Assembly: GCA_016208495.1 (NCBI GenBank)
Contig: JACQXX010000072.1
Span: 1 to 64,000, forward strand
Reading direction: 5' to 3'
Source: Acidobacteriota bacterium
Lineage (GTDB): Bacteria; Acidobacteriota; Blastocatellia; Chloracidobacteriales; Chloracidobacteriaceae
DNA length: 64,000 bases
Below the pieces are notes generated by a model. It ran no database searches. It saw only the letters and a list, made by a program, of their open reading frames with translations, and was not told the DNA's origin. Shown one piece after another: positions 1 to 64,000 of the stretch (the stretch's first letter is position 1; every line of letters begins with the position of its first letter). A program made the translations under genes and the position numbers.

Positions 1-82
1 CTGACTACTGACTACTGACTACTGACTACTGACTACTGACTACTGACTACTGACTACTGACTACTGACTACTGACTACTGAC
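1..82. repeat. Tandem heptamer array CTGACTA x ~11 at window start; 3' part of the conserved upstream element family (see 9120-9253)
   Basis: Direct reading: perfect ctgacta tandem copies, then a unique 35-nt spacer to the ATG at 119. Confidence 0.9.
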
Positions 83-118
83 GAAGCAAAAACCAAGCAC
101 TCATAACCTCTAAACTCT

Positions 119-1096
119 ATGGCCCTAACAACTTATCTTGAAGCAATCCGACAGGGAATTTTTGAAGAAATGCGACGCGACTCCAGTGTGTTTTGTCTTG
201 GGGAAGACGTCGCTGTGTATGGTGGGGCGTTCAAGGTCACGGCTGGACTGCTGGAAGAATTTGGTCCAGACCGGATGATTGACACGCCGATTGCCGAAGC
301 CGCCATTGTCGGCGCCGCTTGTGGCGCCGCCCTGATGGGCATGCGTCCCATTGCTGAAATGCAGTTCATTGACTTCATTTCGTGTGGATTTGACATGCTG
401 ACCAACTATGCGGCGACCAGTCGCTATCGCCAGGGACTGGGGATCCCGATTGTGGTGCGCGGCCCATGTGGCGCCGGTGTGAGAGGTGGCCCGTTCCACT
501 CGCTCAACCCGGAAGCCTTTTTTATGAACACGCCAGGGTTGAAAATGGTGACTCCGGCCACCGCGTATGATGCCAAAGGGCTGATCAAAGCGGCGGTTCG
601 GGATGATGATCCGGTGCTGTTTTTTGAGCACAAATTTTTATACCGGCGCATCAAGGAGGATCTCCCCGAAGAGGAATATATCGTTCCGATTGGGAAAGCG
701 CTGACCCGTCGGGAAGGCGAGGATCTGTCAATCATTACCTATGGATCAATGGTCCACACGGCACTCGAAGCCGCCCAAATCCTGCAGGCAGAAGATGATC
801 TGGAAGTCGAAGTTGTTGATCTCCGGTCATTGCTGCCATATGACAAAGAGGCCATTCTGGCAACAGTCAAGAAGACCAATAAAGTGATTTTGCTGCATGA
901 GGCAACGCTGACCGGCGGGATTGCGGGTGAGTTTGCTGCCTTTATTGCTGAACACGCCTTTGAATATCTTGATGGCCCGATTGTCCGCATTGGGTCAATT
1001 GACACGCCAACACCTTATAGCCCCCCATTGGAAGATTTCTTTTTACCGAATGTTCCAAAAGTGGTGGCGGCAGCCCGAAAGCTGGCAGCTTACTAG
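119..1096 (+). CDS. 2-oxo-acid dehydrogenase E1 component beta subunit (pyruvate/branched-chain keto-acid dehydrogenase E1-beta, transketolase-like)
   Basis: 325-aa ORF. The N-terminal motif LGEDVAVYGGAFKVTAGL...MIDTPIAEAAIVGAA and the C-terminal transketolase-C-like region are typical of E1-beta. The E2 gene follows immediately. The E1-alpha gene would lie upstream, outside the window. Confidence 0.9.
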   Translation: MALTTYLEAIRQGIFEEMRRDSSVFCLGEDVAVYGGAFKVTAGLLEEFGPDRMIDTPIAEAAIVGAACGAALMGMRPIAEMQFIDFISCGFDMLTNYAATSRYRQGLGIPIVVRGPCGAGVRGGPFHSLNPEAFFMNTPGLKMVTPATAYDAKGLIKAAVRDDDPVLFFEHKFLYRRIKEDLPEEEYIVPIGKALTRREGEDLSIITYGSMVHTALEAAQILQAEDDLEVEVVDLRSLLPYDKEAILATVKKTNKVILLHEATLTGGIAGEFAAFIAEHAFEYLDGPIVRIGSIDTPTPYSPPLEDFFLPNVPKVVAAARKLAAY

Positions 1097-1238
1097 GCAA
1101 AAGAAACAGGGCTGAGGGCTTGGGGCTGAGGGCTGAGGAACCAATAACTTTCGAAGAATCAGGCACCAGAACCCACGCACTCGCCCAGGCATTTTTTCAC
1201 GTCTGTTTTCAATCATCGTTGTAGAAAGGTGAACCGCA

Positions 1239-2648
1239 ATGAGTACTGATGTCGTGATGCCTCAGATGGGCGAATCCATCGCCGAAGGCACGATTGTGAA
1301 GTGGATTAAAAAGATCGGCGACAGCGTCGAGCGCGATGAACCAATTTTTGAAATTTCAACCGATAAAGTTGACGCTGAAATTCCATCCCCGGTGGCGGGT
1401 GTGCTGCTGGAAATCCTGGTGACCGAAGGCCAGACTGTGCCGATTAACACAGTTGTCGCTCGACTCGGTGATGCCTCTGAAGTTGGTGCCGCGGCACCCG
1501 CCGCGGCACCGGAACCGGCCCCAGCGGTGGAACCAGTGGCCGCTCCGGAACCAGCACCAGTTGTGATCGAAGCGCCGCCAGCTCCGGTCGTGGCTGAAGC
1601 GTCACCCGCTGCCCCGGTTGCTGAACCAGCCGAAGAGGAAGAAGATGTCGCCACCAGCGAAGAACAGCGCAAGGTGAAATCCTCACCGCTGGTTCGCAAA
1701 ATTGCGCGTGAACACGGCGTTGATTTGACCCAGGTCACCGGCACCGGTTTGGGGGGGCGGGTGTCAAAAGAAGATATCCTGGCCTTTGTTGAGAGCCGGA
1801 AAGCTCCGGTTGCGGCACCTCCAGCCCCAGCCCCGGTTGTCGTGGCCCCGCCGCCACCCGTCATCGTGGCGCCGCCAGTTGTGGTGGCTCCGCCACCGCC
1901 GCCGCCCGCTCCAGCCGTCGTTTCTACCCCAACGGCTTATGGCGCCAGTGACCGGGTCGAAGTGGTGCCAATGTCACCGATGCGCAAGAAGATCGCCGAG
2001 CATATGATTCACAGCCGGCGGACTTCAGCCCACGTGCAGTCATTCTTTGAAGTTGACATGACGAATGTGGTCAAAATGCGCGAGCGCAATAAAGACAAGT
2101 TTGAGCAGCGCAATGGCACCAAGCTGACCATGACGACCTTTATTGTCAAAGCGGCGGTCGAAGGGTTGAAAGCCTTCCCGATTATGAATTCGTCGGTTGA
2201 CGGCGATTACATCATCTATAAGAAGGACATCAACATCGGGGTGGCCGTGGCGTTGGATTGGGGGTTGATCGTTCCCGTGATCAAACATGCCGAGGAGAAA
2301 AACCTGCTCGGAATTGCCCGCACCCTCAACGATCTGGCTCATCGGGCCCGCAATAAACAACTCAAGCCGGATGAAGTCGCCGGCGGCACCTTTACCATCA
2401 CCAATCCTGGAATTTATGGAAGTTTGATGGGCGCGCCGATTATCAATCAACCGCAGGTGGCCATCATGGGCGTTGGCGCCATCAACAAGCGTCCAGTCGT
2501 GATCAACGACGACGCCATTGTGATTCGGTCAATGGCCTATTTCTCAATTTCGTTTGATCATCGGGTAATTGATGGCGCTGTGGCCGATCAATTTATGGCC
2601 CACGTCAAAAAGACCCTGGAAAGCTTCCAGACAACTGAGCTTGAGTAA
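1239..2648 (+). CDS. Dihydrolipoamide acyltransferase E2 component of a 2-oxo-acid dehydrogenase complex
   Basis: It has a single lipoyl domain (EISTDKVDAEIPSP with the lipoyl-lysine context), an Ala/Pro-rich linker, a peripheral subunit-binding domain (SPLVRKIAREHGVDL) and a catalytic domain with DHRVIDGA. Confidence 0.9.
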   Translation: MSTDVVMPQMGESIAEGTIVKWIKKIGDSVERDEPIFEISTDKVDAEIPSPVAGVLLEILVTEGQTVPINTVVARLGDASEVGAAAPAAAPEPAPAVEPVAAPEPAPVVIEAPPAPVVAEASPAAPVAEPAEEEEDVATSEEQRKVKSSPLVRKIAREHGVDLTQVTGTGLGGRVSKEDILAFVESRKAPVAAPPAPAPVVVAPPPPVIVAPPVVVAPPPPPPAPAVVSTPTAYGASDRVEVVPMSPMRKKIAEHMIHSRRTSAHVQSFFEVDMTNVVKMRERNKDKFEQRNGTKLTMTTFIVKAAVEGLKAFPIMNSSVDGDYIIYKKDINIGVAVALDWGLIVPVIKHAEEKNLLGIARTLNDLAHRARNKQLKPDEVAGGTFTITNPGIYGSLMGAPIINQPQVAIMGVGAINKRPVVINDDAIVIRSMAYFSISFDHRVIDGAVADQFMAHVKKTLESFQTTELE

Positions 2649-2659
2649 CATCCAGCCAG

Positions 2660-2785
2660 GGGCTGAAACCAAGGGATGAGGGATGAAGGATGAGGGATGA
2701 AAGAAAGCAAATTCTTAGCCCTCAGCCCTAATCCCTCAGCCCCAAGTCTTCAGCCCCAAGCCTTCAGCCCCAAGGTCTTCAGCCC
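2660..2785. repeat. Intergenic tandem repeats: GGGATGAG/GGATGAAG octamers followed by a CAGCCCCAAG(N)CTT-type unit
   Basis: Direct reading. The repeats lie inside the annotated N-terminal extension of the 2697 ORF, which is the reason the later ATG at 2850 is preferred as start. Confidence 0.8.
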
Positions 2786-2849
2786 AGACACCGCACGTTT
2801 GATCCTTCCTCGATCCACACCACGCAATTTGTTCCTTCGAAGGTGGCTT

Positions 2850-4382
2850 ATGTCAAAGCGACTTCATCAGGAAAAAGTATCGAAATCGGAATCACCCGCC
2901 AACCGGGTGACGCTGGCGGACTTCGAAGACCAGCTCACCCACCTTGGATTTTCTCCTGACGTGGCGCATCAGGTGTGCCAGTCATTTATGGAAGGACTCC
3001 GGAAGTCGTTGGTGCGGGGTGAGGAAGTGAAGCTCCGAGGATTCGGCAATTTCCGTCGAATGCGCCGAAAGCGAAAGGGAAGTGATCCCACAGCCGACGG
3101 TGGCGTCGCTGATCGCTATGCGTATTCCGTAAAATTTCGACCCAGTCGGCGGCTGATTGGGTTGCTGTATGGGAAGGACATTCCAGAAACCGGGGTTTTT
3201 CTCTCCCTTGACGAAGCCCTGCTCCAGTTTCTGGACCAACCCTCACCGAAACCAGAATCACCGAAACCGCCAAAGAAAAAACCAGTCAAGAAACTGGCGG
3301 CAGTTGACCCGGACAATGTTCCGCAGTTGCTGCCCAACATTACCCTGGTCCCGGCCCACGTCAGCGCACTCAATCGAACCGGCGAGATTGTTTTTGAACT
3401 CCCTTCGGTGGTTGAGTTTCCGGAACCTGATCCGGAGGCGGGGATGCCGCTGATTGAATTTAATCTTCCTCCTGGATTGAGTCCTGAGATTGATACTTCG
3501 TTTGAAGTTGAGTCCACGCTCAGACTTGGATCCCCACCCCCACCGCCAGGTTTTGTCGCCCCATCGTCCCCATTGCCCTCCATCGAAGAATTTACCGAGC
3601 CCGTGGTTGAAGATGACGAAGAACCGCGTGACCGGTCCCGGATGCCCCCCACGCCTGATGATTTGGAAGCCGCGGAAGGGATGGATTTCGAAACCCACTA
3701 TGATTTGGGGATTTCCTACAAAGAAATGGGGTTGTACGATCAATCCGTTCGCGAACTCCATCGGGCGATTCAAAAAGTACCTCCGACTGATGAAGCCGGA
3801 CGATATATGAGCTGTTGCACACTCCTCGGAATGTGTTACCGCGAAAAGCAGATGTATCTTCAGTCGGTGGATTGGTTCCAGCATGCCCTGACGCTGACGA
3901 AACCGGCTGATGCCAGTTATCTGGCCCTGCAGTATGAGCTTGGATTGACCTATGACCTGGCCGGTCAGACGTTTAATGCCCTGGCCGCCTTTTCTGAGGT
4001 GTATGCCCTGGACGTGAATTTTCGCGAGGTGGCCGAGAAGGTCCGATTCCTGCAAAACGAAGTGATTGTGCGGGCCGAGCGGATGCAAAAAATGATCCCG
4101 ATTCATATTCGGGCCATTGCGTCCTCTGGCCAGCGAATTGACGAAGACACCTGGATTGTGAACATCAGCCGGCGTGGCGCCGGATTAAAAACAAATATCG
4201 AGCACGAATCCGGGTCCCTGATCGAAGTTGAATTTACTCAGGCTGGAAAGCGACACCTTGGGAAGGTTGTCTGGTGCGCTCCGTCAAAGGATCAGGACAG
4301 TTCCTATCGCATGGGAATTACCTTGATTACCGACGCAGAACTTGGTGTTGAGGATTGGCCTCGACCGATAGCACAGGGATGA
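2850..4382 (+). CDS. Multidomain protein: N-terminal HU/IHF-like DNA-binding domain, central TPR-like region, C-terminal PilZ-like (c-di-GMP-binding type) domain
   Basis: The HU/IHF signature is EVKLRGFGNFRRMRRKRKG...ADRYAYSVKFRPSRRL (GFGxF arm). TPR-like helices are at DLGISYKEMGLYDQSVRELHRAIQ and downstream. The C-terminus has IHIRA...QRIDEDTWIVNISRRGAGLKT, resembling the PilZ RxxxR...(D/N)xSxxG motif. The start was chosen at ATG 2850 (MSKRL) because the 2697-2849 stretch is built from tandem repeats. Confidence 0.6.
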   Translation: MSKRLHQEKVSKSESPANRVTLADFEDQLTHLGFSPDVAHQVCQSFMEGLRKSLVRGEEVKLRGFGNFRRMRRKRKGSDPTADGGVADRYAYSVKFRPSRRLIGLLYGKDIPETGVFLSLDEALLQFLDQPSPKPESPKPPKKKPVKKLAAVDPDNVPQLLPNITLVPAHVSALNRTGEIVFELPSVVEFPEPDPEAGMPLIEFNLPPGLSPEIDTSFEVESTLRLGSPPPPPGFVAPSSPLPSIEEFTEPVVEDDEEPRDRSRMPPTPDDLEAAEGMDFETHYDLGISYKEMGLYDQSVRELHRAIQKVPPTDEAGRYMSCCTLLGMCYREKQMYLQSVDWFQHALTLTKPADASYLALQYELGLTYDLAGQTFNALAAFSEVYALDVNFREVAEKVRFLQNEVIVRAERMQKMIPIHIRAIASSGQRIDEDTWIVNISRRGAGLKTNIEHESGSLIEVEFTQAGKRHLGKVVWCAPSKDQDSSYRMGITLITDAELGVEDWPRPIAQG

Positions 4383-6862
4383 TTCAATCCAAAATGAATG
4401 GTGACGGTCATTTGGAACAACTTGACGGACAAACATCCGACACTGAGATGACAGTTGGCCAGCGGGCTGGCATGGGGAAGGGTCTGTCCCGAAGTGCGGG
4501 TGATCCATCCCGAAAAAGCAAACAGCAGGCCGATACCCTGGCTTCAATTTTGCTAGTGGTGGTGGTGGCAGTCTTTGTTTTTTTTATCACCCGTCGGCTG
4601 GAAACCATTTTGTCACCACTCGATGATGAATCAATGATTTTGCAATCGGCTCATAGTTTGTGGGGGGCGACTGGTGCCGGTGAGATGGTTTCCAGGCTTG
4701 GTTCCGGGACAAGCGAAAAATTATGGCTGGCGTTGCCGGGGCTATCAGTGTGCCTGGCGGTTTTTGGAAAGATTTGGGGGACCGGTCTTGAGCAAGCCCG
4801 GACCTTTAACGTCGTGGCTGCCTGTCTGGTCCTGACTGCTGTGTTTTTGATTGGACGCAAGCTGCACAGCCGTGCCGCCGGCCTGATTGCTGTTTTTATA
4901 CTGGCGTTTGATGCCAATTTTTTCCACACTGCCCGCTTTCTGACGACCGATTTCCCCACGCTGGCCTGTACCTTAGCTGCCTTTTACTTTCATTTGCGAT
5001 CTCAGTCGGCGGCAAAACCGGAGCGTGAATGGGCATGGGGGATCGGTGCCGGAATTCTCCTCATTCTGGCCCTCCTGATGCAGGTAGGGGCGGTATATGT
5101 CGTGGTGTTGATCCTGGCCTGGTCACTGGTGGAGCAAGGGACTGGGATTTTTCGCAGCCGTTCATTGGGTGCGTTGAGTATGGGGGCGGGAGCACTGGCT
5201 TTGCCGTGCGGCCTTTACCTGTGGGGCCATTATTCCGAATTAACAACCCAGTGGCATCCGGAAACGCTCTATTTCCGTGGGTTTGGAATCACGAATATCT
5301 TCAAAAACCTGTCAGGTGAGCACCTGCGATATGATCAGTGGGAAAGCGGAGTGTTAAAAATTGCCACGGAAGGTTTTTGGGCGGTCGGGTTGTTTCAATT
5401 GTTGATTGTCTTGAGCCTGGCATATTTGACTGTTCGCGTGGTGGTGGCCTTTACCCGCTCTCACGGGTGGCAGGAATTCACGGAAATGTTGCAGAGCATG
5501 ACGCCCGAGGGTCAGACAATGGCCCAGGATCGGTCCCAGTTTTTTCACTTGGGACCCGATGAGCCGCGATACACCGGCTCGTTGCTCCGCTCGATGGCCC
5601 GTCAGGGAGGCTGGCGTCGCAAATTAACCGTTGCCCTTCACGAATTGGAAGAAGATTCCCGCCCGGTGACCACCTGGCTGGATGCACTTGGGGCGCCGTC
5701 TCATCCTGCCTGGCGTGCGTCACGAGCCGGTCTGCTCCTGATCTCAGTGCTCAGCGTGCTCTTCTTTGCCTTATTTGATGCCCAGAAAAGCGCCTTTCAT
5801 CTGCCGTTTATCACCGTGTGGCTGGCCCTCTGTTGCGGCGTCGGGATTGTGGATGGAATTCGATGGGGCGTCGAACAACGGAAACGAAGCGCCCGACGGG
5901 TGCTCATGGGGCTTGGAGCACTGTTGCTGGTGATCATCCCAACGATTGGGTATGTCGGTTCGGCTTCCAGAGTCGTGTGGCGGTTTTACCGCTGGTCACG
6001 AACCTTTGAACCGGCCCCTTACGCAGATGTCACCCAGGTTTTGCGCACGATTGTTCCTCAGAATTTGCTGGTGGTGAGCCGTCCCGTTCACTGGTTATCC
6101 TTTCCGGATAATCCCAATTATGTCTGGGCCAGCAAAAAGGTCTGGAAAGACCAGGATATCACGAGCCTTCCATGTGTGTTGGTGGTGGATGACGAATTTA
6201 TTGAGCGGGAAAATTTTAACCGGCTGTTTGCCAAGCAGGTCCCCAATTTCACCTTGCTGGCCGAACTGAGCGATACGCTGTATGGGAATATCAAGGTGTA
6301 TTACACCGGTCTGGATGGCCGGTTTCAAAATCATACACCGGCGCACTACTACTTTATGGGCGGCTTTCATAAAGGGTATGCCCGAAAGGGATATTACAGC
6401 GAAGAACAGCGCCAGTCGGCCAAGGTGATTTGGCTGGCGGGGCCACCCGAACTGGAACGACTGGCCAGGGCTGGTACTCCGCCGGAAGCCAAGCCACCGT
6501 CGGTTCACCGGGATAACGAGCGGTCGTCTCTGCGCATCGTCACTGATCTATCGCTGTATAACACTCGGGTTCGCATTCCGATCCAAACTCAATTAAAGCC
6601 TTTTACTTTGTATCGGTTGCAAACAGCAGTCCGCGTGGCGGAGGGCGGTTGCCTGGTTGGTCCGCGAGATCAAACCGGACTGTGGCTGGCCGAGCCTCTG
6701 GCTGTTGGACCTGGGGAACAATATGTCCCAGTTGATATTGTGTTTGCCACCAATGCCCGTGGCGATGGCGAAATTGCCGTGAGCAACCGCCGCAACGTGC
6801 CTGGGAAATCATTGATTTACCTCAGTCAGGTTGAAATCAGAGAAATTGGAAAACGACCCTGA
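4379..6862 (+). CDS. Polytopic membrane protein, GT-C-type glycosyltransferase (PMT_2 / ArnT-like family 39/83 fold), with a large C-terminal non-membrane domain
   Basis: There are multiple predicted TM helices. The region LWLALPGLSVCLAVFGKIWGTGLEQARTFNVVAACLVLTAVFLIGRKL...FDANFFHTARFLTTDFP matches the PMT/ArnT N-terminal pattern. The ATG at 4379 overlaps the upstream stop by 4 nt (ATGA), suggesting translational coupling; an alternative start lies at 4355. Confidence 0.6.
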   Translation: MIQSKMNGDGHLEQLDGQTSDTEMTVGQRAGMGKGLSRSAGDPSRKSKQQADTLASILLVVVVAVFVFFITRRLETILSPLDDESMILQSAHSLWGATGAGEMVSRLGSGTSEKLWLALPGLSVCLAVFGKIWGTGLEQARTFNVVAACLVLTAVFLIGRKLHSRAAGLIAVFILAFDANFFHTARFLTTDFPTLACTLAAFYFHLRSQSAAKPEREWAWGIGAGILLILALLMQVGAVYVVVLILAWSLVEQGTGIFRSRSLGALSMGAGALALPCGLYLWGHYSELTTQWHPETLYFRGFGITNIFKNLSGEHLRYDQWESGVLKIATEGFWAVGLFQLLIVLSLAYLTVRVVVAFTRSHGWQEFTEMLQSMTPEGQTMAQDRSQFFHLGPDEPRYTGSLLRSMARQGGWRRKLTVALHELEEDSRPVTTWLDALGAPSHPAWRASRAGLLLISVLSVLFFALFDAQKSAFHLPFITVWLALCCGVGIVDGIRWGVEQRKRSARRVLMGLGALLLVIIPTIGYVGSASRVVWRFYRWSRTFEPAPYADVTQVLRTIVPQNLLVVSRPVHWLSFPDNPNYVWASKKVWKDQDITSLPCVLVVDDEFIERENFNRLFAKQVPNFTLLAELSDTLYGNIKVYYTGLDGRFQNHTPAHYYFMGGFHKGYARKGYYSEEQRQSAKVIWLAGPPELERLARAGTPPEAKPPSVHRDNERSSLRIVTDLSLYNTRVRIPIQTQLKPFTLYRLQTAVRVAEGGCLVGPRDQTGLWLAEPLAVGPGEQYVPVDIVFATNARGDGEIAVSNRRNVPGKSLIYLSQVEIREIGKRP

Positions 6863-7065
6863 TGGATGACAGGGTGACAGGGTGACAGGGTGACAGGGTG
6901 ACAAGGTGACAGAATGACAGGGTGACAAGGTGACAGGGTGACAAGGTGATATTCTTCATTCTTTTGAAAACCCTGAACCCCAAACCCCGAACCCCGAACC
7001 CTGAACCCCGAACCTGAACCCCGAACCCCGAACCCTAAACCCCAAACCCTAAACCCCAAACCCCA
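6863..7065. repeat. Intergenic tandem arrays: GGGTGACA octamer x ~11 (variants AAGGTGACA, GAATGACA), then GAACCCC/AAACCCC heptamer x ~14
   Basis: Direct reading between the stop at 6862 and the start at 7072. Confidence 0.9.
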
Positions 7066-7071
7066 GAGCTT

Positions 7072-8496
7072 ATGACAATCAAATTTGGAACCGACGGCTG
7101 GCGCGGGCGCATCGCGCAGGAATTTACATTTGAAAACGTGGAAATTGTGGCTCAGGCCACGGCTGAGCAGTTTCTGGCGGATAACCCAACCCAATCGGAA
7201 CAACTGGTTTTTGTTGGGCATGACCGCCGATTTTTGGGTGAAGATTTTGCCGCCCGAGTGGCCGAAGTGATGGTCGCGAATGGCTTTCGGGTGAAACTCT
7301 ACGATACTGATGTCCCGACACCAATGGTTTCGTATGATTGCCACCACTTCAATGCTCGGGGTGGTGTGATCATTACGGCAAGTCACAACCCGCCCGAATT
7401 TTCCGGATTTAAAATCAAATTACCGTTTGGCGGATCAGCCTTGCCAGCCTATACCAATCAGGTCGAAGCCCGGCTTGGGGACAACCCTCCAAAACGGGTG
7501 TTGCTGCGCGAAGCCCTGGCCGATGGTCGGATCGAGCGGGTTCCGCCGTCTGAAGCCTATATCAAACGGGTGCCGGAAATTGTTGATCTGGAACAGTTAA
7601 AAGCCCAGGATCTGGAAGTGATTGTTGATTCAATGCATGGCACGGGCGGGCATTATTTGGAAAACTTCCTGAGTGGCGGAAAGCTCCGAGTGACAACCAT
7701 TCGCGGAGACCGGGATGTCTACTTTGGCGGCATCCATCCAGAGCCGATGATGCCCCAACTCCAACCACTGGCCGATGAAATCGTCCGCCGAGGGGCCTTT
7801 GTCGGGCTGGCCACTGATGGAGATGCTGACCGGGTTGGTGCGGTGGATAATCTCGGAAACTATATGAACACCCACCGGTTGCTCGCGATTTTGACCCTCT
7901 ATCTGGTGCGAAAGCGGAAGATGACCGGCGGTGTGGTGCGCACTATTTCACAAAGTGTGATCGTCAAACGGATTGCCGAAAAGTATGGACTGCCGCTCTA
8001 CGAAGTCCCTGTCGGGTTTAAACACGTGGCCGAATTGATGCTCACTCACGACATTTTATGTGGCGGCGAAGAATCCAATGGACTTGGCTGCAAACTCCAC
8101 ATTCCGGAGCGTGATGGAATCTTCAGTGCCTTGTTGTGCTTTGAAGCCATGGTGGCATTTGGCAAAACTCCGTCCGAACTGGTGGCTGATATTCAGCAAG
8201 AATTTGGGACTTTTGAGTATGAGCGCATTGATGTGAAGGTAGACCACATTGAACAAGCCCATCGGATTTTGGCCCTGTTACGCAGCGACCCACCAACCTC
8301 GGTGGCGGGCTTCCCCGTGACTGAAGTCTCGCAACTGGACGGCGTGAAGATGATTTTGGAAGATGAAAGCTGGCTGCTCTTCCGGGGTTCGGGCACCGAG
8401 CCGATGCTGCGGGTTTATAGCGAAGCCACCAGCCGCGAAAAGCTGGAACAACTGCTTGGCTTTGGCCGGGAATTTGTCCGAAATAATCTGAAATAA
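7072..8496 (+). CDS. Phosphoglucomutase/phosphomannomutase (alpha-D-phosphohexomutase family)
   Basis: It has the active-site phosphoserine loop TASHNPPEFSGFK and four-domain length (474 aa), with GLATDGDADR as the metal-binding loop. Confidence 0.9.
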   Translation: MTIKFGTDGWRGRIAQEFTFENVEIVAQATAEQFLADNPTQSEQLVFVGHDRRFLGEDFAARVAEVMVANGFRVKLYDTDVPTPMVSYDCHHFNARGGVIITASHNPPEFSGFKIKLPFGGSALPAYTNQVEARLGDNPPKRVLLREALADGRIERVPPSEAYIKRVPEIVDLEQLKAQDLEVIVDSMHGTGGHYLENFLSGGKLRVTTIRGDRDVYFGGIHPEPMMPQLQPLADEIVRRGAFVGLATDGDADRVGAVDNLGNYMNTHRLLAILTLYLVRKRKMTGGVVRTISQSVIVKRIAEKYGLPLYEVPVGFKHVAELMLTHDILCGGEESNGLGCKLHIPERDGIFSALLCFEAMVAFGKTPSELVADIQQEFGTFEYERIDVKVDHIEQAHRILALLRSDPPTSVAGFPVTEVSQLDGVKMILEDESWLLFRGSGTEPMLRVYSEATSREKLEQLLGFGREFVRNNLK

Positions 8497-8520
8497 AGAA
8501 TGAAAAAAGTGGTTAGGGAG

Positions 8521-8728
8521 GGTTAAAAAACAACTTCCCGATTTTCATTTGGGTCGAAGCCATTTTCTTTTGAGTTCGGTGGTACTTTCCCTGACAAAAG
8601 CTCAGAACCCATTGAAGTCTTTGAATTTCTTTTTCGTGTATTTCGTGTATTTCGTGGTTTCCTGTTCTGAAATTGGATCTCTCCGGGTGACTTTCGATAA
8701 AAACGGGAAGTTGTATTTTTACAGTCCC
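8521..8728. repeat. Small element bounded by inverted copies of a ~28-nt motif (AAAAAACAACTTCCCGATTTTC ... GGGAAGTTGTATTTTTACAGTCCC), with internal TTCGTGTAT tandem copies
   Basis: The motif at 8528-8553 is the reverse complement of the motif at 8699-8728. A third copy follows the stop codon at 25856. Confidence 0.6.
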
Positions 8729-8795
8729 TTAGTGGTGCGAATGAAGGGTTGGCAACAAGGACAGTTTTGAATCCGCGAAGCGGGTGACATTCTTA

Positions 8796-8926
8796 AAGCC
8801 TCGGGTGGAATAAGCGTCAGCGAATGGAATCCGTGGCGTCTATTACCGGGCAACGTACACTGGGCCGGGGAGGCATTCATTATTGCTGATTCTGTTTTCC
8901 ACGGATTCCGCTACGCTCCACCCGAG
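8796..8926. other. Long imperfect hairpin / candidate structured RNA or MITE-like element
   Basis: aaagcctcgggtgga (8796-8810) is the exact reverse complement of tccacccgaggcttt (8912-8926). The inner arm gaatccgtgg/ccacggattc and gcgtcagcg/ccgctacgc extend the stem, enclosing a ~60-nt loop. Confidence 0.5.
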
Positions 8927-9119
8927 GCTTTCACTCTTTCGCCCAGTTCCTGGGCTGAGACCCAAAAACGGCTTCAACTCTTAACTGGCACCACTAACCA
9001 CTAACCACATTCTTCATTTTCTCTATACAAAATTGTATTACTGTGTTATTGTTTCGCGCGCTTAACCAGTAGCGCTCTCAACTGGTTCACATCCCAACAA
9101 TTTCATCGTTCCAGGCCGA

Positions 9120-9253
9120 ACTTTTGTTCTTGTAATACCATTTTGGAATGAAGCGGTCGTATTAGAAAACAGTCAAGTCATTCAATAAAATGAACTTAGT
9201 GAACTACTGACTACTGACTACTGACTACTGACTACAAACTGGTATAAGGAGAC
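9120..9253 (+). promoter_or_regulatory. Conserved gene-upstream element, copy A (ATACCATTTTGGAATGAAGCGGTCGTATTAGAAAACAGTCAAGTCATTCAA...GAACTA[CTGACTA]n CAAACTGGTATAAGGAG)
   Basis: The same 5' and 3' flanks, with a variable number of CTGACTA heptamers, recur at 23085-23200 and 56440-56560. Partial copies are at 1-82 and 47270-47300. All copies are oriented towards the downstream plus-strand gene. Confidence 0.5.
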
Positions 9254-9259
9254 GTGTCT

Positions 9260-9646
9260 ATGCCGCGAATTTGCCATTTTGAAATCCATGCCGAAAACCC
9301 CGAGCGAGCCATCACTTTTTACACCAGCGTGTTTGGCTGGAAATTCCAGCAGTGGGGAGACCAACCGTACTGGTTGATTGAAACCGGACCCAAAGGGCAA
9401 TCAGGCATTGATGGTGGATTACTGCCCCGCCACGGAGCGCCGCCGGTTGGCGGTGAGCCTGTGAATGCCTTTGTCTGCACGGTTGATGTTGATAACCTGG
9501 ATGCGTATAGTGCCAAAGTAACCGAACACGGTGCCACTCTGGCCGTCCCAAAAATGCCGATCCCGACGGTTGGCTGGCTGGCTTATTATAAAGACACCGA
9601 AGGCAATATTTTCGGGATGATGCAATCTGACCCCGAAGCCAAATAA
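9260..9646 (+). CDS. VOC-family protein (glyoxalase/bleomycin-resistance/dioxygenase fold)
   Basis: HFEIHAENPERAITFYTSVFGW...GNIFGMMQ is the typical VOC pattern. ATG 9260 is preceded by AAGGAG 7 nt upstream; the listed GTG at 9254 is a less likely start. Confidence 0.85.
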   Translation: MPRICHFEIHAENPERAITFYTSVFGWKFQQWGDQPYWLIETGPKGQSGIDGGLLPRHGAPPVGGEPVNAFVCTVDVDNLDAYSAKVTEHGATLAVPKMPIPTVGWLAYYKDTEGNIFGMMQSDPEAK

Positions 9647-9741
9647 CCAGGCCAAACCACGGAACCAGGAAAAACTCCAGTTCTTCTTTTGAAAAGAGAG
9701 GGGCTAACCCTGGGAGATGGTGTTTCCTCTGGTTCTTTCTT

Positions 9742-10095
9742 GTGAAGCTGGAAATGTTTGTCTCAGATCCATTGGATATTGTTCCCTCTGGCCAGCGATG
9801 GGCAACTGCCCGGCTGGTCCGCAAAGGATTGTTGTTTCGTGAAGTGCAGGTGATGACCCAGGAAGGCGAATTTTTGGTCACCTATGATGGGCGCGGGGCA
9901 GGATATGAATCAGTCTCCATCAACCAGTGTTTGGCCCAGCGCCAATCTTCGATGGCCTGGTTCGCTCCGGAGTTCTTTTTTACCCTTGGAATGTCAAAAG
10001 CAATGCTCAAGGTGAGGGTCTGGCCATGGCTGGGCTTTCGCTCATTTAAGCTCTGGATTGATGGTGAATGTGTGTATGGGGAAGGCTGGGAGTGA
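9742..10095 (+). CDS. Hypothetical protein (117 aa)
   Basis: The only support is that this ORF fills the gap between the VOC gene and the convergent acyltransferase gene. I see no recognisable motif. Confidence 0.3.
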   Translation: MKLEMFVSDPLDIVPSGQRWATARLVRKGLLFREVQVMTQEGEFLVTYDGRGAGYESVSINQCLAQRQSSMAWFAPEFFFTLGMSKAMLKVRVWPWLGFRSFKLWIDGECVYGEGWE

Positions 10096-10161
10096 CAGGT
10101 GACAAAATGACAAGGTGACAGAATGACACAGTGACTGATTGACAAGGAACGCCGGTTTTCT

Positions 10162-12006
10162 TCATTCAACCACGTTGTCATTTTTTGCACTGTGATACTG
10201 CAAGAATGCCTGGGTCTCTTGTTTTCCAAGATACCGTTCCAGGTTTCGGCGAGGCGTTTGGGTGAGATCAACCAGAATCAATCCATCCAGTGCCTGATGA
10301 AAGCCTGGATCAACATTAAATCCGAGGAGCTTGCCACCCAGCTTTAAATACTGACGGACCAGAACTGGAACTCCCTTGTGATCAGGTTCAAGCTGGCTGA
10401 TAAAGTCTGAAACAACATCAAGTGAACTCCCGATGGACTCAGCCCAAACAGCAAAATTTGAATTGCTGGTGATGGGTCGAAACGGATGTCGCGGCTGTAT
10501 CAGGGGGAAAATTTCTGGGAGGCTTTCATGTCGGGTCAGGTAGTGAACCAGCATCTGGCGCGATATTTCAGTGTAGTCCTGACTCATACTGACAGCGCCA
10601 AGCAGATATTTGTACTGTGGATTCTGGCAAACAAACGCCCCAATCCCTTTCCAGAGCAGGAGTAACGGACTGAACGATTTCTGGTATTCCGGACGGACAA
10701 ACGACCGGCCAAGCTCCAGCGCCTGAGGGAAATGCTGAAACAAGGTTTTTGAAAATCGAAACAGCGTCGAGGTGTACAGGCCCTTCACGCCCTTTGATTC
10801 AAGAATCTGATCAACTCTGGCCAGACGGTACGCGCCAACAACCTCGGATGTCCTTTGATTCCAGATAAATAAATGCGTGTAATGCTGGTCAAACCAATCC
10901 AGATCGAGTGCCAGTCCGGTGCCTTCGCCAGTCAGCCGAAACGTGAGTTCACGCAACCGGCCAATTTCTTGCATCACCCTGGGAATTTGGGCGAAAGGGG
11001 CCACATAGACGGCAAGTTCACCCGATTCGGCCAGCTTTTGGGATGTGTCAAGTTGATCAACTTCCAGGGCAAGCTGATCAGGAGCGAAACACTGGTTGGA
11101 AACTGGCCTGGGCTGGTGCTGAAACAACGACCACTGACTCAGTCCGGTGATCGAAGCCGGACGGAGTTGGTGTTTGAGGTGATAGGTCCGAAATCGAAGG
11201 TATTCAATCAGTTGCGAATCAGTTTCAAATCGGGTCAGGTGGTCAAATCCAATTGGTTTACCAATGGTGAACGATACTTCCGATTTTTGTTTGTTGAGGC
11301 ATTCCCGTGGAAGGAGCAAGGTTCGGAGCCGCGGATGAGCCAATCCAGCCACTTGAAACAGTCCTGAATTGCGGCCTTCAAAAAAAACTGGGACGACTCC
11401 CGCTTCTGATTTGCGAACCAATCGGGCAATGGTTGGGCTCCAGGGCGGGTCTAAAACGGACCGCTGGTCAAGTGTGAGGTGCGAGACTTCACCCGCCGGG
11501 AACACAATCAACGCACCTCCATCCCGGACCCATTGAATCGCCTGCCGAAGCGGCGCCAGGTTGTGACGTGGAGAATCTGTCGATCCAAAAGGATCAACAA
11601 AAATGCAGTGTGACCGAATTGGGGCAAAAGTACTGAGCAATGAATTGGCCATCAATTTGGCATCTGGCCGCTGCTCAAAAACCTGGCTGCACAAAATCAT
11701 GCCTTCAATGACACCAAAGGGATGGTTGGCGACAATCACCAGCGGGCCCGAAGGTAAAACTACAGATTGGGCCGAAGTGGCCTGATACTGAATCTTGAGC
11801 TGTGACAGTGCCTGATCGAAAAAATCTTTGGCGGAAACTTCAGGAGTGGCGGTCAGAATATGCTGGTAGTGATCAAAAATCTGATCCAGCGCAAGGACTT
11901 TTTTAAACAAACCACTCAGTGCGGGGGGCACGAGTGTGGAAACAGGTGGTGAGGGGAAGGCTTCAATTCGGGAAGCAAAGCTTGATGGGCGACTGCTCAC
12001 AGGCAA
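10162..12006 (-). CDS. Bifunctional acyltransferase, OlsF-like: N-terminal lysophospholipid acyltransferase (LPLAT/PlsC-like) domain plus C-terminal OlsB-type N-acyltransferase (hemolysin-like GNAT) domain
   Basis: The N-terminal half has IVANHPFGVIEG (HX4-5D/E-like box) and IVFPAGEVS (FPEG-type box). The C-terminal half has EVVGAYRLARVDQI...GRSFVRPEYQ, typical of the OlsB/Acetyltransf_5 family. Confidence 0.65.
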   Translation of the reverse strand: MPVSSRPSSFASRIEAFPSPPVSTLVPPALSGLFKKVLALDQIFDHYQHILTATPEVSAKDFFDQALSQLKIQYQATSAQSVVLPSGPLVIVANHPFGVIEGMILCSQVFEQRPDAKLMANSLLSTFAPIRSHCIFVDPFGSTDSPRHNLAPLRQAIQWVRDGGALIVFPAGEVSHLTLDQRSVLDPPWSPTIARLVRKSEAGVVPVFFEGRNSGLFQVAGLAHPRLRTLLLPRECLNKQKSEVSFTIGKPIGFDHLTRFETDSQLIEYLRFRTYHLKHQLRPASITGLSQWSLFQHQPRPVSNQCFAPDQLALEVDQLDTSQKLAESGELAVYVAPFAQIPRVMQEIGRLRELTFRLTGEGTGLALDLDWFDQHYTHLFIWNQRTSEVVGAYRLARVDQILESKGVKGLYTSTLFRFSKTLFQHFPQALELGRSFVRPEYQKSFSPLLLLWKGIGAFVCQNPQYKYLLGAVSMSQDYTEISRQMLVHYLTRHESLPEIFPLIQPRHPFRPITSNSNFAVWAESIGSSLDVVSDFISQLEPDHKGVPVLVRQYLKLGGKLLGFNVDPGFHQALDGLILVDLTQTPRRNLERYLGKQETQAFLQYHSAKNDNVVE

Positions 12007-12114
12007 GATCCTCCGGCTTGGGCATTCAACTTTGAAACCAATGCCGAGTGTGACCTGAAAGCGTTACACCTCTGAGGCTGAACCTTTAAGTTTGTGTGAG
12101 GTTGGTGTTACGGA

Positions 12115-12215
12115 ATGAAGAATGAAAAAAATATTTAGTGGTTAGTGGTTAGTGGTTAGAACTCAATACTTTCCAAGAACCAGGAACCAACCGCTAACCA
12201 CATTCTTCATTCTTC
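12115..12215. repeat. Nested inverted tandem repeats: GAAGAATGAA ... (GTGGTTAGTGG)x3 ... CTAACCAC ... TTCATTCTTC
   Basis: Direct reading, in the intergenic region between convergent genes. Confidence 0.85.
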
Positions 12216-12216
12216 G

Positions 12217-12828
12217 TCAGGTGATGACGCGCAGATAGCTCCAGCCGCCGGTCAAAAGGTCTTCTTCAGAAAGACCGTCTTCGGCGCTGCCAGGAATGAC
12301 AAAAACACCGTCGGCCAGAATGGTTTCAGGATCTAAGTACAACAATCCATCGAGCAAACTGCGGAGGGTTTCGCGCCGCCAGTAGAGTGTTTCTTCTGAA
12401 ACATTCGCTGGTGGGTAGGGCTCGGTGAGGTGGAAAATCAGCGTCACCGCAACATAGTCTTTGGACTTTGAGAGGCGGCGCATGCCGTCTACGTCGTGGT
12501 CGAGTTCTTCGTGTTCAGTCGCGGTGTTGGCGGAAAGCTCAGTCGCCCAGGTATTAAATTCGGTTTCAGATTCCGTGTGGTCAGTTTTGTAATCCCAGAA
12601 AAGCTGGCTCCAATAGGGCTCCTGTTCCATCAGGAGTGCGATAATGCGTTTGATGTATCGCCGTTTCGCTTCAACATCTTCCAGCGTTCCATCCGGATCA
12701 GAAATCACACGGGCGAATTTGGCCCGGAGGGTGTCTTCGCCAAAGGCGCGAATCACGACTTGAATGCCAAGAAAGTAGCTTTGTTCGCCACCGCCAAAAA
12801 TACGAGAAAACCAGGATCGTCGAGTCAT
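12217..12828 (-). CDS. Hypothetical protein (203 aa)
   Basis: The ORF has a clean start and codon usage consistent with its neighbours. I recognise no family. Confidence 0.55.
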   Translation of the reverse strand: MTRRSWFSRIFGGGEQSYFLGIQVVIRAFGEDTLRAKFARVISDPDGTLEDVEAKRRYIKRIIALLMEQEPYWSQLFWDYKTDHTESETEFNTWATELSANTATEHEELDHDVDGMRRLSKSKDYVAVTLIFHLTEPYPPANVSEETLYWRRETLRSLLDGLLYLDPETILADGVFVIPGSAEDGLSEEDLLTGGWSYLRVIT

Positions 12829-13104
12829 AATTTTGAGGGTTCAGGGTTCAGGGTTCAGGGTTCAGGGAAAATACAACTCTTTCAGCGAGTTCGCCTTTTT
12901 ACCACAGCGGCCATAGTGGTTCACAGCGGCAAATTGAGTTTCCATGGATGACTTTCACCATTTGGAGATTTCCCAGGTGACGCTTTTTCCTGAGCCGGAT
13001 GATTGATCAGGCTCAGGAAAAGCTGCCAGACAGGTTGGAGGTTGAATAGGGCTTGCCGAAAATTGACGTTTTGATCAAGATCTGAATTGGCAAACCTTTT
13101 AGAA

Positions 13105-15666
13105 TCAAAGAATACCTGGACTTCGAAATTGACCGATGGAACTACCCGTTCCACCCAGCAATTGACCTGTCCCTGCCGGTAACGGGAGAGCCAGAAGGCG
13201 ATTGTTCCCTGTATCGCTGACAAACAGAATGCTGGTGTTGGCCAGTGGTCCAGTGATAAAGAAAGCTGGTTTGATACCTTCGGGGAGTCGCACCTGATTC
13301 AAGCCATTGCCAGTGCTGGCCAGGATGGTGGCTGTTCCTCCGCCAGACGGGATCATCTGAATCCGGTTATTCATCGTGTCGGCGACATAGATATTGCCGG
13401 CAAAGTCGGTGGCAACGCCTTTCGGACCTCTCACCTGACCGGGTGAAGTCCCTGCGATGGCAATAATGGTAGCCGTGGGCGAGGTGGTTGGGGTGGAGAT
13501 TCGCTGAATTCGGTTGTTGATTGTGTCGGCAACAATCAGGTCACCGGTAATTGTGATGGTCAAGCCTGACGGTCCCCGGACCTGACCGGTAGCGCTTCCT
13601 GATGCTGCCACGACCAATGGAATGCCCGGTGTCCCTCCAATAAAACAGAGCACCCGGTTGTTGCCAGTGTCGGCGACAAAACAATTACCTTCAGCATCCA
13701 GTACCACTCCCTGAGGGGCCTTGACCTGAGATGAACTGGTGAGAACTGACCAGCTTTGTCCGCCATCGGTTGATTTCTGAACCCGATTGTTCCCCGTGTC
13801 AGCAACAAAAATGGTGAGGCCATCGGGACTGATGGCTGTACTCTTGGGATTTCGGAATTTTCCAGGTGTTGATCCGACGCCAAAGCCGACCAGTGAGAAG
13901 TTCTGACCATCAAAGCTCTGAACCCGATTGTTAAGCGTGTCAGCAACCAGCAGGCCATTATTGGAAGCTTCAGTGAAGGATGCTGAGAGGGAGACAAAAA
14001 CATCAGATCCAGGGTTGAGGTGGTTGAATATCAGATTGGTTGCATTGCCTGAAAAGGCCGCCGCCCGGCCATCGCTGCTGATAGTGGGTGGGCGGAAGCC
14101 ACCACTGTCGCTATCACCCGTGATCAAAGGGGATGCGGTGGTGTGAGAAACAAGGGTTGTTTCACCCACGAGCCGGTCAAAAATGAAAATATCCGACACC
14201 CCGTTTACATCGGTTAACCCGGATACCAGATCTGTTGCCTGGCTCCGAAAAACAATAAACTGCCCGGAAGCGCTGACACCTGGTCCATCTGACTGGAAAT
14301 TTCCTGTTGTTGTCATCGAACCGTTTGAACCGCTGACCAGTCGAGTTGTTCCCGCAATCAGGTCAAACAAAAAGATATCGGTAAAACCATTCGGGTCGGT
14401 TTGGCCAGTGACAAGATTGGTTGCCTGGGATTGAAAGACGATAAACTGCCCGGTAGCGCTGATGACTGGCATTTCAGAGGATCCATCTCCAGTCATGGTT
14501 GTTGATCCGTTGACTCCACTGACCAGCCGTAGCAGCCCATTGGTTTGGTTAAATACAAACACATCATTTCCAACCAGGTTGAAATCTGTCTGTCCAGTAA
14601 CCAGGTTGTCAGCCGTGCTTTGGAAGGCAATAAATTTTCCATCAGCACTAATGACCGGGTTGAGTGAGCTTCCATTTCCGGTTGTGGTTGGTGACGCCGG
14701 CACATGACTGGCCAGTTGGGTAAGTCCAGTCGTTTGGTTGAAGACAAAGATATCGAAACTTCCAATGGAATCAATTTGCCCAGTGACGAGGTCATCAGCG
14801 AGGCTTTCAAAGGTAATGATATTTCCATCAGCACTGATAGATGGATTTTGGGAAACTGCATTTCCGGTCACTGTGCTTGACCCTCCCGCGCTGCTTACCA
14901 GGCGGGTTGTCCCTGTATTCAGGTTAAAAAGAAATACGTCATTGCCAAAGGTATCACTCTGTCCAACCACAAGATTGGTGGAAGAGCTTTCAAAGGCAAT
15001 GAATTGCCCGCCAGCACTTATAACTGCCTGTGGGCCGGAGCCTGCATCACCAGTGAGCGTGGTTGATCCATTGACACCGCTGACGAGGCGTGTGGCACCT
15101 GTTATCTGGTCAAACAGGAACACATCATAGTTGGCGTTTGTATCGGTTTGGTTGGTGACCAGATTGGTGCTGGTGCTGTAAAAGACGATATAGCGTCCGT
15201 CAGCGCTTTGGGACAACCCAATTGAGTCGCCGTCGCCAGTGGTAGTTACAGAACCATTGATTCCACTTGCGAGCCTGGTTGTATTGGTAACACGATCATA
15301 AATAAACACATCATTGGAATTGTTGGTGTCTATCTGACCAGGAACCAGGTTTGTCGCAAGGCTTGAAAAGATCGTAAACCGACCATCCTGGTTCAAGGTG
15401 GTTTTTCCTACCAAACCACTGTCGCCGATTGCCACCATTCCAGCCGTTGCCGCTGAGGCAATCATCACTGAAGTGTTAATGTGGGACTGAGGTTGGATCG
15501 TGAGCCGATTTTTGGTTTCAACCGAGCCAGTCTTTACGGTGATTTGGGGGAATGCTCCAGCTTGAGCAATGCCAAAAAAGCTGAACTGTCCAGTTACAAA
15601 TTGAAAAAGAACTCCAATTGTCAAAGCACAAAACAGGCTCTGACGGAAATGTTTGTCAAAGTACAT
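13105..15666 (-). CDS. Secreted beta-propeller repeat protein: ~14 TolB/PD40-like repeats followed by C-terminal NHL repeats
   Basis: It has an N-terminal signal peptide. There are many copies of LVSGVNGSTT(M/L)TGDxxSxxP(V/S)ISAxGQFIxFxSxATNLVxGQTDxNxxxDVFLF. C-terminal DTGNNRVQ / DTMNNRIQ / DTINNRIQ motifs are NHL-type. Confidence 0.8.
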   Translation of the reverse strand: MYFDKHFRQSLFCALTIGVLFQFVTGQFSFFGIAQAGAFPQITVKTGSVETKNRLTIQPQSHINTSVMIASAATAGMVAIGDSGLVGKTTLNQDGRFTIFSSLATNLVPGQIDTNNSNDVFIYDRVTNTTRLASGINGSVTTTGDGDSIGLSQSADGRYIVFYSTSTNLVTNQTDTNANYDVFLFDQITGATRLVSGVNGSTTLTGDAGSGPQAVISAGGQFIAFESSSTNLVVGQSDTFGNDVFLFNLNTGTTRLVSSAGGSSTVTGNAVSQNPSISADGNIITFESLADDLVTGQIDSIGSFDIFVFNQTTGLTQLASHVPASPTTTGNGSSLNPVISADGKFIAFQSTADNLVTGQTDFNLVGNDVFVFNQTNGLLRLVSGVNGSTTMTGDGSSEMPVISATGQFIVFQSQATNLVTGQTDPNGFTDIFLFDLIAGTTRLVSGSNGSMTTTGNFQSDGPGVSASGQFIVFRSQATDLVSGLTDVNGVSDIFIFDRLVGETTLVSHTTASPLITGDSDSGGFRPPTISSDGRAAAFSGNATNLIFNHLNPGSDVFVSLSASFTEASNNGLLVADTLNNRVQSFDGQNFSLVGFGVGSTPGKFRNPKSTAISPDGLTIFVADTGNNRVQKSTDGGQSWSVLTSSSQVKAPQGVVLDAEGNCFVADTGNNRVLCFIGGTPGIPLVVAASGSATGQVRGPSGLTITITGDLIVADTINNRIQRISTPTTSPTATIIAIAGTSPGQVRGPKGVATDFAGNIYVADTMNNRIQMIPSGGGTATILASTGNGLNQVRLPEGIKPAFFITGPLANTSILFVSDTGNNRLLALPLPAGTGQLLGGTGSSIGQFRSPGIL

Positions 15667-16105
15667 ACAGATTCCTCAAAAATTTTCTATTTTTTGCGAA
15701 CCGGCGAACCATACACCCGAGGAAACGGAATAACCGTTTACAACACTCCAGCCGAGATCCAGCCCAATACAGGTTTTTCTGCTCCAGGCATTATTTTGCA
15801 AGAGCAAAAGCACTGGCAGACAGGTTCTGGTCAAAAGATTGGAAGCTAGTTTTCAGGAACGGGTTCGATGGGATACTGGCTGGAGTTAAGAGGATGGAAA
15901 GAAAAATTTTTCCAACGGTGACACAACTACGGGGCAGAAAATACAATTGGATGACTTGATTGGTCAGAAACTCTGGATGATGGTGTGCTGGCAAAAAAGA
16001 ATGACCGCCGTCAGTTATTGAAAGCAACAAAATCGCTGACCAAAAGTGGTTAAGGATGTCGTTGTGCCTGTAAATCCACAACTGAATCGAAAAGGAATGT
16101 AGCCT

Positions 16106-17392
16106 ATGAACCCCAAACACCTGATTTGGATTGGAATTGGATTGAGCCTGGTCGTGGGGCTGACATTTGGCACGCCAACTGAATGTGCATCGCCTGGAAA
16201 ACCATGGAAACAAACAAATTCTGCCTGGACAGTGGTACCCGATACCGGGTTTTCAGTTCCTGGAGCGACCCCCAATGTGGGCTGGGTTGATAACCAGGTG
16301 TGGCTGGTTGTTGGGACACGGGAAGGGCAGCGGCTGTACCGGTCAACTGACGGCACCAATAAAACCCAGGCTGAACCCATTGGTGGGCTGAATGTTTCGC
16401 TCACCGGCACCGATTTTGTCCCGACTGAAACCGTGCCTCGGGAAGCCGCCGATGGCACCAACGAACTGTATGTACTGGGGCTTGGGCGACCAGAGACGAA
16501 CTCGGCTGTTCTGTTTCGGTTGCGTGACACTGGGCAGGGGCAGTTTGTCAGGTCACCGGAAGCCGCCGTGTATCGGGGTTCTGAGGCTGATAAAAATTTT
16601 ATCGGAGTTCCAGACGTCTATCCGGCCCCAGATGGCTCGCTCCGGCTGGTTTATGTGGCGCGAGGTTCGTCAGTGAATTCCAACACCGCGCTTTCCACCG
16701 ATGGCGGTGCCTCATTTCAATTCGAATTCAATAACCCATTTCAAGACTATGGATTGCCGTTGTCAGCCCAGACCAACAACGTGGATCCCGCCGTGGTCAA
16801 ACTGGCCAGCGGCAGCTATCTGGCCGTCACGATGCGGGCGACCAAATTGTATCTGTTCAGCAGTTTGAACGGGCGCGAGTTCACGCCCGTGGATATGCCT
16901 GCACTTGAAGGCTCACTCTTTGGCAGTGCCTCGCTGGGGTTTTTTGACCCGACACTGGTGCAACTTCCGGATGGGAAAGTTCTGATGTTTGTCACCCTGG
17001 GAGATTTTCGGTCGCCGGGAAATGAAAAAGTGGTGCGATTTGTCCTGACTCAAAATCAGTCCAGTTCCTTGCCGCCACAGGTTCAGGTCCTTTCGCCCAA
17101 CGGCGGCGAGAAAGTCAGGGCGGGGCAAAGCCTGCAAATTCAGTGGCAGGCAACCGATGACACGGTGCTTGCCAGCCACGACATCATGCTTTCGACGGAT
17201 GCCGGCGCCAGTTTCCCAACCGTGCTGGTCAGTGGGTTACCAGCCGATGCACGTGAATTTGTATTTGTCGTTCCTACCAATCAGTCGAAGACCAAAACCG
17301 CCCGCATCCGGGTTGTTTCAGTGGATACCGACGGGAATCGCGGTCAGGATGAAAGCGACGGGAATTTTCGGATTGCGAAAAAACGGGGCTGA
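16106..17392 (+). CDS. Secreted BNR/Asp-box repeat protein (sialidase-like beta-propeller fold, function unknown)
   Basis: It has a signal peptide and Asp-box-like motifs STDGGASF and STDAGASF. The RBS AAAGGA is 8 nt upstream. Confidence 0.65.
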
Positions 17393-17507
17393 AGAAGGCG
17401 GGCTTGGGGCTGAAGACTCGCAAGCTCGGGGCTGAAGAGGTTGGGTCAGTATTCAACCCGTTTTCTTCAGCCCCCAGCCCTGAGCCCGAAGTCTTCAGCC
17501 CTCATCC
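17393..17507. repeat. Inverted arrays of the GGCTGAAGA / TCTTCAGCC unit
   Basis: Direct reading. Confidence 0.85.
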
Positions 17508-18902
17508 TCAGCTTCCCGAATATCCGCCCCGTCCAAACGAGCCGGACCGGTTGGGTGAATAATATCCAGAGCGTCCAGCCCTGGTTCCAGCCAGTCCGCC
17601 TGATGGGTTGACGCGAACGGTGGTTCGTCCAAACCCGCTTGGTTTGGCTCTCCCAACCCCATAATTTGACCCAAGTCGTGAGCCGGCAAACATGGTGGGT
17701 CGCCGAACCGGCGCATATGTCGGCGGGGCGACCGGTGGGCGAAGGTTCGGTGTCGCTCGTGGCAACGTCCGGGCGTAGGCTGGCGTGGGTACATACAATG
17801 GATAGACCAGGAAAAAGAACCCGTGGCTGGTCGGCGCGCCGCCATAGTAATAATGCCGTTCTGCCACGGTTTGTTTTGACCCATCCGGCAGTTGTTTGAC
17901 CACCTGTTCGTCAAGCGGGGTGAAATCAGACAGCGGCAACATGGCGATGGTCAGTCCGTTGTCTTTGAAGTCCACAAACTCTTCGTTCAGGTCGTCAAGT
18001 TCCGTGGTTCGGGTTCGGTCCGGCGTGAGATAGACCAGCGATTTGATGCCGTTTTCCTTTAACTTCTGGGCTGACGGCACTTTGGCCAGATAGCGATTGT
18101 CAAACTGGGTGTCGGCGTCTTTGTAGGGGGCCAGCCGGTTGGAATCGAGCAAAAACACCACCGGAGCATCTGCCGGAAGTGCCGCCTGTTTGGTCTGGAT
18201 TTCCCTGGCGTAATAGAGCATCGCACCCAGAGTTTCGTGCGAAGGGGTGACTCCAAGTGGATGCGGAAAATTGTCAAACGTCGTCACCAGGCGGGCTTTG
18301 TCGGCCAGTCCGGCGCCAAATGCGACGGCATCCCGTCCCGGCAGGTCGGCAATCAGGGCCGTTTCATTTCGGTTTTGGGCGTTTTCCAGAAAATCCTTCC
18401 CGATGGTTTGACCGCGCTGGTAGCTTTCTTCCATGTCGGGAGTTGAAATCGGGTGCAACTGCCCCCGGAGCGTGTCAAATTTGAGCGACTGGATCAGCGT
18501 CGGCACAAAAAACGGCGCCCAGGCTGGCGACGCTGGTTGAAAAGCGCCCAGCATGGCATTGAAGTCAAGATAGTGCTTCCACTCCTCGGTTTTGAGTGAG
18601 TCCTGGAGCTGGATTCCCGTCAAGGTCAATGGTTTATCTTCCGAGCCAAGATTCCAGCCATGTTTTTGCTGCAATGCCAGCGAGTCATCATCAATTTCAC
18701 TGGTGTCATCACGAAGCAGCCAGTACGCTCCAACTCCCGTCAGCCCCAGTGCGGCAACGCTGCCACCAATGATGAATTTTCGACGTGAGGTGGACCACCA
18801 GCCTTGTGATTGACCGTCAGGAAGTTGCTGGCGGCGGCGAAAAACTCGACCAAAGGCTCCTGGTCCGGATGAAGATTGATTGTCGTCTGCCACGATTGAC
18901 AT
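17508..18902 (-). CDS. TAT-signal protein of unknown function with a Gly/Ser/Arg-rich C-terminal tail
   Basis: It has a twin-arginine motif SRRKFIIGGSVAALGLTGVGA. Its ATG overlaps the upstream gene's stop codon by 1 nt (TAATG). The C-terminal ~60 aa are low-complexity GRxGxS. Confidence 0.6.
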   Translation of the reverse strand: MSIVADDNQSSSGPGAFGRVFRRRQQLPDGQSQGWWSTSRRKFIIGGSVAALGLTGVGAYWLLRDDTSEIDDDSLALQQKHGWNLGSEDKPLTLTGIQLQDSLKTEEWKHYLDFNAMLGAFQPASPAWAPFFVPTLIQSLKFDTLRGQLHPISTPDMEESYQRGQTIGKDFLENAQNRNETALIADLPGRDAVAFGAGLADKARLVTTFDNFPHPLGVTPSHETLGAMLYYAREIQTKQAALPADAPVVFLLDSNRLAPYKDADTQFDNRYLAKVPSAQKLKENGIKSLVYLTPDRTRTTELDDLNEEFVDFKDNGLTIAMLPLSDFTPLDEQVVKQLPDGSKQTVAERHYYYGGAPTSHGFFFLVYPLYVPTPAYARTLPRATPNLRPPVAPPTYAPVRRPTMFAGSRLGSNYGVGRAKPSGFGRTTVRVNPSGGLAGTRAGRSGYYSPNRSGSFGRGGYSGS

Positions 18903-20176
18903 TACTCCTCTGGGGAAAGAAACGTTGGCACTGTCAAAGCTGAGTATTCAGTGCTTTGGGATGAGAGTCTTGTAAAATACCCACTGGCGCTGCCTCCGAT
19001 CAAGTACACTCCGTAGTTTGGGATCCGTCCCAGATCATCGCACTGTGCCTCAAAAAACCGCTGGGCCACAAAATGCTGAGGAATTGCCAGATCCAGCGAC
19101 CTTTGCCAGGTTTCGGGTGACACAAACGGCCCGCAAATCGTTTCGGCGCCTTCACAGCCATAATCACTTTTCAGAACCCATTGCGATTGTTCTTTCCGAA
19201 GTCGGTCAATCGAAAAATAGCTCAGCCGATGGGTTTCCGGCAGGTAGGTCCGGATCCACGCCTGAGCCGTTTCTGAAAAGAGCGACCGGTATTCCCAAAA
19301 GAACGCCAGTGAGAGTTTATTTTGGGTGATGACCGAGCCGAGCGGATTGACCAGCGTGACTTCGCCAGCCATTTCAGCCGAAATGAGCATTCCAAGCGGT
19401 TCAAACAGCGGTTCCGGGTCGGGGAAGTCTTCGGCATCAGCCCACACGGGGTCCCGTTCACCCCACCAGTCGGTTTTGTAATGTCGGATGATCAGGTCAA
19501 CCGGATGCCCCAGAACTTCAAGTCCACGCCGGGTTCGGCGTAGATTAAACGGAGAGCCAGTGACGACGTTGATCCCGGCGGCCTGGAGCCAGCGCGTATA
19601 GAGCAGAATCATTGACAGGTCTTCAGTCAGTTCGGTTGGATAGATAATTGCGACCGATGACAGAGGCTGGTCGGTGCGTTTGGCGTGGCTTTCACGCAGC
19701 ATCCGCAGAAAGCTGGCTTCAAACCGGGTATTGGGATCAATCACCGTACCGTGGGCAGCGTGCAAAAGTTGATTGAGCAAGACGGCTTCGGGTTCGCCGG
19801 AGGGGGTATCGCTGTTGAGTTCACAACATTGAATTTGGCCGTTGGGGAGCACAAACAAATCGGCGCGGGCAATGCCGTGCCAGAGTCCGCCGGATGATTC
19901 CCACATGGCCTGCTGAAATGGGGTCAGTTCATAGAAATCACTCATTAAGGTTGGGCGGTGAAGCAGGATTTCAACCAGTTCCTGATGAAGATAGGCCACG
20001 CCTTCGGCAGCTTCATCGAGGGCATCAGCCTGGTTCTGAGACAGGATAACCCCTTGTAATGAAAAGCGTTCACGGCCATCAATCCAGGGATCGGACAGAA
20101 TTCCGGTGTTGTAAATGGCCTGGGCAAAATCGAAGTAGGTTGGAAAACTGAGTGGTAAGGGTGAAAGTTGAATCAT
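18902..20176 (-). CDS. Glutathionylspermidine synthase-family (YgiC/YjfC-like, circularly permuted ATP-grasp) amidoligase
   Basis: It is 424 aa. The internal QCCELNSDTPSG region and overall length fit the GSP-synth family pre-ATP-grasp/ATP-grasp pattern. This is recognition by memory, not a search. Confidence 0.6.
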   Translation of the reverse strand: MIQLSPLPLSFPTYFDFAQAIYNTGILSDPWIDGRERFSLQGVILSQNQADALDEAAEGVAYLHQELVEILLHRPTLMSDFYELTPFQQAMWESSGGLWHGIARADLFVLPNGQIQCCELNSDTPSGEPEAVLLNQLLHAAHGTVIDPNTRFEASFLRMLRESHAKRTDQPLSSVAIIYPTELTEDLSMILLYTRWLQAAGINVVTGSPFNLRRTRRGLEVLGHPVDLIIRHYKTDWWGERDPVWADAEDFPDPEPLFEPLGMLISAEMAGEVTLVNPLGSVITQNKLSLAFFWEYRSLFSETAQAWIRTYLPETHRLSYFSIDRLRKEQSQWVLKSDYGCEGAETICGPFVSPETWQRSLDLAIPQHFVAQRFFEAQCDDLGRIPNYGVYLIGGSASGYFTRLSSQSTEYSALTVPTFLSPEE

Positions 20177-20443
20177 AAGGCAAATCAGTCAATCGTGGGG
20201 TGTCAGTCATTCCTAAAGTTTTATTGAGTCGGGGCTTAAACAATCTGCAACAGCAAAAAAATGAATGGGACGTACCAGAGGCCGAATCTATCATCTGGTG
20301 AATGAAAGAAACAAATTGCATTCTGACCAGATCTCTTCAGAATATGAATCCAGAGGGTATCCTTAACTGATGTACCGTGTTCAGAGTTCCGTTTTCAGAT
20401 GAGTACTGGTTGGATGGGAAGGTTTTTTTGACAGGAGCTTGTT

Positions 20444-21979
20444 ATGGGGGAAAAGGAAATGAAAAACACATATCTGGAGCAGGTCAAAGCCGAACAGCAG
20501 CAAGTCGAAGTGGATTTACGCGCCAAGCGTGGGCGTCAACCGGAAATGGCCGTTCCCAATCGAGCCGCCATGGCGGCATCGCTCGCCCCGCAGGGAATGG
20601 CCGGCCCACCGGCTGATTTTGAGATGGCCTTCGTCCAGTCAGCACCGGTATTGGCCCCCGCGCTGGATGTCCGCGTGGTTGGGTTTTGGCGCTGGAAGAC
20701 GGTGATTGTCCCGCCCAATGCCTACGTGGTGCACACCCGCCGGGGCTACCCCGACCCGTTGCACATCGGACTTGGCATTTCCTTTGGTTTCAATCCGTAT
20801 TCTGATTCCTATCTGGTCGTGCCGTCGGCGATGCAGACGATTTTGATCAATGCCAATTGTATCTGCCGCGAATTGCAAGGGTTGCTGGTCCAGGGCTATG
20901 TCCAGTGGATCATCGGTGATTTTGCCACGGCCTACAAAAAGCTGGATTTTTCCGATCTGGTTGACCCCATGCGGATTGTCAACGTGCAGTTGCGCGAACA
21001 GGCCGAAGCGGCCATCAAAGACAAAGTCGCGACCATGAGCATTGACGATGTGCTGTCAGACAAACAGCCGATTATCCAGGAATTGACGGCTCGACTCCGG
21101 CAAGTGGCTGAAGGGGAAGGGGATAGCGATAGCGGATTGGGATTGCGGATTGTCACGGTTCAAATCAAGGAAGCCGTGGTGAGTTCAACGCGCCTCTGGG
21201 AAAACCTCCAGGAACCATTTCGCGCCGACCGTGCCCGGATTGCCAACCTGGCCAAACTCGAAGCCGAATCAGTCATTAAGGCCGAAGAACTCAAACACGA
21301 GCAAACGCGCTCTGTGACGGAAATGGAAAGCAAGAGCGAACTGGCGCGGATTCGAGCGGCCAAGGAAGCCGAAGTCTTTGACCGCGAACAGGCCGAAAAA
21401 GCCCGCCGCCACCAGAAAGAACAGGAAGTCGCGCGGGCGACGCTCCTGGAACGCAACATCACGCTCAAGCAGGAACAAAAATCAAAGCGCGAACTTGAAG
21501 AAGCCACGATTGAGAATTCAATTGCTCTGGCTAAAGCCAATGCCAAACTCGAACAGGAACGGCTGGACCACGAATTTGCCCGCGAACGAATGAAGCTCAC
21601 TGAGATGTTGACCCGCCGGGACACCGAGTTTCACAACGCCCTGGCGCAGCAAGCCGCTCAAAACGAAGCCAAAAACAAACAGGCCCGACACGAACTGGAC
21701 CTGAAATCAGCGGCACAAGACATTGAGAACAACCTCTCCGATGCGTTCTTGCACCGGGAATTGATCCACAGGCTGCCCGAAATGCTGGAGCACCTGCCCA
21801 AACCGGACGAATTGCGATCAGTTTCGATTGGTTCGAGCACGGATGGCGCCGCCGGACAATCGCTGGTGTCGTTTGTCGGCCAAATCCTGAGTCTGGCCGA
21901 AGCCTTTGGCTTCACGCGGAATCGTTCGACGCCGCACCCGATGGCCGACCAGCTTGCCAACCCCGAATCGGAAGAATAG
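20444..21979 (+). CDS. SPFH/band-7 (flotillin-like) protein with a long EA-rich coiled coil
   Basis: The N-terminal SPFH core is VVPPNAYVVHTRRG...LVVPSAMQTI...VQGYVQWIIGDFA. It is followed by ~200 aa of E/A/K/R-rich heptad sequence typical of flotillins. AGGAG lies 8 nt upstream. Confidence 0.85.
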   Translation: MGEKEMKNTYLEQVKAEQQQVEVDLRAKRGRQPEMAVPNRAAMAASLAPQGMAGPPADFEMAFVQSAPVLAPALDVRVVGFWRWKTVIVPPNAYVVHTRRGYPDPLHIGLGISFGFNPYSDSYLVVPSAMQTILINANCICRELQGLLVQGYVQWIIGDFATAYKKLDFSDLVDPMRIVNVQLREQAEAAIKDKVATMSIDDVLSDKQPIIQELTARLRQVAEGEGDSDSGLGLRIVTVQIKEAVVSSTRLWENLQEPFRADRARIANLAKLEAESVIKAEELKHEQTRSVTEMESKSELARIRAAKEAEVFDREQAEKARRHQKEQEVARATLLERNITLKQEQKSKRELEEATIENSIALAKANAKLEQERLDHEFARERMKLTEMLTRRDTEFHNALAQQAAQNEAKNKQARHELDLKSAAQDIENNLSDAFLHRELIHRLPEMLEHLPKPDELRSVSIGSSTDGAAGQSLVSFVGQILSLAEAFGFTRNRSTPHPMADQLANPESEE

Positions 21980-22028
21980 CTTGGGGAAAAGTTGAGAAAT
22001 CAAACTTTCGCTTGCTGAATCTGGCGAG

Positions 22029-22196
22029 TTATCCGGCCCAGGGATTCGTTGGCTTCAGATCAATATCCACTATCACAAGTTCACCCTGGGTCAGGTCATC
22101 GGTCAGTGCCGCTTTGGCCTTGGAAACGGCGATTTCTTTGGTTTCTGCTTCAATGTGGAAGTCAGGAAAACCAGGGGCTGATAAGTACCTTGCCAT
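22029..22196 (-). CDS. Small HicB-like/UPF0150-like protein (55 aa), no partner toxin found
   Basis: I translated this manually as MARYLSAPGFPDFHIEAETKEIAVSKAKAALTDDLTQGELVIVDIDLKPTNPWAG. The FPD...G.T.EEA...A..AL pattern resembles the HicB antitoxin N-domain. It is below the 60-aa ORF-track cutoff. Confidence 0.3.
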   Translation of the reverse strand: MARYLSAPGFPDFHIEAETKEIAVSKAKAALTDDLTQGELVIVDIDLKPTNPWAG

Positions 22197-22475
22197 AAGT
22201 TTCCTGAGATATTGGATTGGGTAAGTGTTTGATTCTTTTCGTGTAGTTCGTGTGTTTCGTGGTTTAAAATGTCTGGAAATTTTCGGTAAGGTACTTAAGT
22301 CCTTTGGTTCGTGATGAGGAAGTTTCCAAAATCAATGTCATCACGGGATTTGTGACAGGAACAATTTTTTTTCCACAAACTGAGTTGAAACTGGAATCTT
22401 TGTGTTCCGTCAAGAACACTGGCTATTGCATTACTTTGCTACTTCACTCTTTTTGCTATTTCGCTCTTTCACTTC

Positions 22476-23063
22476 CTACTGCTTTTTCGGTGCCGGATTT
22501 TGCTCCAGGTAGGTTCGGGCGCCGTTCAAGGCTTCCTGAGCAACGGCGTAGGCCGTCGTCATGGCGCGGTCTTCGTCACGGGTCAGGGTGTCGCCATAAG
22601 ACTTTCGGAGCAACAATAACCGGTTCATCTGTGCTTCCAGGCCGTTCTTTAAGAGTCCAACCGCTTTGTTGAGCAAGGCATTTTTGGGATCGCGGTCAAA
22701 GGCGTCATCGAGTTTGTCTTCGAGTTCTTCGATGACGTGCTGGTAGTTGGCCAGGAGTTCGGCCCGTGTTCCAGTCGGCGGCGGCCCCCATTTTTCGGCT
22801 TCCTCGGCCCGTTTGGCCTGTTCTTTTTTGGCTTTCTTTGGATCGGTCGGAAGAGGCGCTTCGGCTTTGCTCGGGTCAGCCAGAACCTCCAGGGCTTTTA
22901 AGCGGCGGTCGGCGATTTTGAGAAAAACTTCGGTGCGCCGGTCAATTTCCTGGGCTTCACGGACCAGGTCGGCTTCCTGTGGATTGAGGTGGTCGTGGTG
23001 TTTTTGGGTCGGGGTGGCAAGAGGCAGGCACAAAGCCAGAACGCAAAATAGAACGTGGAGCAT
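22476..23063 (-). CDS. Secreted hypothetical protein, helical and Lys/Glu-rich
   Basis: The start was chosen at MLHVLFCVLALCLPLATP (signal peptide) with AAGGA 8 nt upstream. The listed longer ORF begins in non-coding sequence. Confidence 0.55.
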   Translation of the reverse strand: MLHVLFCVLALCLPLATPTQKHHDHLNPQEADLVREAQEIDRRTEVFLKIADRRLKALEVLADPSKAEAPLPTDPKKAKKEQAKRAEEAEKWGPPPTGTRAELLANYQHVIEELEDKLDDAFDRDPKNALLNKAVGLLKNGLEAQMNRLLLLRKSYGDTLTRDEDRAMTTAYAVAQEALNGARTYLEQNPAPKKQ

Positions 23064-23084
23064 ACGTGAGTCCTTCGAAGGTGT

Positions 23085-23200
23085 GAGTGGTATTACCATT
23101 GTGCAATGACGTGCTTGTATTAGAAAATAGTCAAGTGATTCAATCAAATGAACTGAGCGAACTACTGACTACTGACTGCTGACTACAAACTGGTATGATA
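23085..23200 (+). promoter_or_regulatory. Conserved gene-upstream element, copy B (ATTACCATTGTGCAATGACGTGCTTGTATTAGAAAATAGTCAAGTGATTCAA...[CTGACTA]3...CAAACTGGTATGAT)
   Basis: It aligns with copies A and C and has 3 heptamer copies, one of them CTGACTG. Confidence 0.5.
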
Positions 23201-23510
23201 AATTGAAGATACCACACGAGAGTCTTCCGCACTGCAATGTGTTGCCCATCAGATCGGTTGACCTGAAATTCAAAACTGTAAAAACCTACCATCAGAAAAA
23301 AAGCACTTCACTCCAGTCGAAAAGCCAGCATCGTTTTCAAGGTTTTGAAACTCTCAGTCTAAATCCACGTGAAAAATAATACTTCAGCACTTTAAGCCTG
23401 TCTGGTGTCTCCGCCTGAGTGTCATGCCTCGCGAAAGGCTCAAGTCTCACGCTTCCGTGAACCTTGGGAATGATCAACTGTCGGTGTTTTATCATTCAAA
23501 GGGCCGATGT

Positions 23511-25856
23511 ATGTTTAAAAAAGTGTTATTTGGGTTGTGTTTTGTTTGTCTGTCAGGCGCGATGTCCCTGACCGGACAAATCATCAGTAAACCGTCTCCA
23601 CCAGTACTGAATGGAATGCCTCAAGGGAGAAACTCCCCGCTCGCTTCCAATGTCGTTATCCCTCAAGTTTCCCGTGTATTTAACACCGCCTCGGGTGAAT
23701 ATTCGCCCGTTGAAATCAGCGAAGTACAGGCTGATATTGGCTTGATTGAACAAATTGCCGCCACCACCTTGACCATAACACTCAAAAATATTAGTTCCAC
23801 GCCACAACAAACTGAGCTGGTGGTTCCAGTTCCGGACGGTGCGGTTGTTCGGTCGTTAAGTATCGAACCTGCCGAAAAAAATACCTCTTCCACGGCAGAA
23901 CCACCCAAAACATTGACCGGTAAAGTCTTGCCGTTGGAAGAAGCCAAATCTCTGTACACGGCAATCGTCAACAAAATGAAAGACCCGGCACTGGTCGAGT
24001 TTGCCGGGTACAATTTGATTCGGTCAAATGTGTTTCCAGTTCCGGCAAATGGGAGTGTGAAACTGAAACTGGTGTTTGAAAACGTGCTGAAAGCTGAAGG
24101 GAACCGTGTGGATTATATTTTGCCTCGTAGTGAGCGAATTGATGCGGCTGAAATTCCCTGGAAACTCAAGGCGGTAATCCAGTCCCGACGAACCATTGTC
24201 ACCGTGTATTCGCCGTCACATTACCTTACAACCGAACAGCCGGAACCGGGCGTGGTTGTGGCTCAAACCATTGGTGACGGCAAGGGTGCGCCGGGTCCGT
24301 TTCGACTGTCATATCTCCTTGAAGGAGAGGGACTTTCCGCCACGTCCCTTGCCTATCCAAATCCAAATGGGCAAGGTGGCTATTTTATGTTGTTGGGTGG
24401 GATTCCGATCACGGCCAAATCAAAAGCCCATGAACATGCACCTGCGTTGACCAAGGAAATCACGTTTGTCCTGGATCGCTCAGGCAGCATGGCCGGTCAA
24501 AAAATTGAGCAAGCCAAAGCCGCTGCGTTGCAAGTGCTGGAGTCCATTCCAATGGGTGAGCCCTTCAACATCGTTGATTTTTCAGATCGGGTTGCTCAAT
24601 TCAGTTCAAAACCAGTGGAGAAAACCGAAGAAACCGTACACCTGGCGCGACAATATATCTCAAGGATTCAGAGTAGTGGTGGAACCAACATTGACGGGGC
24701 GCTCCAAACAGCATTGAAACAACCTGTATCGGAAAAAATTTCACTTCCGGTTGTCCTGTTTTTGACTGATGGATGCCCAACATCGGGCGTAACCAGCGAA
24801 GTGGAAATTCGCCAAAATGCGCTTACCTCTAACCAGGCAAAACGCCGGATCTTTACCTTTGGTGTTGGCTATGATGTCAATTCTCCATTGCTTGACGGAC
24901 TGGCCTCTGACTCAAGGGCTGCCACCACCTTTGTTCAACCCAATGAAGATGTCGAGGTCAAGGTGTCACAGTTGCTCAAGCGATTAGGAAGCCCGTTGAT
25001 GGCAGATCCAAAGCTTGAAGTGTTCAGTGTCCGGGGTGATATCATGTCACAAAGCGTGCGGGAGATTTTCCCGGCCAAACTCAACGACATTTATGAAAAT
25101 GATCAGTTGGTATTGATTGGAAAATACCAAACCAGCGGGCCACTGGTCTTTCGGGTGAGTGGAAATTATTTGGGTGCTCCGGAAGCATTCATTTTTAACT
25201 TTGGATTTGATCGAGCGAGTCGCCAAAATTCATTTATCCCACGGTTATGGGCCAGTCGAAAAATTGCCAGTCTGGTTCAAGATATCACCAAAGCTGGCGC
25301 CAACCCGGCGACGGCAGCCAAAGACCCACGATTGAAGGAATTGACAGACGAAATTGTCCGACTCTCGATGGAGTTTGGGATATTGACCGAATACACCGCG
25401 TTCCTGGCCACTGAAACCACCGATCTCACCCGACGGGAAGAAGTCTTGAACCGGGTTCAAAACGAACTGGTTCACAATGCTCAGCAAACCAGAACCGGGG
25501 TTGGAGGAATGACCCAGGTTGCCAACAATGTTTCTCAGCGGACGCAATCCACGTTGAACTACTCCAACGCCTATGTGACGCAGCAAAACGAGAGAACACA
25601 AATTCAAAACGTCAGGCAGGTTCACGATCAAACGCTGTTCCGACGTTCCAATGGTTGGGTTGATGCCCGGTTACTCAATATCAAAACGCTCAAAGCCGAT
25701 CAGGTCATTGAATTCGGCACTCCAGAGTATTTTGGCCTGGTCGAAAAATTGAGCCGGGAGGGAAGGCAGGGACTGCTGGCTGACCCCAATGATGTCTTTT
25801 TGTCAGTGGAAGGGAAGGTCGTTCAGGTGAAAATGCCCGGTCAGAAAGGGAAGTAA
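23511..25856 (+). CDS. Secreted VIT-domain plus von Willebrand factor type A (vWA) domain protein
   Basis: It has the signal peptide MFKKVLFGLCFVCLSGAMS. The vWA MIDAS signature is FVLDRSGSMAG...SGGTNIDGAL...LFLTDGCPTSG. An N-terminal ~150-aa VIT-like region precedes it. Confidence 0.8.
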   Translation: MFKKVLFGLCFVCLSGAMSLTGQIISKPSPPVLNGMPQGRNSPLASNVVIPQVSRVFNTASGEYSPVEISEVQADIGLIEQIAATTLTITLKNISSTPQQTELVVPVPDGAVVRSLSIEPAEKNTSSTAEPPKTLTGKVLPLEEAKSLYTAIVNKMKDPALVEFAGYNLIRSNVFPVPANGSVKLKLVFENVLKAEGNRVDYILPRSERIDAAEIPWKLKAVIQSRRTIVTVYSPSHYLTTEQPEPGVVVAQTIGDGKGAPGPFRLSYLLEGEGLSATSLAYPNPNGQGGYFMLLGGIPITAKSKAHEHAPALTKEITFVLDRSGSMAGQKIEQAKAAALQVLESIPMGEPFNIVDFSDRVAQFSSKPVEKTEETVHLARQYISRIQSSGGTNIDGALQTALKQPVSEKISLPVVLFLTDGCPTSGVTSEVEIRQNALTSNQAKRRIFTFGVGYDVNSPLLDGLASDSRAATTFVQPNEDVEVKVSQLLKRLGSPLMADPKLEVFSVRGDIMSQSVREIFPAKLNDIYENDQLVLIGKYQTSGPLVFRVSGNYLGAPEAFIFNFGFDRASRQNSFIPRLWASRKIASLVQDITKAGANPATAAKDPRLKELTDEIVRLSMEFGILTEYTAFLATETTDLTRREEVLNRVQNELVHNAQQTRTGVGGMTQVANNVSQRTQSTLNYSNAYVTQQNERTQIQNVRQVHDQTLFRRSNGWVDARLLNIKTLKADQVIEFGTPEYFGLVEKLSREGRQGLLADPNDVFLSVEGKVVQVKMPGQKGK

Positions 25857-25893
25857 GGGACTGTAAAAAACCAACTTCCCGTTTTCTTTTGGG
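25847..25893 (+). terminator. Putative intrinsic terminator / conserved 3' motif GGGACTGTAAAAAACCAACTTCCCGTTTTCTTTTGGG
   Basis: The stem GGGAAGT (25848-25854) pairs with ACTTCCC (25873-25879), followed by the GTTTTCTTTT run. The same motif occurs 25 nt after the stop at 8496 and inverted at 8699-8728. Confidence 0.45.
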
Positions 25894-25894
25894 A

Positions 25895-26145
25895 ATCAGG
25901 TATTTGGATTGAGCATCCCGGAGGGCTGCAGTTCGGATAGCCGGTGGTTGCGAAGCTTTGTGAGCTACCACCGGGAACAGGTTCGTCCTCTCCAGTGCTC
26001 CCCCGCTTCGCCCGCGCCCCCGCAGGGGCGCGGGCGAAGCGGGGGAGCAACAAGGGGGGTAGCCTTTGGATCCGGTGGTAGGCCCAAAGCGGCCAACCGA
26101 CCGGCTATCCGAACTGCAACGCTTCGCGGTGCAAGACCAAAACCT
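25895..26145. repeat. GC-rich multi-hairpin palindromic element (MITE/REP-like)
   Basis: GCAGTTCGGATAGCCGGT (25931-) is the reverse complement of ACCGGCTATCCGAACTGC (26101-). The central hairpin CCCCGCTTCGCCCGCGCCCC-CGCA-GGGGCGCGGGCGAAGCGGGG is perfect over 20 bp. There are additional GGTAGCC...CCGGTGGTAGG stems. Confidence 0.7.
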
Positions 26146-26244
26146 GGACGTGGCAGAACGCGCCCCAGGAACTTATTTTTTAACGCTCCCTAAGGCATTC
26201 AGGGTTCAGGGTCATAAGCGTATTTTCGCCAAGATAAGGAACTT

Positions 26245-26405
26245 TGAGCGTGTTTGAGACAAGGAGACAAGGGGACAAAGGGACAAAGGGACAAAGGGAC
26301 AAGAAAAAACGGATGATCCCATTTCCCGCCCCCCAGCCGGGAGTCATTCCAGTTTGTAGCCGTTGATTTGATGTCTCCCTGTCTCCCTGTCTCCTTGTCT
26401 GGATC
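26245..26405. repeat. Inverted arrays of GACAAGGGGA/GGACAAAGGG with complementary TCTCCCTGTC copies
   Basis: Direct reading. The same unit family recurs at 41440-41460, 58290-58430 and 60430-60460. Confidence 0.85.
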
Positions 26406-26459
26406 GGGTCCTTGTCTCTTAATCCTGGCCTTTATGGGAGTTACAGGTCTGAACCGATA

Positions 26460-27149
26460 CTATTTATATACTCCGCCCACATAATCTCGATGATTCCTAT
26501 CGAGCCACACCTCATCCAGCTTCCATACACCACCAGTCTCTACATAAGTTGCTCGTCCCTGATGCTCGTTCCGATCACTGTAGGGTGCCCAGAGGTTCAG
26601 TCGCTCTCCCAACGGATTGAGTGGTTTCCACTGCCACTGGAAACTCACGACGATGCGGTCAGTGCGCCCTGGAGCATTTTCATAGCGCTCAAAGCCAGGC
26701 AGGTACTCCCGTTGGGCAATGGTGATAATGTACCGATTTGGTTCTTCTTCAAGCTGGTCGGCAAAAGTTTGGCGTCCCGTGTCAGTAAGCTCAATCACTT
26801 TCTCATACATCCCCTGCGAGGTATCGTCCGAGATCGTGACATACTGGAGTCCTTCTAAAATATTGATGGCTGGGAACGGTGGCCGGGCTTCGATGCGGTC
26901 TGGGATTCGCCGTGGACAGGCTGCTTTTCGCACTTCTTGAAATGCCTCCTGGTGCTCAACGTCTTTCTGGACAACTGATGGGGCAATCGGTTGGAGCTTC
27001 TTCGCTGAATTTTGAGGAACGGCATTACCCGCCGGGTCCGATGTTTTTGGGGTGCAGGCTGCAAGGAAGATCAAGAAGGTAAGAAGAAACACACTTGCCC
27101 GTAGAAACCCGGTGATGGTCCGAATGGGAGTGTGCTTCAGGAAGTGCAT
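26460..27149 (-). CDS. Lipoprotein of unknown function
   Basis: The start was chosen at MHFLKH...LTFLIFLAAC (lipobox LAAC). The upstream 23 codons of the listed ORF have no RBS. Confidence 0.55.
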   Translation of the reverse strand: MHFLKHTPIRTITGFLRASVFLLTFLIFLAACTPKTSDPAGNAVPQNSAKKLQPIAPSVVQKDVEHQEAFQEVRKAACPRRIPDRIEARPPFPAINILEGLQYVTISDDTSQGMYEKVIELTDTGRQTFADQLEEEPNRYIITIAQREYLPGFERYENAPGRTDRIVVSFQWQWKPLNPLGERLNLWAPYSDRNEHQGRATYVETGGVWKLDEVWLDRNHRDYVGGVYK

Positions 27150-27241
27150 TGAGGTAAAGCGAGGAAAAATAGGGGGTACCGCCGGAACTTGAATCGAAGA
27201 CCCACCTGCACTTCGCACGTGGGTCTCATTCTATCGCTTCG

Positions 27242-27826
27242 CTATTCTTTGAACGCGTTAATGGCTGTGCTTTCACAGGGTTTGAAGAAATCGCCGCCAA
27301 AGACCACATTTAAGAGTTGCTTGCGCATTCCCTGAACCCGGCTCAGGGTCATTTCCGGCGAGTTATTGCCTTCGTCAAAGGGGCAGGTCCGGGCAATGGC
27401 TTCCAGAAGCGGGAGTTGATGCCGCAATTTGACTTCCATCAATCGAAAGAGCTTATCGCGTTTTTTTGCCTTCATCGGCGACTGGCGGGCATAACACTCC
27501 AGATAGCTTAAAAGCTGGTTATAGGCCGCGAGTGAGCCGTGAACTGAATCAAACTCTTCGGCCTGCATGGCTTGAGCCGCTTGATTGAGCCGGGCCATTC
27601 CAATTTTCAGACCAGCTTCAAGGTGATCTTCCGGGTCATCTTCGTCAATCAAAATTGATTTTTCAGCATCGGTCAGCACAGCGGGAATCTCCATCCCCGC
27701 ACCGGCGGTGCCAGCGGCGGTTGCATAACAAGGGAGTGTCTCAATCCCAAGAATCACCAGGAAAAACAGCCCCCAGACCAGCCAAACCTTTCCGAGAACC
27801 AAATGTTGTGTCTGATGGTGTCGCAT
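27242..27826 (-). CDS. Hypothetical exported protein (194 aa)
   Basis: It has an N-terminal hydrophobic segment and is in the same orientation and closely spaced with the lipoprotein gene downstream. Confidence 0.5.
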   Translation of the reverse strand: MRHHQTQHLVLGKVWLVWGLFFLVILGIETLPCYATAAGTAGAGMEIPAVLTDAEKSILIDEDDPEDHLEAGLKIGMARLNQAAQAMQAEEFDSVHGSLAAYNQLLSYLECYARQSPMKAKKRDKLFRLMEVKLRHQLPLLEAIARTCPFDEGNNSPEMTLSRVQGMRKQLLNVVFGGDFFKPCESTAINAFKE

Positions 27827-27989
27827 GGCGTCCCTCCTTGCTGCTGTGGCCGAGTTCCGTCAGGGGATTGACTGCGATCTTGCATCTTGGGGGACTGGCC
27901 TTATGGTTGGCCGTTGCACCTGAAAAGTTCACCCAGAATGTTTGATCCTGACAAGGCGACTGAGATGGAAGCTCAGCAAGTTGACGAAT

Positions 27990-28385
27990 GAAGCGAAGTA
28001 GCGAAAAAGAAGCGAGTGGTGAGTAGCGAGTAGCGAGTAGTCAACCGTTGGGTACTTCAAATGGTTTGTTGTTTTGGTGAGCAGGAAGACCCAAATTGAA
28101 TAATTCAGATTTTAGGGAGTCGGATGGAAATATCATACCACCAGGGTTCAGGGTTCAGGGTTCAGGGTTCAGGGTTCAGGGCCAGATACTCCACGTTGAG
28201 CGGTACCCGCCAGTTCCCCCGTCTTCATCTTGAGTGGGATCAGTCAACTCATCGCCGAAACCCTGAACCCTGACCCCTAACCCCGCTGAACCCTGAACCC
28301 TGAACCCGATTTCAGTGGGATTTTATTTTCTTCTGGGTCCCTTACTACTCGCTACTCACTACTCACTACTCACTAGCCTTATTTG
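27990..28385. repeat. Large nested inverted-repeat region built from tandem units: (AGTAGCGAGT)n ... (GGGTTCA)5 ... centre ... (GAACCCT)n ... (ACTACTCGCT/ACTCACTACT)n
   Basis: Direct reading. The outer decamer arrays (28008-28040 and 28340-28380) and the inner heptamer arrays (28143-28180 and 28261-28300) are mutually reverse-complementary. Confidence 0.85.
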
Positions 28386-29887
28386 CGTGGCCCTTGCTTC
28401 TCAACCTGGCGTTTGAGGCTGGGAAGACGAAGATTCACTTTTTCAATTTCAAGCTGATTGGTTTGTGGATTGGCTCGTTCGACAAACAACTCGTAGGCTT
28501 TCAGGGCCTGGGCATAGTCTCCCAACCGGTCAAAACAGATTCCCAGAAAGTAGTAGGTCACGGGGACATCTGGGCGTTTCTGGATCATCCACAGAAAGTG
28601 CTGGGCGGCGGTAGGGAATTGTTCAAGTTTGAACAACGCCGTTGCCAGCCCGGCGTGGGCAGCATAACTTTCCGGGTCCTGGTTGAGAATGGTGCGAAAG
28701 CTGGTGGCAGCTTCCTGAAAGCGTTGCGACTTGAGCAAACCGGATGCGACTCCGGCTTGTGCGTCAGGGGAACGGGGGTTGATGGAGAGGGCTTTTTGGT
28801 AGGCATCCAACGCAAGCGCCGGATCGGTGCCTTGTGCCGCATCTCCCAGTTTTACCCACCACGTGGCATTTTTGGGTTCTTGTTTGGTCAACTCGGAATA
28901 CTGTTCGATGGCTTCGGTCGCCCGATTGCCTTCCATCAGTAATTCCCCAAAAGCGGCCCGCAATGGTCCATTGCTTGAATGGTGCTGTAATGCAGTCTGG
29001 GCAAATTGAATTCCATCCTCGGTGAGTTTGGTCGCCCGATAGAGGTCAAGCATATCACGGGCCAAAACCGGATCCGGTTCAATTGTGTACAGGGCCTGAA
29101 AATCGGCCAGTGCTTTGGGGTAATTCTTCTGGCTCAGGTAGGCAACCGCGCGACTCCGCAAGAGAAGTGGTTGAATACCTAATCGGTTGAGACCATCGGA
29201 CAGAGTCTGGAAGGCGCCAGGAGCGTCGCCACTGAGTCGTTGGGCTTCGGCATACACCGCATAAAAGGACGGATCCGCAGGCGGTGTCTGGGCAAGCTCC
29301 TTGAGTAAGGCGAGGGCTTCGGCTGGAGCTTTCCGGACCAGCATGAGTTGGGCCGCGCCAAGGCGGGCAAATCCAAGGGACGAATCAAGTTCAATCGCTC
29401 GCAAAAACGCTTTTTCAGCTTCAATCGGCTTTTTGCACCGGGTCTGGGCTTCACCAAGCATGGCAAATCCGCGAGCAAAATCATCTTGAAGTTCGACACA
29501 GCGGATCAGTGCGGCTGCGGCGTCTTCAAACCGGTTGAGTGAGAGCAGGGCGATGCCGCGCTGGTAATGAACGGCAAACAACTGATCATCGAGTTGCAAT
29601 GCCTCATCATAGAGCTTGATGGCATCGGTGAACTTGCCCTGGGCATGAAAATCCTGACCCGTGTCAAATTTTTGAGCCGCCAGGGCCTGCCGGTCATCGA
29701 GCGATTCACCCAAAGCGGTATCTTCCGAAGCCGCATTCCGGGTTGATTCGACCTTTTTTCCGTTTTTGGGGGAGGACGCACGTTGGGCAATCGCTGAAGT
29801 GGTGGCCAGATTGAACCACCCTGTCAGCGCCAACAGCCAGATGGAAATTTTCCACAAGACACGTTGCGACCTCATCTCATTGACCAA
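28379..29887 (-). CDS. Secreted TPR-repeat protein
   Basis: It has a signal peptide (WLLALTGWFNLATTSAIAQ) and more than 10 recognisable TPR units (AxxxYxxAL / GxAxxLG pattern). Confidence 0.8.
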   Translation of the reverse strand: MVNEMRSQRVLWKISIWLLALTGWFNLATTSAIAQRASSPKNGKKVESTRNAASEDTALGESLDDRQALAAQKFDTGQDFHAQGKFTDAIKLYDEALQLDDQLFAVHYQRGIALLSLNRFEDAAAALIRCVELQDDFARGFAMLGEAQTRCKKPIEAEKAFLRAIELDSSLGFARLGAAQLMLVRKAPAEALALLKELAQTPPADPSFYAVYAEAQRLSGDAPGAFQTLSDGLNRLGIQPLLLRSRAVAYLSQKNYPKALADFQALYTIEPDPVLARDMLDLYRATKLTEDGIQFAQTALQHHSSNGPLRAAFGELLMEGNRATEAIEQYSELTKQEPKNATWWVKLGDAAQGTDPALALDAYQKALSINPRSPDAQAGVASGLLKSQRFQEAATSFRTILNQDPESYAAHAGLATALFKLEQFPTAAQHFLWMIQKRPDVPVTYYFLGICFDRLGDYAQALKAYELFVERANPQTNQLEIEKVNLRLPSLKRQVEKQGPRK

Positions 29888-30057
29888 ACTTTGAAAAACG
29901 CAATAAATGCTGAGTGTTGCGAGTAAAAAAGAGAGTGCGGAAAATGCACGAAAGGCCCTGAAACTCTAGCCCAGATACTGGTATTTGAAAACCCTAAATG
30001 TCGTAAAGAATGCTAGAATTACGGGAAAAATCATCACATTACGAAAGAGCATAGTTC

Positions 30058-30663
30058 ATGCGAAGTTTTTATGTGCTGCGGTCACTGATTGCACCGGCCT
30101 GGGGAAACAAAAATCTGGCCTTTGTTTCGAGTAGTTTAGAGGAAATTCAAGCCAGGTTTGAATCTGAACTTTCAGATCCGTTAAACCTCTATTTGTTTAC
30201 CCAATATCCTGCGACGCTCAGTTTGCGGACCATCCATTTCAACGAAGAAGTTCAAGACATTTACCTGCTGCCATTTGTGAAAATTGAATTACCAGACTAT
30301 CCCGAAATCAGTTTTGACGAGGACGGGCGGGTGATTGGGTTTAGTTTTAAAGAAGACGAGCGCGAAAATTCAGAAAAAGATCAACTCGCCACCAAGTTGT
30401 TTAATCGAGCAATCCACCCAACCCAGGTGATAGTTGATTGGGAAGGGATGGCGATTGTGCCCCTTAAAGGACCGCTCCTGGAGGTGGGCGAATCAACCCG
30501 AGTTTCCGAAGGCGTTGATTGGGAGCGGTATCAGGTCCTGCATTACGGGTTAAATGATTTAGACCAGCAAATCTACTGTGACGACGAAGAAAACTGGCAA
30601 CCGATAGATGCCGAGCCCACTGATGAAGAATTTGACGATGACGGGTTGGAAAGCGAGTATTGA
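30058..30663 (+). CDS. Hypothetical acidic protein (201 aa)
   Basis: The ORF has an ATG start. Its C-terminus is strongly acidic (DDEENWQPIDAEPTDEEFDDDGLESEY). Confidence 0.5.
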   Translation: MRSFYVLRSLIAPAWGNKNLAFVSSSLEEIQARFESELSDPLNLYLFTQYPATLSLRTIHFNEEVQDIYLLPFVKIELPDYPEISFDEDGRVIGFSFKEDERENSEKDQLATKLFNRAIHPTQVIVDWEGMAIVPLKGPLLEVGESTRVSEGVDWERYQVLHYGLNDLDQQIYCDDEENWQPIDAEPTDEEFDDDGLESEY

Positions 30664-30899
30664 AAGCCTGGGGCTGAAGATTCTCGGGCTGAAGACAACG
30701 AGCTGAAGAATGTGGGCTTTAGTTCATGGTAACTGGTGTTTTGGAACTAAAACTTTCCAAGCACCAGAAGTTGCTTAATTCTTAATTCTTCATTCGAAAT
30801 GTTTTCCGGTAGCTCGAAAATCAGGCTAATCCATTGAAAAAATATGCCTTTCCCTGAACCCTGAACCCCGCAACCCTGAACCCTGAAAATATTTAGTGC

Positions 30900-30928
30900 T
30901 TGACATCGGATATCAATCCGGCTACAAA
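30900..30928 (+). promoter_or_regulatory. Candidate sigma-70-type promoter for tRNA-Pro (TTGACA, 17-nt spacer, TACAAA)
   Basis: TTGACA is at 30900-30905 and the -10-like hexamer at 30923-30928, ~38 nt upstream of the tRNA 5' end. Confidence 0.3.
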
Positions 30929-30965
30929 GGGCGACTTCGCTTTTCCATCTGCATTTTTGATTTTT

Positions 30966-31043
<78 letters not shown>

Positions 31044-31087
31044 TTTAGCTTTCTTCTCCCGGCGTCAATTTTCTTCCTCTCGACTCT

Positions 31088-31750
31088 ATGACCCGTTTTG
31101 CATTCTTACTCCCTGGGATTGTCAACAAGGCCAAAGCCTGGGTTGCCTTTCTCAGTCAATGGCTCATAGGATTTGGCGCTTTTGGGATTTTTGCTCTTAC
31201 CCTCATAGATTCCGCCCTCATACCAACCGCTGGTGCTCCTGATCTCGCAATCGTCACATTTTCACTTGCCAAACCTGAACAATGGTGGGTTTTTGCGATT
31301 GCTGCCGCCCTTGGCTCAACGATTGGGTGTTTCATTCTCTACAGTCTGGCACAAAAAGCTGGTGAAAAACTGCTGGCCTCCGTCAGCCAGGATCGTCGCG
31401 CCCGAATTGAAAATTTACTTGGGCGTTGGGATCTCCTGACCCTGATTGTGGCTTCGCTGTTGCCACCACCCTTTCCGTTCAAACCATTTATTATTTGTGC
31501 CGGTGCGGTTCGGTTTAACCGGTTTCGCCTGTTTATCGGTCTGTTGATTGGACGTGGAATCCGCTATGGCGTTCTGGCCTATCTGGCCAGGTACTATGGC
31601 GAGCAAGCGCTGAAACTGATTGCCCAAAACAGCGGCTGGATCTTTCTCGGAGTAGCCGTTCTCGTCCTGGGAATCTGGCTCTATCAGCGTTTTTTTTCAG
31701 GCAAAAACAATGTAATCCCCCCTTCTGAAGCTCATTCGCTGGGTGACTGA
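31088..31750 (+). CDS. DedA/YqaA-family (VTT-domain) inner-membrane protein
   Basis: It is 220 aa with 4-5 predicted TM helices. The G-rich re-entrant-like segment LIGRGIRYGVLAYLARYYG is typical of the DedA/YqaA family. Confidence 0.6.
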   Translation: MTRFAFLLPGIVNKAKAWVAFLSQWLIGFGAFGIFALTLIDSALIPTAGAPDLAIVTFSLAKPEQWWVFAIAAALGSTIGCFILYSLAQKAGEKLLASVSQDRRARIENLLGRWDLLTLIVASLLPPPFPFKPFIICAGAVRFNRFRLFIGLLIGRGIRYGVLAYLARYYGEQALKLIAQNSGWIFLGVAVLVLGIWLYQRFFSGKNNVIPPSEAHSLGD

Positions 31751-31931
31751 AACGCTGCTTGATCACACAAAACCAGACCACTCATATACTTACCGCACTC
31801 ATACTCTTTTATACCTGCATTTTACGGTGGGCCAGCGGTGGCGCGCCGTTCCAGGTCGGTTTTCGTTTGGTCCAGCGTCACGTCTTTCCAGCCTCTCACT
31901 ATCCCATTCAATCTGAAACGGAGAAATTCAC

Positions 31932-32870
31932 GTGGCTAAAAAGACAGTTAAGAAAATTGGCGTCCTGGTCGGGCGCGAACGTTCATTTCCAGACGCATTT
32001 ATTGCTGAAGTCAACTCCCGCAATGCTGGTGTGGTGGCTGAATATTGTTCCCTGGGCGGAACGATTGCCTCAAACACCAGTGAATATGCGGTGATTGTGG
32101 ACCGAATTTCCCATGAAGTCCCCTATTATCAAACATTTCTCAAACATGAAGCCCTCAATGGCTGCCATGTGATCAACAATCCATTTTGGAAACTGGCCGA
32201 CGATAAATTTTTCGGGACCGCCATGGCCGAAAAAATTGGCGTTGCCATTCCCAAAACCGTTGCGTTGCCATCCCAGTCCTATATTGACGACATCACGGCT
32301 GAAAGTCTGTCCAACCTCAAGTTCCCAATTGACTGGCAGGCGATTGTTGATTACACGGGCTTTCCGGCCTACATGAAGCCGCACTGGGGCGGTGGCTGGA
32401 AGCACATTTACAAAGTGAACTCACTGCCGGAATTGTGGAAAGCCTATAATCAGACCGGTACGCTGTGCATGATCCTGCAGGAATCAATTGAATGGGATCA
32501 ATATGTGCGCTGCATCTGCATCGGCAAAAAACATGTGTTGATCACCAACTGGGATCCACGCAAGCCGCACCACCTCCGCTATGACGCCAGCACACCGCTT
32601 CCGCTTGAGTCAGCGCTTGAAAAACGCGTCGTGGCCGATGTGATCAAACTGTGCGAAGCCCTTGGCTATGATATGAACACGGTTGAATTTGCAGTCCGTG
32701 ACGGCATCCCGTATGCCATTGACTTTATGAACACGGCGCCCGACTTTGCCCTCGAATCCATCGGTGAAACCTATTTCAAATGGGTGATTGACACGATGGC
32801 CGACTACACTATCGAATGTGCCAAAAAAGGCACGAAGAAGCCGACGTATCGCTGGGACGCACTTTTGTAA
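31932..32870 (+). CDS. ATP-grasp fold carboxylate-amine ligase (GshB/RimK-like), specificity unknown
   Basis: It has a pre-ATP-grasp N-domain, a central KPHWGGGWKHIYKV nucleotide-binding region and a C-terminal AIDFMNTAPDF metal-binding segment. The start is GTG, with GGAG 9 nt upstream. Confidence 0.6.
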   Translation: MAKKTVKKIGVLVGRERSFPDAFIAEVNSRNAGVVAEYCSLGGTIASNTSEYAVIVDRISHEVPYYQTFLKHEALNGCHVINNPFWKLADDKFFGTAMAEKIGVAIPKTVALPSQSYIDDITAESLSNLKFPIDWQAIVDYTGFPAYMKPHWGGGWKHIYKVNSLPELWKAYNQTGTLCMILQESIEWDQYVRCICIGKKHVLITNWDPRKPHHLRYDASTPLPLESALEKRVVADVIKLCEALGYDMNTVEFAVRDGIPYAIDFMNTAPDFALESIGETYFKWVIDTMADYTIECAKKGTKKPTYRWDALL

Positions 32871-32965
32871 AATGAAGAATGAAGAATGAAGAATGAAGAA
32901 AATAAGAAGTTGAATTTTTTTCTTCATTCTCAATTCTTCATTCTCAATTCTTCACTTTGAGTTCT
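32871..32965. repeat. Inverted tandem arrays (GAAGAATGAA)n ... (TTCATTCTCAATTCTTCA)n
   Basis: Direct reading. Confidence 0.85.
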
Positions 32966-32987
32966 TCATTCTTCATTCAAAAAAACT

Positions 32988-34037
32988 ATGCGACATACAA
33001 TCACTTTGATTCCCGGAGACGGAATTGGACCTGAGGTAACGGCTGCCACCCTGCGTGTGATCGAGGCAGCCGGTGTTGAAATTCGATGGGAGAAATATGC
33101 GGCTGGGGCCGAGGCCCTGGGTCAGTATGGAACGCCGCTCCCCGATAACCTACTGGCCTCAATTCGCCGAACCCGAGTTGCCCTCAAAGGCCCGGTAACG
33201 ACACCCATCGGAACTGGGTTTACCAGCGTCAACGTTGGGTTGCGGAAAGCACTCGATTTGTATGCCAACTTGCGGCCCGTTAAATCATTGCCCGGAGTCA
33301 AATCCCGCTATGAAAACATTGATTTGATTGTAGTTCGGGAAAATACCGAAGACCTGTACTCAGGACTTGAACACGTGGTGGTGCCAGGGGTTGTGGAAAG
33401 TCTGAAGGTGATTACTGAAGTGGCTTCGACCCGCATTTCCCGCTTTGCCTGCGATTACGCCCGCAAACACAAACGTCGCAAGGTGACTGCCGTCCACAAA
33501 GCAAATATTATGAAGCTTTCCGACGGCCTGTTTCTGGATTGCTTCCGCAAGGTAAGTCAGCATTATCCGGAAATCGAACCTGAAGATAAGATTGTTGATA
33601 ATGCCTGTATGCAGTTGGTGATGTATCCGGAAAAGTACGATGTACTGTTGATGGAAAACCTCTATGGCGACATCCTTTCCGATCTGTGTACCGGACTGGT
33701 TGGCGGCCTGGGGGTTGTCCCAGGTGCCAATATTGGCGACAACATGGCGGTCTTTGAAGCTGTTCACGGCAGTGCCCCGGACATTGCCGGGCAAGGATTG
33801 GCCAATCCGACCGCATTGATTATGACCGCCATCATGATGCTGGACCACATCAACGAGATCGAAGCCTCCCGCAACATTGAGAAAGCTTTGTTTGAAGTGT
33901 TGACTGAAGGAAAATCTTTGACCCGTGACCTGGGTGGCAACTCCAGCACAATGCAATTTACCGAAGCCATTGCTTCACGCCTTGAAGCCTGGCGGGCAGA
34001 GAAAGCAGATGAAGCGAAAGAGCGAAAGAGCGAGTAG
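32988..34037 (+). CDS. Isocitrate/isopropylmalate dehydrogenase-family enzyme, most like NAD-dependent isocitrate (or homoisocitrate) dehydrogenase
   Basis: It has LIPGDGIGPEV and NLYGDILSDL plus the metal and substrate ligands typical of beta-decarboxylating dehydrogenases. It is 349 aa. Confidence 0.85.
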   Translation: MRHTITLIPGDGIGPEVTAATLRVIEAAGVEIRWEKYAAGAEALGQYGTPLPDNLLASIRRTRVALKGPVTTPIGTGFTSVNVGLRKALDLYANLRPVKSLPGVKSRYENIDLIVVRENTEDLYSGLEHVVVPGVVESLKVITEVASTRISRFACDYARKHKRRKVTAVHKANIMKLSDGLFLDCFRKVSQHYPEIEPEDKIVDNACMQLVMYPEKYDVLLMENLYGDILSDLCTGLVGGLGVVPGANIGDNMAVFEAVHGSAPDIAGQGLANPTALIMTAIMMLDHINEIEASRNIEKALFEVLTEGKSLTRDLGGNSSTMQFTEAIASRLEAWRAEKADEAKERKSE

Positions 34038-34212
34038 CGAGATAGCGAGTAGCGAGTAGTCAATCAAGAGCGAGTAGCGAGTAGTCAATCCAACCCAAAC
34101 AGTATTTTATCTGTTACCTTCGTAACGAATTGACTGAGTAAGGGATAACCTGAATGACAGTAAGTTTGGATTGACTACTTGCTATCTCGCTATCTCGCTA
34201 CTCGCTTTTGTG
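34026..34212. repeat. Inverted arrays of AGTAGCGAGT / GCGAGATAGC units flanking a ~90-nt unique centre
   Basis: Direct reading. The array overlaps the 3' ends of both convergent genes. Confidence 0.85.
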
Positions 34213-34661
34213 TGCTCAAGTCGAATTTCCCGCTTTATTTCATCCACCACTCGAAAAGTAATCCGCGCACCATTTGGCCAGGAAAATCCTTTCAACCGCT
34301 CACTCCACTCGATGGCCAATACCCCAGGCTGATCAAGGACTTCTTCCAATCCAAGACTCTGCAGCAGGTCCGCACCTTCGGGCAGGCGATATAAATCAAC
34401 GTGATGAAAGAGTAAACGTCCCTCTTCATAGCGATTGACCAGGGTAAAGGTTGGGCTTGAGACCTCGCGTTCGTCCACACCGAGGCCAGCCGCTAACCCT
34501 TTGACAAAGCACGTCTTCCCAGCTCCCAAATCTCCTTCCAGCAAAATCAAAAAGCAGACTCGGGCCATTTCGGGAGTAATCGCCTCCCCAAGTTCATAAC
34601 CCAGATCAAAAGTTGCTTCAGGCGAATCTGAATGAAACGTTCCATTCTCCCAATGTGGCAT
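34182..34661 (-). CDS. tsaE: tRNA threonylcarbamoyladenosine biosynthesis protein TsaE (YjeE-type P-loop ATPase)
   Basis: It has the Walker A motif GDLGAGKT and the downstream SPTFTL motif characteristic of TsaE. The start was chosen at MPHWEN, giving 159 aa. Confidence 0.75.
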   Translation of the reverse strand: MPHWENGTFHSDSPEATFDLGYELGEAITPEMARVCFLILLEGDLGAGKTCFVKGLAAGLGVDEREVSSPTFTLVNRYEEGRLLFHHVDLYRLPEGADLLQSLGLEEVLDQPGVLAIEWSERLKGFSWPNGARITFRVVDEIKREIRLEHTKASSEIAR

Positions 34662-34804
34662 AGTGTGAATTCTTGATTGAAAGAAAAAGGTACAGAGTTC
34701 AAGCTTTCGATTGAACTCTGTACCAATGGCATTGTTGAACAATGAGTGAAGCGACGAGTAGACGATCTGATGCTAACCCAATGGCTAGCCTTCTTCATTC
34801 TGAC

Positions 34805-36922
34805 TTATTCGGGCCGTTTGGCGCCTTCAGGAACCACCGAAATAATAATTCGGCGATGGTTGCCAGCCGCATCTGGACGTGAATCGTCAAAGTTGCGGAC
34901 TTCAACCCGATTGGCATCAATGCCTTTGGAGGTCAGGTAGTCACGCGCTTTTTCGGCCCGAGCCTGAGCCGTGCCGGCTTTTTCACCAGCTTCAGAGTGC
35001 CCGTCAATCACACACACGGCGGTCGGGTCAGATTGCAGTGTACTGGCGACTTCATCAAGCACCGCTTTGCACTGGTTATCAATGCGAGAGATGTTCCTCT
35101 TAAACATCGTGGTGTCACAGGTGAAGGTCCGCACCGGTGGCGGCGGAGGCGGTGCGATGATTTCAACCGTGGTCGAGGCTGGTGCTGAATCACAGGTCTT
35201 ATCGTTGGCCACGACTGACACGGTAATCGTGCCGGCTGACACTCCCTGGGTATTAACCGTGATTTTTGATCCTCTGCCTTCGATGCCTCCGCGAGAAGCC
35301 GTCCATTTGTAGGTCAGTTTGTCATCGTCTTCATCCTTGCCAACTGCCGTGAAGGTAAACGGCTGGTCTGATCCTTCTTTAATTGAAGTTGGAGAAGCCG
35401 AGACGGTCACAGTTGGGCAATGATTGACTTTTTCGACGATGACCGAGACTTCTTTGTTGACCGAATGGCCGCACGAATCTGCGACGTTGACGGTAATCAA
35501 CACGTTTCCAGGCGCCGTAATGCCCGGCGTCCAGGTAACGGATGTGCCTTCGCCTTTTAAGTCGCCACTGGTGGCAAACCAGCGATAGGTCAGCGTGGAA
35601 TCCGCCGCATCCGGGTCGGTGGCGGTCACCGTGGCGGTCACAACGTCTTTGCTCTTTTCTTTGACGGCAAGTTTGTCAGCCGAGAGCGTAACTGTTGGGG
35701 CGACGTTGCCCAGACAAGGATCGGGTTTTTCGATCTTGCGATAGCCCAGGGTCACATGACCAACCATGCCGTGGAAATCACCACCATCTGCCCGGCGGTC
35801 ATTGGAATTGGTCAGCATATAGCGATACGCACCGCCAAAGCTGAAGAACGTTTTGTGCTTTTTGCCAAACGGCACAAACCGGGCGCCAACGGTCACATCC
35901 AGAGGATTGACTGGATTGAGGTTTGGCGTCCCGCTACCAAAGTAATTGGTTGAAACCAGTTCCGATACAAACTGCACCCGATCATTGAAGGGAATATCCA
36001 CCGCGACCGAGGCAATGGCTTTGTTCCGTCGGTCAACGTAGGTAAAGCGATCTTCCGGGTCACCCGTTTTGACCAGGCCAAAGTTCATGCTGACGGTGGC
36101 CAGTTTAAAGCGTGGCGTGACGGCCAGAATGCCGCCAAAATCAATGTCTCCGGCACCGCTTCCGCTGACGATTCCCCCACCTAACCCATCACGAAAAACC
36201 GATTCAGCGGTAAAGGACGGGATATCCACAAACCCAATCAAGGCAAAGCCGACCGGGGCATCCTGGCTGTTGAGCCGGTATTTCATCCCAACCGTGGTAT
36301 TGCCGACTTTGTGCTTGCTGCGTCCAAAGAATGGATAGTCATTGAGATAGCCGGGAACTGTCCCGAACGTGCCGGGCGCGCCGGGTAAAATTCCCCCGAC
36401 CGTGGCACCCGTTAACGGAATTTGCACTACATTCCCTTGCCGACCTGGCGTGAAAGTGACTGTACCAACAACAAGAGATGTAAACCCTGGATAAGAAATA
36501 AAAGGTACTCCATCAGGGTTGCCGCCAGCATAGGTGGGAGTCGCAAATCGCCCAGGATTGACAACATTGGGAAGATAAAACCCGCTAATTCCAGTGACTT
36601 CCGAGGTCGAAAGTTGTTGCCGAAAGATAGATGAGGCAAACAGTTCGATTCGATCCGTCAGCCCCACACCGACGTTGAGGATGTTCTGACTGATGTCCAC
36701 ATCGCCTGGGTCACGGTCGAAGTTGTTGTAAAAGTAGGAAACATTAAACTCACCGCGTTTCAACGTTGAGGCGTCATACACGGAAAATAGTCCCGTTCCA
36801 CCTGTCACGGTTGCCTGCGTGCTGCGGTTTTTTTCACGTTGCGTTTCCTGTGCTGTCACGCAGGTACAACAGACCAGGAAGCCTAAAACCAAAACGGCCA
36901 GTTTTTGTGCAAATCGTTTCAT
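34805..36922 (-). CDS. Outer-membrane protein: N-terminal beta-barrel-like region, tandem Ig-like (PKD/BIG-type) domains and a C-terminal OmpA-like peptidoglycan-binding domain
   Basis: It has the signal peptide MKRFAQKLAVLVLGFLVCCTCVTAQE. The C-terminus (NQCKAVLDEVAS...CVIDGHSEAGEKAGT...RVEVRNFDD) is OmpA_C-like. There are repeated TYKWTAS/TYRWFAT Ig-like modules. AAGAGGAAA lies upstream of the ATG. Confidence 0.7.
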   Translation of the reverse strand: MKRFAQKLAVLVLGFLVCCTCVTAQETQREKNRSTQATVTGGTGLFSVYDASTLKRGEFNVSYFYNNFDRDPGDVDISQNILNVGVGLTDRIELFASSIFRQQLSTSEVTGISGFYLPNVVNPGRFATPTYAGGNPDGVPFISYPGFTSLVVGTVTFTPGRQGNVVQIPLTGATVGGILPGAPGTFGTVPGYLNDYPFFGRSKHKVGNTTVGMKYRLNSQDAPVGFALIGFVDIPSFTAESVFRDGLGGGIVSGSGAGDIDFGGILAVTPRFKLATVSMNFGLVKTGDPEDRFTYVDRRNKAIASVAVDIPFNDRVQFVSELVSTNYFGSGTPNLNPVNPLDVTVGARFVPFGKKHKTFFSFGGAYRYMLTNSNDRRADGGDFHGMVGHVTLGYRKIEKPDPCLGNVAPTVTLSADKLAVKEKSKDVVTATVTATDPDAADSTLTYRWFATSGDLKGEGTSVTWTPGITAPGNVLITVNVADSCGHSVNKEVSVIVEKVNHCPTVTVSASPTSIKEGSDQPFTFTAVGKDEDDDKLTYKWTASRGGIEGRGSKITVNTQGVSAGTITVSVVANDKTCDSAPASTTVEIIAPPPPPPVRTFTCDTTMFKRNISRIDNQCKAVLDEVASTLQSDPTAVCVIDGHSEAGEKAGTAQARAEKARDYLTSKGIDANRVEVRNFDDSRPDAAGNHRRIIISVVPEGAKRPE

Positions 36923-36944
36923 GAAATATTTCCTCTTGAAGTTG

Positions 36945-37075
36945 AAAAAATAGGGCTGAAAAAACCAGGGCTGAAGAAGTTGGACTGAAGACATTGGGCC
37001 AGGGGGCTGAGGGCTGAAGATAAGGGCTGAAGACGTCAGGCTGAAGAAAACGGGTGAAATCAATCCTAACACTAC
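36945..37075. repeat. Tandem GGCTGAAGA-type nonamer array (inverted partner copies at 37318-37360)
   Basis: Direct reading. The arrays flank the multi-hairpin element at 37090-37315. Confidence 0.85.
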
Positions 37076-37089
37076 AACGAGGTTTTAAT

Positions 37090-37315
37090 AAAAAACCGGG
37101 TCTTAAGCCCAGGAACTGGGTGGCAGGCATGTAGCCCAGAGTGCAACCCTGGGACCAACGGCCTGCTCTCCCTCCCCGCCGGCAACCGCCTACGGCGGTT
37201 GCCGGCGGGGAGGGAGAAATTGGGGATGACCGTCAACCCAGGGTTTCGAAGACTCCACCCTGGGCTACATGCCATCACCCGCTTCGCAGGTTAAAACCGA
37301 AACCTCGTTGTAGTA
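37090..37315. repeat. Palindromic multi-hairpin element (MITE-like). Outer arms GGCATGTAGCCCAG...CCCTGGG / CCCAGGG...CTGGGCTACATGCC, with a 23-bp perfect central hairpin CTCCCTCCCCGCCGGCAACCGCC-TAC-GGCGGTTGCCGGCGGGGAGGGAG
   Basis: Direct reading. It is related to the elements at 47040-47250 and 8941-8957 (shared CGCCCAGTTCCTGGGCT and CCCAGGGTT..CCCTGGGCTAC.TGCC blocks). Confidence 0.7.
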
Positions 37316-37374
37316 CTAAGCCCGATGTCTTCAGTCCCAAGCCCTGAGCCCTGGTTTTTTCAGCCCGTTAGTCT

Positions 37375-38655
37375 TTAGGCGTAAATTCCACGCATCTTGG
37401 TTTCATAGGCTACACGGTCAATGGCGAGCATGTAGGCTGCGATGCGCATGTTGACGTTGCGTTCTTCAGAGAAGCGCACAACTTCGTGGAACGAATCCAC
37501 CATCGTGTCACGGAGTCGTTCGTTGACGACGTCTTCTTTCCAGAAGAAACCCATCCGGTTTTGCACCCATTCAAAGTAGGAAACCGTTACACCACCAGCG
37601 TTGGCCAGAATATCCGGAATCACAAACACACCATTGCTTTGCAGAATGTCATCAGCGGCAGCGGTCGTCGGACCGTTGGCGCCTTCGGCCATAATGCGGC
37701 ATTTGATGCGGTTGGCATTTTTGGAGGTAATCTGATTTTCAGTCGCAGCGGGCATCAACACGTCGCATTCGAGTTCGAGCAGGTCGCTATTTGACACAAT
37801 CTCGCCACCGCCAAACCCTTCAAACGTCCGGTGCTGTTTCAGATAGTCAAGCGCCGCATTGACATCCAACCCGTTCGGGTTATAGATGCCGCCTTTGATT
37901 TCAGACAGTGCTGTGACCTTAAAGCCTTTTTCCTGAAGCAATTGGGCACCGATTCCGCCGACGTTTCCAGACCCTTGAACCACCACTCGAGTGTCTTCGG
38001 GTTTGAGCTTGAACTTTTTGCAGGCTTCTTCGATCACAAAGAGCAACCCACGGCCAGTCGCTTCGCGGCGACCTTTGGACCCACCCAGTTCGATTGGTTT
38101 TCCAGTGACCACGGCATTGACGGTGTGGCGGGCGTGCATGGAGTAGGTATCCATCAACCAGGCCATGACCTGTTCGTTGGTATTCATATCCGGTGCCGGA
38201 ACATCACGTTCCGGACCAATGATATCAATGAGTTCCGACGTGAACCGGCGGGTCATCCGTTCGAGTTCGGTCAGTGACATTTTGGATGGATCACAAATCA
38301 CGCCGCCTTTCCCACCACCAAACGGGACGTTGACCACGGCGCATTTCCAGGTCATCCACGCTGCCAGTGCGCGAACTTCGTCCAGCGAGACATCGGGGGC
38401 AAAGCGGATACCGCCTTTGGCTGGTCCACGGGCAAAATTGTGCTGAACGCGATAGCCGACGAAAACTTCATAATGGCCATCATCCATCATTGTTGGAATA
38501 TAGACCGTCATTTCGCGGTTCGGGCACCGCAAGATGCGATAGATATTCGGATCCAGATCGAGCAGTTTGGCCGCAACGTCAAACCGTGACATCATCGATT
38601 CAAACGGATTGGCTTCCTTTATATTTTTTGCGTCGTCTACAAAAGGACTGGGCAT
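37375..38655 (-). CDS. gdhA: NAD(P)-specific glutamate dehydrogenase
   Basis: It has the Glu/Leu/Phe/Val dehydrogenase signature (K)GGxRFxP...VPFGGGKGG and the C-terminal Rossmann domain GSGNVG. The start is at MPSPF, with AAGGAGG 7 nt upstream. Confidence 0.9.
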
Positions 38656-38833
38656 GGGGTTCCTCCTTGGGTTCAAAACCAAGAAATCAGAATGAATAAA
38701 ATGGTGAAAAGAGCGTGCTGTCTCGGCAGACAACAGGTGAGCAAAAACAAAGAGCAGCGTGAGGTGTGAATGATGAAAAACCCTGGACCAATTGAGGGTT
38801 CCTCATCATCCAGGGTGATTTTGAGATCGTTCA

Positions 38834-39736
38834 TCAATCACTTTTCAGGCAGGGGGCCGGTGACTGGCTCCCCGGTAGGGTCACGGATGTATTCAGGGCG
38901 CCAGAGCGAAACCCTTCCAAATCGAGGGCAATATAGAGAAATCCAAGTGGCTTGAGTGCCGCTACCAGTTGCTGGGCCATCACTGGATCAAGTGCCCGAG
39001 GCAGTTCGGTTGGACTGATTTCAATGCGGGCGATGTCGCCATGATGACGCAGTCGAAAAATGGAAAATCCAAGCTGACGGATGGCACGTTCGCCACGCTC
39101 AATGGCCGAAAGTTTCTGGATCGTGACCGGCATGCCATAGGGAATCCGCGACGAAAGGCAGGGGGAGGCAGGTTTTTCAGCCGTCGGCAACTTCCAGACC
39201 CGCGAGCGCTCACGGATTTCAGCTTTGGTCAGGCCAACTTCAATCAACGGGCTACGCACCCCTAGTTCACGTCCAGCCTGCATTCCAGGTCGGTAATCGC
39301 CGGTATCATCGGCATTATTGCCATCACAAATGGTTGTGAAATCCTGCTGACGGGCAATCTCAAGCAAGTGGGTAAATAACTCATTTTTACAGAAATAGCA
39401 CCGATTGACCGGGTTGGAACGGTATGGCTCGCGCTCCATTTCCTGGGTGTGGATCCAGTGATGGTTGAGCTTCCACTCGGCAACCATCCGGTTAATTTCC
39501 TGATGCTGGTCCTGAGGGAAACTCGGGCTGATGGCCGTCACCGACAGGGCCCGGTCACCGAGTTCCTGATGGGCAATAAAACTCAAATAGCTGCTGTCCA
39601 CACCGCCGGAAAACGCAATCAGAACTGGAGCATGGTTGGCAAACCAGTTTCGCAGTTGGTGTTCTTTGGTTTCAGCGGATGATAAAAGTGGGGAAGCCTC
39701 CAAAGTGGACCGCTCACCCAGGGCAGCCATGCTCAT
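38834..39736 (-). CDS. PP-loop superfamily ATP pyrophosphatase, LarE-like (ATP-dependent sulfur transferase family TIGR00268)
   Basis: It has the PP-loop SGGVDSS and conserved Cys in CYFCK. At ~300 aa it fits the LarE/ThiI-like N-type ATPase family. The start is ambiguous between MSMAALG and an upstream ATG. Confidence 0.6.
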   Translation of the reverse strand: MSMAALGERSTLEASPLLSSAETKEHQLRNWFANHAPVLIAFSGGVDSSYLSFIAHQELGDRALSVTAISPSFPQDQHQEINRMVAEWKLNHHWIHTQEMEREPYRSNPVNRCYFCKNELFTHLLEIARQQDFTTICDGNNADDTGDYRPGMQAGRELGVRSPLIEVGLTKAEIRERSRVWKLPTAEKPASPCLSSRIPYGMPVTIQKLSAIERGERAIRQLGFSIFRLRHHGDIARIEISPTELPRALDPVMAQQLVAALKPLGFLYIALDLEGFRSGALNTSVTLPGSQSPAPCLKSD

Positions 39737-40188
39737 AGGGAAGATAAAACCCGTCGGTTGATGTGAGTCGTGATTGAATGTGAAAAAACGTGAGAAACTT
39801 TTTGAAACTGCAAACGCCTGCTGGAAAGCGCCGCCATCATACTGCAAGGGGTGCGGCAAGGCAAGCCTTGGCTTGGCGCAAATTGGCACTAACTTGCACA
39901 ACCTGAGTTGCTTAGAAGGTTACCCCTGTGTATGATGGATGATCAGGATCATCCTCGCTGCAGCAACCTGTTACTGCGATTTCACATCACAAGGTGCTGA
40001 AAATCTGCAGCAAGTACCTGAAAAGTTCCAGCAAACAGATCGTTTCGCCTCGCATTCACCTGGAAAAAGTTGCAACCATATGTAACTCGCCACGTTTGTG
40101 AGGCATCTCATCCTCATAGAATAGCCTGCTCGACGGAGGATTTTTGGCTGTGCAAGACATTAACCATCTCAATAACTCACTCAATCCA

Positions 40189-41343
40189 ATGAATAATTCA
40201 ATTGAACCACCGAGCTTTTCTGGACTTTCGGAGGAATCGCTGGTCACGCGATTTTTCGGGATTGTTTCATCCAGCGCCAGGGAATTTGCGGCTGACCCAG
40301 GTGGGTTTGTGCGCGGCATTTTTGTTTCGACATACAATGAAGGCGCGTTTGGCGGTGTCCGTTCCGAATCCCTCTTCAAGCGGCTTCCTCGCGAAATCAA
40401 ACAAAACGCCCGTGACTTTTCTCAGAATCCAGCAGGTTATGTGAAATCCGTCGTCACCATGACGGATCGCGAAGGACAACGGTTTGAGTTGGTGATGTGG
40501 TGTATGGCGGCGGCATTTTTCGCCTTTACCGCCACATTCGGTCTGTTTTTTGTGTTGCCGCGACTGTTGTTTCCAACCCCGGAAAATCTCTCGGTCCTTC
40601 GACCTGATGAACAAGTAATCTTCACTGTTCCGTTGCCGGAAGCTCAACCCAAGGTCAAGCCTGACACCAAACCGCTGGGTGCCGGATTTGGCGCCAAAAA
40701 GCCAGGTGGTGGTGGTGGCGGCGGTGGAAAAAATGAACCAACGCCGGCTTCAAAGGGAAGACTCCCTGAATTTGCCTTAAAAGAACCGATTATTGATCCT
40801 TCTCCAACCAAACAGGTCAAAAATCCGGAATACCAGATTCCAATGAACGTGATGGCCAACCCGGCCCAAATGCCAAAGCAGGACCTGGCACTTGATGTTG
40901 TCGGTGACCCAACCAGCAACATCACCGCACCTTCGAGCGGCACCGGCACGGGTGGCGGGATTGGCAATGGCAGTGGTCGTGGAATCGGTTCCGGTCAAGG
41001 GTCCGGCGCCGGTCCTGGGAAAGGCGGTGGGTATGGTGGTGGAGAACCCGGCGGCGGACTCGGTGGCGGCGCCCCAGACACTCGGCCACAGATCATTTCG
41101 CAATCAAAGCCGAAATACACCGAAGAAGCTCGTCAGAATAAGATCGTCGGCAAAGTGGTATTGTCGGTCGAGTTTCGGGCTGATGGTTCAATCGGCAATG
41201 TTCGAGTCGTCCGCAGTCTGGGCTATGGATTAGATGAAAATGCAATTGCGGCTGCCCGATTGATTCGTTTCCGCCCGGCAATGAAGGGTGGTTCCCCAGT
41301 TACTTTTACCTCACGAGTTGAGTTCAGCTTCAATTTGATTTAG
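40189..41343 (+). CDS. TonB-family energy-transducer-like protein with Gly/Pro-rich spacer and TonB-C domain
   Basis: It has a single TM (VMWCMAAAFFAFTATFGLFFVLP), an extended P/G-rich segment and the C-terminal KPKYTEEARQNKIVGKVVLSVEFRADGSIGNVRVVRSLGYGLDENAIAAARLIRFRPA TonB_C fold. The start is uncertain; TTG 40144 or ATG 40189. Confidence 0.7.
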   Translation: MNNSIEPPSFSGLSEESLVTRFFGIVSSSAREFAADPGGFVRGIFVSTYNEGAFGGVRSESLFKRLPREIKQNARDFSQNPAGYVKSVVTMTDREGQRFELVMWCMAAAFFAFTATFGLFFVLPRLLFPTPENLSVLRPDEQVIFTVPLPEAQPKVKPDTKPLGAGFGAKKPGGGGGGGGKNEPTPASKGRLPEFALKEPIIDPSPTKQVKNPEYQIPMNVMANPAQMPKQDLALDVVGDPTSNITAPSSGTGTGGGIGNGSGRGIGSGQGSGAGPGKGGGYGGGEPGGGLGGGAPDTRPQIISQSKPKYTEEARQNKIVGKVVLSVEFRADGSIGNVRVVRSLGYGLDENAIAAARLIRFRPAMKGGSPVTFTSRVEFSFNLI

Positions 41344-41367
41344 CACCGACTCAAATTTCACTTTCCG

Positions 41368-41408
41368 AAAGAGCACCGAATCGAATAGATTCGGTGCTCT
41401 TTTGTTTT
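41368..41408 (+). terminator. Rho-independent terminator
   Basis: A 13-bp stem AGAGCACCGAATC / GATTCGGTGCTCT with loop GAATA, followed by TTTTGTTTT. Confidence 0.85.
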
Positions 41409-41513
41409 GGGGTTGGGGCAGTAAAAAAAGACAAAAGGACGCAAGGGACAAAAAGGACATAAATTCAAAACCCTGAACCCTGAACCCTGAACCCTGATTT
41501 CAGGAGATTTCCT

Positions 41514-42563
41514 ATGCGAAAACGAGTGTATGTGGTCTATACCGGCGGAACGATTGGCATGCGCAAGACGGAAAATGGCTATGCCCCCGCATCTGGCTAT
41601 CTGAAAGAGCAAATGTTGAATTCACCCGTGTTGCGCAATCCGGCCATGCCTGAATACACAATTCACGAGTATGACCAGCTCCTTGATTCAGCCAACATGA
41701 CGCCGGATGACTGGCTGAAAATTGCTGAAGACATTGCCGCGCATCACGATGAATATGATGGCTTTGTGGTGTTGCACGGAACGGACACGATGGCGTACAC
41801 GGCATCGGCGCTGCCGTTTATGCTGCAAGGGCTGCGCAAACCCGTCATTCTCACCGGGTCGCAAATTCCGCTCTGCGAAGTCCGCAATGATGCCCGTGAT
41901 AATCTGATCACCAGTTTAATTCTGGCGGGAAACTACCAGATTCCAGAGGTTTGTCTGTACTTTGGCAACAAACTGTTTCGCGGCTGTCGGTCAGTCAAGG
42001 TCAACGCTGATGGATTACAGGCATTTGCTTCGCCCAACTTTCCACCACTTGGAACCGCAGGCATTGAAATCGAAATTGCCTGGAATCTGGTGCTTGAACC
42101 GCCACCGGAAAACGTTCCGCTCCGGGTTCATCCGATTGTCCATCCGCCATTTGTCGGTGCCGTGCGACTCTTTCCAGGAATTTCAGCAGAAATCATGCAC
42201 AACATTTTGCAGCCGCCACTCAGAGGACTTGTCCTCGAAGCCTATGGCGTAGGCAATGGTCCGGACCGCAATGAAGATTTTATTGCCACATTGAAAGAAG
42301 CTTCTGACCGGGGGGTGGTGATCATCGGCTGTACCCAGTGTTTGCTTGGCAGAGTCAGCCTGGGAAGTTATGCGACTGGAGCTTCGATGGCACGGGCCGG
42401 AGTGGTGAGTGGATTTGATATGACCCCCGAAGCCGCACTGGCCAAGATGTTTCATCTGTTCAGCATGGGGCTGCCGCCGTCGGTCGTGAAACTCCAGATG
42501 CAACGCAATTTACGCGGGGAAATCACTGAGCCGGGGTTTTCAACTGCCACGGGAAGACTGTAA
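41514..42563 (+). CDS. ansA: L-asparaginase, type I (cytoplasmic) family
   Basis: It has the N-terminal catalytic motif VYTGGTIGM and HGTDTMAYTASAL, with no signal peptide. CAGGAG lies 7 nt upstream. Confidence 0.9.
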   Translation: MRKRVYVVYTGGTIGMRKTENGYAPASGYLKEQMLNSPVLRNPAMPEYTIHEYDQLLDSANMTPDDWLKIAEDIAAHHDEYDGFVVLHGTDTMAYTASALPFMLQGLRKPVILTGSQIPLCEVRNDARDNLITSLILAGNYQIPEVCLYFGNKLFRGCRSVKVNADGLQAFASPNFPPLGTAGIEIEIAWNLVLEPPPENVPLRVHPIVHPPFVGAVRLFPGISAEIMHNILQPPLRGLVLEAYGVGNGPDRNEDFIATLKEASDRGVVIIGCTQCLLGRVSLGSYATGASMARAGVVSGFDMTPEAALAKMFHLFSMGLPPSVVKLQMQRNLRGEITEPGFSTATGRL

Positions 42564-42628
42564 AAAGAACGAGTGGCGAGTAGTCTGACTACTCGCTATC
42601 TCGCTATCTCGCTACTCACTCTTCTGTG

Positions 42629-43438
42629 CTACTCTGGCGGGTCATACCCGGCCAGCAGGTTGTACCAGCCTTTGGTCATATGGTCAAAATCAGAGATCAG
42701 TTGCGCGCGGAGCAGGGAAAGTTCGGGGATTTCGGCGGCTCGCGCGCGTCCGCGACGCCGGGCCGCCTCAGAAGGGTTTTGGAGTGGGAGTGGCGGTGGA
42801 TATCCTTCGGCAATCGAGTCAAAAATGTACCAGCCCTGGGCACTGTCAGAATCCGCGCCGTAAAACATGCCATATTCGCCGTTGAGCGGGTCATAGACGA
42901 CAGCGATTTGCCAGGGCATTCCAAACACTTTGCGTTGGGTAGCCCGATCCGTCCCAGACATAAACACGCCAAACCCTGGATGGGTGTGATACCAGCCAAC
43001 CACACGTAATTGCACTTCCTTGCCTTGTTCCTGAGCCCGGTTTTGCAGCCGTTCGATGTGTTGTGAAACGGCCATCAAGTCATCAGCTCCCATTTCAACG
43101 TGAGTTGGGCCGGCGGTGGCTTCCTGAGCCGGAATCGCATCAATAATAGTGGTATAAGTGACTTCGCGGTCGTTTTCCTTCCACGAATACACATTGCCGA
43201 CCAGGATTCCACCGCATTCATTTTCACCCATAAATGCTCTGACGAGTGAAGCCTCTTCGGATTGAGTCTGGGGAAGAGCCATATCAGGTGGCGCGGCCAT
43301 CAGGATTTTTTCTTCGGCCTGACGGGCCAGGTAAATCCTCAGTCCGGCTGGATCGGGCTGTCCAAGGGTTTCAAGAACGTGCGGCAGTGGACGTTCCAGA
43401 GGCTTTACGTCACGAACTTTTTTGATTACGAAGGTCAT
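42629..43438 (-). CDS. JAB/MPN+/JAMM-family zinc metallopeptidase (deubiquitinase-like)
   Basis: It has the complete JAMM motif: E in ENECGGILVG, then HTHPGFGVFMSGTD (HxHx7Sx2D). It is 269 aa and lies immediately downstream of the E2-like gene on the same strand. Confidence 0.8.
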   Translation of the reverse strand: MTFVIKKVRDVKPLERPLPHVLETLGQPDPAGLRIYLARQAEEKILMAAPPDMALPQTQSEEASLVRAFMGENECGGILVGNVYSWKENDREVTYTTIIDAIPAQEATAGPTHVEMGADDLMAVSQHIERLQNRAQEQGKEVQLRVVGWYHTHPGFGVFMSGTDRATQRKVFGMPWQIAVVYDPLNGEYGMFYGADSDSAQGWYIFDSIAEGYPPPLPLQNPSEAARRRGRARAAEIPELSLLRAQLISDFDHMTKGWYNLLAGYDPPE

Positions 43439-43510
43439 AGTCAGGGTTCAGGGTTCAGGGTTCAGGGTTCAGGGTTCAGTGAACAGGCAATTTGACAAGG
43501 TTTCTGATTC
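43439..43510. repeat. (GGGTTCA)x5 array in the 72-nt spacer between the E2-like and JAB genes
   Basis: Direct reading. Confidence 0.9.
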
Positions 43511-44068
43511 CTAGCGATTGCGGATTCGGAACCGCCCGCCTGGCCCGCCGCTGTCTTGCTGGGTGTTGACCCGTTTGATGACAAACGTGTGGGATGGCTG
43601 TTCACCAGGGGTTGGGAGCAACGCCTGGTCGCTCGGGAACAGCGTCGGGTTGGCGTAAAACCAGTCAGCGGCTTTGTAGTTGGCAATGCTATATGGATCA
43701 ACAATTTGCGGGTCAAATTGAAAAATACGCGCCAGTTTGATCACAAATGAAGCCAGCCCTTCGCGGAAATCCCAGCTTCCGATACACACCTTGCCGTCCG
43801 GCCATACGTGCGGATGAAAAATCGGCGTCATCTCGTGCATCATCACAATTGGTTTTTCAAACGGATGTTGTGGGGAAAGAATGATCCGGATCCGATGTTC
43901 GTCCCGAGTGGTTGTCGGGCTGACATAACACCGAATCTTAAAGGTAATGATGTATTCGGTTGGCGGAATATCATTGCCTTGCCAGTGAATGACTGGACCG
44001 CGAATGGTTTTCATTTCTTCGAAATCAGCCGCGAGGCGGGCCATGCGCACATCGTCAGGGGTTCCCAT
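43511..44068 (-). CDS. Ubiquitin-conjugating enzyme (UBC/E2)-fold protein, eukaryote-like
   Basis: The 185-aa protein aligns by eye to canonical E2s: HWQGNDIPP (HWQATI), HPFEKPIV (YPFKPPKV), IFHPHVWPDGKVCIGSW (IYHPNINSNGSICLDIL, catalytic Cys) and DPQIVDP (DPNPDDP). The RBS GAGGAAG is 7 nt upstream. Confidence 0.8.
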   Translation of the reverse strand: MGTPDDVRMARLAADFEEMKTIRGPVIHWQGNDIPPTEYIITFKIRCYVSPTTTRDEHRIRIILSPQHPFEKPIVMMHEMTPIFHPHVWPDGKVCIGSWDFREGLASFVIKLARIFQFDPQIVDPYSIANYKAADWFYANPTLFPSDQALLPTPGEQPSHTFVIKRVNTQQDSGGPGGRFRIRNR

Positions 44069-44485
44069 GTTGACTTCCTCTTGCTCTTAAACTGTGGTGG
44101 ATATCGTGTTTGTGTTCAGGGGCACTGTAAATTCAAATTACACCAAAACCTGGCTAAAAACACAAAAAGTTTGTTTTGCAAAAAAATGGATCGAAATTCT
44201 GACCGTGGAACTGATGAAACGCTACAACCAATTTCTTTTCAATACCATACCAGTACTGAGACACTGGCGGAGGCTTTTGGGTTCCACCCGCTGGAGCGAA
44301 ATTTCCGGCATCCGGCATAGGAGAGCCTGTGCAAGATCAACTAAAGTGCTGCAAATAAAGAATGAAGAATGAAGAATGAAGAAACGCTAAATAGTTCTTA
44401 TTCAATAGAATAGAATCGGAAACCACTGCTCGAATCATTTTTCAACGCCTGTCTTCAAATCAATTTTCTTCCATCAAAAAGTGCC

Positions 44486-45289
44486 ATGCCTCACTCATCC
44501 GAATCAACCAATAAAGCCGCAAACCCGCTCGAAGCCGAAGGACAACAGCGAGCCAGACGTGTCCAGCAGATGTTTTCCGAAATCGCACCCCGCTATGACC
44601 TGCTCAACCATCTGCTTTCAATGAATATTGATAAGCGCTGGCGACGCTTTACCGTGCGCAAACTGCAGGATGTCCTTGATCAGCCTGGAGCGACCGCGCT
44701 TGATATTTGTTGTGGGACCGGCGATTTGTCGCTCGAACTTGGTCAGAAAGTGCCCACCATCGGCGTTGATTTTTGCCATCCGATGCTGGTGATTGGGCTT
44801 GAAAAAGTGCGCAAGACCGGGTTGCCGGTTCGCTTATGTGCCGGTGATGCTTTGAACCTGCCGTTTCAGGATGCCCGGTTCGATGCCGTCACCAATGCGT
44901 TCGGCCTTCGAAACGTGACCGATGTCGAACGTGGACTGGCCGAAGTATACCGCGTCCTCAAACCTGGAGGCCGGGCCGCCATTCTGGAGTTTTCTCGTCC
45001 AATTCTCCCAGGGTTTCGTGAAGCCTTTCAATGGTACTTTAACCACGTTTTGCCCCGCATTGGCGGTATGATTTCGGGCTCCAGTATGGCGTATACCTAC
45101 CTGCCGACTTCGGTGAAAAGCTTCCCTGATCAAAAACAACTGGCTGACCTGATGCGCAAAGTCGGGTTTACCGACGTCAAATATCATAACCTTTCAGGCG
45201 GTATTGCTGCCCTGCATTTGGGAAACAAGCCGAAGAATGAAGAATTGAGAATGAAGAATGAAGAATTGAGAATGAAGAATGAAGAATGA
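44486..45289 (+). CDS. ubiE: Demethylmenaquinone/ubiquinone C-methyltransferase UbiE/MenG
   Basis: It has the class I SAM-MTase motif LDICCGTGDLS and UbiE-specific N-terminal and C-terminal blocks (FSEIAPRYDLLN, RVLKPGGR). The last ~17 codons (KNEELRMKNEELRMKNEE) are encoded by the GAAGAATGAA tandem array, so the true stop is uncertain. Confidence 0.85.
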   Translation: MPHSSESTNKAANPLEAEGQQRARRVQQMFSEIAPRYDLLNHLLSMNIDKRWRRFTVRKLQDVLDQPGATALDICCGTGDLSLELGQKVPTIGVDFCHPMLVIGLEKVRKTGLPVRLCAGDALNLPFQDARFDAVTNAFGLRNVTDVERGLAEVYRVLKPGGRAAILEFSRPILPGFREAFQWYFNHVLPRIGGMISGSSMAYTYLPTSVKSFPDQKQLADLMRKVGFTDVKYHNLSGGIAALHLGNKPKNEELRMKNEELRMKNEE

Positions 45290-45470
45290 AGAAATAAACT
45301 GGTGCTTGGTTCTTAGTGCCTGGTTTCGAAAACCCGGAACCCGGAACCCGGAACCCGGAACCCGGAACCCGGAACCCGGAACCCGGAACCCGGAACCCGG
45401 AACCCGGAACCCGGAACCCGGAACCCGGAACCCGGTGTATTCTTCATTCTTCATTCCCACACCGTCCGTT
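45226..45470. repeat. Nested inverted repeat: (GAAGAATGAA/GAATTGAGAAT)n ... (GGAACCCG)x14 ... TTCATTCTTCATTC
   Basis: Direct reading. The octamer array spans 45322-45435. Confidence 0.9.
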
Positions 45471-45723
45471 TCCGTACACTCCCGTACATTTGCGTACGCC
45501 TTCGGCCTGTCAAATGTCGGTTATCCTGCCTGAAATCAATCGTTGAAGTTCGGAAATAATCTTATTTAAGGTCAGTACTCTGATTATTTCAATAGAGTAA
45601 ACTATTGGAAAAATTGGGTTTCCCTGAACCCTGAGCCCTAAGCCCCAGCCCAAAATGTGTTGATGTCCAGTTGTGGTCTCTCGCTTGCACTCAGTCAGGT
45701 GCGAAAGTGAGGAGACCACATCA

Positions 45724-46968
45724 ATGGACCGTCAAATCAGTCAATCAACCAAAATCAAAAGAACGCTCTGGCGGAGTTTTTCGGTAATTCTCGTCCTTGG
45801 AGCGGCAATGGCGGCTCTGGCATACGGGCCACGGCTGCTCAAGCCCACGATTAGACGGGCCGATTTTCGCACCGCACGCGTCGAAGCCGGTCCGATTGAA
45901 GCGACGATCAATTCCACCGGGGTGGTGGTGCCCGATTTTGAACAGGTCATTTCCAGCCCGGTGAATGGTCGGATTTTGCGGGTGTTAAAACGCCCAGGTG
46001 ATCCGGTCCGGCGGGGTGATGCCATTCTGGAACTGGATGTCAGCGAGGCCACGCTGGCGCTTGAAAAACTCAAACAGCAAATTGACCTCAAACAGAATCA
46101 GCAAGCCAAAGCCAGACTGGACCTGCAGAACACCCTCAACACGCTCCGCAGCCAGTGGGAAATCAAAAATCTTGATTATGAAGCCGCAAAAGCTTCGACG
46201 GGACGCAACCGGAAGTTGAAGGAACTGGGGTTGCTCTCTGCCGAACAGCTTCACGAAGCAGAAATTCGGGAAGAAAAAATCGCCTTCGAACTCAAACAAC
46301 TCTCCGCCGCCCAGCAAAACGCTGAAGCCTCAACCACGACCCAGCTTGAAGGGCTGGACCTGGAAATGAAGTCGCTCCTCAACGAGCAGGCTGATATGGA
46401 ACGCCAGCTTGAACTGGCGACGACCAAGGCTGACCGGGATGGCGTGCTGACCTGGGTGATTACCGAGACAGGGACTTCGGTATTGAAAGGTGCGTTACTC
46501 GCTCGAATTGCCGATCTGAGTTCGTTTCGGGTGGATGCCACCGTGTCAGATATCCATTCCCGCCGACTTTCCACTGGTTTGCCCGTGACGATCAAAATCA
46601 ATGACGAATTGCTTTCTGGAACCGTGTCAGTGATTAACCCAACGATCAAAGATGGAGTGATGACGGTTGGAATCGCGCTGGTTGAAAAATCGAGCCCGCT
46701 GCTGAAATCAAATTTGCGCGTGGATGTGCTCATCGTGACTGACCGCAAAAGTCAGTCTTTAAAAATAAGAAAAGGGGTCTTTGCCGCGACAGATGGCATT
46801 GATCACGTTTTTGTCGTTCGCGGAGACCGACTGGTGAAACATCAGGTCAAGTTCGGAATCTCGGGCTTTGACACCCTCGAAGTGCTGTCCGGCCTGGTCG
46901 AGGGCGATGAAGTCGTGATTTCCGATATGAAGGAGTACCAGCACATGCGTGACATCCAGATTCGGTAG
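45724..46968 (+). CDS. HlyD-family periplasmic adaptor (membrane fusion protein) of a MacAB-type ABC efflux system
   Basis: It has an N-terminal TM anchor, a biotinyl/lipoyl-like hairpin (GDPVRRGDAILELD), a long coiled-coil and a C-terminal beta-barrel. The start is at MDRQISQ. Confidence 0.8.
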   Translation: MDRQISQSTKIKRTLWRSFSVILVLGAAMAALAYGPRLLKPTIRRADFRTARVEAGPIEATINSTGVVVPDFEQVISSPVNGRILRVLKRPGDPVRRGDAILELDVSEATLALEKLKQQIDLKQNQQAKARLDLQNTLNTLRSQWEIKNLDYEAAKASTGRNRKLKELGLLSAEQLHEAEIREEKIAFELKQLSAAQQNAEASTTTQLEGLDLEMKSLLNEQADMERQLELATTKADRDGVLTWVITETGTSVLKGALLARIADLSSFRVDATVSDIHSRRLSTGLPVTIKINDELLSGTVSVINPTIKDGVMTVGIALVEKSSPLLKSNLRVDVLIVTDRKSQSLKIRKGVFAATDGIDHVFVVRGDRLVKHQVKFGISGFDTLEVLSGLVEGDEVVISDMKEYQHMRDIQIR

Positions 46969-46989
46969 CCGCCACTGGTATCTCATAGT

Positions 46990-47300
46990 CAGTAGTCAGT
47001 AGTCAGTAATGCCCGTTAAGAGTTGAAGTGGTTTTTAGTTCTCATCCCGCAGGGATGGAGCAAAGTTAGCCGGTGGTCAGCGTCGCTTTGGACGCGCCAC
47101 CACCGGATGCGAGTCAGTTCCAGATTTTCCCCACCCGGCCAGCCGCCGCCGTAGGCGGCGGCTAGCCGGGTGGGGGTGAGAAGGCAATCTTTCCCAGGGT
47201 TAAAACCCTGGGCTACCTGCCTTCCGCCCAGTTCCTGGGCTCAAATCCGCTCTTTTTTCAACTCTTAATTCAGATTACTGACTACTGCCTACAAATTGGC
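46990..47300. repeat. Multi-hairpin element (at least 5 consecutive stem-loops) ending in a partial copy of the CTGACTA upstream element
   Basis: The hairpins are CTCATCCC-GCAG-GGATGGAG; CCGGTGGT...ACCACCGG; CCACCCGGCCAGCCGCCGCCGTAGGCGGCGGCTAGCCGGGTGGG; CCCAGGGTTAAAACCCTGGG; GCCCAGTTCCTGGGC. It is followed by ATTACTGACTACTGCCTACAAATTGGCATGAA. Confidence 0.7.
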
Positions 47301-47343
47301 ATGAATTTGGCACAACAAGACATTGAAAGAACGGGAGTTAAAT

Positions 47344-48009
47344 ATGATCCAGCTTGAAAATATTGAAAAAATCTATCGAACGGAAACGGTTGAAACCATG
47401 GCCCTGGCCAATATCAACCTGAATATCAACCAGGGGGAGTTCATCTCGATTATGGGGCCCTCCGGCTCGGGGAAAAGTACCTTGCTCAATGTGATGGGGC
47501 TTCTGGATGCCCCCTCGGGTGGGAAAGTAACGCTCAATGGGCGGTTTATTACGTCATATCGTGACCGCGATCTGGCATCAATGCGAAACGAGGAGATCGG
47601 CTTTATTTTCCAAACCTTCCATCTGATCAACGATTTAAGCGTGGTGGACAATGTCGAGTTGCCGCTGATTTACCGCAAAATGTCTGGGACCGAGCGCCGC
47701 CGGCAGGCCCTGGCTGCACTTGACCGGGTTGGATTGTCGGCGCGCACACATCATTTCCCTTCGCAGCTTTCTGGCGGTCAACAACAGCGCGTCGCCATTG
47801 CCCGCGCCATTGTCGGCAACCCAAAAATTCTGCTCGCCGATGAACCCACCGGAAACCTCGACAGCCAGATGGGTGATGAAGTGATGTCCATCCTCAAGCA
47901 ACTCAATAGTTTGGAAAAAACCACCGTCGTGATGGTCACTCACGATCAGCGACAGGCTGAAAAAACACAGCGCATCGTGCGTCTGTTTGATGGCCGTCAG
48001 GTATTTTAG
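47344..48009 (+). CDS. ABC transporter ATP-binding protein (MacB/LolD-type)
   Basis: It has Walker A GPSGSGKST, the signature LSGGQQQRVAIARA, Walker B LLADEPTGNLD and the H-loop. Confidence 0.9.
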   Translation: MIQLENIEKIYRTETVETMALANINLNINQGEFISIMGPSGSGKSTLLNVMGLLDAPSGGKVTLNGRFITSYRDRDLASMRNEEIGFIFQTFHLINDLSVVDNVELPLIYRKMSGTERRRQALAALDRVGLSARTHHFPSQLSGGQQQRVAIARAIVGNPKILLADEPTGNLDSQMGDEVMSILKQLNSLEKTTVVMVTHDQRQAEKTQRIVRLFDGRQVF

Positions 48010-48104
48010 GAATAGGGTTCAGGGTTCAGGGTTCAGGGGGCAAAAAGGTTCATTGTACTTCTGTCGGTCTTTTTGCCCCTTTTGTCTTTTAGAGGAAAAT
48101 CATC

Positions 48105-49343
48105 ATGCTCAAAAATTATATAAAAACCGCATTGAAAGTGCTGCTTCGGCGCAAGTTCTTTACTTTCATCAGCTTATTTGGAATTAGCTTTACGTTGATT
48201 GTACTGATGGTCATTACCGCAATGGTGGATTATCTGGTGGCGCCAATGGCGCCTGACACCAAAGCTGATCGAATACTGGGAATTTACTTTTCTCAGATGA
48301 CGGGCCCCGAAGCTCAATCCACCAGCCCTGCCGGGTACAAGCTCCTGGATAAGTATGCCCGGAATTTGCCGCACGTCGAATCCTTCTCGATTTGCACCAT
48401 GATGCAACAGGTCAATGGGTTTCCCAATGGCGATAAGGTTCAGGCGTTTCTCAAACGGACGGATGGGAACTACTGGCGAATTTTTGATTTTCAGTTTCTC
48501 GAAGGCGGACCGTTTCTCGACGAAGACAACCAGAACGCGAATTTTGTGGCCGTGATCAATGAGGCGACGCGGCAAAAGTTTTTTGGTAATACCACAGCGG
48601 TTGGGAAGACGATGGAACTCGACGGTCAGCGGTTTCGCGTGGTTGGGGTGGTCACCAATGTCCCAATTACCCGACTCATTCCTTTTTCTGATGTCTGGGT
48701 ACCGCTCACGACCGCCAAATCTGATAGTTATCGAAATGAACTGATGGGTGGTCACACCGGGGTGATTCTGGCTGAAAATGCCGCTGCCATTCCATTGATT
48801 AAAGCTGAATTTGATACCCGGATTCAGGCGGTTGAAATCCCAAACCCAAAACAATACACCGAATTTCTCAGCCGGGCGGAAACACTCTGGGAATTTGTTG
48901 CCCGAACCCTGACGGGGGACTATTCCTCCCGCGCCACCATGAAACTCCTGATGGCTGCCATGAGCTTTATGTTTCTGTTTATGTTGTTGCCGGCGATTAA
49001 CTTAATCAACATCACCGTCAGTCGCATATTAGAACGCTCAAGCGAGATTGGCGTTCGCAAAGCATTTGGTGCTTCGTCTATGACGCTCATTGGCCAGTTT
49101 GTGGTGGAAAACGTGATCCTGACCCTGGTGGGCGGAATGCTGGGGTTGGTTGGATCGTGGCTGGTATTGCGTGGTATTTCGGAAAGTGGGCTGATTCCCT
49201 ATGCCCAGTATCAAATCAACTGGCGGATTTTTCTGTATGGACTTGGGCTAGCGCTGGTCTTCGGCGTGGTTTCCGGGGTGTATCCAGCCTGGAAAATGTC
49301 ACGCCTGCATCCGGTTGAAGCGCTCAAGGGAGGTGTCCGATGA
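48105..49343 (+). CDS. ABC transporter permease, FtsX/MacB-type (with periplasmic MacB_PCD-like domain)
   Basis: It has an N-terminal TM, a ~220-aa periplasmic domain and a C-terminal 3-TM FtsX module with RKAFGAS. Confidence 0.85.
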   Translation: MLKNYIKTALKVLLRRKFFTFISLFGISFTLIVLMVITAMVDYLVAPMAPDTKADRILGIYFSQMTGPEAQSTSPAGYKLLDKYARNLPHVESFSICTMMQQVNGFPNGDKVQAFLKRTDGNYWRIFDFQFLEGGPFLDEDNQNANFVAVINEATRQKFFGNTTAVGKTMELDGQRFRVVGVVTNVPITRLIPFSDVWVPLTTAKSDSYRNELMGGHTGVILAENAAAIPLIKAEFDTRIQAVEIPNPKQYTEFLSRAETLWEFVARTLTGDYSSRATMKLLMAAMSFMFLFMLLPAINLINITVSRILERSSEIGVRKAFGASSMTLIGQFVVENVILTLVGGMLGLVGSWLVLRGISESGLIPYAQYQINWRIFLYGLGLALVFGVVSGVYPAWKMSRLHPVEALKGGVR

Positions 49344-50536
49344 TCAAACAACTTATGAAACTCACCTGGAACCGGAAACGGGCCAATCTGTTGATTTCAA
49401 TTGAGATATTCATTTCATTTTTGGTGTTGTTCGCTGTGGTGCTGATGGCTGGCGTGTATCTTTACAATTACCTGCAACCACTGGGGTTTGAATATGACAA
49501 CGTGTTATGTGTTTCGGTTTCCACCAAAAACCGTTCCCATGATGCGAAAAGTGATGCCGCCGAGCGAGAACTCTTTCATCAACTTCAGCTATCCGCCCAG
49601 TCACTTGGTGAAGTCGAAAGCGTGGCGCTCTCCAATGTTGATCCGTTTGGCAATAGCCAGAATGTCTCGGGTTTTGAACGCAACGGACGGGAAATTCAGT
49701 ACAGTTTGAGCCGGGTCACTGATGGGTACAAGGACGTGATGCGGCTGCAACTCATTGCCGGACGATGGTTTAACCGCGAAGACGATGGGTCGAAATTTCA
49801 GCCGGTCGTCATCAGCCAGCGTCTGGCGCGTGACGGATTTGGCACTGAAAATCCAATTGGGAAAGCGATTGAAAAACACAAAGACGGCACTGAATTGCGA
49901 GTGATTGGGATTTTCTCGGATTTTCGTCAGGACGGAGAGTTGTCTCCGCTGGAAAACTATGCTTTTTTCCGACAAGATGAAGCTAAAGAAGATGGCTTTC
50001 CGCTGACGATTTTTCTGATTCGCGTCCGGCCTGGAACTCCAAGGGCATTTGAAGAAAAACTCATCACTCAATTTCAATCGGTAGCCAAAGAATGGTCATT
50101 TGAGGCCCAATTTCTCGCCGATATGCGAGAGACAAAAATGAAAGTGTACCTTATCCCGCTGGCGGCAGCCGGCTCAATCGTGACGTTTTTAATGCTGATG
50201 GTGGCATTAGGGCTGATTGGCGTGTTATGGCAGAGCGTGACCCGGCGAACCCGCGAAATCGGGGTGCGCCGCGCCTTTGGTGCCACGGCTGGAAACGTCT
50301 ATCTGCAGATTTTGGGCGAACTCCTTGCTGTAACCACGGTTTCACTGGTGGCTGGAGTAGCGGTGGTTGGGCAATTGCCGCTGATTGACATTTTTGGGTT
50401 TATCCAAGGTAAAGTGTTTATTTACAGCTTGTTAGCATCAATTGTGATAATGTATGTTCTGACACTGATGTGCGGTCTGTATCCAAGCTGGATTGCCACG
50501 CGGGTCCATCCGTCACAGGCACTGCACTACGATTAA
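49340..50536 (+). CDS. Second FtsX/MacB-type ABC permease
   Basis: It has the same architecture, with the FtsX box RRAFGAT. Its ATG overlaps the upstream stop (ATGA). Confidence 0.85.
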   Translation: MIKQLMKLTWNRKRANLLISIEIFISFLVLFAVVLMAGVYLYNYLQPLGFEYDNVLCVSVSTKNRSHDAKSDAAERELFHQLQLSAQSLGEVESVALSNVDPFGNSQNVSGFERNGREIQYSLSRVTDGYKDVMRLQLIAGRWFNREDDGSKFQPVVISQRLARDGFGTENPIGKAIEKHKDGTELRVIGIFSDFRQDGELSPLENYAFFRQDEAKEDGFPLTIFLIRVRPGTPRAFEEKLITQFQSVAKEWSFEAQFLADMRETKMKVYLIPLAAAGSIVTFLMLMVALGLIGVLWQSVTRRTREIGVRRAFGATAGNVYLQILGELLAVTTVSLVAGVAVVGQLPLIDIFGFIQGKVFIYSLLASIVIMYVLTLMCGLYPSWIATRVHPSQALHYD

Positions 50537-50537
50537 A

Positions 50538-50609
50538 GTCAGTACCACCTGCGTAAGTGGGTGGGATTGTGTCTAAACGGACCCACCCGCTTACGCAGGT
50601 GGTACTGAC
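50538..50609. other. Near-perfect 28-bp inverted repeat (GTCAGTACCACCTGCGTAAGTGGGTGGG / CCCACCCGCTTACGCAGGTGGTACTGAC) with a ~16-nt loop
   Basis: Direct reading. There is one G/A difference (a G-U wobble if RNA). It lies 2 nt after the permease stop, with no T-tract after it. Confidence 0.8.
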
Positions 50610-50640
50610 TGTCCAAGCCCTCAGCCCTCAGCCCTAAAAT

Positions 50641-52011
50641 ATGATTCTCATTGTTGACGACGACCGTTCCATCACGACTTCGCTTGGGCTGTTGCTCAAA
50701 CAGGCCGGGTATCCCGCGCAAAGTGCGGCTTCACCGGCGGAGGCACTGGAACGTCTGGCACAACAGGAATATCAGCTTGTGATTCAGGATATGAACTTTT
50801 CCCGAAAAACAACCGGGGAAGAAGGGCTGGCGTTGCTGCGTGAAATCAAAAGCCGTCGTCCGGGGTTGCCGGTCATCTTGATCACTGCCTGGGGGTCAAT
50901 TCAGCTTGCGGTGGAAGGAATGCGCGCTGGCGCTGCCGATTTTTTAACCAAACCCTGGACCCATCAGCAGGTACTCCAGGCGGTAAAAACGGCACTTGGG
51001 TTGGCGGCGGTTTCGGTGCGAACTCTCGAACGGGTTCCAACCCGCGACGAGCTGGATGCCCAGTATGATTTTCACGACTTGATCGGACAGGATGCGAAAT
51101 TACTGCGCATTCTGGATCTGGTCGGACGGGTCAGTGCCACTGATGCTTCAGCCTTGATTACCGGCGAAAGCGGCACCGGCAAAGAACTGATTGCCGAAGC
51201 AATCCACCGCAACAGTCGGCGCCAAAATGCCGCCTTTGTGAAAGTCAATTTGGGTGGTATTGCCGCCAGTTTGTTTGAAAGCGAGATGTTTGGGCACGTT
51301 CGTGGGGCTTTTACCGATGCGCGAACTGATCGGAAAGGCCGCTTTGAAATGGCCAATGGCGGAACGATATTCCTTGATGAGATTGGAGATCTGGATCCAA
51401 ATTCGCAGGTGAAAATGCTGCGGGTGTTACAGGATCGAACCTATGAAGTGCTGGGTTCGAGCGTGACCCGCACGGTTGACGTGCGGGTCATTTCAGCCAC
51501 CAATCGAAACCTGCCGGAACTGGTCGAGACCGGGATTTTTCGGGAAGACTTGCTCTATCGGCTCAATTTGATTGCGATTCATTTGCCCTCATTACGCGAA
51601 CGACCTTCAGATATTCCGCTGCTGGCCCAGCATTTTGTCCAAAGTATGGCCCGTGTGTATCGTCGGAGTGAGCTTTCAATCAGTGATGCGGCCTTAAACT
51701 GGCTTCAAACTTTGAACTGGCCAGGAAATATCCGCCAGCTCAAGCAAGTGCTGGAGCGAACCATTTTGATTACCTCGAAAGACACGCTCGACGTCGAAGA
51801 TTTTGCCGTTCCGGTTCAAATGGAATCCAAAGAGAAGGGAAAAACCACGTTGCCCGAAGTCGGGTCAATGACGCTCGACGACATCGAAAAAGCCATGATT
51901 GTAAAGACCATCAAGCACCACGGCGGCAACCTGACCAAAGTCGCTGAGGCGCTTGGGTTAAGTCGTCCGGCGCTGTATCGAAGGCTTGAAAAGTTTGGGA
52001 TCCAGGTTTGA
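50641..52011 (+). CDS. Sigma-54-dependent response regulator (NtrC family: REC + AAA+ sigma-54 activator + HTH)
   Basis: It has the REC domain (DDD...K), GESGTGKELIAEAIH, the GAFTDA motif region and a C-terminal Fis-type HTH. Confidence 0.9.
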   Translation: MILIVDDDRSITTSLGLLLKQAGYPAQSAASPAEALERLAQQEYQLVIQDMNFSRKTTGEEGLALLREIKSRRPGLPVILITAWGSIQLAVEGMRAGAADFLTKPWTHQQVLQAVKTALGLAAVSVRTLERVPTRDELDAQYDFHDLIGQDAKLLRILDLVGRVSATDASALITGESGTGKELIAEAIHRNSRRQNAAFVKVNLGGIAASLFESEMFGHVRGAFTDARTDRKGRFEMANGGTIFLDEIGDLDPNSQVKMLRVLQDRTYEVLGSSVTRTVDVRVISATNRNLPELVETGIFREDLLYRLNLIAIHLPSLRERPSDIPLLAQHFVQSMARVYRRSELSISDAALNWLQTLNWPGNIRQLKQVLERTILITSKDTLDVEDFAVPVQMESKEKGKTTLPEVGSMTLDDIEKAMIVKTIKHHGGNLTKVAEALGLSRPALYRRLEKFGIQV

Positions 52012-52017
52012 AAAAAC

Positions 52018-52245
52018 AAGGGTTTCGGGTTTCGGGTTTCGGGTTTTCGAAGAGGGCGCGGTTCAAAGCAACAGCGCCCTTACTTTTTGTCACCTTGTCA
52101 CCTTGTCATTCTGTCACCTTGTCATATTCATATCCTTCAAAGAAATTGGACAGCGACAGATGATTTTCCTCTGTCGCTTTTTTGTCGTCAGGGTACACAA
52201 TGAACCCTGAACCCTGAACCCTGAACCCCGAACCCTAACTGCTTT
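52018..52245. repeat. Arrays (GGGTTTC)x4 ... (GTCACCTT)x4 ... unique ... (GAACCCT)x5
   Basis: Direct reading. Confidence 0.85.
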
Positions 52246-52246
52246 T

Positions 52247-53566
52247 ATGTCCCTTAGATTCAAATTTCTCCTCTATCTCATCATTGCGCATATGTTGTTT
52301 GCGGTGATTGGTGCGCGAGTTTTTTCAAAATATGGGTTATGGGTTTTTGCCGTGGAAGGGGTGTTTGTGATTTCCCTGGTGATTGGGCTGCGGCTGGTGG
52401 GAGAGTTATTCAACACCCTGAATTTGATTAGATCGGGTGCGCAATTCATTAAAGAACGAGACTTTACGACCAAAATTCGGGAGGTTGGACAGCCTGAACT
52501 CGATCAACTGGTGGCGGTCTATAACCGGATGATTGACTCGCTCAGGGAAGAGCGATTGCGGCTTCAGGAAAATAACTACTTTTTGGAAAAGGTGTTGTCG
52601 GCATCGCCTTCCGGGATTTTGACCCTCGACTTTGACAACCGGATCTCAATGGTCAATCCCGCCGCCGAGCGATTGTTGCAAGCCGAGAAATCAACCCTGG
52701 TTGGGCTGTCTCTGGAGGCAGTTGATTCGAGTTTTGCCAGAGAGCTTGGGGAATTGAAACCCGGAGAGGCACGTGTCATCCCCTATCTTGGCCGCCGAAA
52801 AGTGAAATGTCACAAGTCAGAGTTTATTGATCGAGGATTCCCGCGCCATTTCATTCTCATGGAGGAACTGACCGAAGAACTTCGTCAGACGGAAAAAGCC
52901 GCCTACGAAAAACTGATTCGGTTAATGAGCCATGAAGTCAATAACACGATTGGCGCGGCAAATTCGCTCCTCCATTCCTGTTTGAACTATCAAGATCAGC
53001 TCCGACCCGATGACCAGAAAGATTATGGAATGGCGCTCCAGGTGGTCATTGACCGAACCGATCAACTCAATGCTTTTATGCGGAGTTTTGCCGATGTGGT
53101 GCGGCTCTCACCACCAAAACGTGAATTGTGCGAAGTAAAAGTATTGTTGGAAACTGTCGCCCGGCTTCTCAAAGCCGAGTGCGACAGGCGCGGAATCGTG
53201 GTGAAATGTGAAATCGAAGATCAACCGGATCGGGTCAGCCTGGATCGTGGGCAAATCGAACAGGTACTGGTCAACCTGATGAAAAATGCAGTTGAGGCAA
53301 TAGGGGAAACCGGTCAGATTACGATTCGAACAGGCTACAACCTGGGTCGTCCGTTTGTGACGATTGAAGATACCGGCGCCGGATTTCCTCCCGAAGTGAA
53401 AGCCAATTTGTTTTCACCGTTTTTCAGCACGAAAGAGCATGGGCAGGGAATTGGACTCACGCTGGTTCAGGAAATTCTCGACAACCACGGGTTTGATTTT
53501 GCATTGGAAAGTGAACCGGGCAGTCCAACCCGATTCACTATTTTTCTGAGCCCGAAAGCACTTTAG
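52247..53566 (+). CDS. Sensor histidine kinase (2 TM + PAS-like + HisKA + HATPase_c), cognate to the upstream NtrC-like regulator
   Basis: It has the H-box MSHEVNNTIG, and N (NLMKNAVEA), G1 (DTGAGF) and G2 (GQGIGL) boxes. Confidence 0.85.
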   Translation: MSLRFKFLLYLIIAHMLFAVIGARVFSKYGLWVFAVEGVFVISLVIGLRLVGELFNTLNLIRSGAQFIKERDFTTKIREVGQPELDQLVAVYNRMIDSLREERLRLQENNYFLEKVLSASPSGILTLDFDNRISMVNPAAERLLQAEKSTLVGLSLEAVDSSFARELGELKPGEARVIPYLGRRKVKCHKSEFIDRGFPRHFILMEELTEELRQTEKAAYEKLIRLMSHEVNNTIGAANSLLHSCLNYQDQLRPDDQKDYGMALQVVIDRTDQLNAFMRSFADVVRLSPPKRELCEVKVLLETVARLLKAECDRRGIVVKCEIEDQPDRVSLDRGQIEQVLVNLMKNAVEAIGETGQITIRTGYNLGRPFVTIEDTGAGFPPEVKANLFSPFFSTKEHGQGIGLTLVQEILDNHGFDFALESEPGSPTRFTIFLSPKAL

Positions 53567-53690
53567 GGTTTGGGGTTCAGGGTTCAGGGTTCAGGGTTCA
53601 GGGTTTTCGAAAAATCACCTTGTCACCTTGTCACCTTGTCACTTTGTCACTTTGTCACTTTGTCACTTTGTCACCTGAAACCAGACTCCG
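53567..53690. repeat. (GGGTTCA)x5 followed by (CACCTTGT/CACTTTGT)x8
   Basis: Direct reading. Confidence 0.9.
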
Positions 53691-53917
53691 CTTGCCAAAG
53701 GGCGGCGAAATGCGTTAAACCTAAGTCTCGCTTTTTCTACACGCAAAAACCCTTTCAATTATCCTGTTCCCTGGCTGTTTTCAACTTTGTCGGTCTGACA
53801 GTAAACCCCAGCCCTGGTGTTTTTCTGGCGGATATGCACGCATCGAAGCGGTCAGGAAGTTCACCCCGACGTCTCAAACAAGCAGCATTTGACCTTTGAA
53901 TCTGGAGGACACCTCAC

Positions 53918-56416
53918 ATGGCGGCCAAAGACGCCCCCCCTCAATCCGGACATGCGCAGCCAATGCGTGCCAACCTGCAAGGTGCTCGCTTGCACCGGGC
54001 CAGTTTTATCGGCGCTAACCTCTCTGGAAGCAACCTGAGTCACGCTGATCTGACCGAAGCCAGGCTCATGAAAGCCAACCTGTCATCAACCAATCTGGCT
54101 GGAACGAATCTCACCCGGGCTGACCTTTCTGAAGCCCAATTTCATGCGGCGATTCTCTCTCAGGTTCAACTGACTGATGCGAATTTAAGTCATACCAATT
54201 TTGACGAAGCGAATCTTTCTGGAGCCGACTTGGCTGGGGCCAAATGTCCAACAGCCATTTTTAACCGGGCACAAATGGGAAAGATCAAGGCCAGTGGCGC
54301 CAATTTTGATCAGGCCCAGTTTGCCGGTACAGTCCTTGATCAGGCTGATTTGCAAGGGGCGAGGCTGACCCAGGCCAACCTGACCCAGGCATCGCTGGAA
54401 GGCGCCGATTGTCAACAGGCCAATTTGTCCGGAGCAAAGCTGGACGGGGCCGCGCTCGCCTATGCTCAGTTCAATCAAGCCAACCTGAGCCAGACCTCGT
54501 TGGTGGGTGCCAATTTGCACAAAGCCAACCTGTCTGAAGCCAATTTCGAAGGCGCTTTGCTCACTCAGGCACGGTTGGATGAAACAAATTTGACCCAGGC
54601 CACGCTGACCCAGGCGACGCTGGATGGCGCCAGTGCCAATCAGTCAATGTTGTCTGGCGCCAACCTGACCGGGGTTAAAGCGACTGGCGCTTCGCTGGTT
54701 GAAGCCATCTTGGAAGGCGCCAACCTGACTGGGGCCACCTTTTCTGAAGCGAACCTTTCAAAGGCGAATCTCAAAGACGTGAATTTGACGGGTGCCACTC
54801 TGGCACGAACCAACTTGACCGGAGCTGATCTGACGCGTGTCATTTTAGCCAATGCCCGGTTGCATTCCGCCAATCTGTCACAGGCCAATTTGCAACAGGT
54901 TCAGGCCGCTGGGGTTGATTTATCCGAGGGGATCCTCAATGAAGCCCAGGCCGCAGGGTCAGTTTTTGACCGTGCGATCATGATCAATGTGCAGGCGGCC
55001 AAAATCAATTTACAGGGCAGTTCACTCCAGCAAGCAAACCTGGAAAAAGTCAATTTTTCACAGGCCCAACTCGGCCAGGCCAATCTGGACGGTGCCAATC
55101 TCAATCAAGCCAATTTGGAAAAGGCACAGGCGCCAAATATTCACTGCACAAGCGCGAAAATGACGGATATGGTGGCCACCGGAGCTGATTTCAGCGGCGG
55201 CAATTTTGAAGGTGCCGACCTGTCAGGTGCTGAATTAGCTGAAATCAACGCTCAAAATGCCTGGATGGCCGAAGCGCAACTCATTTGTGCCAATCTGGCA
55301 GGTGCGAACCTGCAAAATGTGAACTTTGCCGGTGCCGATCTTTCTGGGTGTAGCTTGGTCGGTGCCAATCTGGCGGGTGCGAATTTATCGGGTGCTTCGT
55401 TGGAGAAAGCCGATTTAACTGATTCAAGTTTGGAAAATGCCATTTTGGCCGGAGCCAACCTGGAAGACGCCAATCTGTCTGGGGCCGATATGAACGGGGC
55501 TGATTTCTTTGGCGGGGACGCCACCTGGGAACCGCCACCTCCGCCACCGGCCCCACCGGTTGCTGAAATTCCACCTCCGATGGAGCTTCAGCCTGATGTC
55601 GAGACGGCTCCAACTTTAAGTGGTCAAGAACCGGTCATCCAGGCGGTTGTCGTCGAAGAGGCCCCACTTGATCTTGAACCACCCTCCCTTGAAGAAATGG
55701 AGGTTCAGGCTGTTGAGCCTGCCACTCGGGACATGCACGCTGAAATAAAGCCCGCGGAGCATACCGAACCCAACACCATTGATATTGAGACCAAGGTGAC
55801 TCAGGAAGTTGAAGGGGTTGAAATTGCCATTGACTCGACTTCACCAGTGGTGCCCGAAGCGACTGAAATTTCTTTGGAAAGCGGATTCCAGCCATCAGAA
55901 ACCGAACCGCCCCAACCATTGACCGAATCAGCCGAAACGGTTGAGGTGCGGCTGGTCGAACCAGCGGAAATTGACCTTGGTGCTGAGTTCCAACCCAATC
56001 CGCAACCAGTTGAAGCTCCTTCCCCAACCAAGACAATTCCGCTCAAAGGCGCCACCAATGTCCTGGGCAGCAGCCAGGAAATTGATGAGGAAGACATGAT
56101 TGAGGCGCAATTTGAGCGGATTCAAATGAAAACCACCCCGAAGATCTCCGGCGCCAACCGAAAATTTACCCAGGTTGACATGGATCCGGCGGAGGCAAAG
56201 AAGATTGCGGGTGATTTAATCCGAGTCCTGTTCCAGTCAAACCGTGGGCCAATTCTCGAAGGGCTGCGGCGAGGGACATTTAGCGACGCCATCAAAGCCG
56301 AAATCAGCAAAGCGAAAAAGGAGTATGAAAAGCGCGTTCCGCGTGCCTCTCGTCAGGACTTCTTTAAACAGGAATTGGAAGAACAACTCCGACACATGAA
56401 GGAATCTTCGAGATGA
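53918..56416 (+). CDS. Giant pentapeptide-repeat protein (~90-100 A(N/D)LSx units by eye) with Pro-rich linker, acidic region and a basic C-terminal domain
   Basis: Residues ~20-520 are an uninterrupted pentapeptide array (ANLSGANLSHADLTEARLMKANLSSTNLAGTNLTRADLSEAQF...). It is followed by PPPPPAPP. GGAGGA lies 8 nt upstream. Confidence 0.85.
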   Translation: MAAKDAPPQSGHAQPMRANLQGARLHRASFIGANLSGSNLSHADLTEARLMKANLSSTNLAGTNLTRADLSEAQFHAAILSQVQLTDANLSHTNFDEANLSGADLAGAKCPTAIFNRAQMGKIKASGANFDQAQFAGTVLDQADLQGARLTQANLTQASLEGADCQQANLSGAKLDGAALAYAQFNQANLSQTSLVGANLHKANLSEANFEGALLTQARLDETNLTQATLTQATLDGASANQSMLSGANLTGVKATGASLVEAILEGANLTGATFSEANLSKANLKDVNLTGATLARTNLTGADLTRVILANARLHSANLSQANLQQVQAAGVDLSEGILNEAQAAGSVFDRAIMINVQAAKINLQGSSLQQANLEKVNFSQAQLGQANLDGANLNQANLEKAQAPNIHCTSAKMTDMVATGADFSGGNFEGADLSGAELAEINAQNAWMAEAQLICANLAGANLQNVNFAGADLSGCSLVGANLAGANLSGASLEKADLTDSSLENAILAGANLEDANLSGADMNGADFFGGDATWEPPPPPPAPPVAEIPPPMELQPDVETAPTLSGQEPVIQAVVVEEAPLDLEPPSLEEMEVQAVEPATRDMHAEIKPAEHTEPNTIDIETKVTQEVEGVEIAIDSTSPVVPEATEISLESGFQPSETEPPQPLTESAETVEVRLVEPAEIDLGAEFQPNPQPVEAPSPTKTIPLKGATNVLGSSQEIDEEDMIEAQFERIQMKTTPKISGANRKFTQVDMDPAEAKKIAGDLIRVLFQSNRGPILEGLRRGTFSDAIKAEISKAKKEYEKRVPRASRQDFFKQELEEQLRHMKESSR

Positions 56417-56439
56417 ATTGAGGCCCGGGGACCGAAGAA

Positions 56440-56560
56440 AGCGGTCATATTAGAAAATAGTCAAGTTATTGAACCCAGTGAAGGTAGTGAACCATTGACC
56501 ACTGACCACTGACCACTGACTACTGACTACTGACTACTGACTACAAGCTGGCATAACAGA
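56440..56560 (+). promoter_or_regulatory. Conserved gene-upstream element, copy C (AAAGCGGTCATATTAGAAAATAGTCAAGTTATTGAA...(CTGACCA)x3(CTGACTA)x4 CAAGCTGGCATAAC)
   Basis: It aligns with copies A and B. The heptamer array here is 7 units, including CTGACCA variants. Confidence 0.5.
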
Positions 56561-56596
56561 TTTCCACCCAAAGCCTGATACCAAACGAGGAAACCC

Positions 56597-58228
56597 ATGC
56601 CCCACGACTTGCGGCTTTCCGTCGCCAACGAAAACAGGTCGCGCCGCCATCCTGCCTGGTTGTTTGGGGTTGCCTGTCTGGTTGCTCTTTCGATTGCCGT
56701 CGCCTGTACGACCACGTCGTCATCCCAATCAGAACTGGTTGTCTTTGTGGTTGAAAATTCGGCTCAATTGCGGGGCAGCGCCAGTCGGGAAGGATTTCAA
56801 GCCAATCTCAAAACCTGTCTTGATACCTTTCCAAAAAATCGGTTTGAGTCACACTTGATACTCTTTGGCAGTTACGCTGAACGAATTGCCCCGGCAACGC
56901 TCACCCAACTGACTGGCAAATCTCACCATGTGGATTGTACCGCCGGGTTGGGAATGGCAGTCCAAGCCGTGAAAGGGCAGCCTCAGCGGTCAAAACGGGT
57001 TATTCTGGTAACTTCTGGAAAACAAAATGTAAACACCGATGAATGGATGACCCTGACCCAGGCTGGAATGGATCAGGTTTCCCCCAAACCTACCTCTCAA
57101 ACCCAGGTTCCCGAAATCGCCCGCCAATTTGCAGTTGAGTTATGTCGCCAGTTACATTGCCCGCTTTACATCGTTGCGATTGGTCCGAATCAGGAGTCAG
57201 ATTGGCTGCGTGAACTGGCCCAGGCCGCCAACGGAAAAATTGCCGCTTCTGGCATTTTGGAGCTGGTGGTCAGTCGCGTTCCATTTCGCAGCCACCTGTT
57301 TCAGCAATACCTGTATTCGGTTGACGGACTAACCACTCCGAAACAAACCAAACAGGTCCAGGGATATTTCAAGCAACTGGCGCAACCCATATCTTCCGCA
57401 CCAGACATTGGGCTTGGGGCCTTTGGGGGAACCGTGGCCTTGTTGGTTCTGGTTCACTCACTTCGAAAATTTCCAGGACCCGGTGATCTTGAATATTTTG
57501 AAGTGATTGAAGGGACACCGATGTATCTGGCAACAGGCATTGAAAACACCATGGCCCTCCAAAATAGCCAGATGACCAATCTGGCTACCTCGGTTCAGGT
57601 GTGTCGTGGCGCTGAAATGGCTTCGCTGGGCGTTGTCTATCGAACTCGAAGTGTGCACGTGCTTGGGTATTTGCAGTGTAGCGATTATGATCAGTTGCCT
57701 GGGCTGACCAAACAACTGGTTTTGCTGGATCCACGCCGGATCGGAGAAGGATTGTACACGGCGGCCAAAGGTCACCCTGAAGATCCAGACACCATGAAAG
57801 CCGTGAATTTGAGATTGGCTTGCAAATCACCAGATATTGACCGAATTCAACAAACGCTTCAGCTTGTAAACCAAACTGGTGTGGCGCCGGGTGAGGATCT
57901 GGTGTACACCAAACTGTGTCTGGCATTTCACCAGGAACTTGCCGAAGCTTTAGGGCCTCGGCAAACGCTCTTTTGGATCCTTCCGCAGACTGGGGAGGAA
58001 ACCGAGGCAAAAATTGGTGATCAAATTTATATTGGGCCGTTGCAATTAACTCTGGAAGACATCATCAATCTTGAGGAAGGGTATCCGCTCAAAGCTGCTA
58101 TTACGTTGAAGTACCATCGCCCCGCGTCTGGGATCAATCCAAAGCGCTGGTTGCCGGTTCGACTCCAGGCCGCTTTACGGCTCCGCGGAGCACGCCGCCA
58201 TGTCTTACACAAGTTTACTGAAACGTGA
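56597..58228 (+). CDS. Lipoprotein with N-terminal vWA-like (non-MIDAS) domain, otherwise unknown
   Basis: It has the lipobox LSIAVAC. The alternating strand/helix pattern VVFVVENSAQL...SHLILFGSYAERIAP...RVILVTSGKQN...LYIVAIGPN resembles the vWA/Rossmann-like fold without the DxSxS motif. Confidence 0.5.
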   Translation: MPHDLRLSVANENRSRRHPAWLFGVACLVALSIAVACTTTSSSQSELVVFVVENSAQLRGSASREGFQANLKTCLDTFPKNRFESHLILFGSYAERIAPATLTQLTGKSHHVDCTAGLGMAVQAVKGQPQRSKRVILVTSGKQNVNTDEWMTLTQAGMDQVSPKPTSQTQVPEIARQFAVELCRQLHCPLYIVAIGPNQESDWLRELAQAANGKIAASGILELVVSRVPFRSHLFQQYLYSVDGLTTPKQTKQVQGYFKQLAQPISSAPDIGLGAFGGTVALLVLVHSLRKFPGPGDLEYFEVIEGTPMYLATGIENTMALQNSQMTNLATSVQVCRGAEMASLGVVYRTRSVHVLGYLQCSDYDQLPGLTKQLVLLDPRRIGEGLYTAAKGHPEDPDTMKAVNLRLACKSPDIDRIQQTLQLVNQTGVAPGEDLVYTKLCLAFHQELAEALGPRQTLFWILPQTGEETEAKIGDQIYIGPLQLTLEDIINLEEGYPLKAAITLKYHRPASGINPKRWLPVRLQAALRLRGARRHVLHKFTET

Positions 58229-58269
58229 CAGGTGTTTCAGGCTTGGGGCTGAGGGCCATACACGCCAGG

Positions 58270-58440
58270 ATAAGAAAACAAAGTCCGATCTGGACAAGGG
58301 GACAAGGAGACAAGGAGACACGGAGACACAATGGATCGCTTCATTTCCCCGCACCCAATCGGAACTCATTCACATTTACAAACTCCGTGGAATTGTCTCC
58401 GTGTCTCCGTGTCTCCCCTTCTCCTTGTCTCAAACACACT
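58270..58440. repeat. Inverted arrays (GACAAGGGGA/GACAAGGAGA/GACACGGAGA) ... (TCTCCGTGTC/TCTCCTTGTC)
   Basis: Direct reading. Confidence 0.85.
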
Positions 58441-58557
58441 CAACTTTCCTTATCCTGGCGCTTATGAGGCTGAGGGCTTGGGATCCAATACCTTCCAGTC
58501 ACCAAGACAAAACCAGATGTGCTTTACCAATCTTAACGAGAAGAAATCGAGGGAACT

Positions 58558-59484
58558 ATGGCACCGGAAATAACTGAGAAAATTTGGCATAATGGCGTTT
58601 TTATAAATTGGGAAGATGCCCGCATTCACGTCATGTCACATGTGATTCATTACGGTTCTTCGTTGTTTGAAGGAATCCGGTGTTACCACACACCAAAAGG
58701 GCCACAAATTTTCCGACTTTCAGAGCACATCCGACGCTTGTTTGACTCCTGTCGAATCTATCGAATGGATATTCCGCATTCGCAACAGGAATTGATCAAT
58801 GTGTGTACTGATATTGTACGGGTCAATCACATGGAGGAATGTTATGTCCGCCCGATTGTGTTTCGCGGATATGGCACCTTTGGGGTGAATCCGTTCCCCG
58901 CACCGGTTGAAACCTACATTGCCTGCTGGCCCTGGGGGCCCTATTTGGGATCAGATGCCCTGGAAGAAGGTGTTGACGTATGCACCTCGACCTGGTCGCG
59001 CATGTCCCCAAACACGCTGCCGACGACCGCCAAAGCCGGTGCCAATTACATGAACTCACAACTGGTCAAAATGGAGGCCATCGTCAATAAATATGCCGAA
59101 GGAATCGCACTTGATCGCTTTGGCTATGTGAGTGAAGGCAGTGGGGAGAATATCTTCCTGGTGCGGGATGGTGTGGTCCATACCCCGCCTTCGCATGCTT
59201 CAGTGTTGCCAGGCATTACCCGTGACGCCGTCATGACGCTTTGCCAGGAAATGGGCATTCCCCTCAAGGAACGCAATATTTCACGTGAAGAACTCTATAT
59301 CGCCGATGAAATTTTCCTGACTGGGACCGCTTGTGAAATTACTCCAATCCGAAGCATAGACCGCATCAATGTCAATAATGGGCAGCGTGGGAACATCACC
59401 GCCAAATTACAGGAACGGTTCTTCGGCATTTTTAACGGAGAATATGAAGACCGGTACGACTGGCTGACCCCGGTCAACAAATGA
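58558..59484 (+). CDS. ilvE: Branched-chain amino acid aminotransferase (class IV PLP enzyme)
   Basis: It has the fold-type IV motifs (EGIRCY, the PLP-lysine region and ExxxxNIF-type C-terminal blocks). It is 308 aa. Confidence 0.9.
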   Translation: MAPEITEKIWHNGVFINWEDARIHVMSHVIHYGSSLFEGIRCYHTPKGPQIFRLSEHIRRLFDSCRIYRMDIPHSQQELINVCTDIVRVNHMEECYVRPIVFRGYGTFGVNPFPAPVETYIACWPWGPYLGSDALEEGVDVCTSTWSRMSPNTLPTTAKAGANYMNSQLVKMEAIVNKYAEGIALDRFGYVSEGSGENIFLVRDGVVHTPPSHASVLPGITRDAVMTLCQEMGIPLKERNISREELYIADEIFLTGTACEITPIRSIDRINVNNGQRGNITAKLQERFFGIFNGEYEDRYDWLTPVNK

Positions 59485-60188
59485 TGGATTCGTTACCTGT
59501 TTTGAGGTCTGAAATAGAAAACTGTCGCCAGTGTCCGCGGTTGGTTGCGTGGCGGGAACAGGTGGCGGCTGAAAAGGTGGCCCGGTTCCGCCACCAAACC
59601 TATTGGGGAAAGCCCGTGCCGGGGTTTGGCGATCCACAGGCTCGATTGGTCGTGGTTGGATTGGCGCCCGCCGCGCATGGTGGAAACCGGACTGGACGAG
59701 TCTTTACCGGTGACAAAAGCGGAGACTGGTTGTATCGGGCACTCCATAAAGCCGGGTTTGCCAATCAAGCGACGTCAACCGATGCCAGGGATGGGTTAAT
59801 CCTCACTGATTGCTATATCGGAGTCGTCGTCCGATGTGCACCGCCCGATAACAAACCCACACCTCTTGAAACCGAAACCTGCCGAACATTTCTTGCGCGT
59901 GAGCTAAAGCTGCTTGAATCAACCCAGGTGATTCTGGCACTTGGGAAATTTGCCTTTGACAATGTAGTGAAAATCTTGAAATCCCAGGGGCTCACCGTCC
60001 CCCAACCTGTCCCCCACTTTGGACACAATCGGGGGTATCATCTGGGAACAAAAGACCAGCCCCTGTTCCTGATTGGGTCGTACCACCCAAGTCAGCGTAA
60101 TACTTCAACCGGATTTTTGACCGAACCGATGTTTGATGAAGTCTTTTCCACGATCAGAAGCCATCTTGGCGACACGGTGACACAATGA
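59481..60188 (+). CDS. Uracil-DNA glycosylase superfamily protein, family 4/5-type (4Fe-4S-containing)
   Basis: It has CRQCPRL (Cys ligands), the GLAPAAHGGNRTGRVFTGD motif (GLAPA resembles family-5 UdgB; family 4 has GEGPG) and a C-terminal HPS-type motif (SYHPSQ). Its ATG overlaps the ilvE stop (ATGA). Confidence 0.75.
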   Translation: MMDSLPVLRSEIENCRQCPRLVAWREQVAAEKVARFRHQTYWGKPVPGFGDPQARLVVVGLAPAAHGGNRTGRVFTGDKSGDWLYRALHKAGFANQATSTDARDGLILTDCYIGVVVRCAPPDNKPTPLETETCRTFLARELKLLESTQVILALGKFAFDNVVKILKSQGLTVPQPVPHFGHNRGYHLGTKDQPLFLIGSYHPSQRNTSTGFLTEPMFDEVFSTIRSHLGDTVTQ

Positions 60189-60689
60189 CAGGGTGACACG
60201 ATTCCTCGTTATATGCATCAAGCGAAGGATTTGAGGCCCGCAGGGTCGTCATCGGGTATAGAATTTCAGATAAAGAAACCACGAAACACACGAACTACAC
60301 GAAAAAGAAAGCCAAATTTTTCAATGGTTTCTGAACGATGATCACCAAAAACACCAGGGCAATATTTATCTGAAAAACTATAGCTGTGGTGCGAAGCCCA
60401 TAAGCGCCAGGATAAGGAAACAGAACCCGATCTGGACAAGGGGACAAGGGGACAATGGAATTTTTTCATCCCTCATCCTTCATCCCTCATCCCTTGAAAG
60501 AGCCCCGAAACCCCGGTGGTATGATATTTCCATCCGACTCCCCAAACATCACTTGTTTGCTGGTTCAAAGTTCGCACGCCTTGGCTCGAAAACTCATCGC
60601 CGCTTGTCTTCACTTTTCCCAACCACTCTCTTTCGCGACGAGTGGGAGCTGTTTGTACAAAATCTAGGCTCACGCAGGCGGTACTGACC

Positions 60690-61400
60690 TTATTCCTTGC
60701 CGCCGCGGGCAACCAGCAGATCAGCTTTCTGGTTGTGGAGCAGGATGCTTGCCCACCCCAGTGGTGTCATCCGGGTGGCGTCGCGATGGTTGATGTCCGC
60801 CCCGGCATCAAGCAGCAATTCAATGCCTTTGGGATTATCCATCGAATTGGCGGCGTACACCGAAAGCGCGGTTCGTCCCTGGATGTCCAGTCGCGTGACA
60901 TCAGCGTTGGCTTTAAGCAGCAGTTCGATCATTTCCGGAGAGCGTTCAGCGGCAACATGCAGCGGCGTCAACTGGTTTTCATAGACTTCATTTGGATCAC
61001 AGCCTTTGCTGAGAAAGTACTGCACGAGTTCATACCGGCCACTGACGATTGACCACCGGAGCGGTGTCATCTGTTGATAGGAAACTTCAGAGCGCGGTAA
61101 GACCCATCGGATATCAATCCGAGCGCCGGCATTGACGAGCATTTCCACGGTTTCGAGCGATGAAAATCGAATGGCCACGTTGAGTGGCGCCGTCCGGTCA
61201 ATAGCCTGTGGGTTGAGCACCGCACCATTGCGGATCAATTCGCCTAACGTACCAGTTTCATTGGTGCGAATCGCTTCAATCAATGGATCCGGACGTACAA
61301 TCGACGTTGGGGGGTCTTGTATGGTTTGCGCCGTCATGGACGGCATACCCAAAAAAAGCGTACCAAGTACCAGAACAGTTATCAAAACAAGGCGAGTCAT
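60690..61400 (-). CDS. Secreted ankyrin-repeat protein
   Basis: It has the signal peptide MTRLVLITVLVLGTLFLGMPSMTAQ and 5-6 ANK units (TPLHVAAERSPEMIELLLKANADV, TALSVYAANS...). GAGGAA lies upstream. Confidence 0.75.
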   Translation of the reverse strand: MTRLVLITVLVLGTLFLGMPSMTAQTIQDPPTSIVRPDPLIEAIRTNETGTLGELIRNGAVLNPQAIDRTAPLNVAIRFSSLETVEMLVNAGARIDIRWVLPRSEVSYQQMTPLRWSIVSGRYELVQYFLSKGCDPNEVYENQLTPLHVAAERSPEMIELLLKANADVTRLDIQGRTALSVYAANSMDNPKGIELLLDAGADINHRDATRMTPLGWASILLHNQKADLLVARGGKE

Positions 61401-61754
61401 CACAAATTCCTCAAACGTGAAAAATGATTCGGCAGCCTGGACTGGCCGCCTGTTCCTCAATCGCTTGACAACCATAGATGATAAAAGACTAAATGTGAAC
61501 CTCCTGCGAAAGTGTAGAGGGCTATCTGGTGCAAGAATTGATACTTTTTTAGCTCAGGCCAAACCCCCAGCCCGAAAAATCAGGCGCCCAAAACTCACCC
61601 CAAAAAATCCCAACGCACCAGCTCAATCAAACTGGAATAAAAGTTCTTATTCCTTATTTAAAGTGCCAATACCTTCAGAATTGATCCCTGCAAAATCAGA
61701 CTCGCTATCTCACCTGAGCGATATTCTTTGGTTTGGGTATAAATTTGAACGATT

Positions 61755-63059
61755 ATGGGCACAAGTGTTCATCCTGAGTATGAGCAAGAACGACTCAAAG
61801 CGCTTCGTCGCTTTGATATTCTTGATACCCCGCCAGACGGTGCCTTTGACCGGATCACGGCATTGGCGGCACGTTTGTTTCATGTTCCAATTTCAATTGT
61901 GAGTTTGGTTGACCATGACCGGATCTGGTTTAAATCCCGGCAGGGACTCGATGTCCAGGAAGTGAACCGCGATTTGGGGTTGTGTGCCTCGGCCATTCTT
62001 TCCAAAGAGGTATATTCGATCACCAACGCGATTGAAGATCCCCGCTCGCTGGCCAACCCCCTTGTGGCTGGATCCATGGGATTCCGGTTTTATGCGGCAG
62101 CACCGTTGCGAACCAATGATGGCTACAATTTAGGCACCCTGTGCGTGATTGACGGTAAACCACGTCATATTTCGGAACCTGAAAAAATGCTCCTGCAGGA
62201 ACTGGCTGAAGTCGTCATGGATCAAATGGAGTTGCGGCTCAATGCCCGCCGGCAGGCGGTTGAAGAGGAACGTCGCCGATATAGCGAACTGGAACGCCTC
62301 TATCAGAAAGAACAGGAGGTGCTCAAACAACTCCAGCACCTCGATCACCTCAAAACGAATTTTATGCTGGTCACCTCGCATGAAATGCGAACCCCGCTGA
62401 CAGTTTTGAGTGGCTATACTGAAATGCTCTCGGAAGGGTTACTCGGAGAATTGGAACCGATTCAGAAAAAAGCCCTGGATTCCTGTCATCGAATGGTTGA
62501 GCGACTCAACCTGAATTTCAACAAAATTCTTGAGATGGTAAAACTCTCAGAAGGCAGACTGCCGCTCAATGTTCGAGAAGTTGACATTTCTGGGATTCTC
62601 AGCCAGGGGCTTCTGGAGCTTGAACCGTTTATTGAACGTCGCAACCTGAGCGTAGTCAAGGAGATCCCTGCTCTGAGCCTCGCCGTAGTTGATCCAGAAA
62701 AGATCCACCTTGTCTTTCTCAATTTGTTCCAGAACGCCATTAAATACACCCCTGATGGCGGCACCATCACGGTACGGCTTGAACTCGCGGCAGATGGATA
62801 TCAGGTTGCAATTACAGATACCGGAGTTGGAATCCACCCCTCAGAACTAAACCAGATTTTTGAGTTATTTTATACCACTGATGACCTGTCCACCCATCAA
62901 TCCGGGACTTTTGAATTCCTGACCCATGGCACCGGGCTTGGCCTGGCAATTGCCAAAAAGCATATTGAAGCCCACGGCGGACGCATCTGGGCTGAATCAA
63001 ATGGACCCGGTCAGGGAAGTTGTTTCAACGTCTGGTTCCCCGGCCTGCTCAAAAACTAA
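61755..63059 (+). CDS. GAF-domain sensor histidine kinase (GAF + HisKA + HATPase_c), soluble
   Basis: It has the H-box TSHEMRTPL, N-box NLFQNAIKYT, G1 DTGVGI and G2 GTGLGLAI. The N-terminal GAF region has no TM segments. Confidence 0.85.
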   Translation: MGTSVHPEYEQERLKALRRFDILDTPPDGAFDRITALAARLFHVPISIVSLVDHDRIWFKSRQGLDVQEVNRDLGLCASAILSKEVYSITNAIEDPRSLANPLVAGSMGFRFYAAAPLRTNDGYNLGTLCVIDGKPRHISEPEKMLLQELAEVVMDQMELRLNARRQAVEEERRRYSELERLYQKEQEVLKQLQHLDHLKTNFMLVTSHEMRTPLTVLSGYTEMLSEGLLGELEPIQKKALDSCHRMVERLNLNFNKILEMVKLSEGRLPLNVREVDISGILSQGLLELEPFIERRNLSVVKEIPALSLAVVDPEKIHLVFLNLFQNAIKYTPDGGTITVRLELAADGYQVAITDTGVGIHPSELNQIFELFYTTDDLSTHQSGTFEFLTHGTGLGLAIAKKHIEAHGGRIWAESNGPGQGSCFNVWFPGLLKN

Positions 63060-63219
63060 AATCAGTTCAGGTCAGCCGGAAGGCCCTGATCCGCACACCA
63101 ACCTCAATCCAAAACCTTAAATTCCGAACCTTGTGGTTCAAACTAGATCTGGGCAATTTGACTGGAATATGGTCTAATCCAGGGACAACCAGGCCATATT
63201 CATCTCTCGCTCAGAGAAT

Positions 63220-64000
63220 ATGACCCAAATTGACTTCGGAACCCTTTCCAAATCTCATCTCAAACTGCTCGTTCTCGGTCCAACCATTGATGCCATTCGC
63301 CCGCTTGGGGCGCTCCTGCTGGAGTATTTCTGGATGGTCGAGTTGCTCGAATACTCGACGCTTCACAAATCGGTTGCTCATCCCGAAGTCGGGATTGTCC
63401 TGGTGGACCGGCCTGATTCTGATTCCGTACCCTGGCTCTTTGACCGCATTCAAAAACAATTTGGGAATCTGGCACTGGTTTTGGTGGTCTGGCCGGAACA
63501 GGAATCAAGCGTGGCCCAACTGTGGGAAGCTGGACAGATTGTGGACTATGTCTATCAGGATCGTCCGTACCGATTGATATCCGCGCTGCGCCGGATTGAA
63601 CGTGACGTTATGCCGCTCACCCGTTCCAGACGGGACGCCAGGCCAGGAAAACCCCAACGTCAGAGTGAAGAGAGATTCAGGAAAATCTTTCATTCGAGCC
63701 CGGTTGCCATTGCCTTGCTGTCGTTGACCGATTCCAAAGTGATGGATGTCAATCCGGCATTTTTGAAAATGTGCGGCTACACCCGTGCGGAAGTGGTTGG
63801 TCGTCCGCCGATTGAACTCAACCTGTGGATCAACCTTTCAGACCGGGAGCACCTGCTCCAGGCCATCAGCACTGGAAAAACGCCAGTTCTGATTGAGACT
63901 CCGTTTCGGTCAAAGTCCGGTGAATTTCGGCAGGCGTCAGGTGCCGTTGACCTGGTTCATTTGGATGAAGGCCCCTGCCTTCTCGCCATGTTTTATGATG
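63220..64000 (+). CDS. Partial (3'-truncated by window end) signalling protein: receiver-like N-domain followed by a PAS domain
   Basis: I translated from ATG 63220 manually: MTQIDFGTLSKSHLKLLVLGPTIDAIRPL...ERFRKIFHSSPVAIALLSLTDSKVMDVNPAFLKMCGYTRAEVVGRPP... (classic PAS). There is no stop before 64000. It is absent from the ORF track because it is open-ended. Confidence 0.6.
   Translation, partial: MTQIDFGTLSKSHLKLLVLGPTIDAIRPLGALLLEYFWMVELLEYSTLHKSVAHPEVGIVLVDRPDSDSVPWLFDRIQKQFGNLALVLVVWPEQESSVAQLWEAGQIVDYVYQDRPYRLISALRRIERDVMPLTRSRRDARPGKPQRQSEERFRKIFHSSPVAIALLSLTDSKVMDVNPAFLKMCGYTRAEVVGRPPIELNLWINLSDREHLLQAISTGKTPVLIETPFRSKSGEFRQASGAVDLVHLDEGPCLLAMFYD

Follow-up and report, generated by a model that had tools for sequence, protein, structure and literature searches.

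The stretch of DNA analysed here (the window: 64,000 nucleotides of contig JACQXX010000072.1, from an Acidobacteriota bacterium of the class Blastocatellia) carries two neighbouring minus-strand genes whose products resemble enzymes of ubiquitin conjugation and deconjugation. The genes, the spacer between them and their surroundings are as follows.

41514-42563, plus strand: gene for a type I asparaginase, ansA (Pfam Asparaginase on contigs L009-L011)
42629-43438, minus strand: JAB gene, encoding a predicted JAMM/MPN+ metallopeptidase, Rpn11/CSN5/BRCC36-like, 269 aa (Pfam, alignment, AF2 model, Foldseek)
43439-43510, minus strand: E2-JAB spacer, 72 nt, with a (GAACCCT) x 5.6 heptamer array at 43441-43479 (sequence, Tandem Repeats Finder)
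43511-44068, minus strand: E2 gene, encoding a predicted UBC-fold ubiquitin-conjugating enzyme, 185 aa (open reading frame, profile, AF2 model)
44069-44485: divergent intergenic region between E2 (minus) and ubiE (plus), 417 nt, AT-richer (composition, sequence)
44486-45289, plus strand: gene for a ubiE/menG-type methyltransferase (Pfam Ubie_methyltran on orthologous calls)

A preliminary description, made from the letters alone, had placed both genes, their products and the 72-nt spacer correctly, and the motifs that it quoted (HPFEKP, HPHVWPDGKVCIGSW, HWQ and HTHPGFGVFMSGTD) are all found. The pair does lie between ansA and ubiE, antisense to both; these two genes had been called convergent, but both are on the plus strand and are therefore co-oriented. 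It is ansA and the JAB gene that converge, an arrangement confined to the window's own species-level lineage, and ansA is not beside JAB in L005, L016, L017 or L029. On the other side, ubiE is the divergent neighbour of E2 in every genome in which the system is split as described below; the adjacency is found in the window, L001, L005, L016-L020 and L029, and spans Blastocatellia and Chloracidobacterium. We use ubiE as a synteny marker; it is not known to be part of the ubiquitin-like protein (Ubl) system described here. The 417 nt between the two genes presumably hold the promoters of both. A sigma-70 consensus scan of this region returned no promoter-like sites, and terminators appeared at a chance-level number, so that the scans were uninformative.

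The 185-aa protein is, on profile and modelling evidence, a UBC-fold E2 with Cys94 as its predicted catalytic residue. Its catalytic motif reads H84-P85-H86, a His variant of the HPN motif, followed by Cys94; H84, P85 and C94 are invariant in an alignment of 20 E2 family sequences, as is Trp98. HPN itself is seen in more distant members of the family, the window's clade having His for Asn. Pfam UQ_con scores the window E2 at 20.7 bits, below its cutoff of 27; a profile of the 20 family sequences reaches the eukaryotic E2s Rad6/UBE2A/UBE2T at E of about 4e-12 and puts the window E2 Cys onto the catalytic Cys of Rad6. The AF2 model has a pLDDT of 77.7 (about 85-94 in the core), and a Foldseek search with it returned E2 structures without exception among its best 50 matches. 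Profile search and structure prediction, both of which the preliminary description had called for, thus agree with its assignment of an E2 fold with an aligned catalytic Cys. The tail, from about residue 155 to 185, is disordered.

The 269-aa protein is a JAMM peptidase, with a complete JAMM site as judged from sequence. Pfam recognizes it above cutoff with two models (Prok-JAB, 34.6 bits; JAB, 32.4 bits), and its predicted active site comprises E73, H150-x-H152, S160 and D163. In 28 homologues E73, H150 and H152 never vary, and conservation of S160 and D163 is at least 90%, in keeping with the zinc site that had been read from the sequence at the outset. Its best sequence match in the PDB is the Rpn11 homologue of Caldiarchaeum (6fjv), followed by Rpn11 and CSN5; the AF2 model (pLDDT 79.6) finds BRCC36, CSN5, CsRpn11 and Rpn11 in Foldseek. 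In the model the N-terminus (MTFVIKKV) is unstructured, and long helices lie at the C-terminus (221-262).

The pair had been proposed to be an accessory insertion, flanked and internally separated by heptamer arrays, and an accessory or mobile cassette of recent arrival, or the decaying remnant of a broken operon, could indeed account for two genes with such arrays beside and between them and for an operon that is clearly fragmented relative to other lineages (see below). Heptamer arrays do occur inside the spacer, where the array stops just short of the JAB start codon, and upstream of the E2 gene, as (TTCATTC) x 4 at 44354-44383. The repeat 3' of JAB (42592-42614) is an 8-mer by Tandem Repeats Finder, and the arrays are not special to the pair, 20 of them with at least three exact copies being spread across the window. 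The length of the spacer array is also strain-variable: in the near-identical contigs L009, L010 and L011 the E2 gene ends at 10558 and JAB starts at 10617, leaving a 58-nt spacer with a x3 array. The GC content of E2-JAB (0.52-0.56) matches that of the flanks; there is no integrase and no flanking tRNA, the sole tRNA gene (30966-31040) lying 11 kb off. The ubiE-E2 adjacency is common to genomes whose ubiE proteins are just 59-76% identical, both reading frames are intact with their catalytic residues conserved, and purifying selection on both genes is strong: comparison of the window with L005 gives a dN/dS of 0.06 (E2) and 0.12 (JAB), and between strains E2 shows 30 nucleotide differences and 0 amino-acid changes. 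These observations argue against the insertion, and we regard both a recent cassette and a decaying remnant as very improbable.

The second feature of the preliminary description, the lack of partners, holds throughout the window. With the E1, the Ubl and the small zinc protein (pZn) of the L002 operon as queries, tblastn returned no homologue from the 64 kb (best E 0.74), and a scan of 41000-46500 for small open reading frames ending in Gly-Gly yielded only a trivial 25-aa frame inside ansA; in the intergenic region 44069-44485 in particular, tblastn and a small-ORF scan gave no Ubl-like frame. Two explanations had been offered for this: a fragmented module that uses a distal E1 and Ubl, or an uncharacterised E2-JAB two-component variant.

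Orthologous loci favour the first. Seven loci in Blastocatellia/Acidobacteriota (L002/L022, L021 and L023-L027) hold operons of the form E1-pZn-Ubl-E2-JAB, with E2 69-73% and JAB 48-54% identical to the window's proteins; an eighth, L028, has E1-pZn-Ubl-E2, and no JAB was found within its flank. The arrangement E1-(Ubl)-E2-JAB persists in remoter relatives from Cyanobacteria, Proteobacteria, Terriglobia, Anaerolineae and Actinomycetes. Among the components the Ubl is the most conserved (75-94% identity; E1, 47-75%). A PP2C gene stands upstream of the full operon in seven loci (L002, L021, L023-L027), and genes for an FHA protein, a coiled-coil protein and a peptidase M19 are common only to L002 and L021, L023, L025 and L026. 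None of these four is present at the split loci, and having considered them as functional partners we treat them as synteny.

In other genomes the same set is divided. Two relatives have the parts on separate contigs of one assembly, both assemblies being metagenome-assembled genomes in which binning errors are possible: GCA_019695185.1 carries CinA-E1-p104-Ubl on contig 9 and ubiE-E2-JAB on contig 88, and GCA_002254845.1 (Chloracidobacterium) carries E1-pZn-Ubl on contig 33, ubiE-E2 on contig 19 and JAB on contig 5. E1-pZn-Ubl is also present on the chromosome of the cultured Chloracidobacterium thermophilum; the E2 homologue search returned no match from a contig longer than 1 Mb, and the genome scan brought up no C. 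thermophilum record. For the window's own lineage, a contig with PilM-CinA-E1-pZn-Ubl (L077/L078) shares assemblies or runs (ERZ27296148; ERR1879305) with E2 contigs identical to the window, and it bears a (TGAACCC) x 4 array, which is the window's repeat unit. In tetranucleotide composition it correlates with the window at 0.937; the window's own 13-kb chunks give 0.96-0.97. We infer from this metagenome co-occurrence, repeat signature and composition, and from phylogenetic distance, that the window's own genome contains an E1-pZn-Ubl locus, although none was found on the same molecule as the window.

The proposal of a fragmented module is thus supported, by the two split assemblies and the co-occurring contig, and that of a new two-component variant is not. 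A self-contained E2-JAB system dispensing with a dedicated E1 and Ubl would fit the lack of both within 64 kb and the retention of the pair in at least five genomes, but each orthologue examined has an E1 and a Ubl in its genome or operon, and Chloracidobacterium has lost the E2-JAB adjacency yet retains all the parts. We also know of no means by which an E2 fold could charge itself, and there is next to no likelihood, in our judgement, that the pair acts alone. In the comparison of gene neighbourhoods suggested in the preliminary description, ubiE-E2 and, in those five or more genomes, the E2-JAB pair are conserved, and other Blastocatellia have the full operon. We take the ancestral arrangement to have been E1 - pZn - pro-Ubl - E2 - JAB, split into two loci in the window's clade. 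We conclude, with a probability of roughly 80%, that the pair represents the E2 and the processing and deconjugating JAMM peptidase of a five-component, eukaryote-like Ubl conjugation system of Blastocatellia whose operon has been divided in this way.

In 12 of 12 related loci the Ubl is a protein of 82-102 aa that ends in FLNTRGG followed by 1-21 variable residues, and it can be aligned with ubiquitin and NEDD8 up to the C-terminal GG; it is matched best by ubiquitin, NEDD8 and Rad60-SLD. Because residues follow the FLNTRGG end, a processing peptidase is needed. The E1 is nearest to UBA7, UBA1, SAE2 and MoeB and has a ThiF domain only, with no rhodanese; its conserved Cys lies in the motif SRYDSC. 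The pZn protein, of about 100 aa, combines an N-terminal membrane helix with a single 4-Cys ribbon (RCExCHQxD-x8-CxRC), and its invariant residues are R80, C81, E82, C84, H85, Q86, D88, C97, R99 and C100. It belongs to no Pfam family, a sequence search of the PDB gave nothing up to E 10, and no recognisable RING or other E3 accompanies the system. The E2 tail, the N-terminal end of JAB and the zinc-ribbon protein (within residues 66-76) have in common the short strand motif [TK]F.[IV][KR]; the E2 tail has two copies of TF.IK type, TFVIK at 161 and RFRIR at 179. In other phyla the motif takes the form I.W.[DE], and some lineages have a version at the N-terminus of E1.

Sequence and model comparisons place the nearest relatives of these proteins among the prokaryotic ubiquitin systems with a classical E2 and an Rpn11-type peptidase. 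The best-studied of these, the ubiquitin operon of Caldiarchaeum subterraneum and Asgard archaea, encodes Ub, E1, E2, a small RING-finger E3 and an Rpn11 homologue and has been reconstituted in vitro (PMC5654768); structures of CsRpn11 have been solved (PMC6043591). Both systems have a classical UBC E2, a stand-alone Rpn11-like JAMM and, here at the related loci, a compact ThiF-type E1 and a single-domain Ubl made as a precursor with residues beyond Gly-Gly, which in the archaeal case CsRpn11 processes in exactly the way that these Ubls call for (PMC6043591). The system described here differs in its bacterial host (Acidobacteriota, Blastocatellia), in having HPH instead of HPN, in having a protein with a membrane helix and a single 4-Cys ribbon in place of a RING, and in the spread of the Blastocatellia genes over two or three loci, not one operon. 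A RING-finger E3 (binuclear, eight-ligand) is a defining feature of the archaeal operon; bacterial versions need not all have one.

Some operons that encode homologues of Ub, E1 and E2 also encode JAMMs clustering near Rpn11 (PMC6043591), and Burroughs, Iyer and Aravind (Mol Biosyst 2011) are cited for Ub-E1-E2-(RING)-JAB operons in Actinobacteria, Planctomycetes and Acidobacteria (PMC4197634). As those operons are represented in the citing papers, the L002-type full operons fit them in gene set and phylum, and the family described here is most probably theirs. The system is therefore of a known kind, since operons of Acidobacteria had, according to the same citations, already been predicted and an archaeal counterpart has been reconstituted. 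What is unusual is the dispersal of the genes, the membrane zinc-ribbon partner and the short terminal motif common to several components. Apart from CsRpn11, the best sequence and fold matches among solved structures are eukaryotic, namely the E2s Rad6/UBE2A, UBE2T and UBE2L6 and the peptidases Rpn11, CSN5 and BRCC36. BRCC36 and Rpn11 share with the window JAB C-terminal helices beyond the MPN core; unlike the eukaryotic enzymes, the proteins here are bacterial, with identities of about 15-23%, and there is no sign of a partner MPN- subunit or of a lid complex. Sulfur-carrier systems of the ThiS/MoaD type with JAB, which have no E2, a ThiS/MoaD-like Ubl and an E1 that is often rhodanese-fused, are unlike the present one with its UBC E2, ubiquitin/NEDD8-like Ubl and ThiF-only E1.

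The preliminary description had turned instead to CBASS Cap2/Cap3 and to Bil/Bub systems for comparison, which proves to be the wrong neighbourhood, the classical-E2/Rpn11-type systems being nearer. The comparison bears on function, for an anti-phage module of Bil, CBASS or Bub type would, in the course of infection, attach its Ubl to proteins of phage or host, and the bacterial E1/E2/JAB systems studied experimentally so far all act in defence (10.1101/2023.09.26.559546, 10.1101/2023.09.04.556158). The patchy occurrence of the family over many phyla outside Blastocatellia, as is often seen with defence systems, would also suit such a role, as would weak PADLOC matches to the CBASS E2 and JAB models (E 2e-4 to 6e-4).

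Closer comparison separates the families. BilABCD supply the Ubl, E2, JAB deubiquitinase and E1, respectively, in types I (Collimonas) and II (Ensifer aridi; formerly CEHH/6C), and the JAB enzyme removes what follows the conserved Gly of the Bil Ubl (10.1101/2023.09.26.559546, 10.1101/2023.09.04.556158). The four roles are thus alike, but Bil systems are compact defence operons and the E2 families are unrelated at the sequence level: hhalign put the probability of a match between the E2 family and E. aridi BilB at 0.07%, PADLOC found no BilB match and just E 0.026 (12.1 bits) for BilC, and its match to the E1 model BilD (E 2e-7) runs just across a generic nucleotide-binding stretch, 34-96. The classical His of HPN, kept here, is missing from the E2s of Bil type I (6d), which have a conserved His downstream of the Cys, and type II, which have CEHH. 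Type II CBASS, in which Cap3 is the JAB protein, shares the E1, E2 and JAB chemistry in bacteria; its models give the weak PADLOC matches and an NCBIfam cap2_3 match of only 21 bits (cutoff 320). Unlike Cap2, an E2-E1 fusion, the E2 here is a separate 185-aa protein (no ThiF domain occurs in the 64-kb window), and the modifier is a dedicated Ubl, not the C-terminus of a cyclase. PADLOC also confirms the earlier statement that no cyclase or effector gene is nearby: there is no CD-NTase and no other defence gene that it recognizes. Membership of Bil or CBASS was rejected on the PADLOC, NCBIfam and hhalign results, and a phage origin was rejected after a search of 2.9 million viral contigs returned no relatives.

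That search also tells against defence, as do the retention of dispersed genes, the ubiE-E2 synteny kept across genera and the standing of the Ubl as the most conserved component, the reverse of an arms-race pattern. We consider an anti-phage function unlikely. We suggest tentatively, and at clearly less than even odds, that the Blastocatellia system is vertically inherited and chromosomally dispersed and may act at the membrane on the cell's own proteins in a housekeeping or regulatory capacity, not in anti-phage defence, its Ubl held under ubiquitin-like constraint, the zinc-ribbon protein serving as adaptor or E3 and the shared motif docking the proteins that bear it on one site. Such docking, for example on the Ubl itself, would resemble that by a SUMO-interaction motif.

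For the split five-component system that we favour, a cycle can be proposed in which every enzymatic step would follow the reconstituted Caldiarchaeum system by homology; the ATP-dependent thioester relay from E1 to E2, isopeptide formation and JAMM cleavage after Gly-Gly have been demonstrated in the archaeal system alone (PMC5654768, PMC6043591). The JAB peptidase would trim the few residues beyond ...LNTRGG of the Ubl and expose Gly-Gly; the distal ThiF-type E1 would adenylate the Ubl and hold it as a thioester on the conserved Cys of SRYDSC; and the Ubl would be handed from E1 to Cys94 of the window E2. The E2 would then transfer it onto amino groups of targets, with pZn, whose role we infer as we do the targets, possibly acting as an adaptor or E3 at the membrane, and that one JAB peptidase would take it off again. 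In the searchable literature we found no biochemical study of a bacterial member of this family.

The nearest solved relatives of the E2, the JAMM, the E1 and the modifier are eukaryotic or, for the JAMM, the Caldiarchaeum Rpn11 homologue, and studies of the system nearest to eukaryotic ubiquitylation are confined to uncultured archaea. The bacterial E1/E2/deubiquitinase systems tested so far, CBASS Cap2/Cap3, Bil and Bub, all belong to anti-phage defence. The parts list given here names residues to mutate (C94 of the E2; E73, H150 and H152 of JAB), and since the modifier ends in ...TR-GG, proteomics of tryptic K-GG remnants should expose its targets. For annotation, the lesson is that where an E2-JAB pair looks like an orphan, the whole genome should be searched for E1 and Ubl before anyone proposes a new type of system. 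In one bacterial class the operon structure has been lost and every part kept under strong selection, the pattern expected of a system that has become integrated into the physiology of its host.

Two adjacent minus-strand genes, assigned in the preliminary description to an E2 and a JAB peptidase, lie exactly where they had been placed, with the claimed 72-nt gap between them, and all of the peptide blocks quoted from them were found:

43511-44068, minus strand, E2, 185 aa
42629-43438, minus strand, JAB peptidase, 269 aa

The match of the 185-aa protein to Pfam UQ_con is sub-threshold (20.7 bits, cutoff 27), so the assertion that its E2 core is conserved "almost residue for residue" needed a test. 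It was backed by family alignment, by a profile match to eukaryotic E2s and by AlphaFold and Foldseek. Residues P81, I82, F83, H84, P85, C94 and W98 are invariant in a 20-member family alignment, and the family profile matches Rad6/UBE2A, UBE2T and UBE2L6 (E ~4e-12) with Cys94 falling on the catalytic Cys. The AlphaFold model made from this alignment has high confidence for residues 1-150 (block means ~85-94), and a Foldseek search of the PDB with it gave E2 enzymes at each of the 50 top positions. The 269-aa protein exceeds the Pfam cutoffs for both Prok-JAB and JAB, and its JAMM site is preserved across 28 homologues, with E73, H150 and H152 invariant and S160 and D163 at least 90% conserved; its model combines an MPN core with long C-terminal helices, and the best fold matches are BRCC36, CSN5, CsRpn11 and Rpn11. 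The Pfam, alignment, profile and model results thus uphold both assignments, and the finding is real. The E2 reads H84-P85-H86 (window 43811-43819): across the Blastocatellia clade the catalytic-loop Asn of HPN is replaced by His, while more distant members of the alignment retain the canonical HPN. Human UBE2W likewise reads HPH.

The earlier statement that no partner is in view was borne out within the 64-kb window: tblastn with the E1, the ubiquitin-like modifier (Ubl) and the third small protein of an orthologous operon returned nothing, and a small-ORF scan of 41000-46500 revealed no ORF ending in GG. This absence is most probably an artefact of viewing one locus of a split system. In a Blastocatellia MAG (L002), whose E2 and JAB are 73% and 54% identical to those of the window by local alignment, the operon runs ThiF-type E1 (424 aa), 98-aa protein, 82-aa ubiquitin-like protein, E2, JAB; the small membrane-anchored zinc-ribbon protein encoded between E1 and Ubl is here called pZn. 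Searching a single genome from each GTDB species yielded 63 loci, which were sorted by tblastn:

Locus classes
(a) five-gene E1-pZn-Ubl-E2-JAB operon: seven Blastocatellia or Acidobacteriota loci
(a), eighth locus (L028): E1-pZn-Ubl-E2; the flank showed no JAB
(b) E1-(Ubl)-E2-JAB: more than 40 loci
(c) divergent ubiE and E2-JAB only: the window and five other genomes
(d) divergent ubiE and E2, no JAB alongside: four Chloracidobacterium-type genomes

Hosts of class (b) are Cyanobacteria, Beta- and Gammaproteobacteria, Terriglobia, Anaerolineae, Leptospirae and Actinomycetes; for two of these loci, in Oscillatoria PCC 10802 and Photobacterium lipolyticum, the ORFs were read individually. This distribution indicates that the five-gene operon is ancestral and the arrangement in the window a derived, split state. 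Close relatives of the E2 are few. A search of 5.8 billion proteins gave 27 clusters, Acidobacteriota (Blastocatellia or Chloracidobacterium) accounting for almost all of them, and 1.84 billion representatives at 50% identity yielded 3 matches with E<=1e-30, rising to 126 with E<=1e-10 and 522 with E<=1e-3. Several contigs 69-99% identical in the system (L014, L016, L017, L023, L026) are titled "uncultured Clostridia bacterium" or "Actinomycetota bacterium", probably through mis-binning or mislabelling; one of them itself bears the name WN_Acidobacteria_scaffold. At seven loci (L002 5633-7700; equivalents in L021 and L023-L027) the full operon is preceded by a divergent PP2C phosphatase gene, and at just five of these, L002 and the four loci closest to it (L021, L023, L025, L026), an FHA protein is encoded as well. 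Neither occurs at split loci, and this neighbourhood may be mere synteny.

The missing genes of split systems were located elsewhere. The complete chromosome of the cultured Chloracidobacterium thermophilum (L008, CP072632.1, 155329-172582) encodes an E1, then a 107-aa protein and a 97-aa Ubl, and neither E2 nor JAB lies close to them; the E2 homologue search returned no E2 from a contig longer than 1 Mb, and the genome scan no C. thermophilum record. All parts were found within one assembly in two cases. Chloracidobacterium has a three-way split: in Chloracidobacterium sp. CP2_5A (GCA_002254845.1; L019, L076, L083) E1-pZn-Ubl is on contig 33, divergent ubiE and E2 are on contig 19, and contig 5 carries the JAB orthologue. 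In Blastocatellia SSF51 (GCA_019695185.1), the closest sequenced relative of the window (E2 83% and JAB 71% identical), contig 9 carries PilM-p590-CinA-E1-p104-Ubl and contig 88 the divergent ubiE and E2-JAB. The exact E2 sequence of the window is present on contigs of ENA assemblies ERZ27296148 and ERZ926129 and of run ERR1879305; ERZ27296148 and ERR1879305 also hold an E1 66% identical to that of SSF51, in PilM-CinA-E1-pZn-Ubl synteny. Just upstream of this E1 lies a (TGAACCC) x 4 array, the commonest repeat unit of the window, and the tetranucleotide correlation of the contig with the window is 0.937, as against 0.96-0.97 for the window's own 13-kb pieces and 0.89-0.92 for SSF51 contigs. 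Co-occurrence, synteny, repeat unit and composition together make a strong but indirect case that the window's organism has a second, E1-pZn-Ubl locus.

The E1 consists of a ThiF domain only, and its best PDB matches are UBA7, MoeB, SAE2 and UBA1. The Cys of SRYDSC, present in 11 of the 11 Blastocatellia E1s listed (RYSC in cyanobacterial and Photobacterium E1s), is by position the inferred thioester Cys. The Ubl can be aligned to ubiquitin and NEDD8 as far as the terminal GG:

Ubl coordinates
L077 (E1-pZn-Ubl contig co-occurring with the window's E2), 7864-8115
L084, 5838-6146
L008 (C. thermophilum), 9798-10091
L002 (Blastocatellia MAG), 9723-9971

At all 12 loci it ends in FLNTRGG plus 1-21 variable residues, and is thus a precursor. 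It is the most conserved component, with 75-94% identity pairwise across lineages, against 47-75% for E1, 66-86% for E2, 48-81% for JAB and 33-61% for the small protein in the same pairs. Like ubiquitin, such an end would after trypsin digestion leave Gly-Gly on the modified lysines, and the usual K-GG enrichment should therefore be applicable. pZn joins a hydrophobic N-terminal helix to a C-terminal ribbon, RCExCHQxD-x8-CxRC, with no match in Pfam or the PDB; its ligand count rules out a RING finger. Relatives in other phyla bear membrane and zinc modules at differing places, and an element pairing membrane and zinc parts seems to recur in this family:

Membrane and zinc modules
Cyanobacterial loci: JABs with membrane segments at the C-terminus, and two downstream membrane proteins with Cys/His clusters
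L037 10545-11981 and 11995-12939; L070 7380-8219 and 9842-10468: positions of membrane and zinc modules
L031, L032, L040, L041, L046, L050-L052: E2 tails, with a CxxC...CxxC zinc ribbon at the end of many proteobacterial E2s

Several components share, at their protein ends, a short motif resembling a strand, [TKSRQ]F.[IVL][KRQ]. The disordered E2 tail carries two copies (HTFVIKRV and GRFRIRNR, residues 161-165 and 179-183; window 43523-43589), and others lie at the JAB N-terminus (MTFVIKKV, residues 1-6; window 43421-43438), directly before the pZn zinc ribbon with the Phe invariant (L077 7480-7797; L002 9400-9696) and at the E1 N-terminus (L077 TSFVIKPE, L084 SQFTIKPD); Ubl is the sole component without the motif. 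The E2 and JAB of the window combined have 5 matches, against 0.13 expected from its other proteins. Among relatives from cyanobacteria and proteobacteria, the E2 tail and the JAB N-terminus alike have I.W.[DE] in its place (QIIWGD and IVWEDC; ARVQWRE and VIEWREQ); the two ends switch together, and the motif therefore co-varies. It may be a common docking strand.

A mechanism can be proposed from homology with the Caldiarchaeum system, where Rpn11 cuts pro-ubiquitin after Gly-Gly and also deconjugates (PMC6043591), and where ubiquitylation of a test substrate was achieved with E1, E2 and a RING protein (PMC5654768). By analogy, the JAB of the window would mature Ubl and reverse conjugation, the distal E1 would activate Ubl, and Cys94 of the E2 would convey it to targets, while the membrane-anchored pZn may be adaptor, E3 or substrate.

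The pair had also been read as an accessory insertion flanked by heptamer arrays between convergent ansA and ubiE. These neighbours are co-oriented, the repeat on the 3' side of JAB has an 8-nt unit, and heptamer arrays do not mark the pair, since 20 of at least three exact copies are found all over the window. Insertion is further contradicted by a GC content equal to that of the flanks, by the absence of an integrase and of an adjacent tRNA, by the genome-wide occurrence of the arrays and by a ubiE-E2 adjacency common to genomes with ubiE only 59-76% identical. Nor does the pair resemble a relic: dN/dS between window and SSF51 is 0.06 (E2) and 0.12 (JAB), and near-identical strains differ by 30 nucleotides and no amino acids in E2 and by 52 nucleotides and 2 amino acids in JAB. 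The arrays are mostly intergenic, with unit families GAACCCT, CTGACTA, AATGAAG and AACCCGG:

Heptamer arrays, among others
1-77
9203-9230
12836-12863
28142-28176
41469-41497
45331-45435
52201-52228
56517-56544

SSF51 has similar arrays of other units, and none were found in the GC-richer or AT-rich relatives L029 (another split-type locus), L002 and L008; the window's arrays resemble the STRR heptamer repeats of heterocystous cyanobacteria. The (GAACCCT) array in the E2-JAB spacer (43441-43479), directly upstream of the JAB start codon, is polymorphic in length within the species: 5.6 copies in the window and 3 in near-identical metagenome contigs (L009 10592-10612), hence spacers of 72 nt and 58 nt. 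The 3' end of the ubiE ORF enters a heptamer array with 21-nt periodicity (window 45232-45293), giving the C-terminal tail NEELRMK-NEELRMK-NEE, and repeat length thus alters the protein end (267 aa in the window, 252 aa in L009).

Systems of this kind are already known, by prediction in bacteria and by experiment in archaea. Iyer et al. (2006) described bacterial E1/E2/JAB/Ubl operon types 6a-6e, of which 6c and 6d were later named Bil systems. The E2s of types 6a-6e deviate from the classical HPN pattern, whereas the classical His is retained in the window family, whose closest relatives of solved structure come from eukaryotes and archaea; this fits the later class reported by Burroughs, Iyer and Aravind (2011). 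Passages in Zuin et al. (2014; PMC4197634) and Hennell James et al. (2017; PMC5654768) cite the 2011 paper, respectively, for related operons in Actinobacteria, Planctomycetes and Acidobacteria and for bacterial "some examples of complete operons". A defence role is possible, given the patchy distribution of the wider family, but matches to known defence families are poor (PADLOC weak and generic; NCBIfam cap2_3 21 bits, cutoff 320; E2 family against E. aridi BilB, hhalign probability 0.07%), and the viral contigs searched held 0 relatives. What is noteworthy is the dispersal of the genes with all components retained, the membrane zinc-ribbon partner, the HPH variant and the terminal motif common to several components. 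The retention of dispersed genes and the high conservation of the modifier argue for integration into host physiology.
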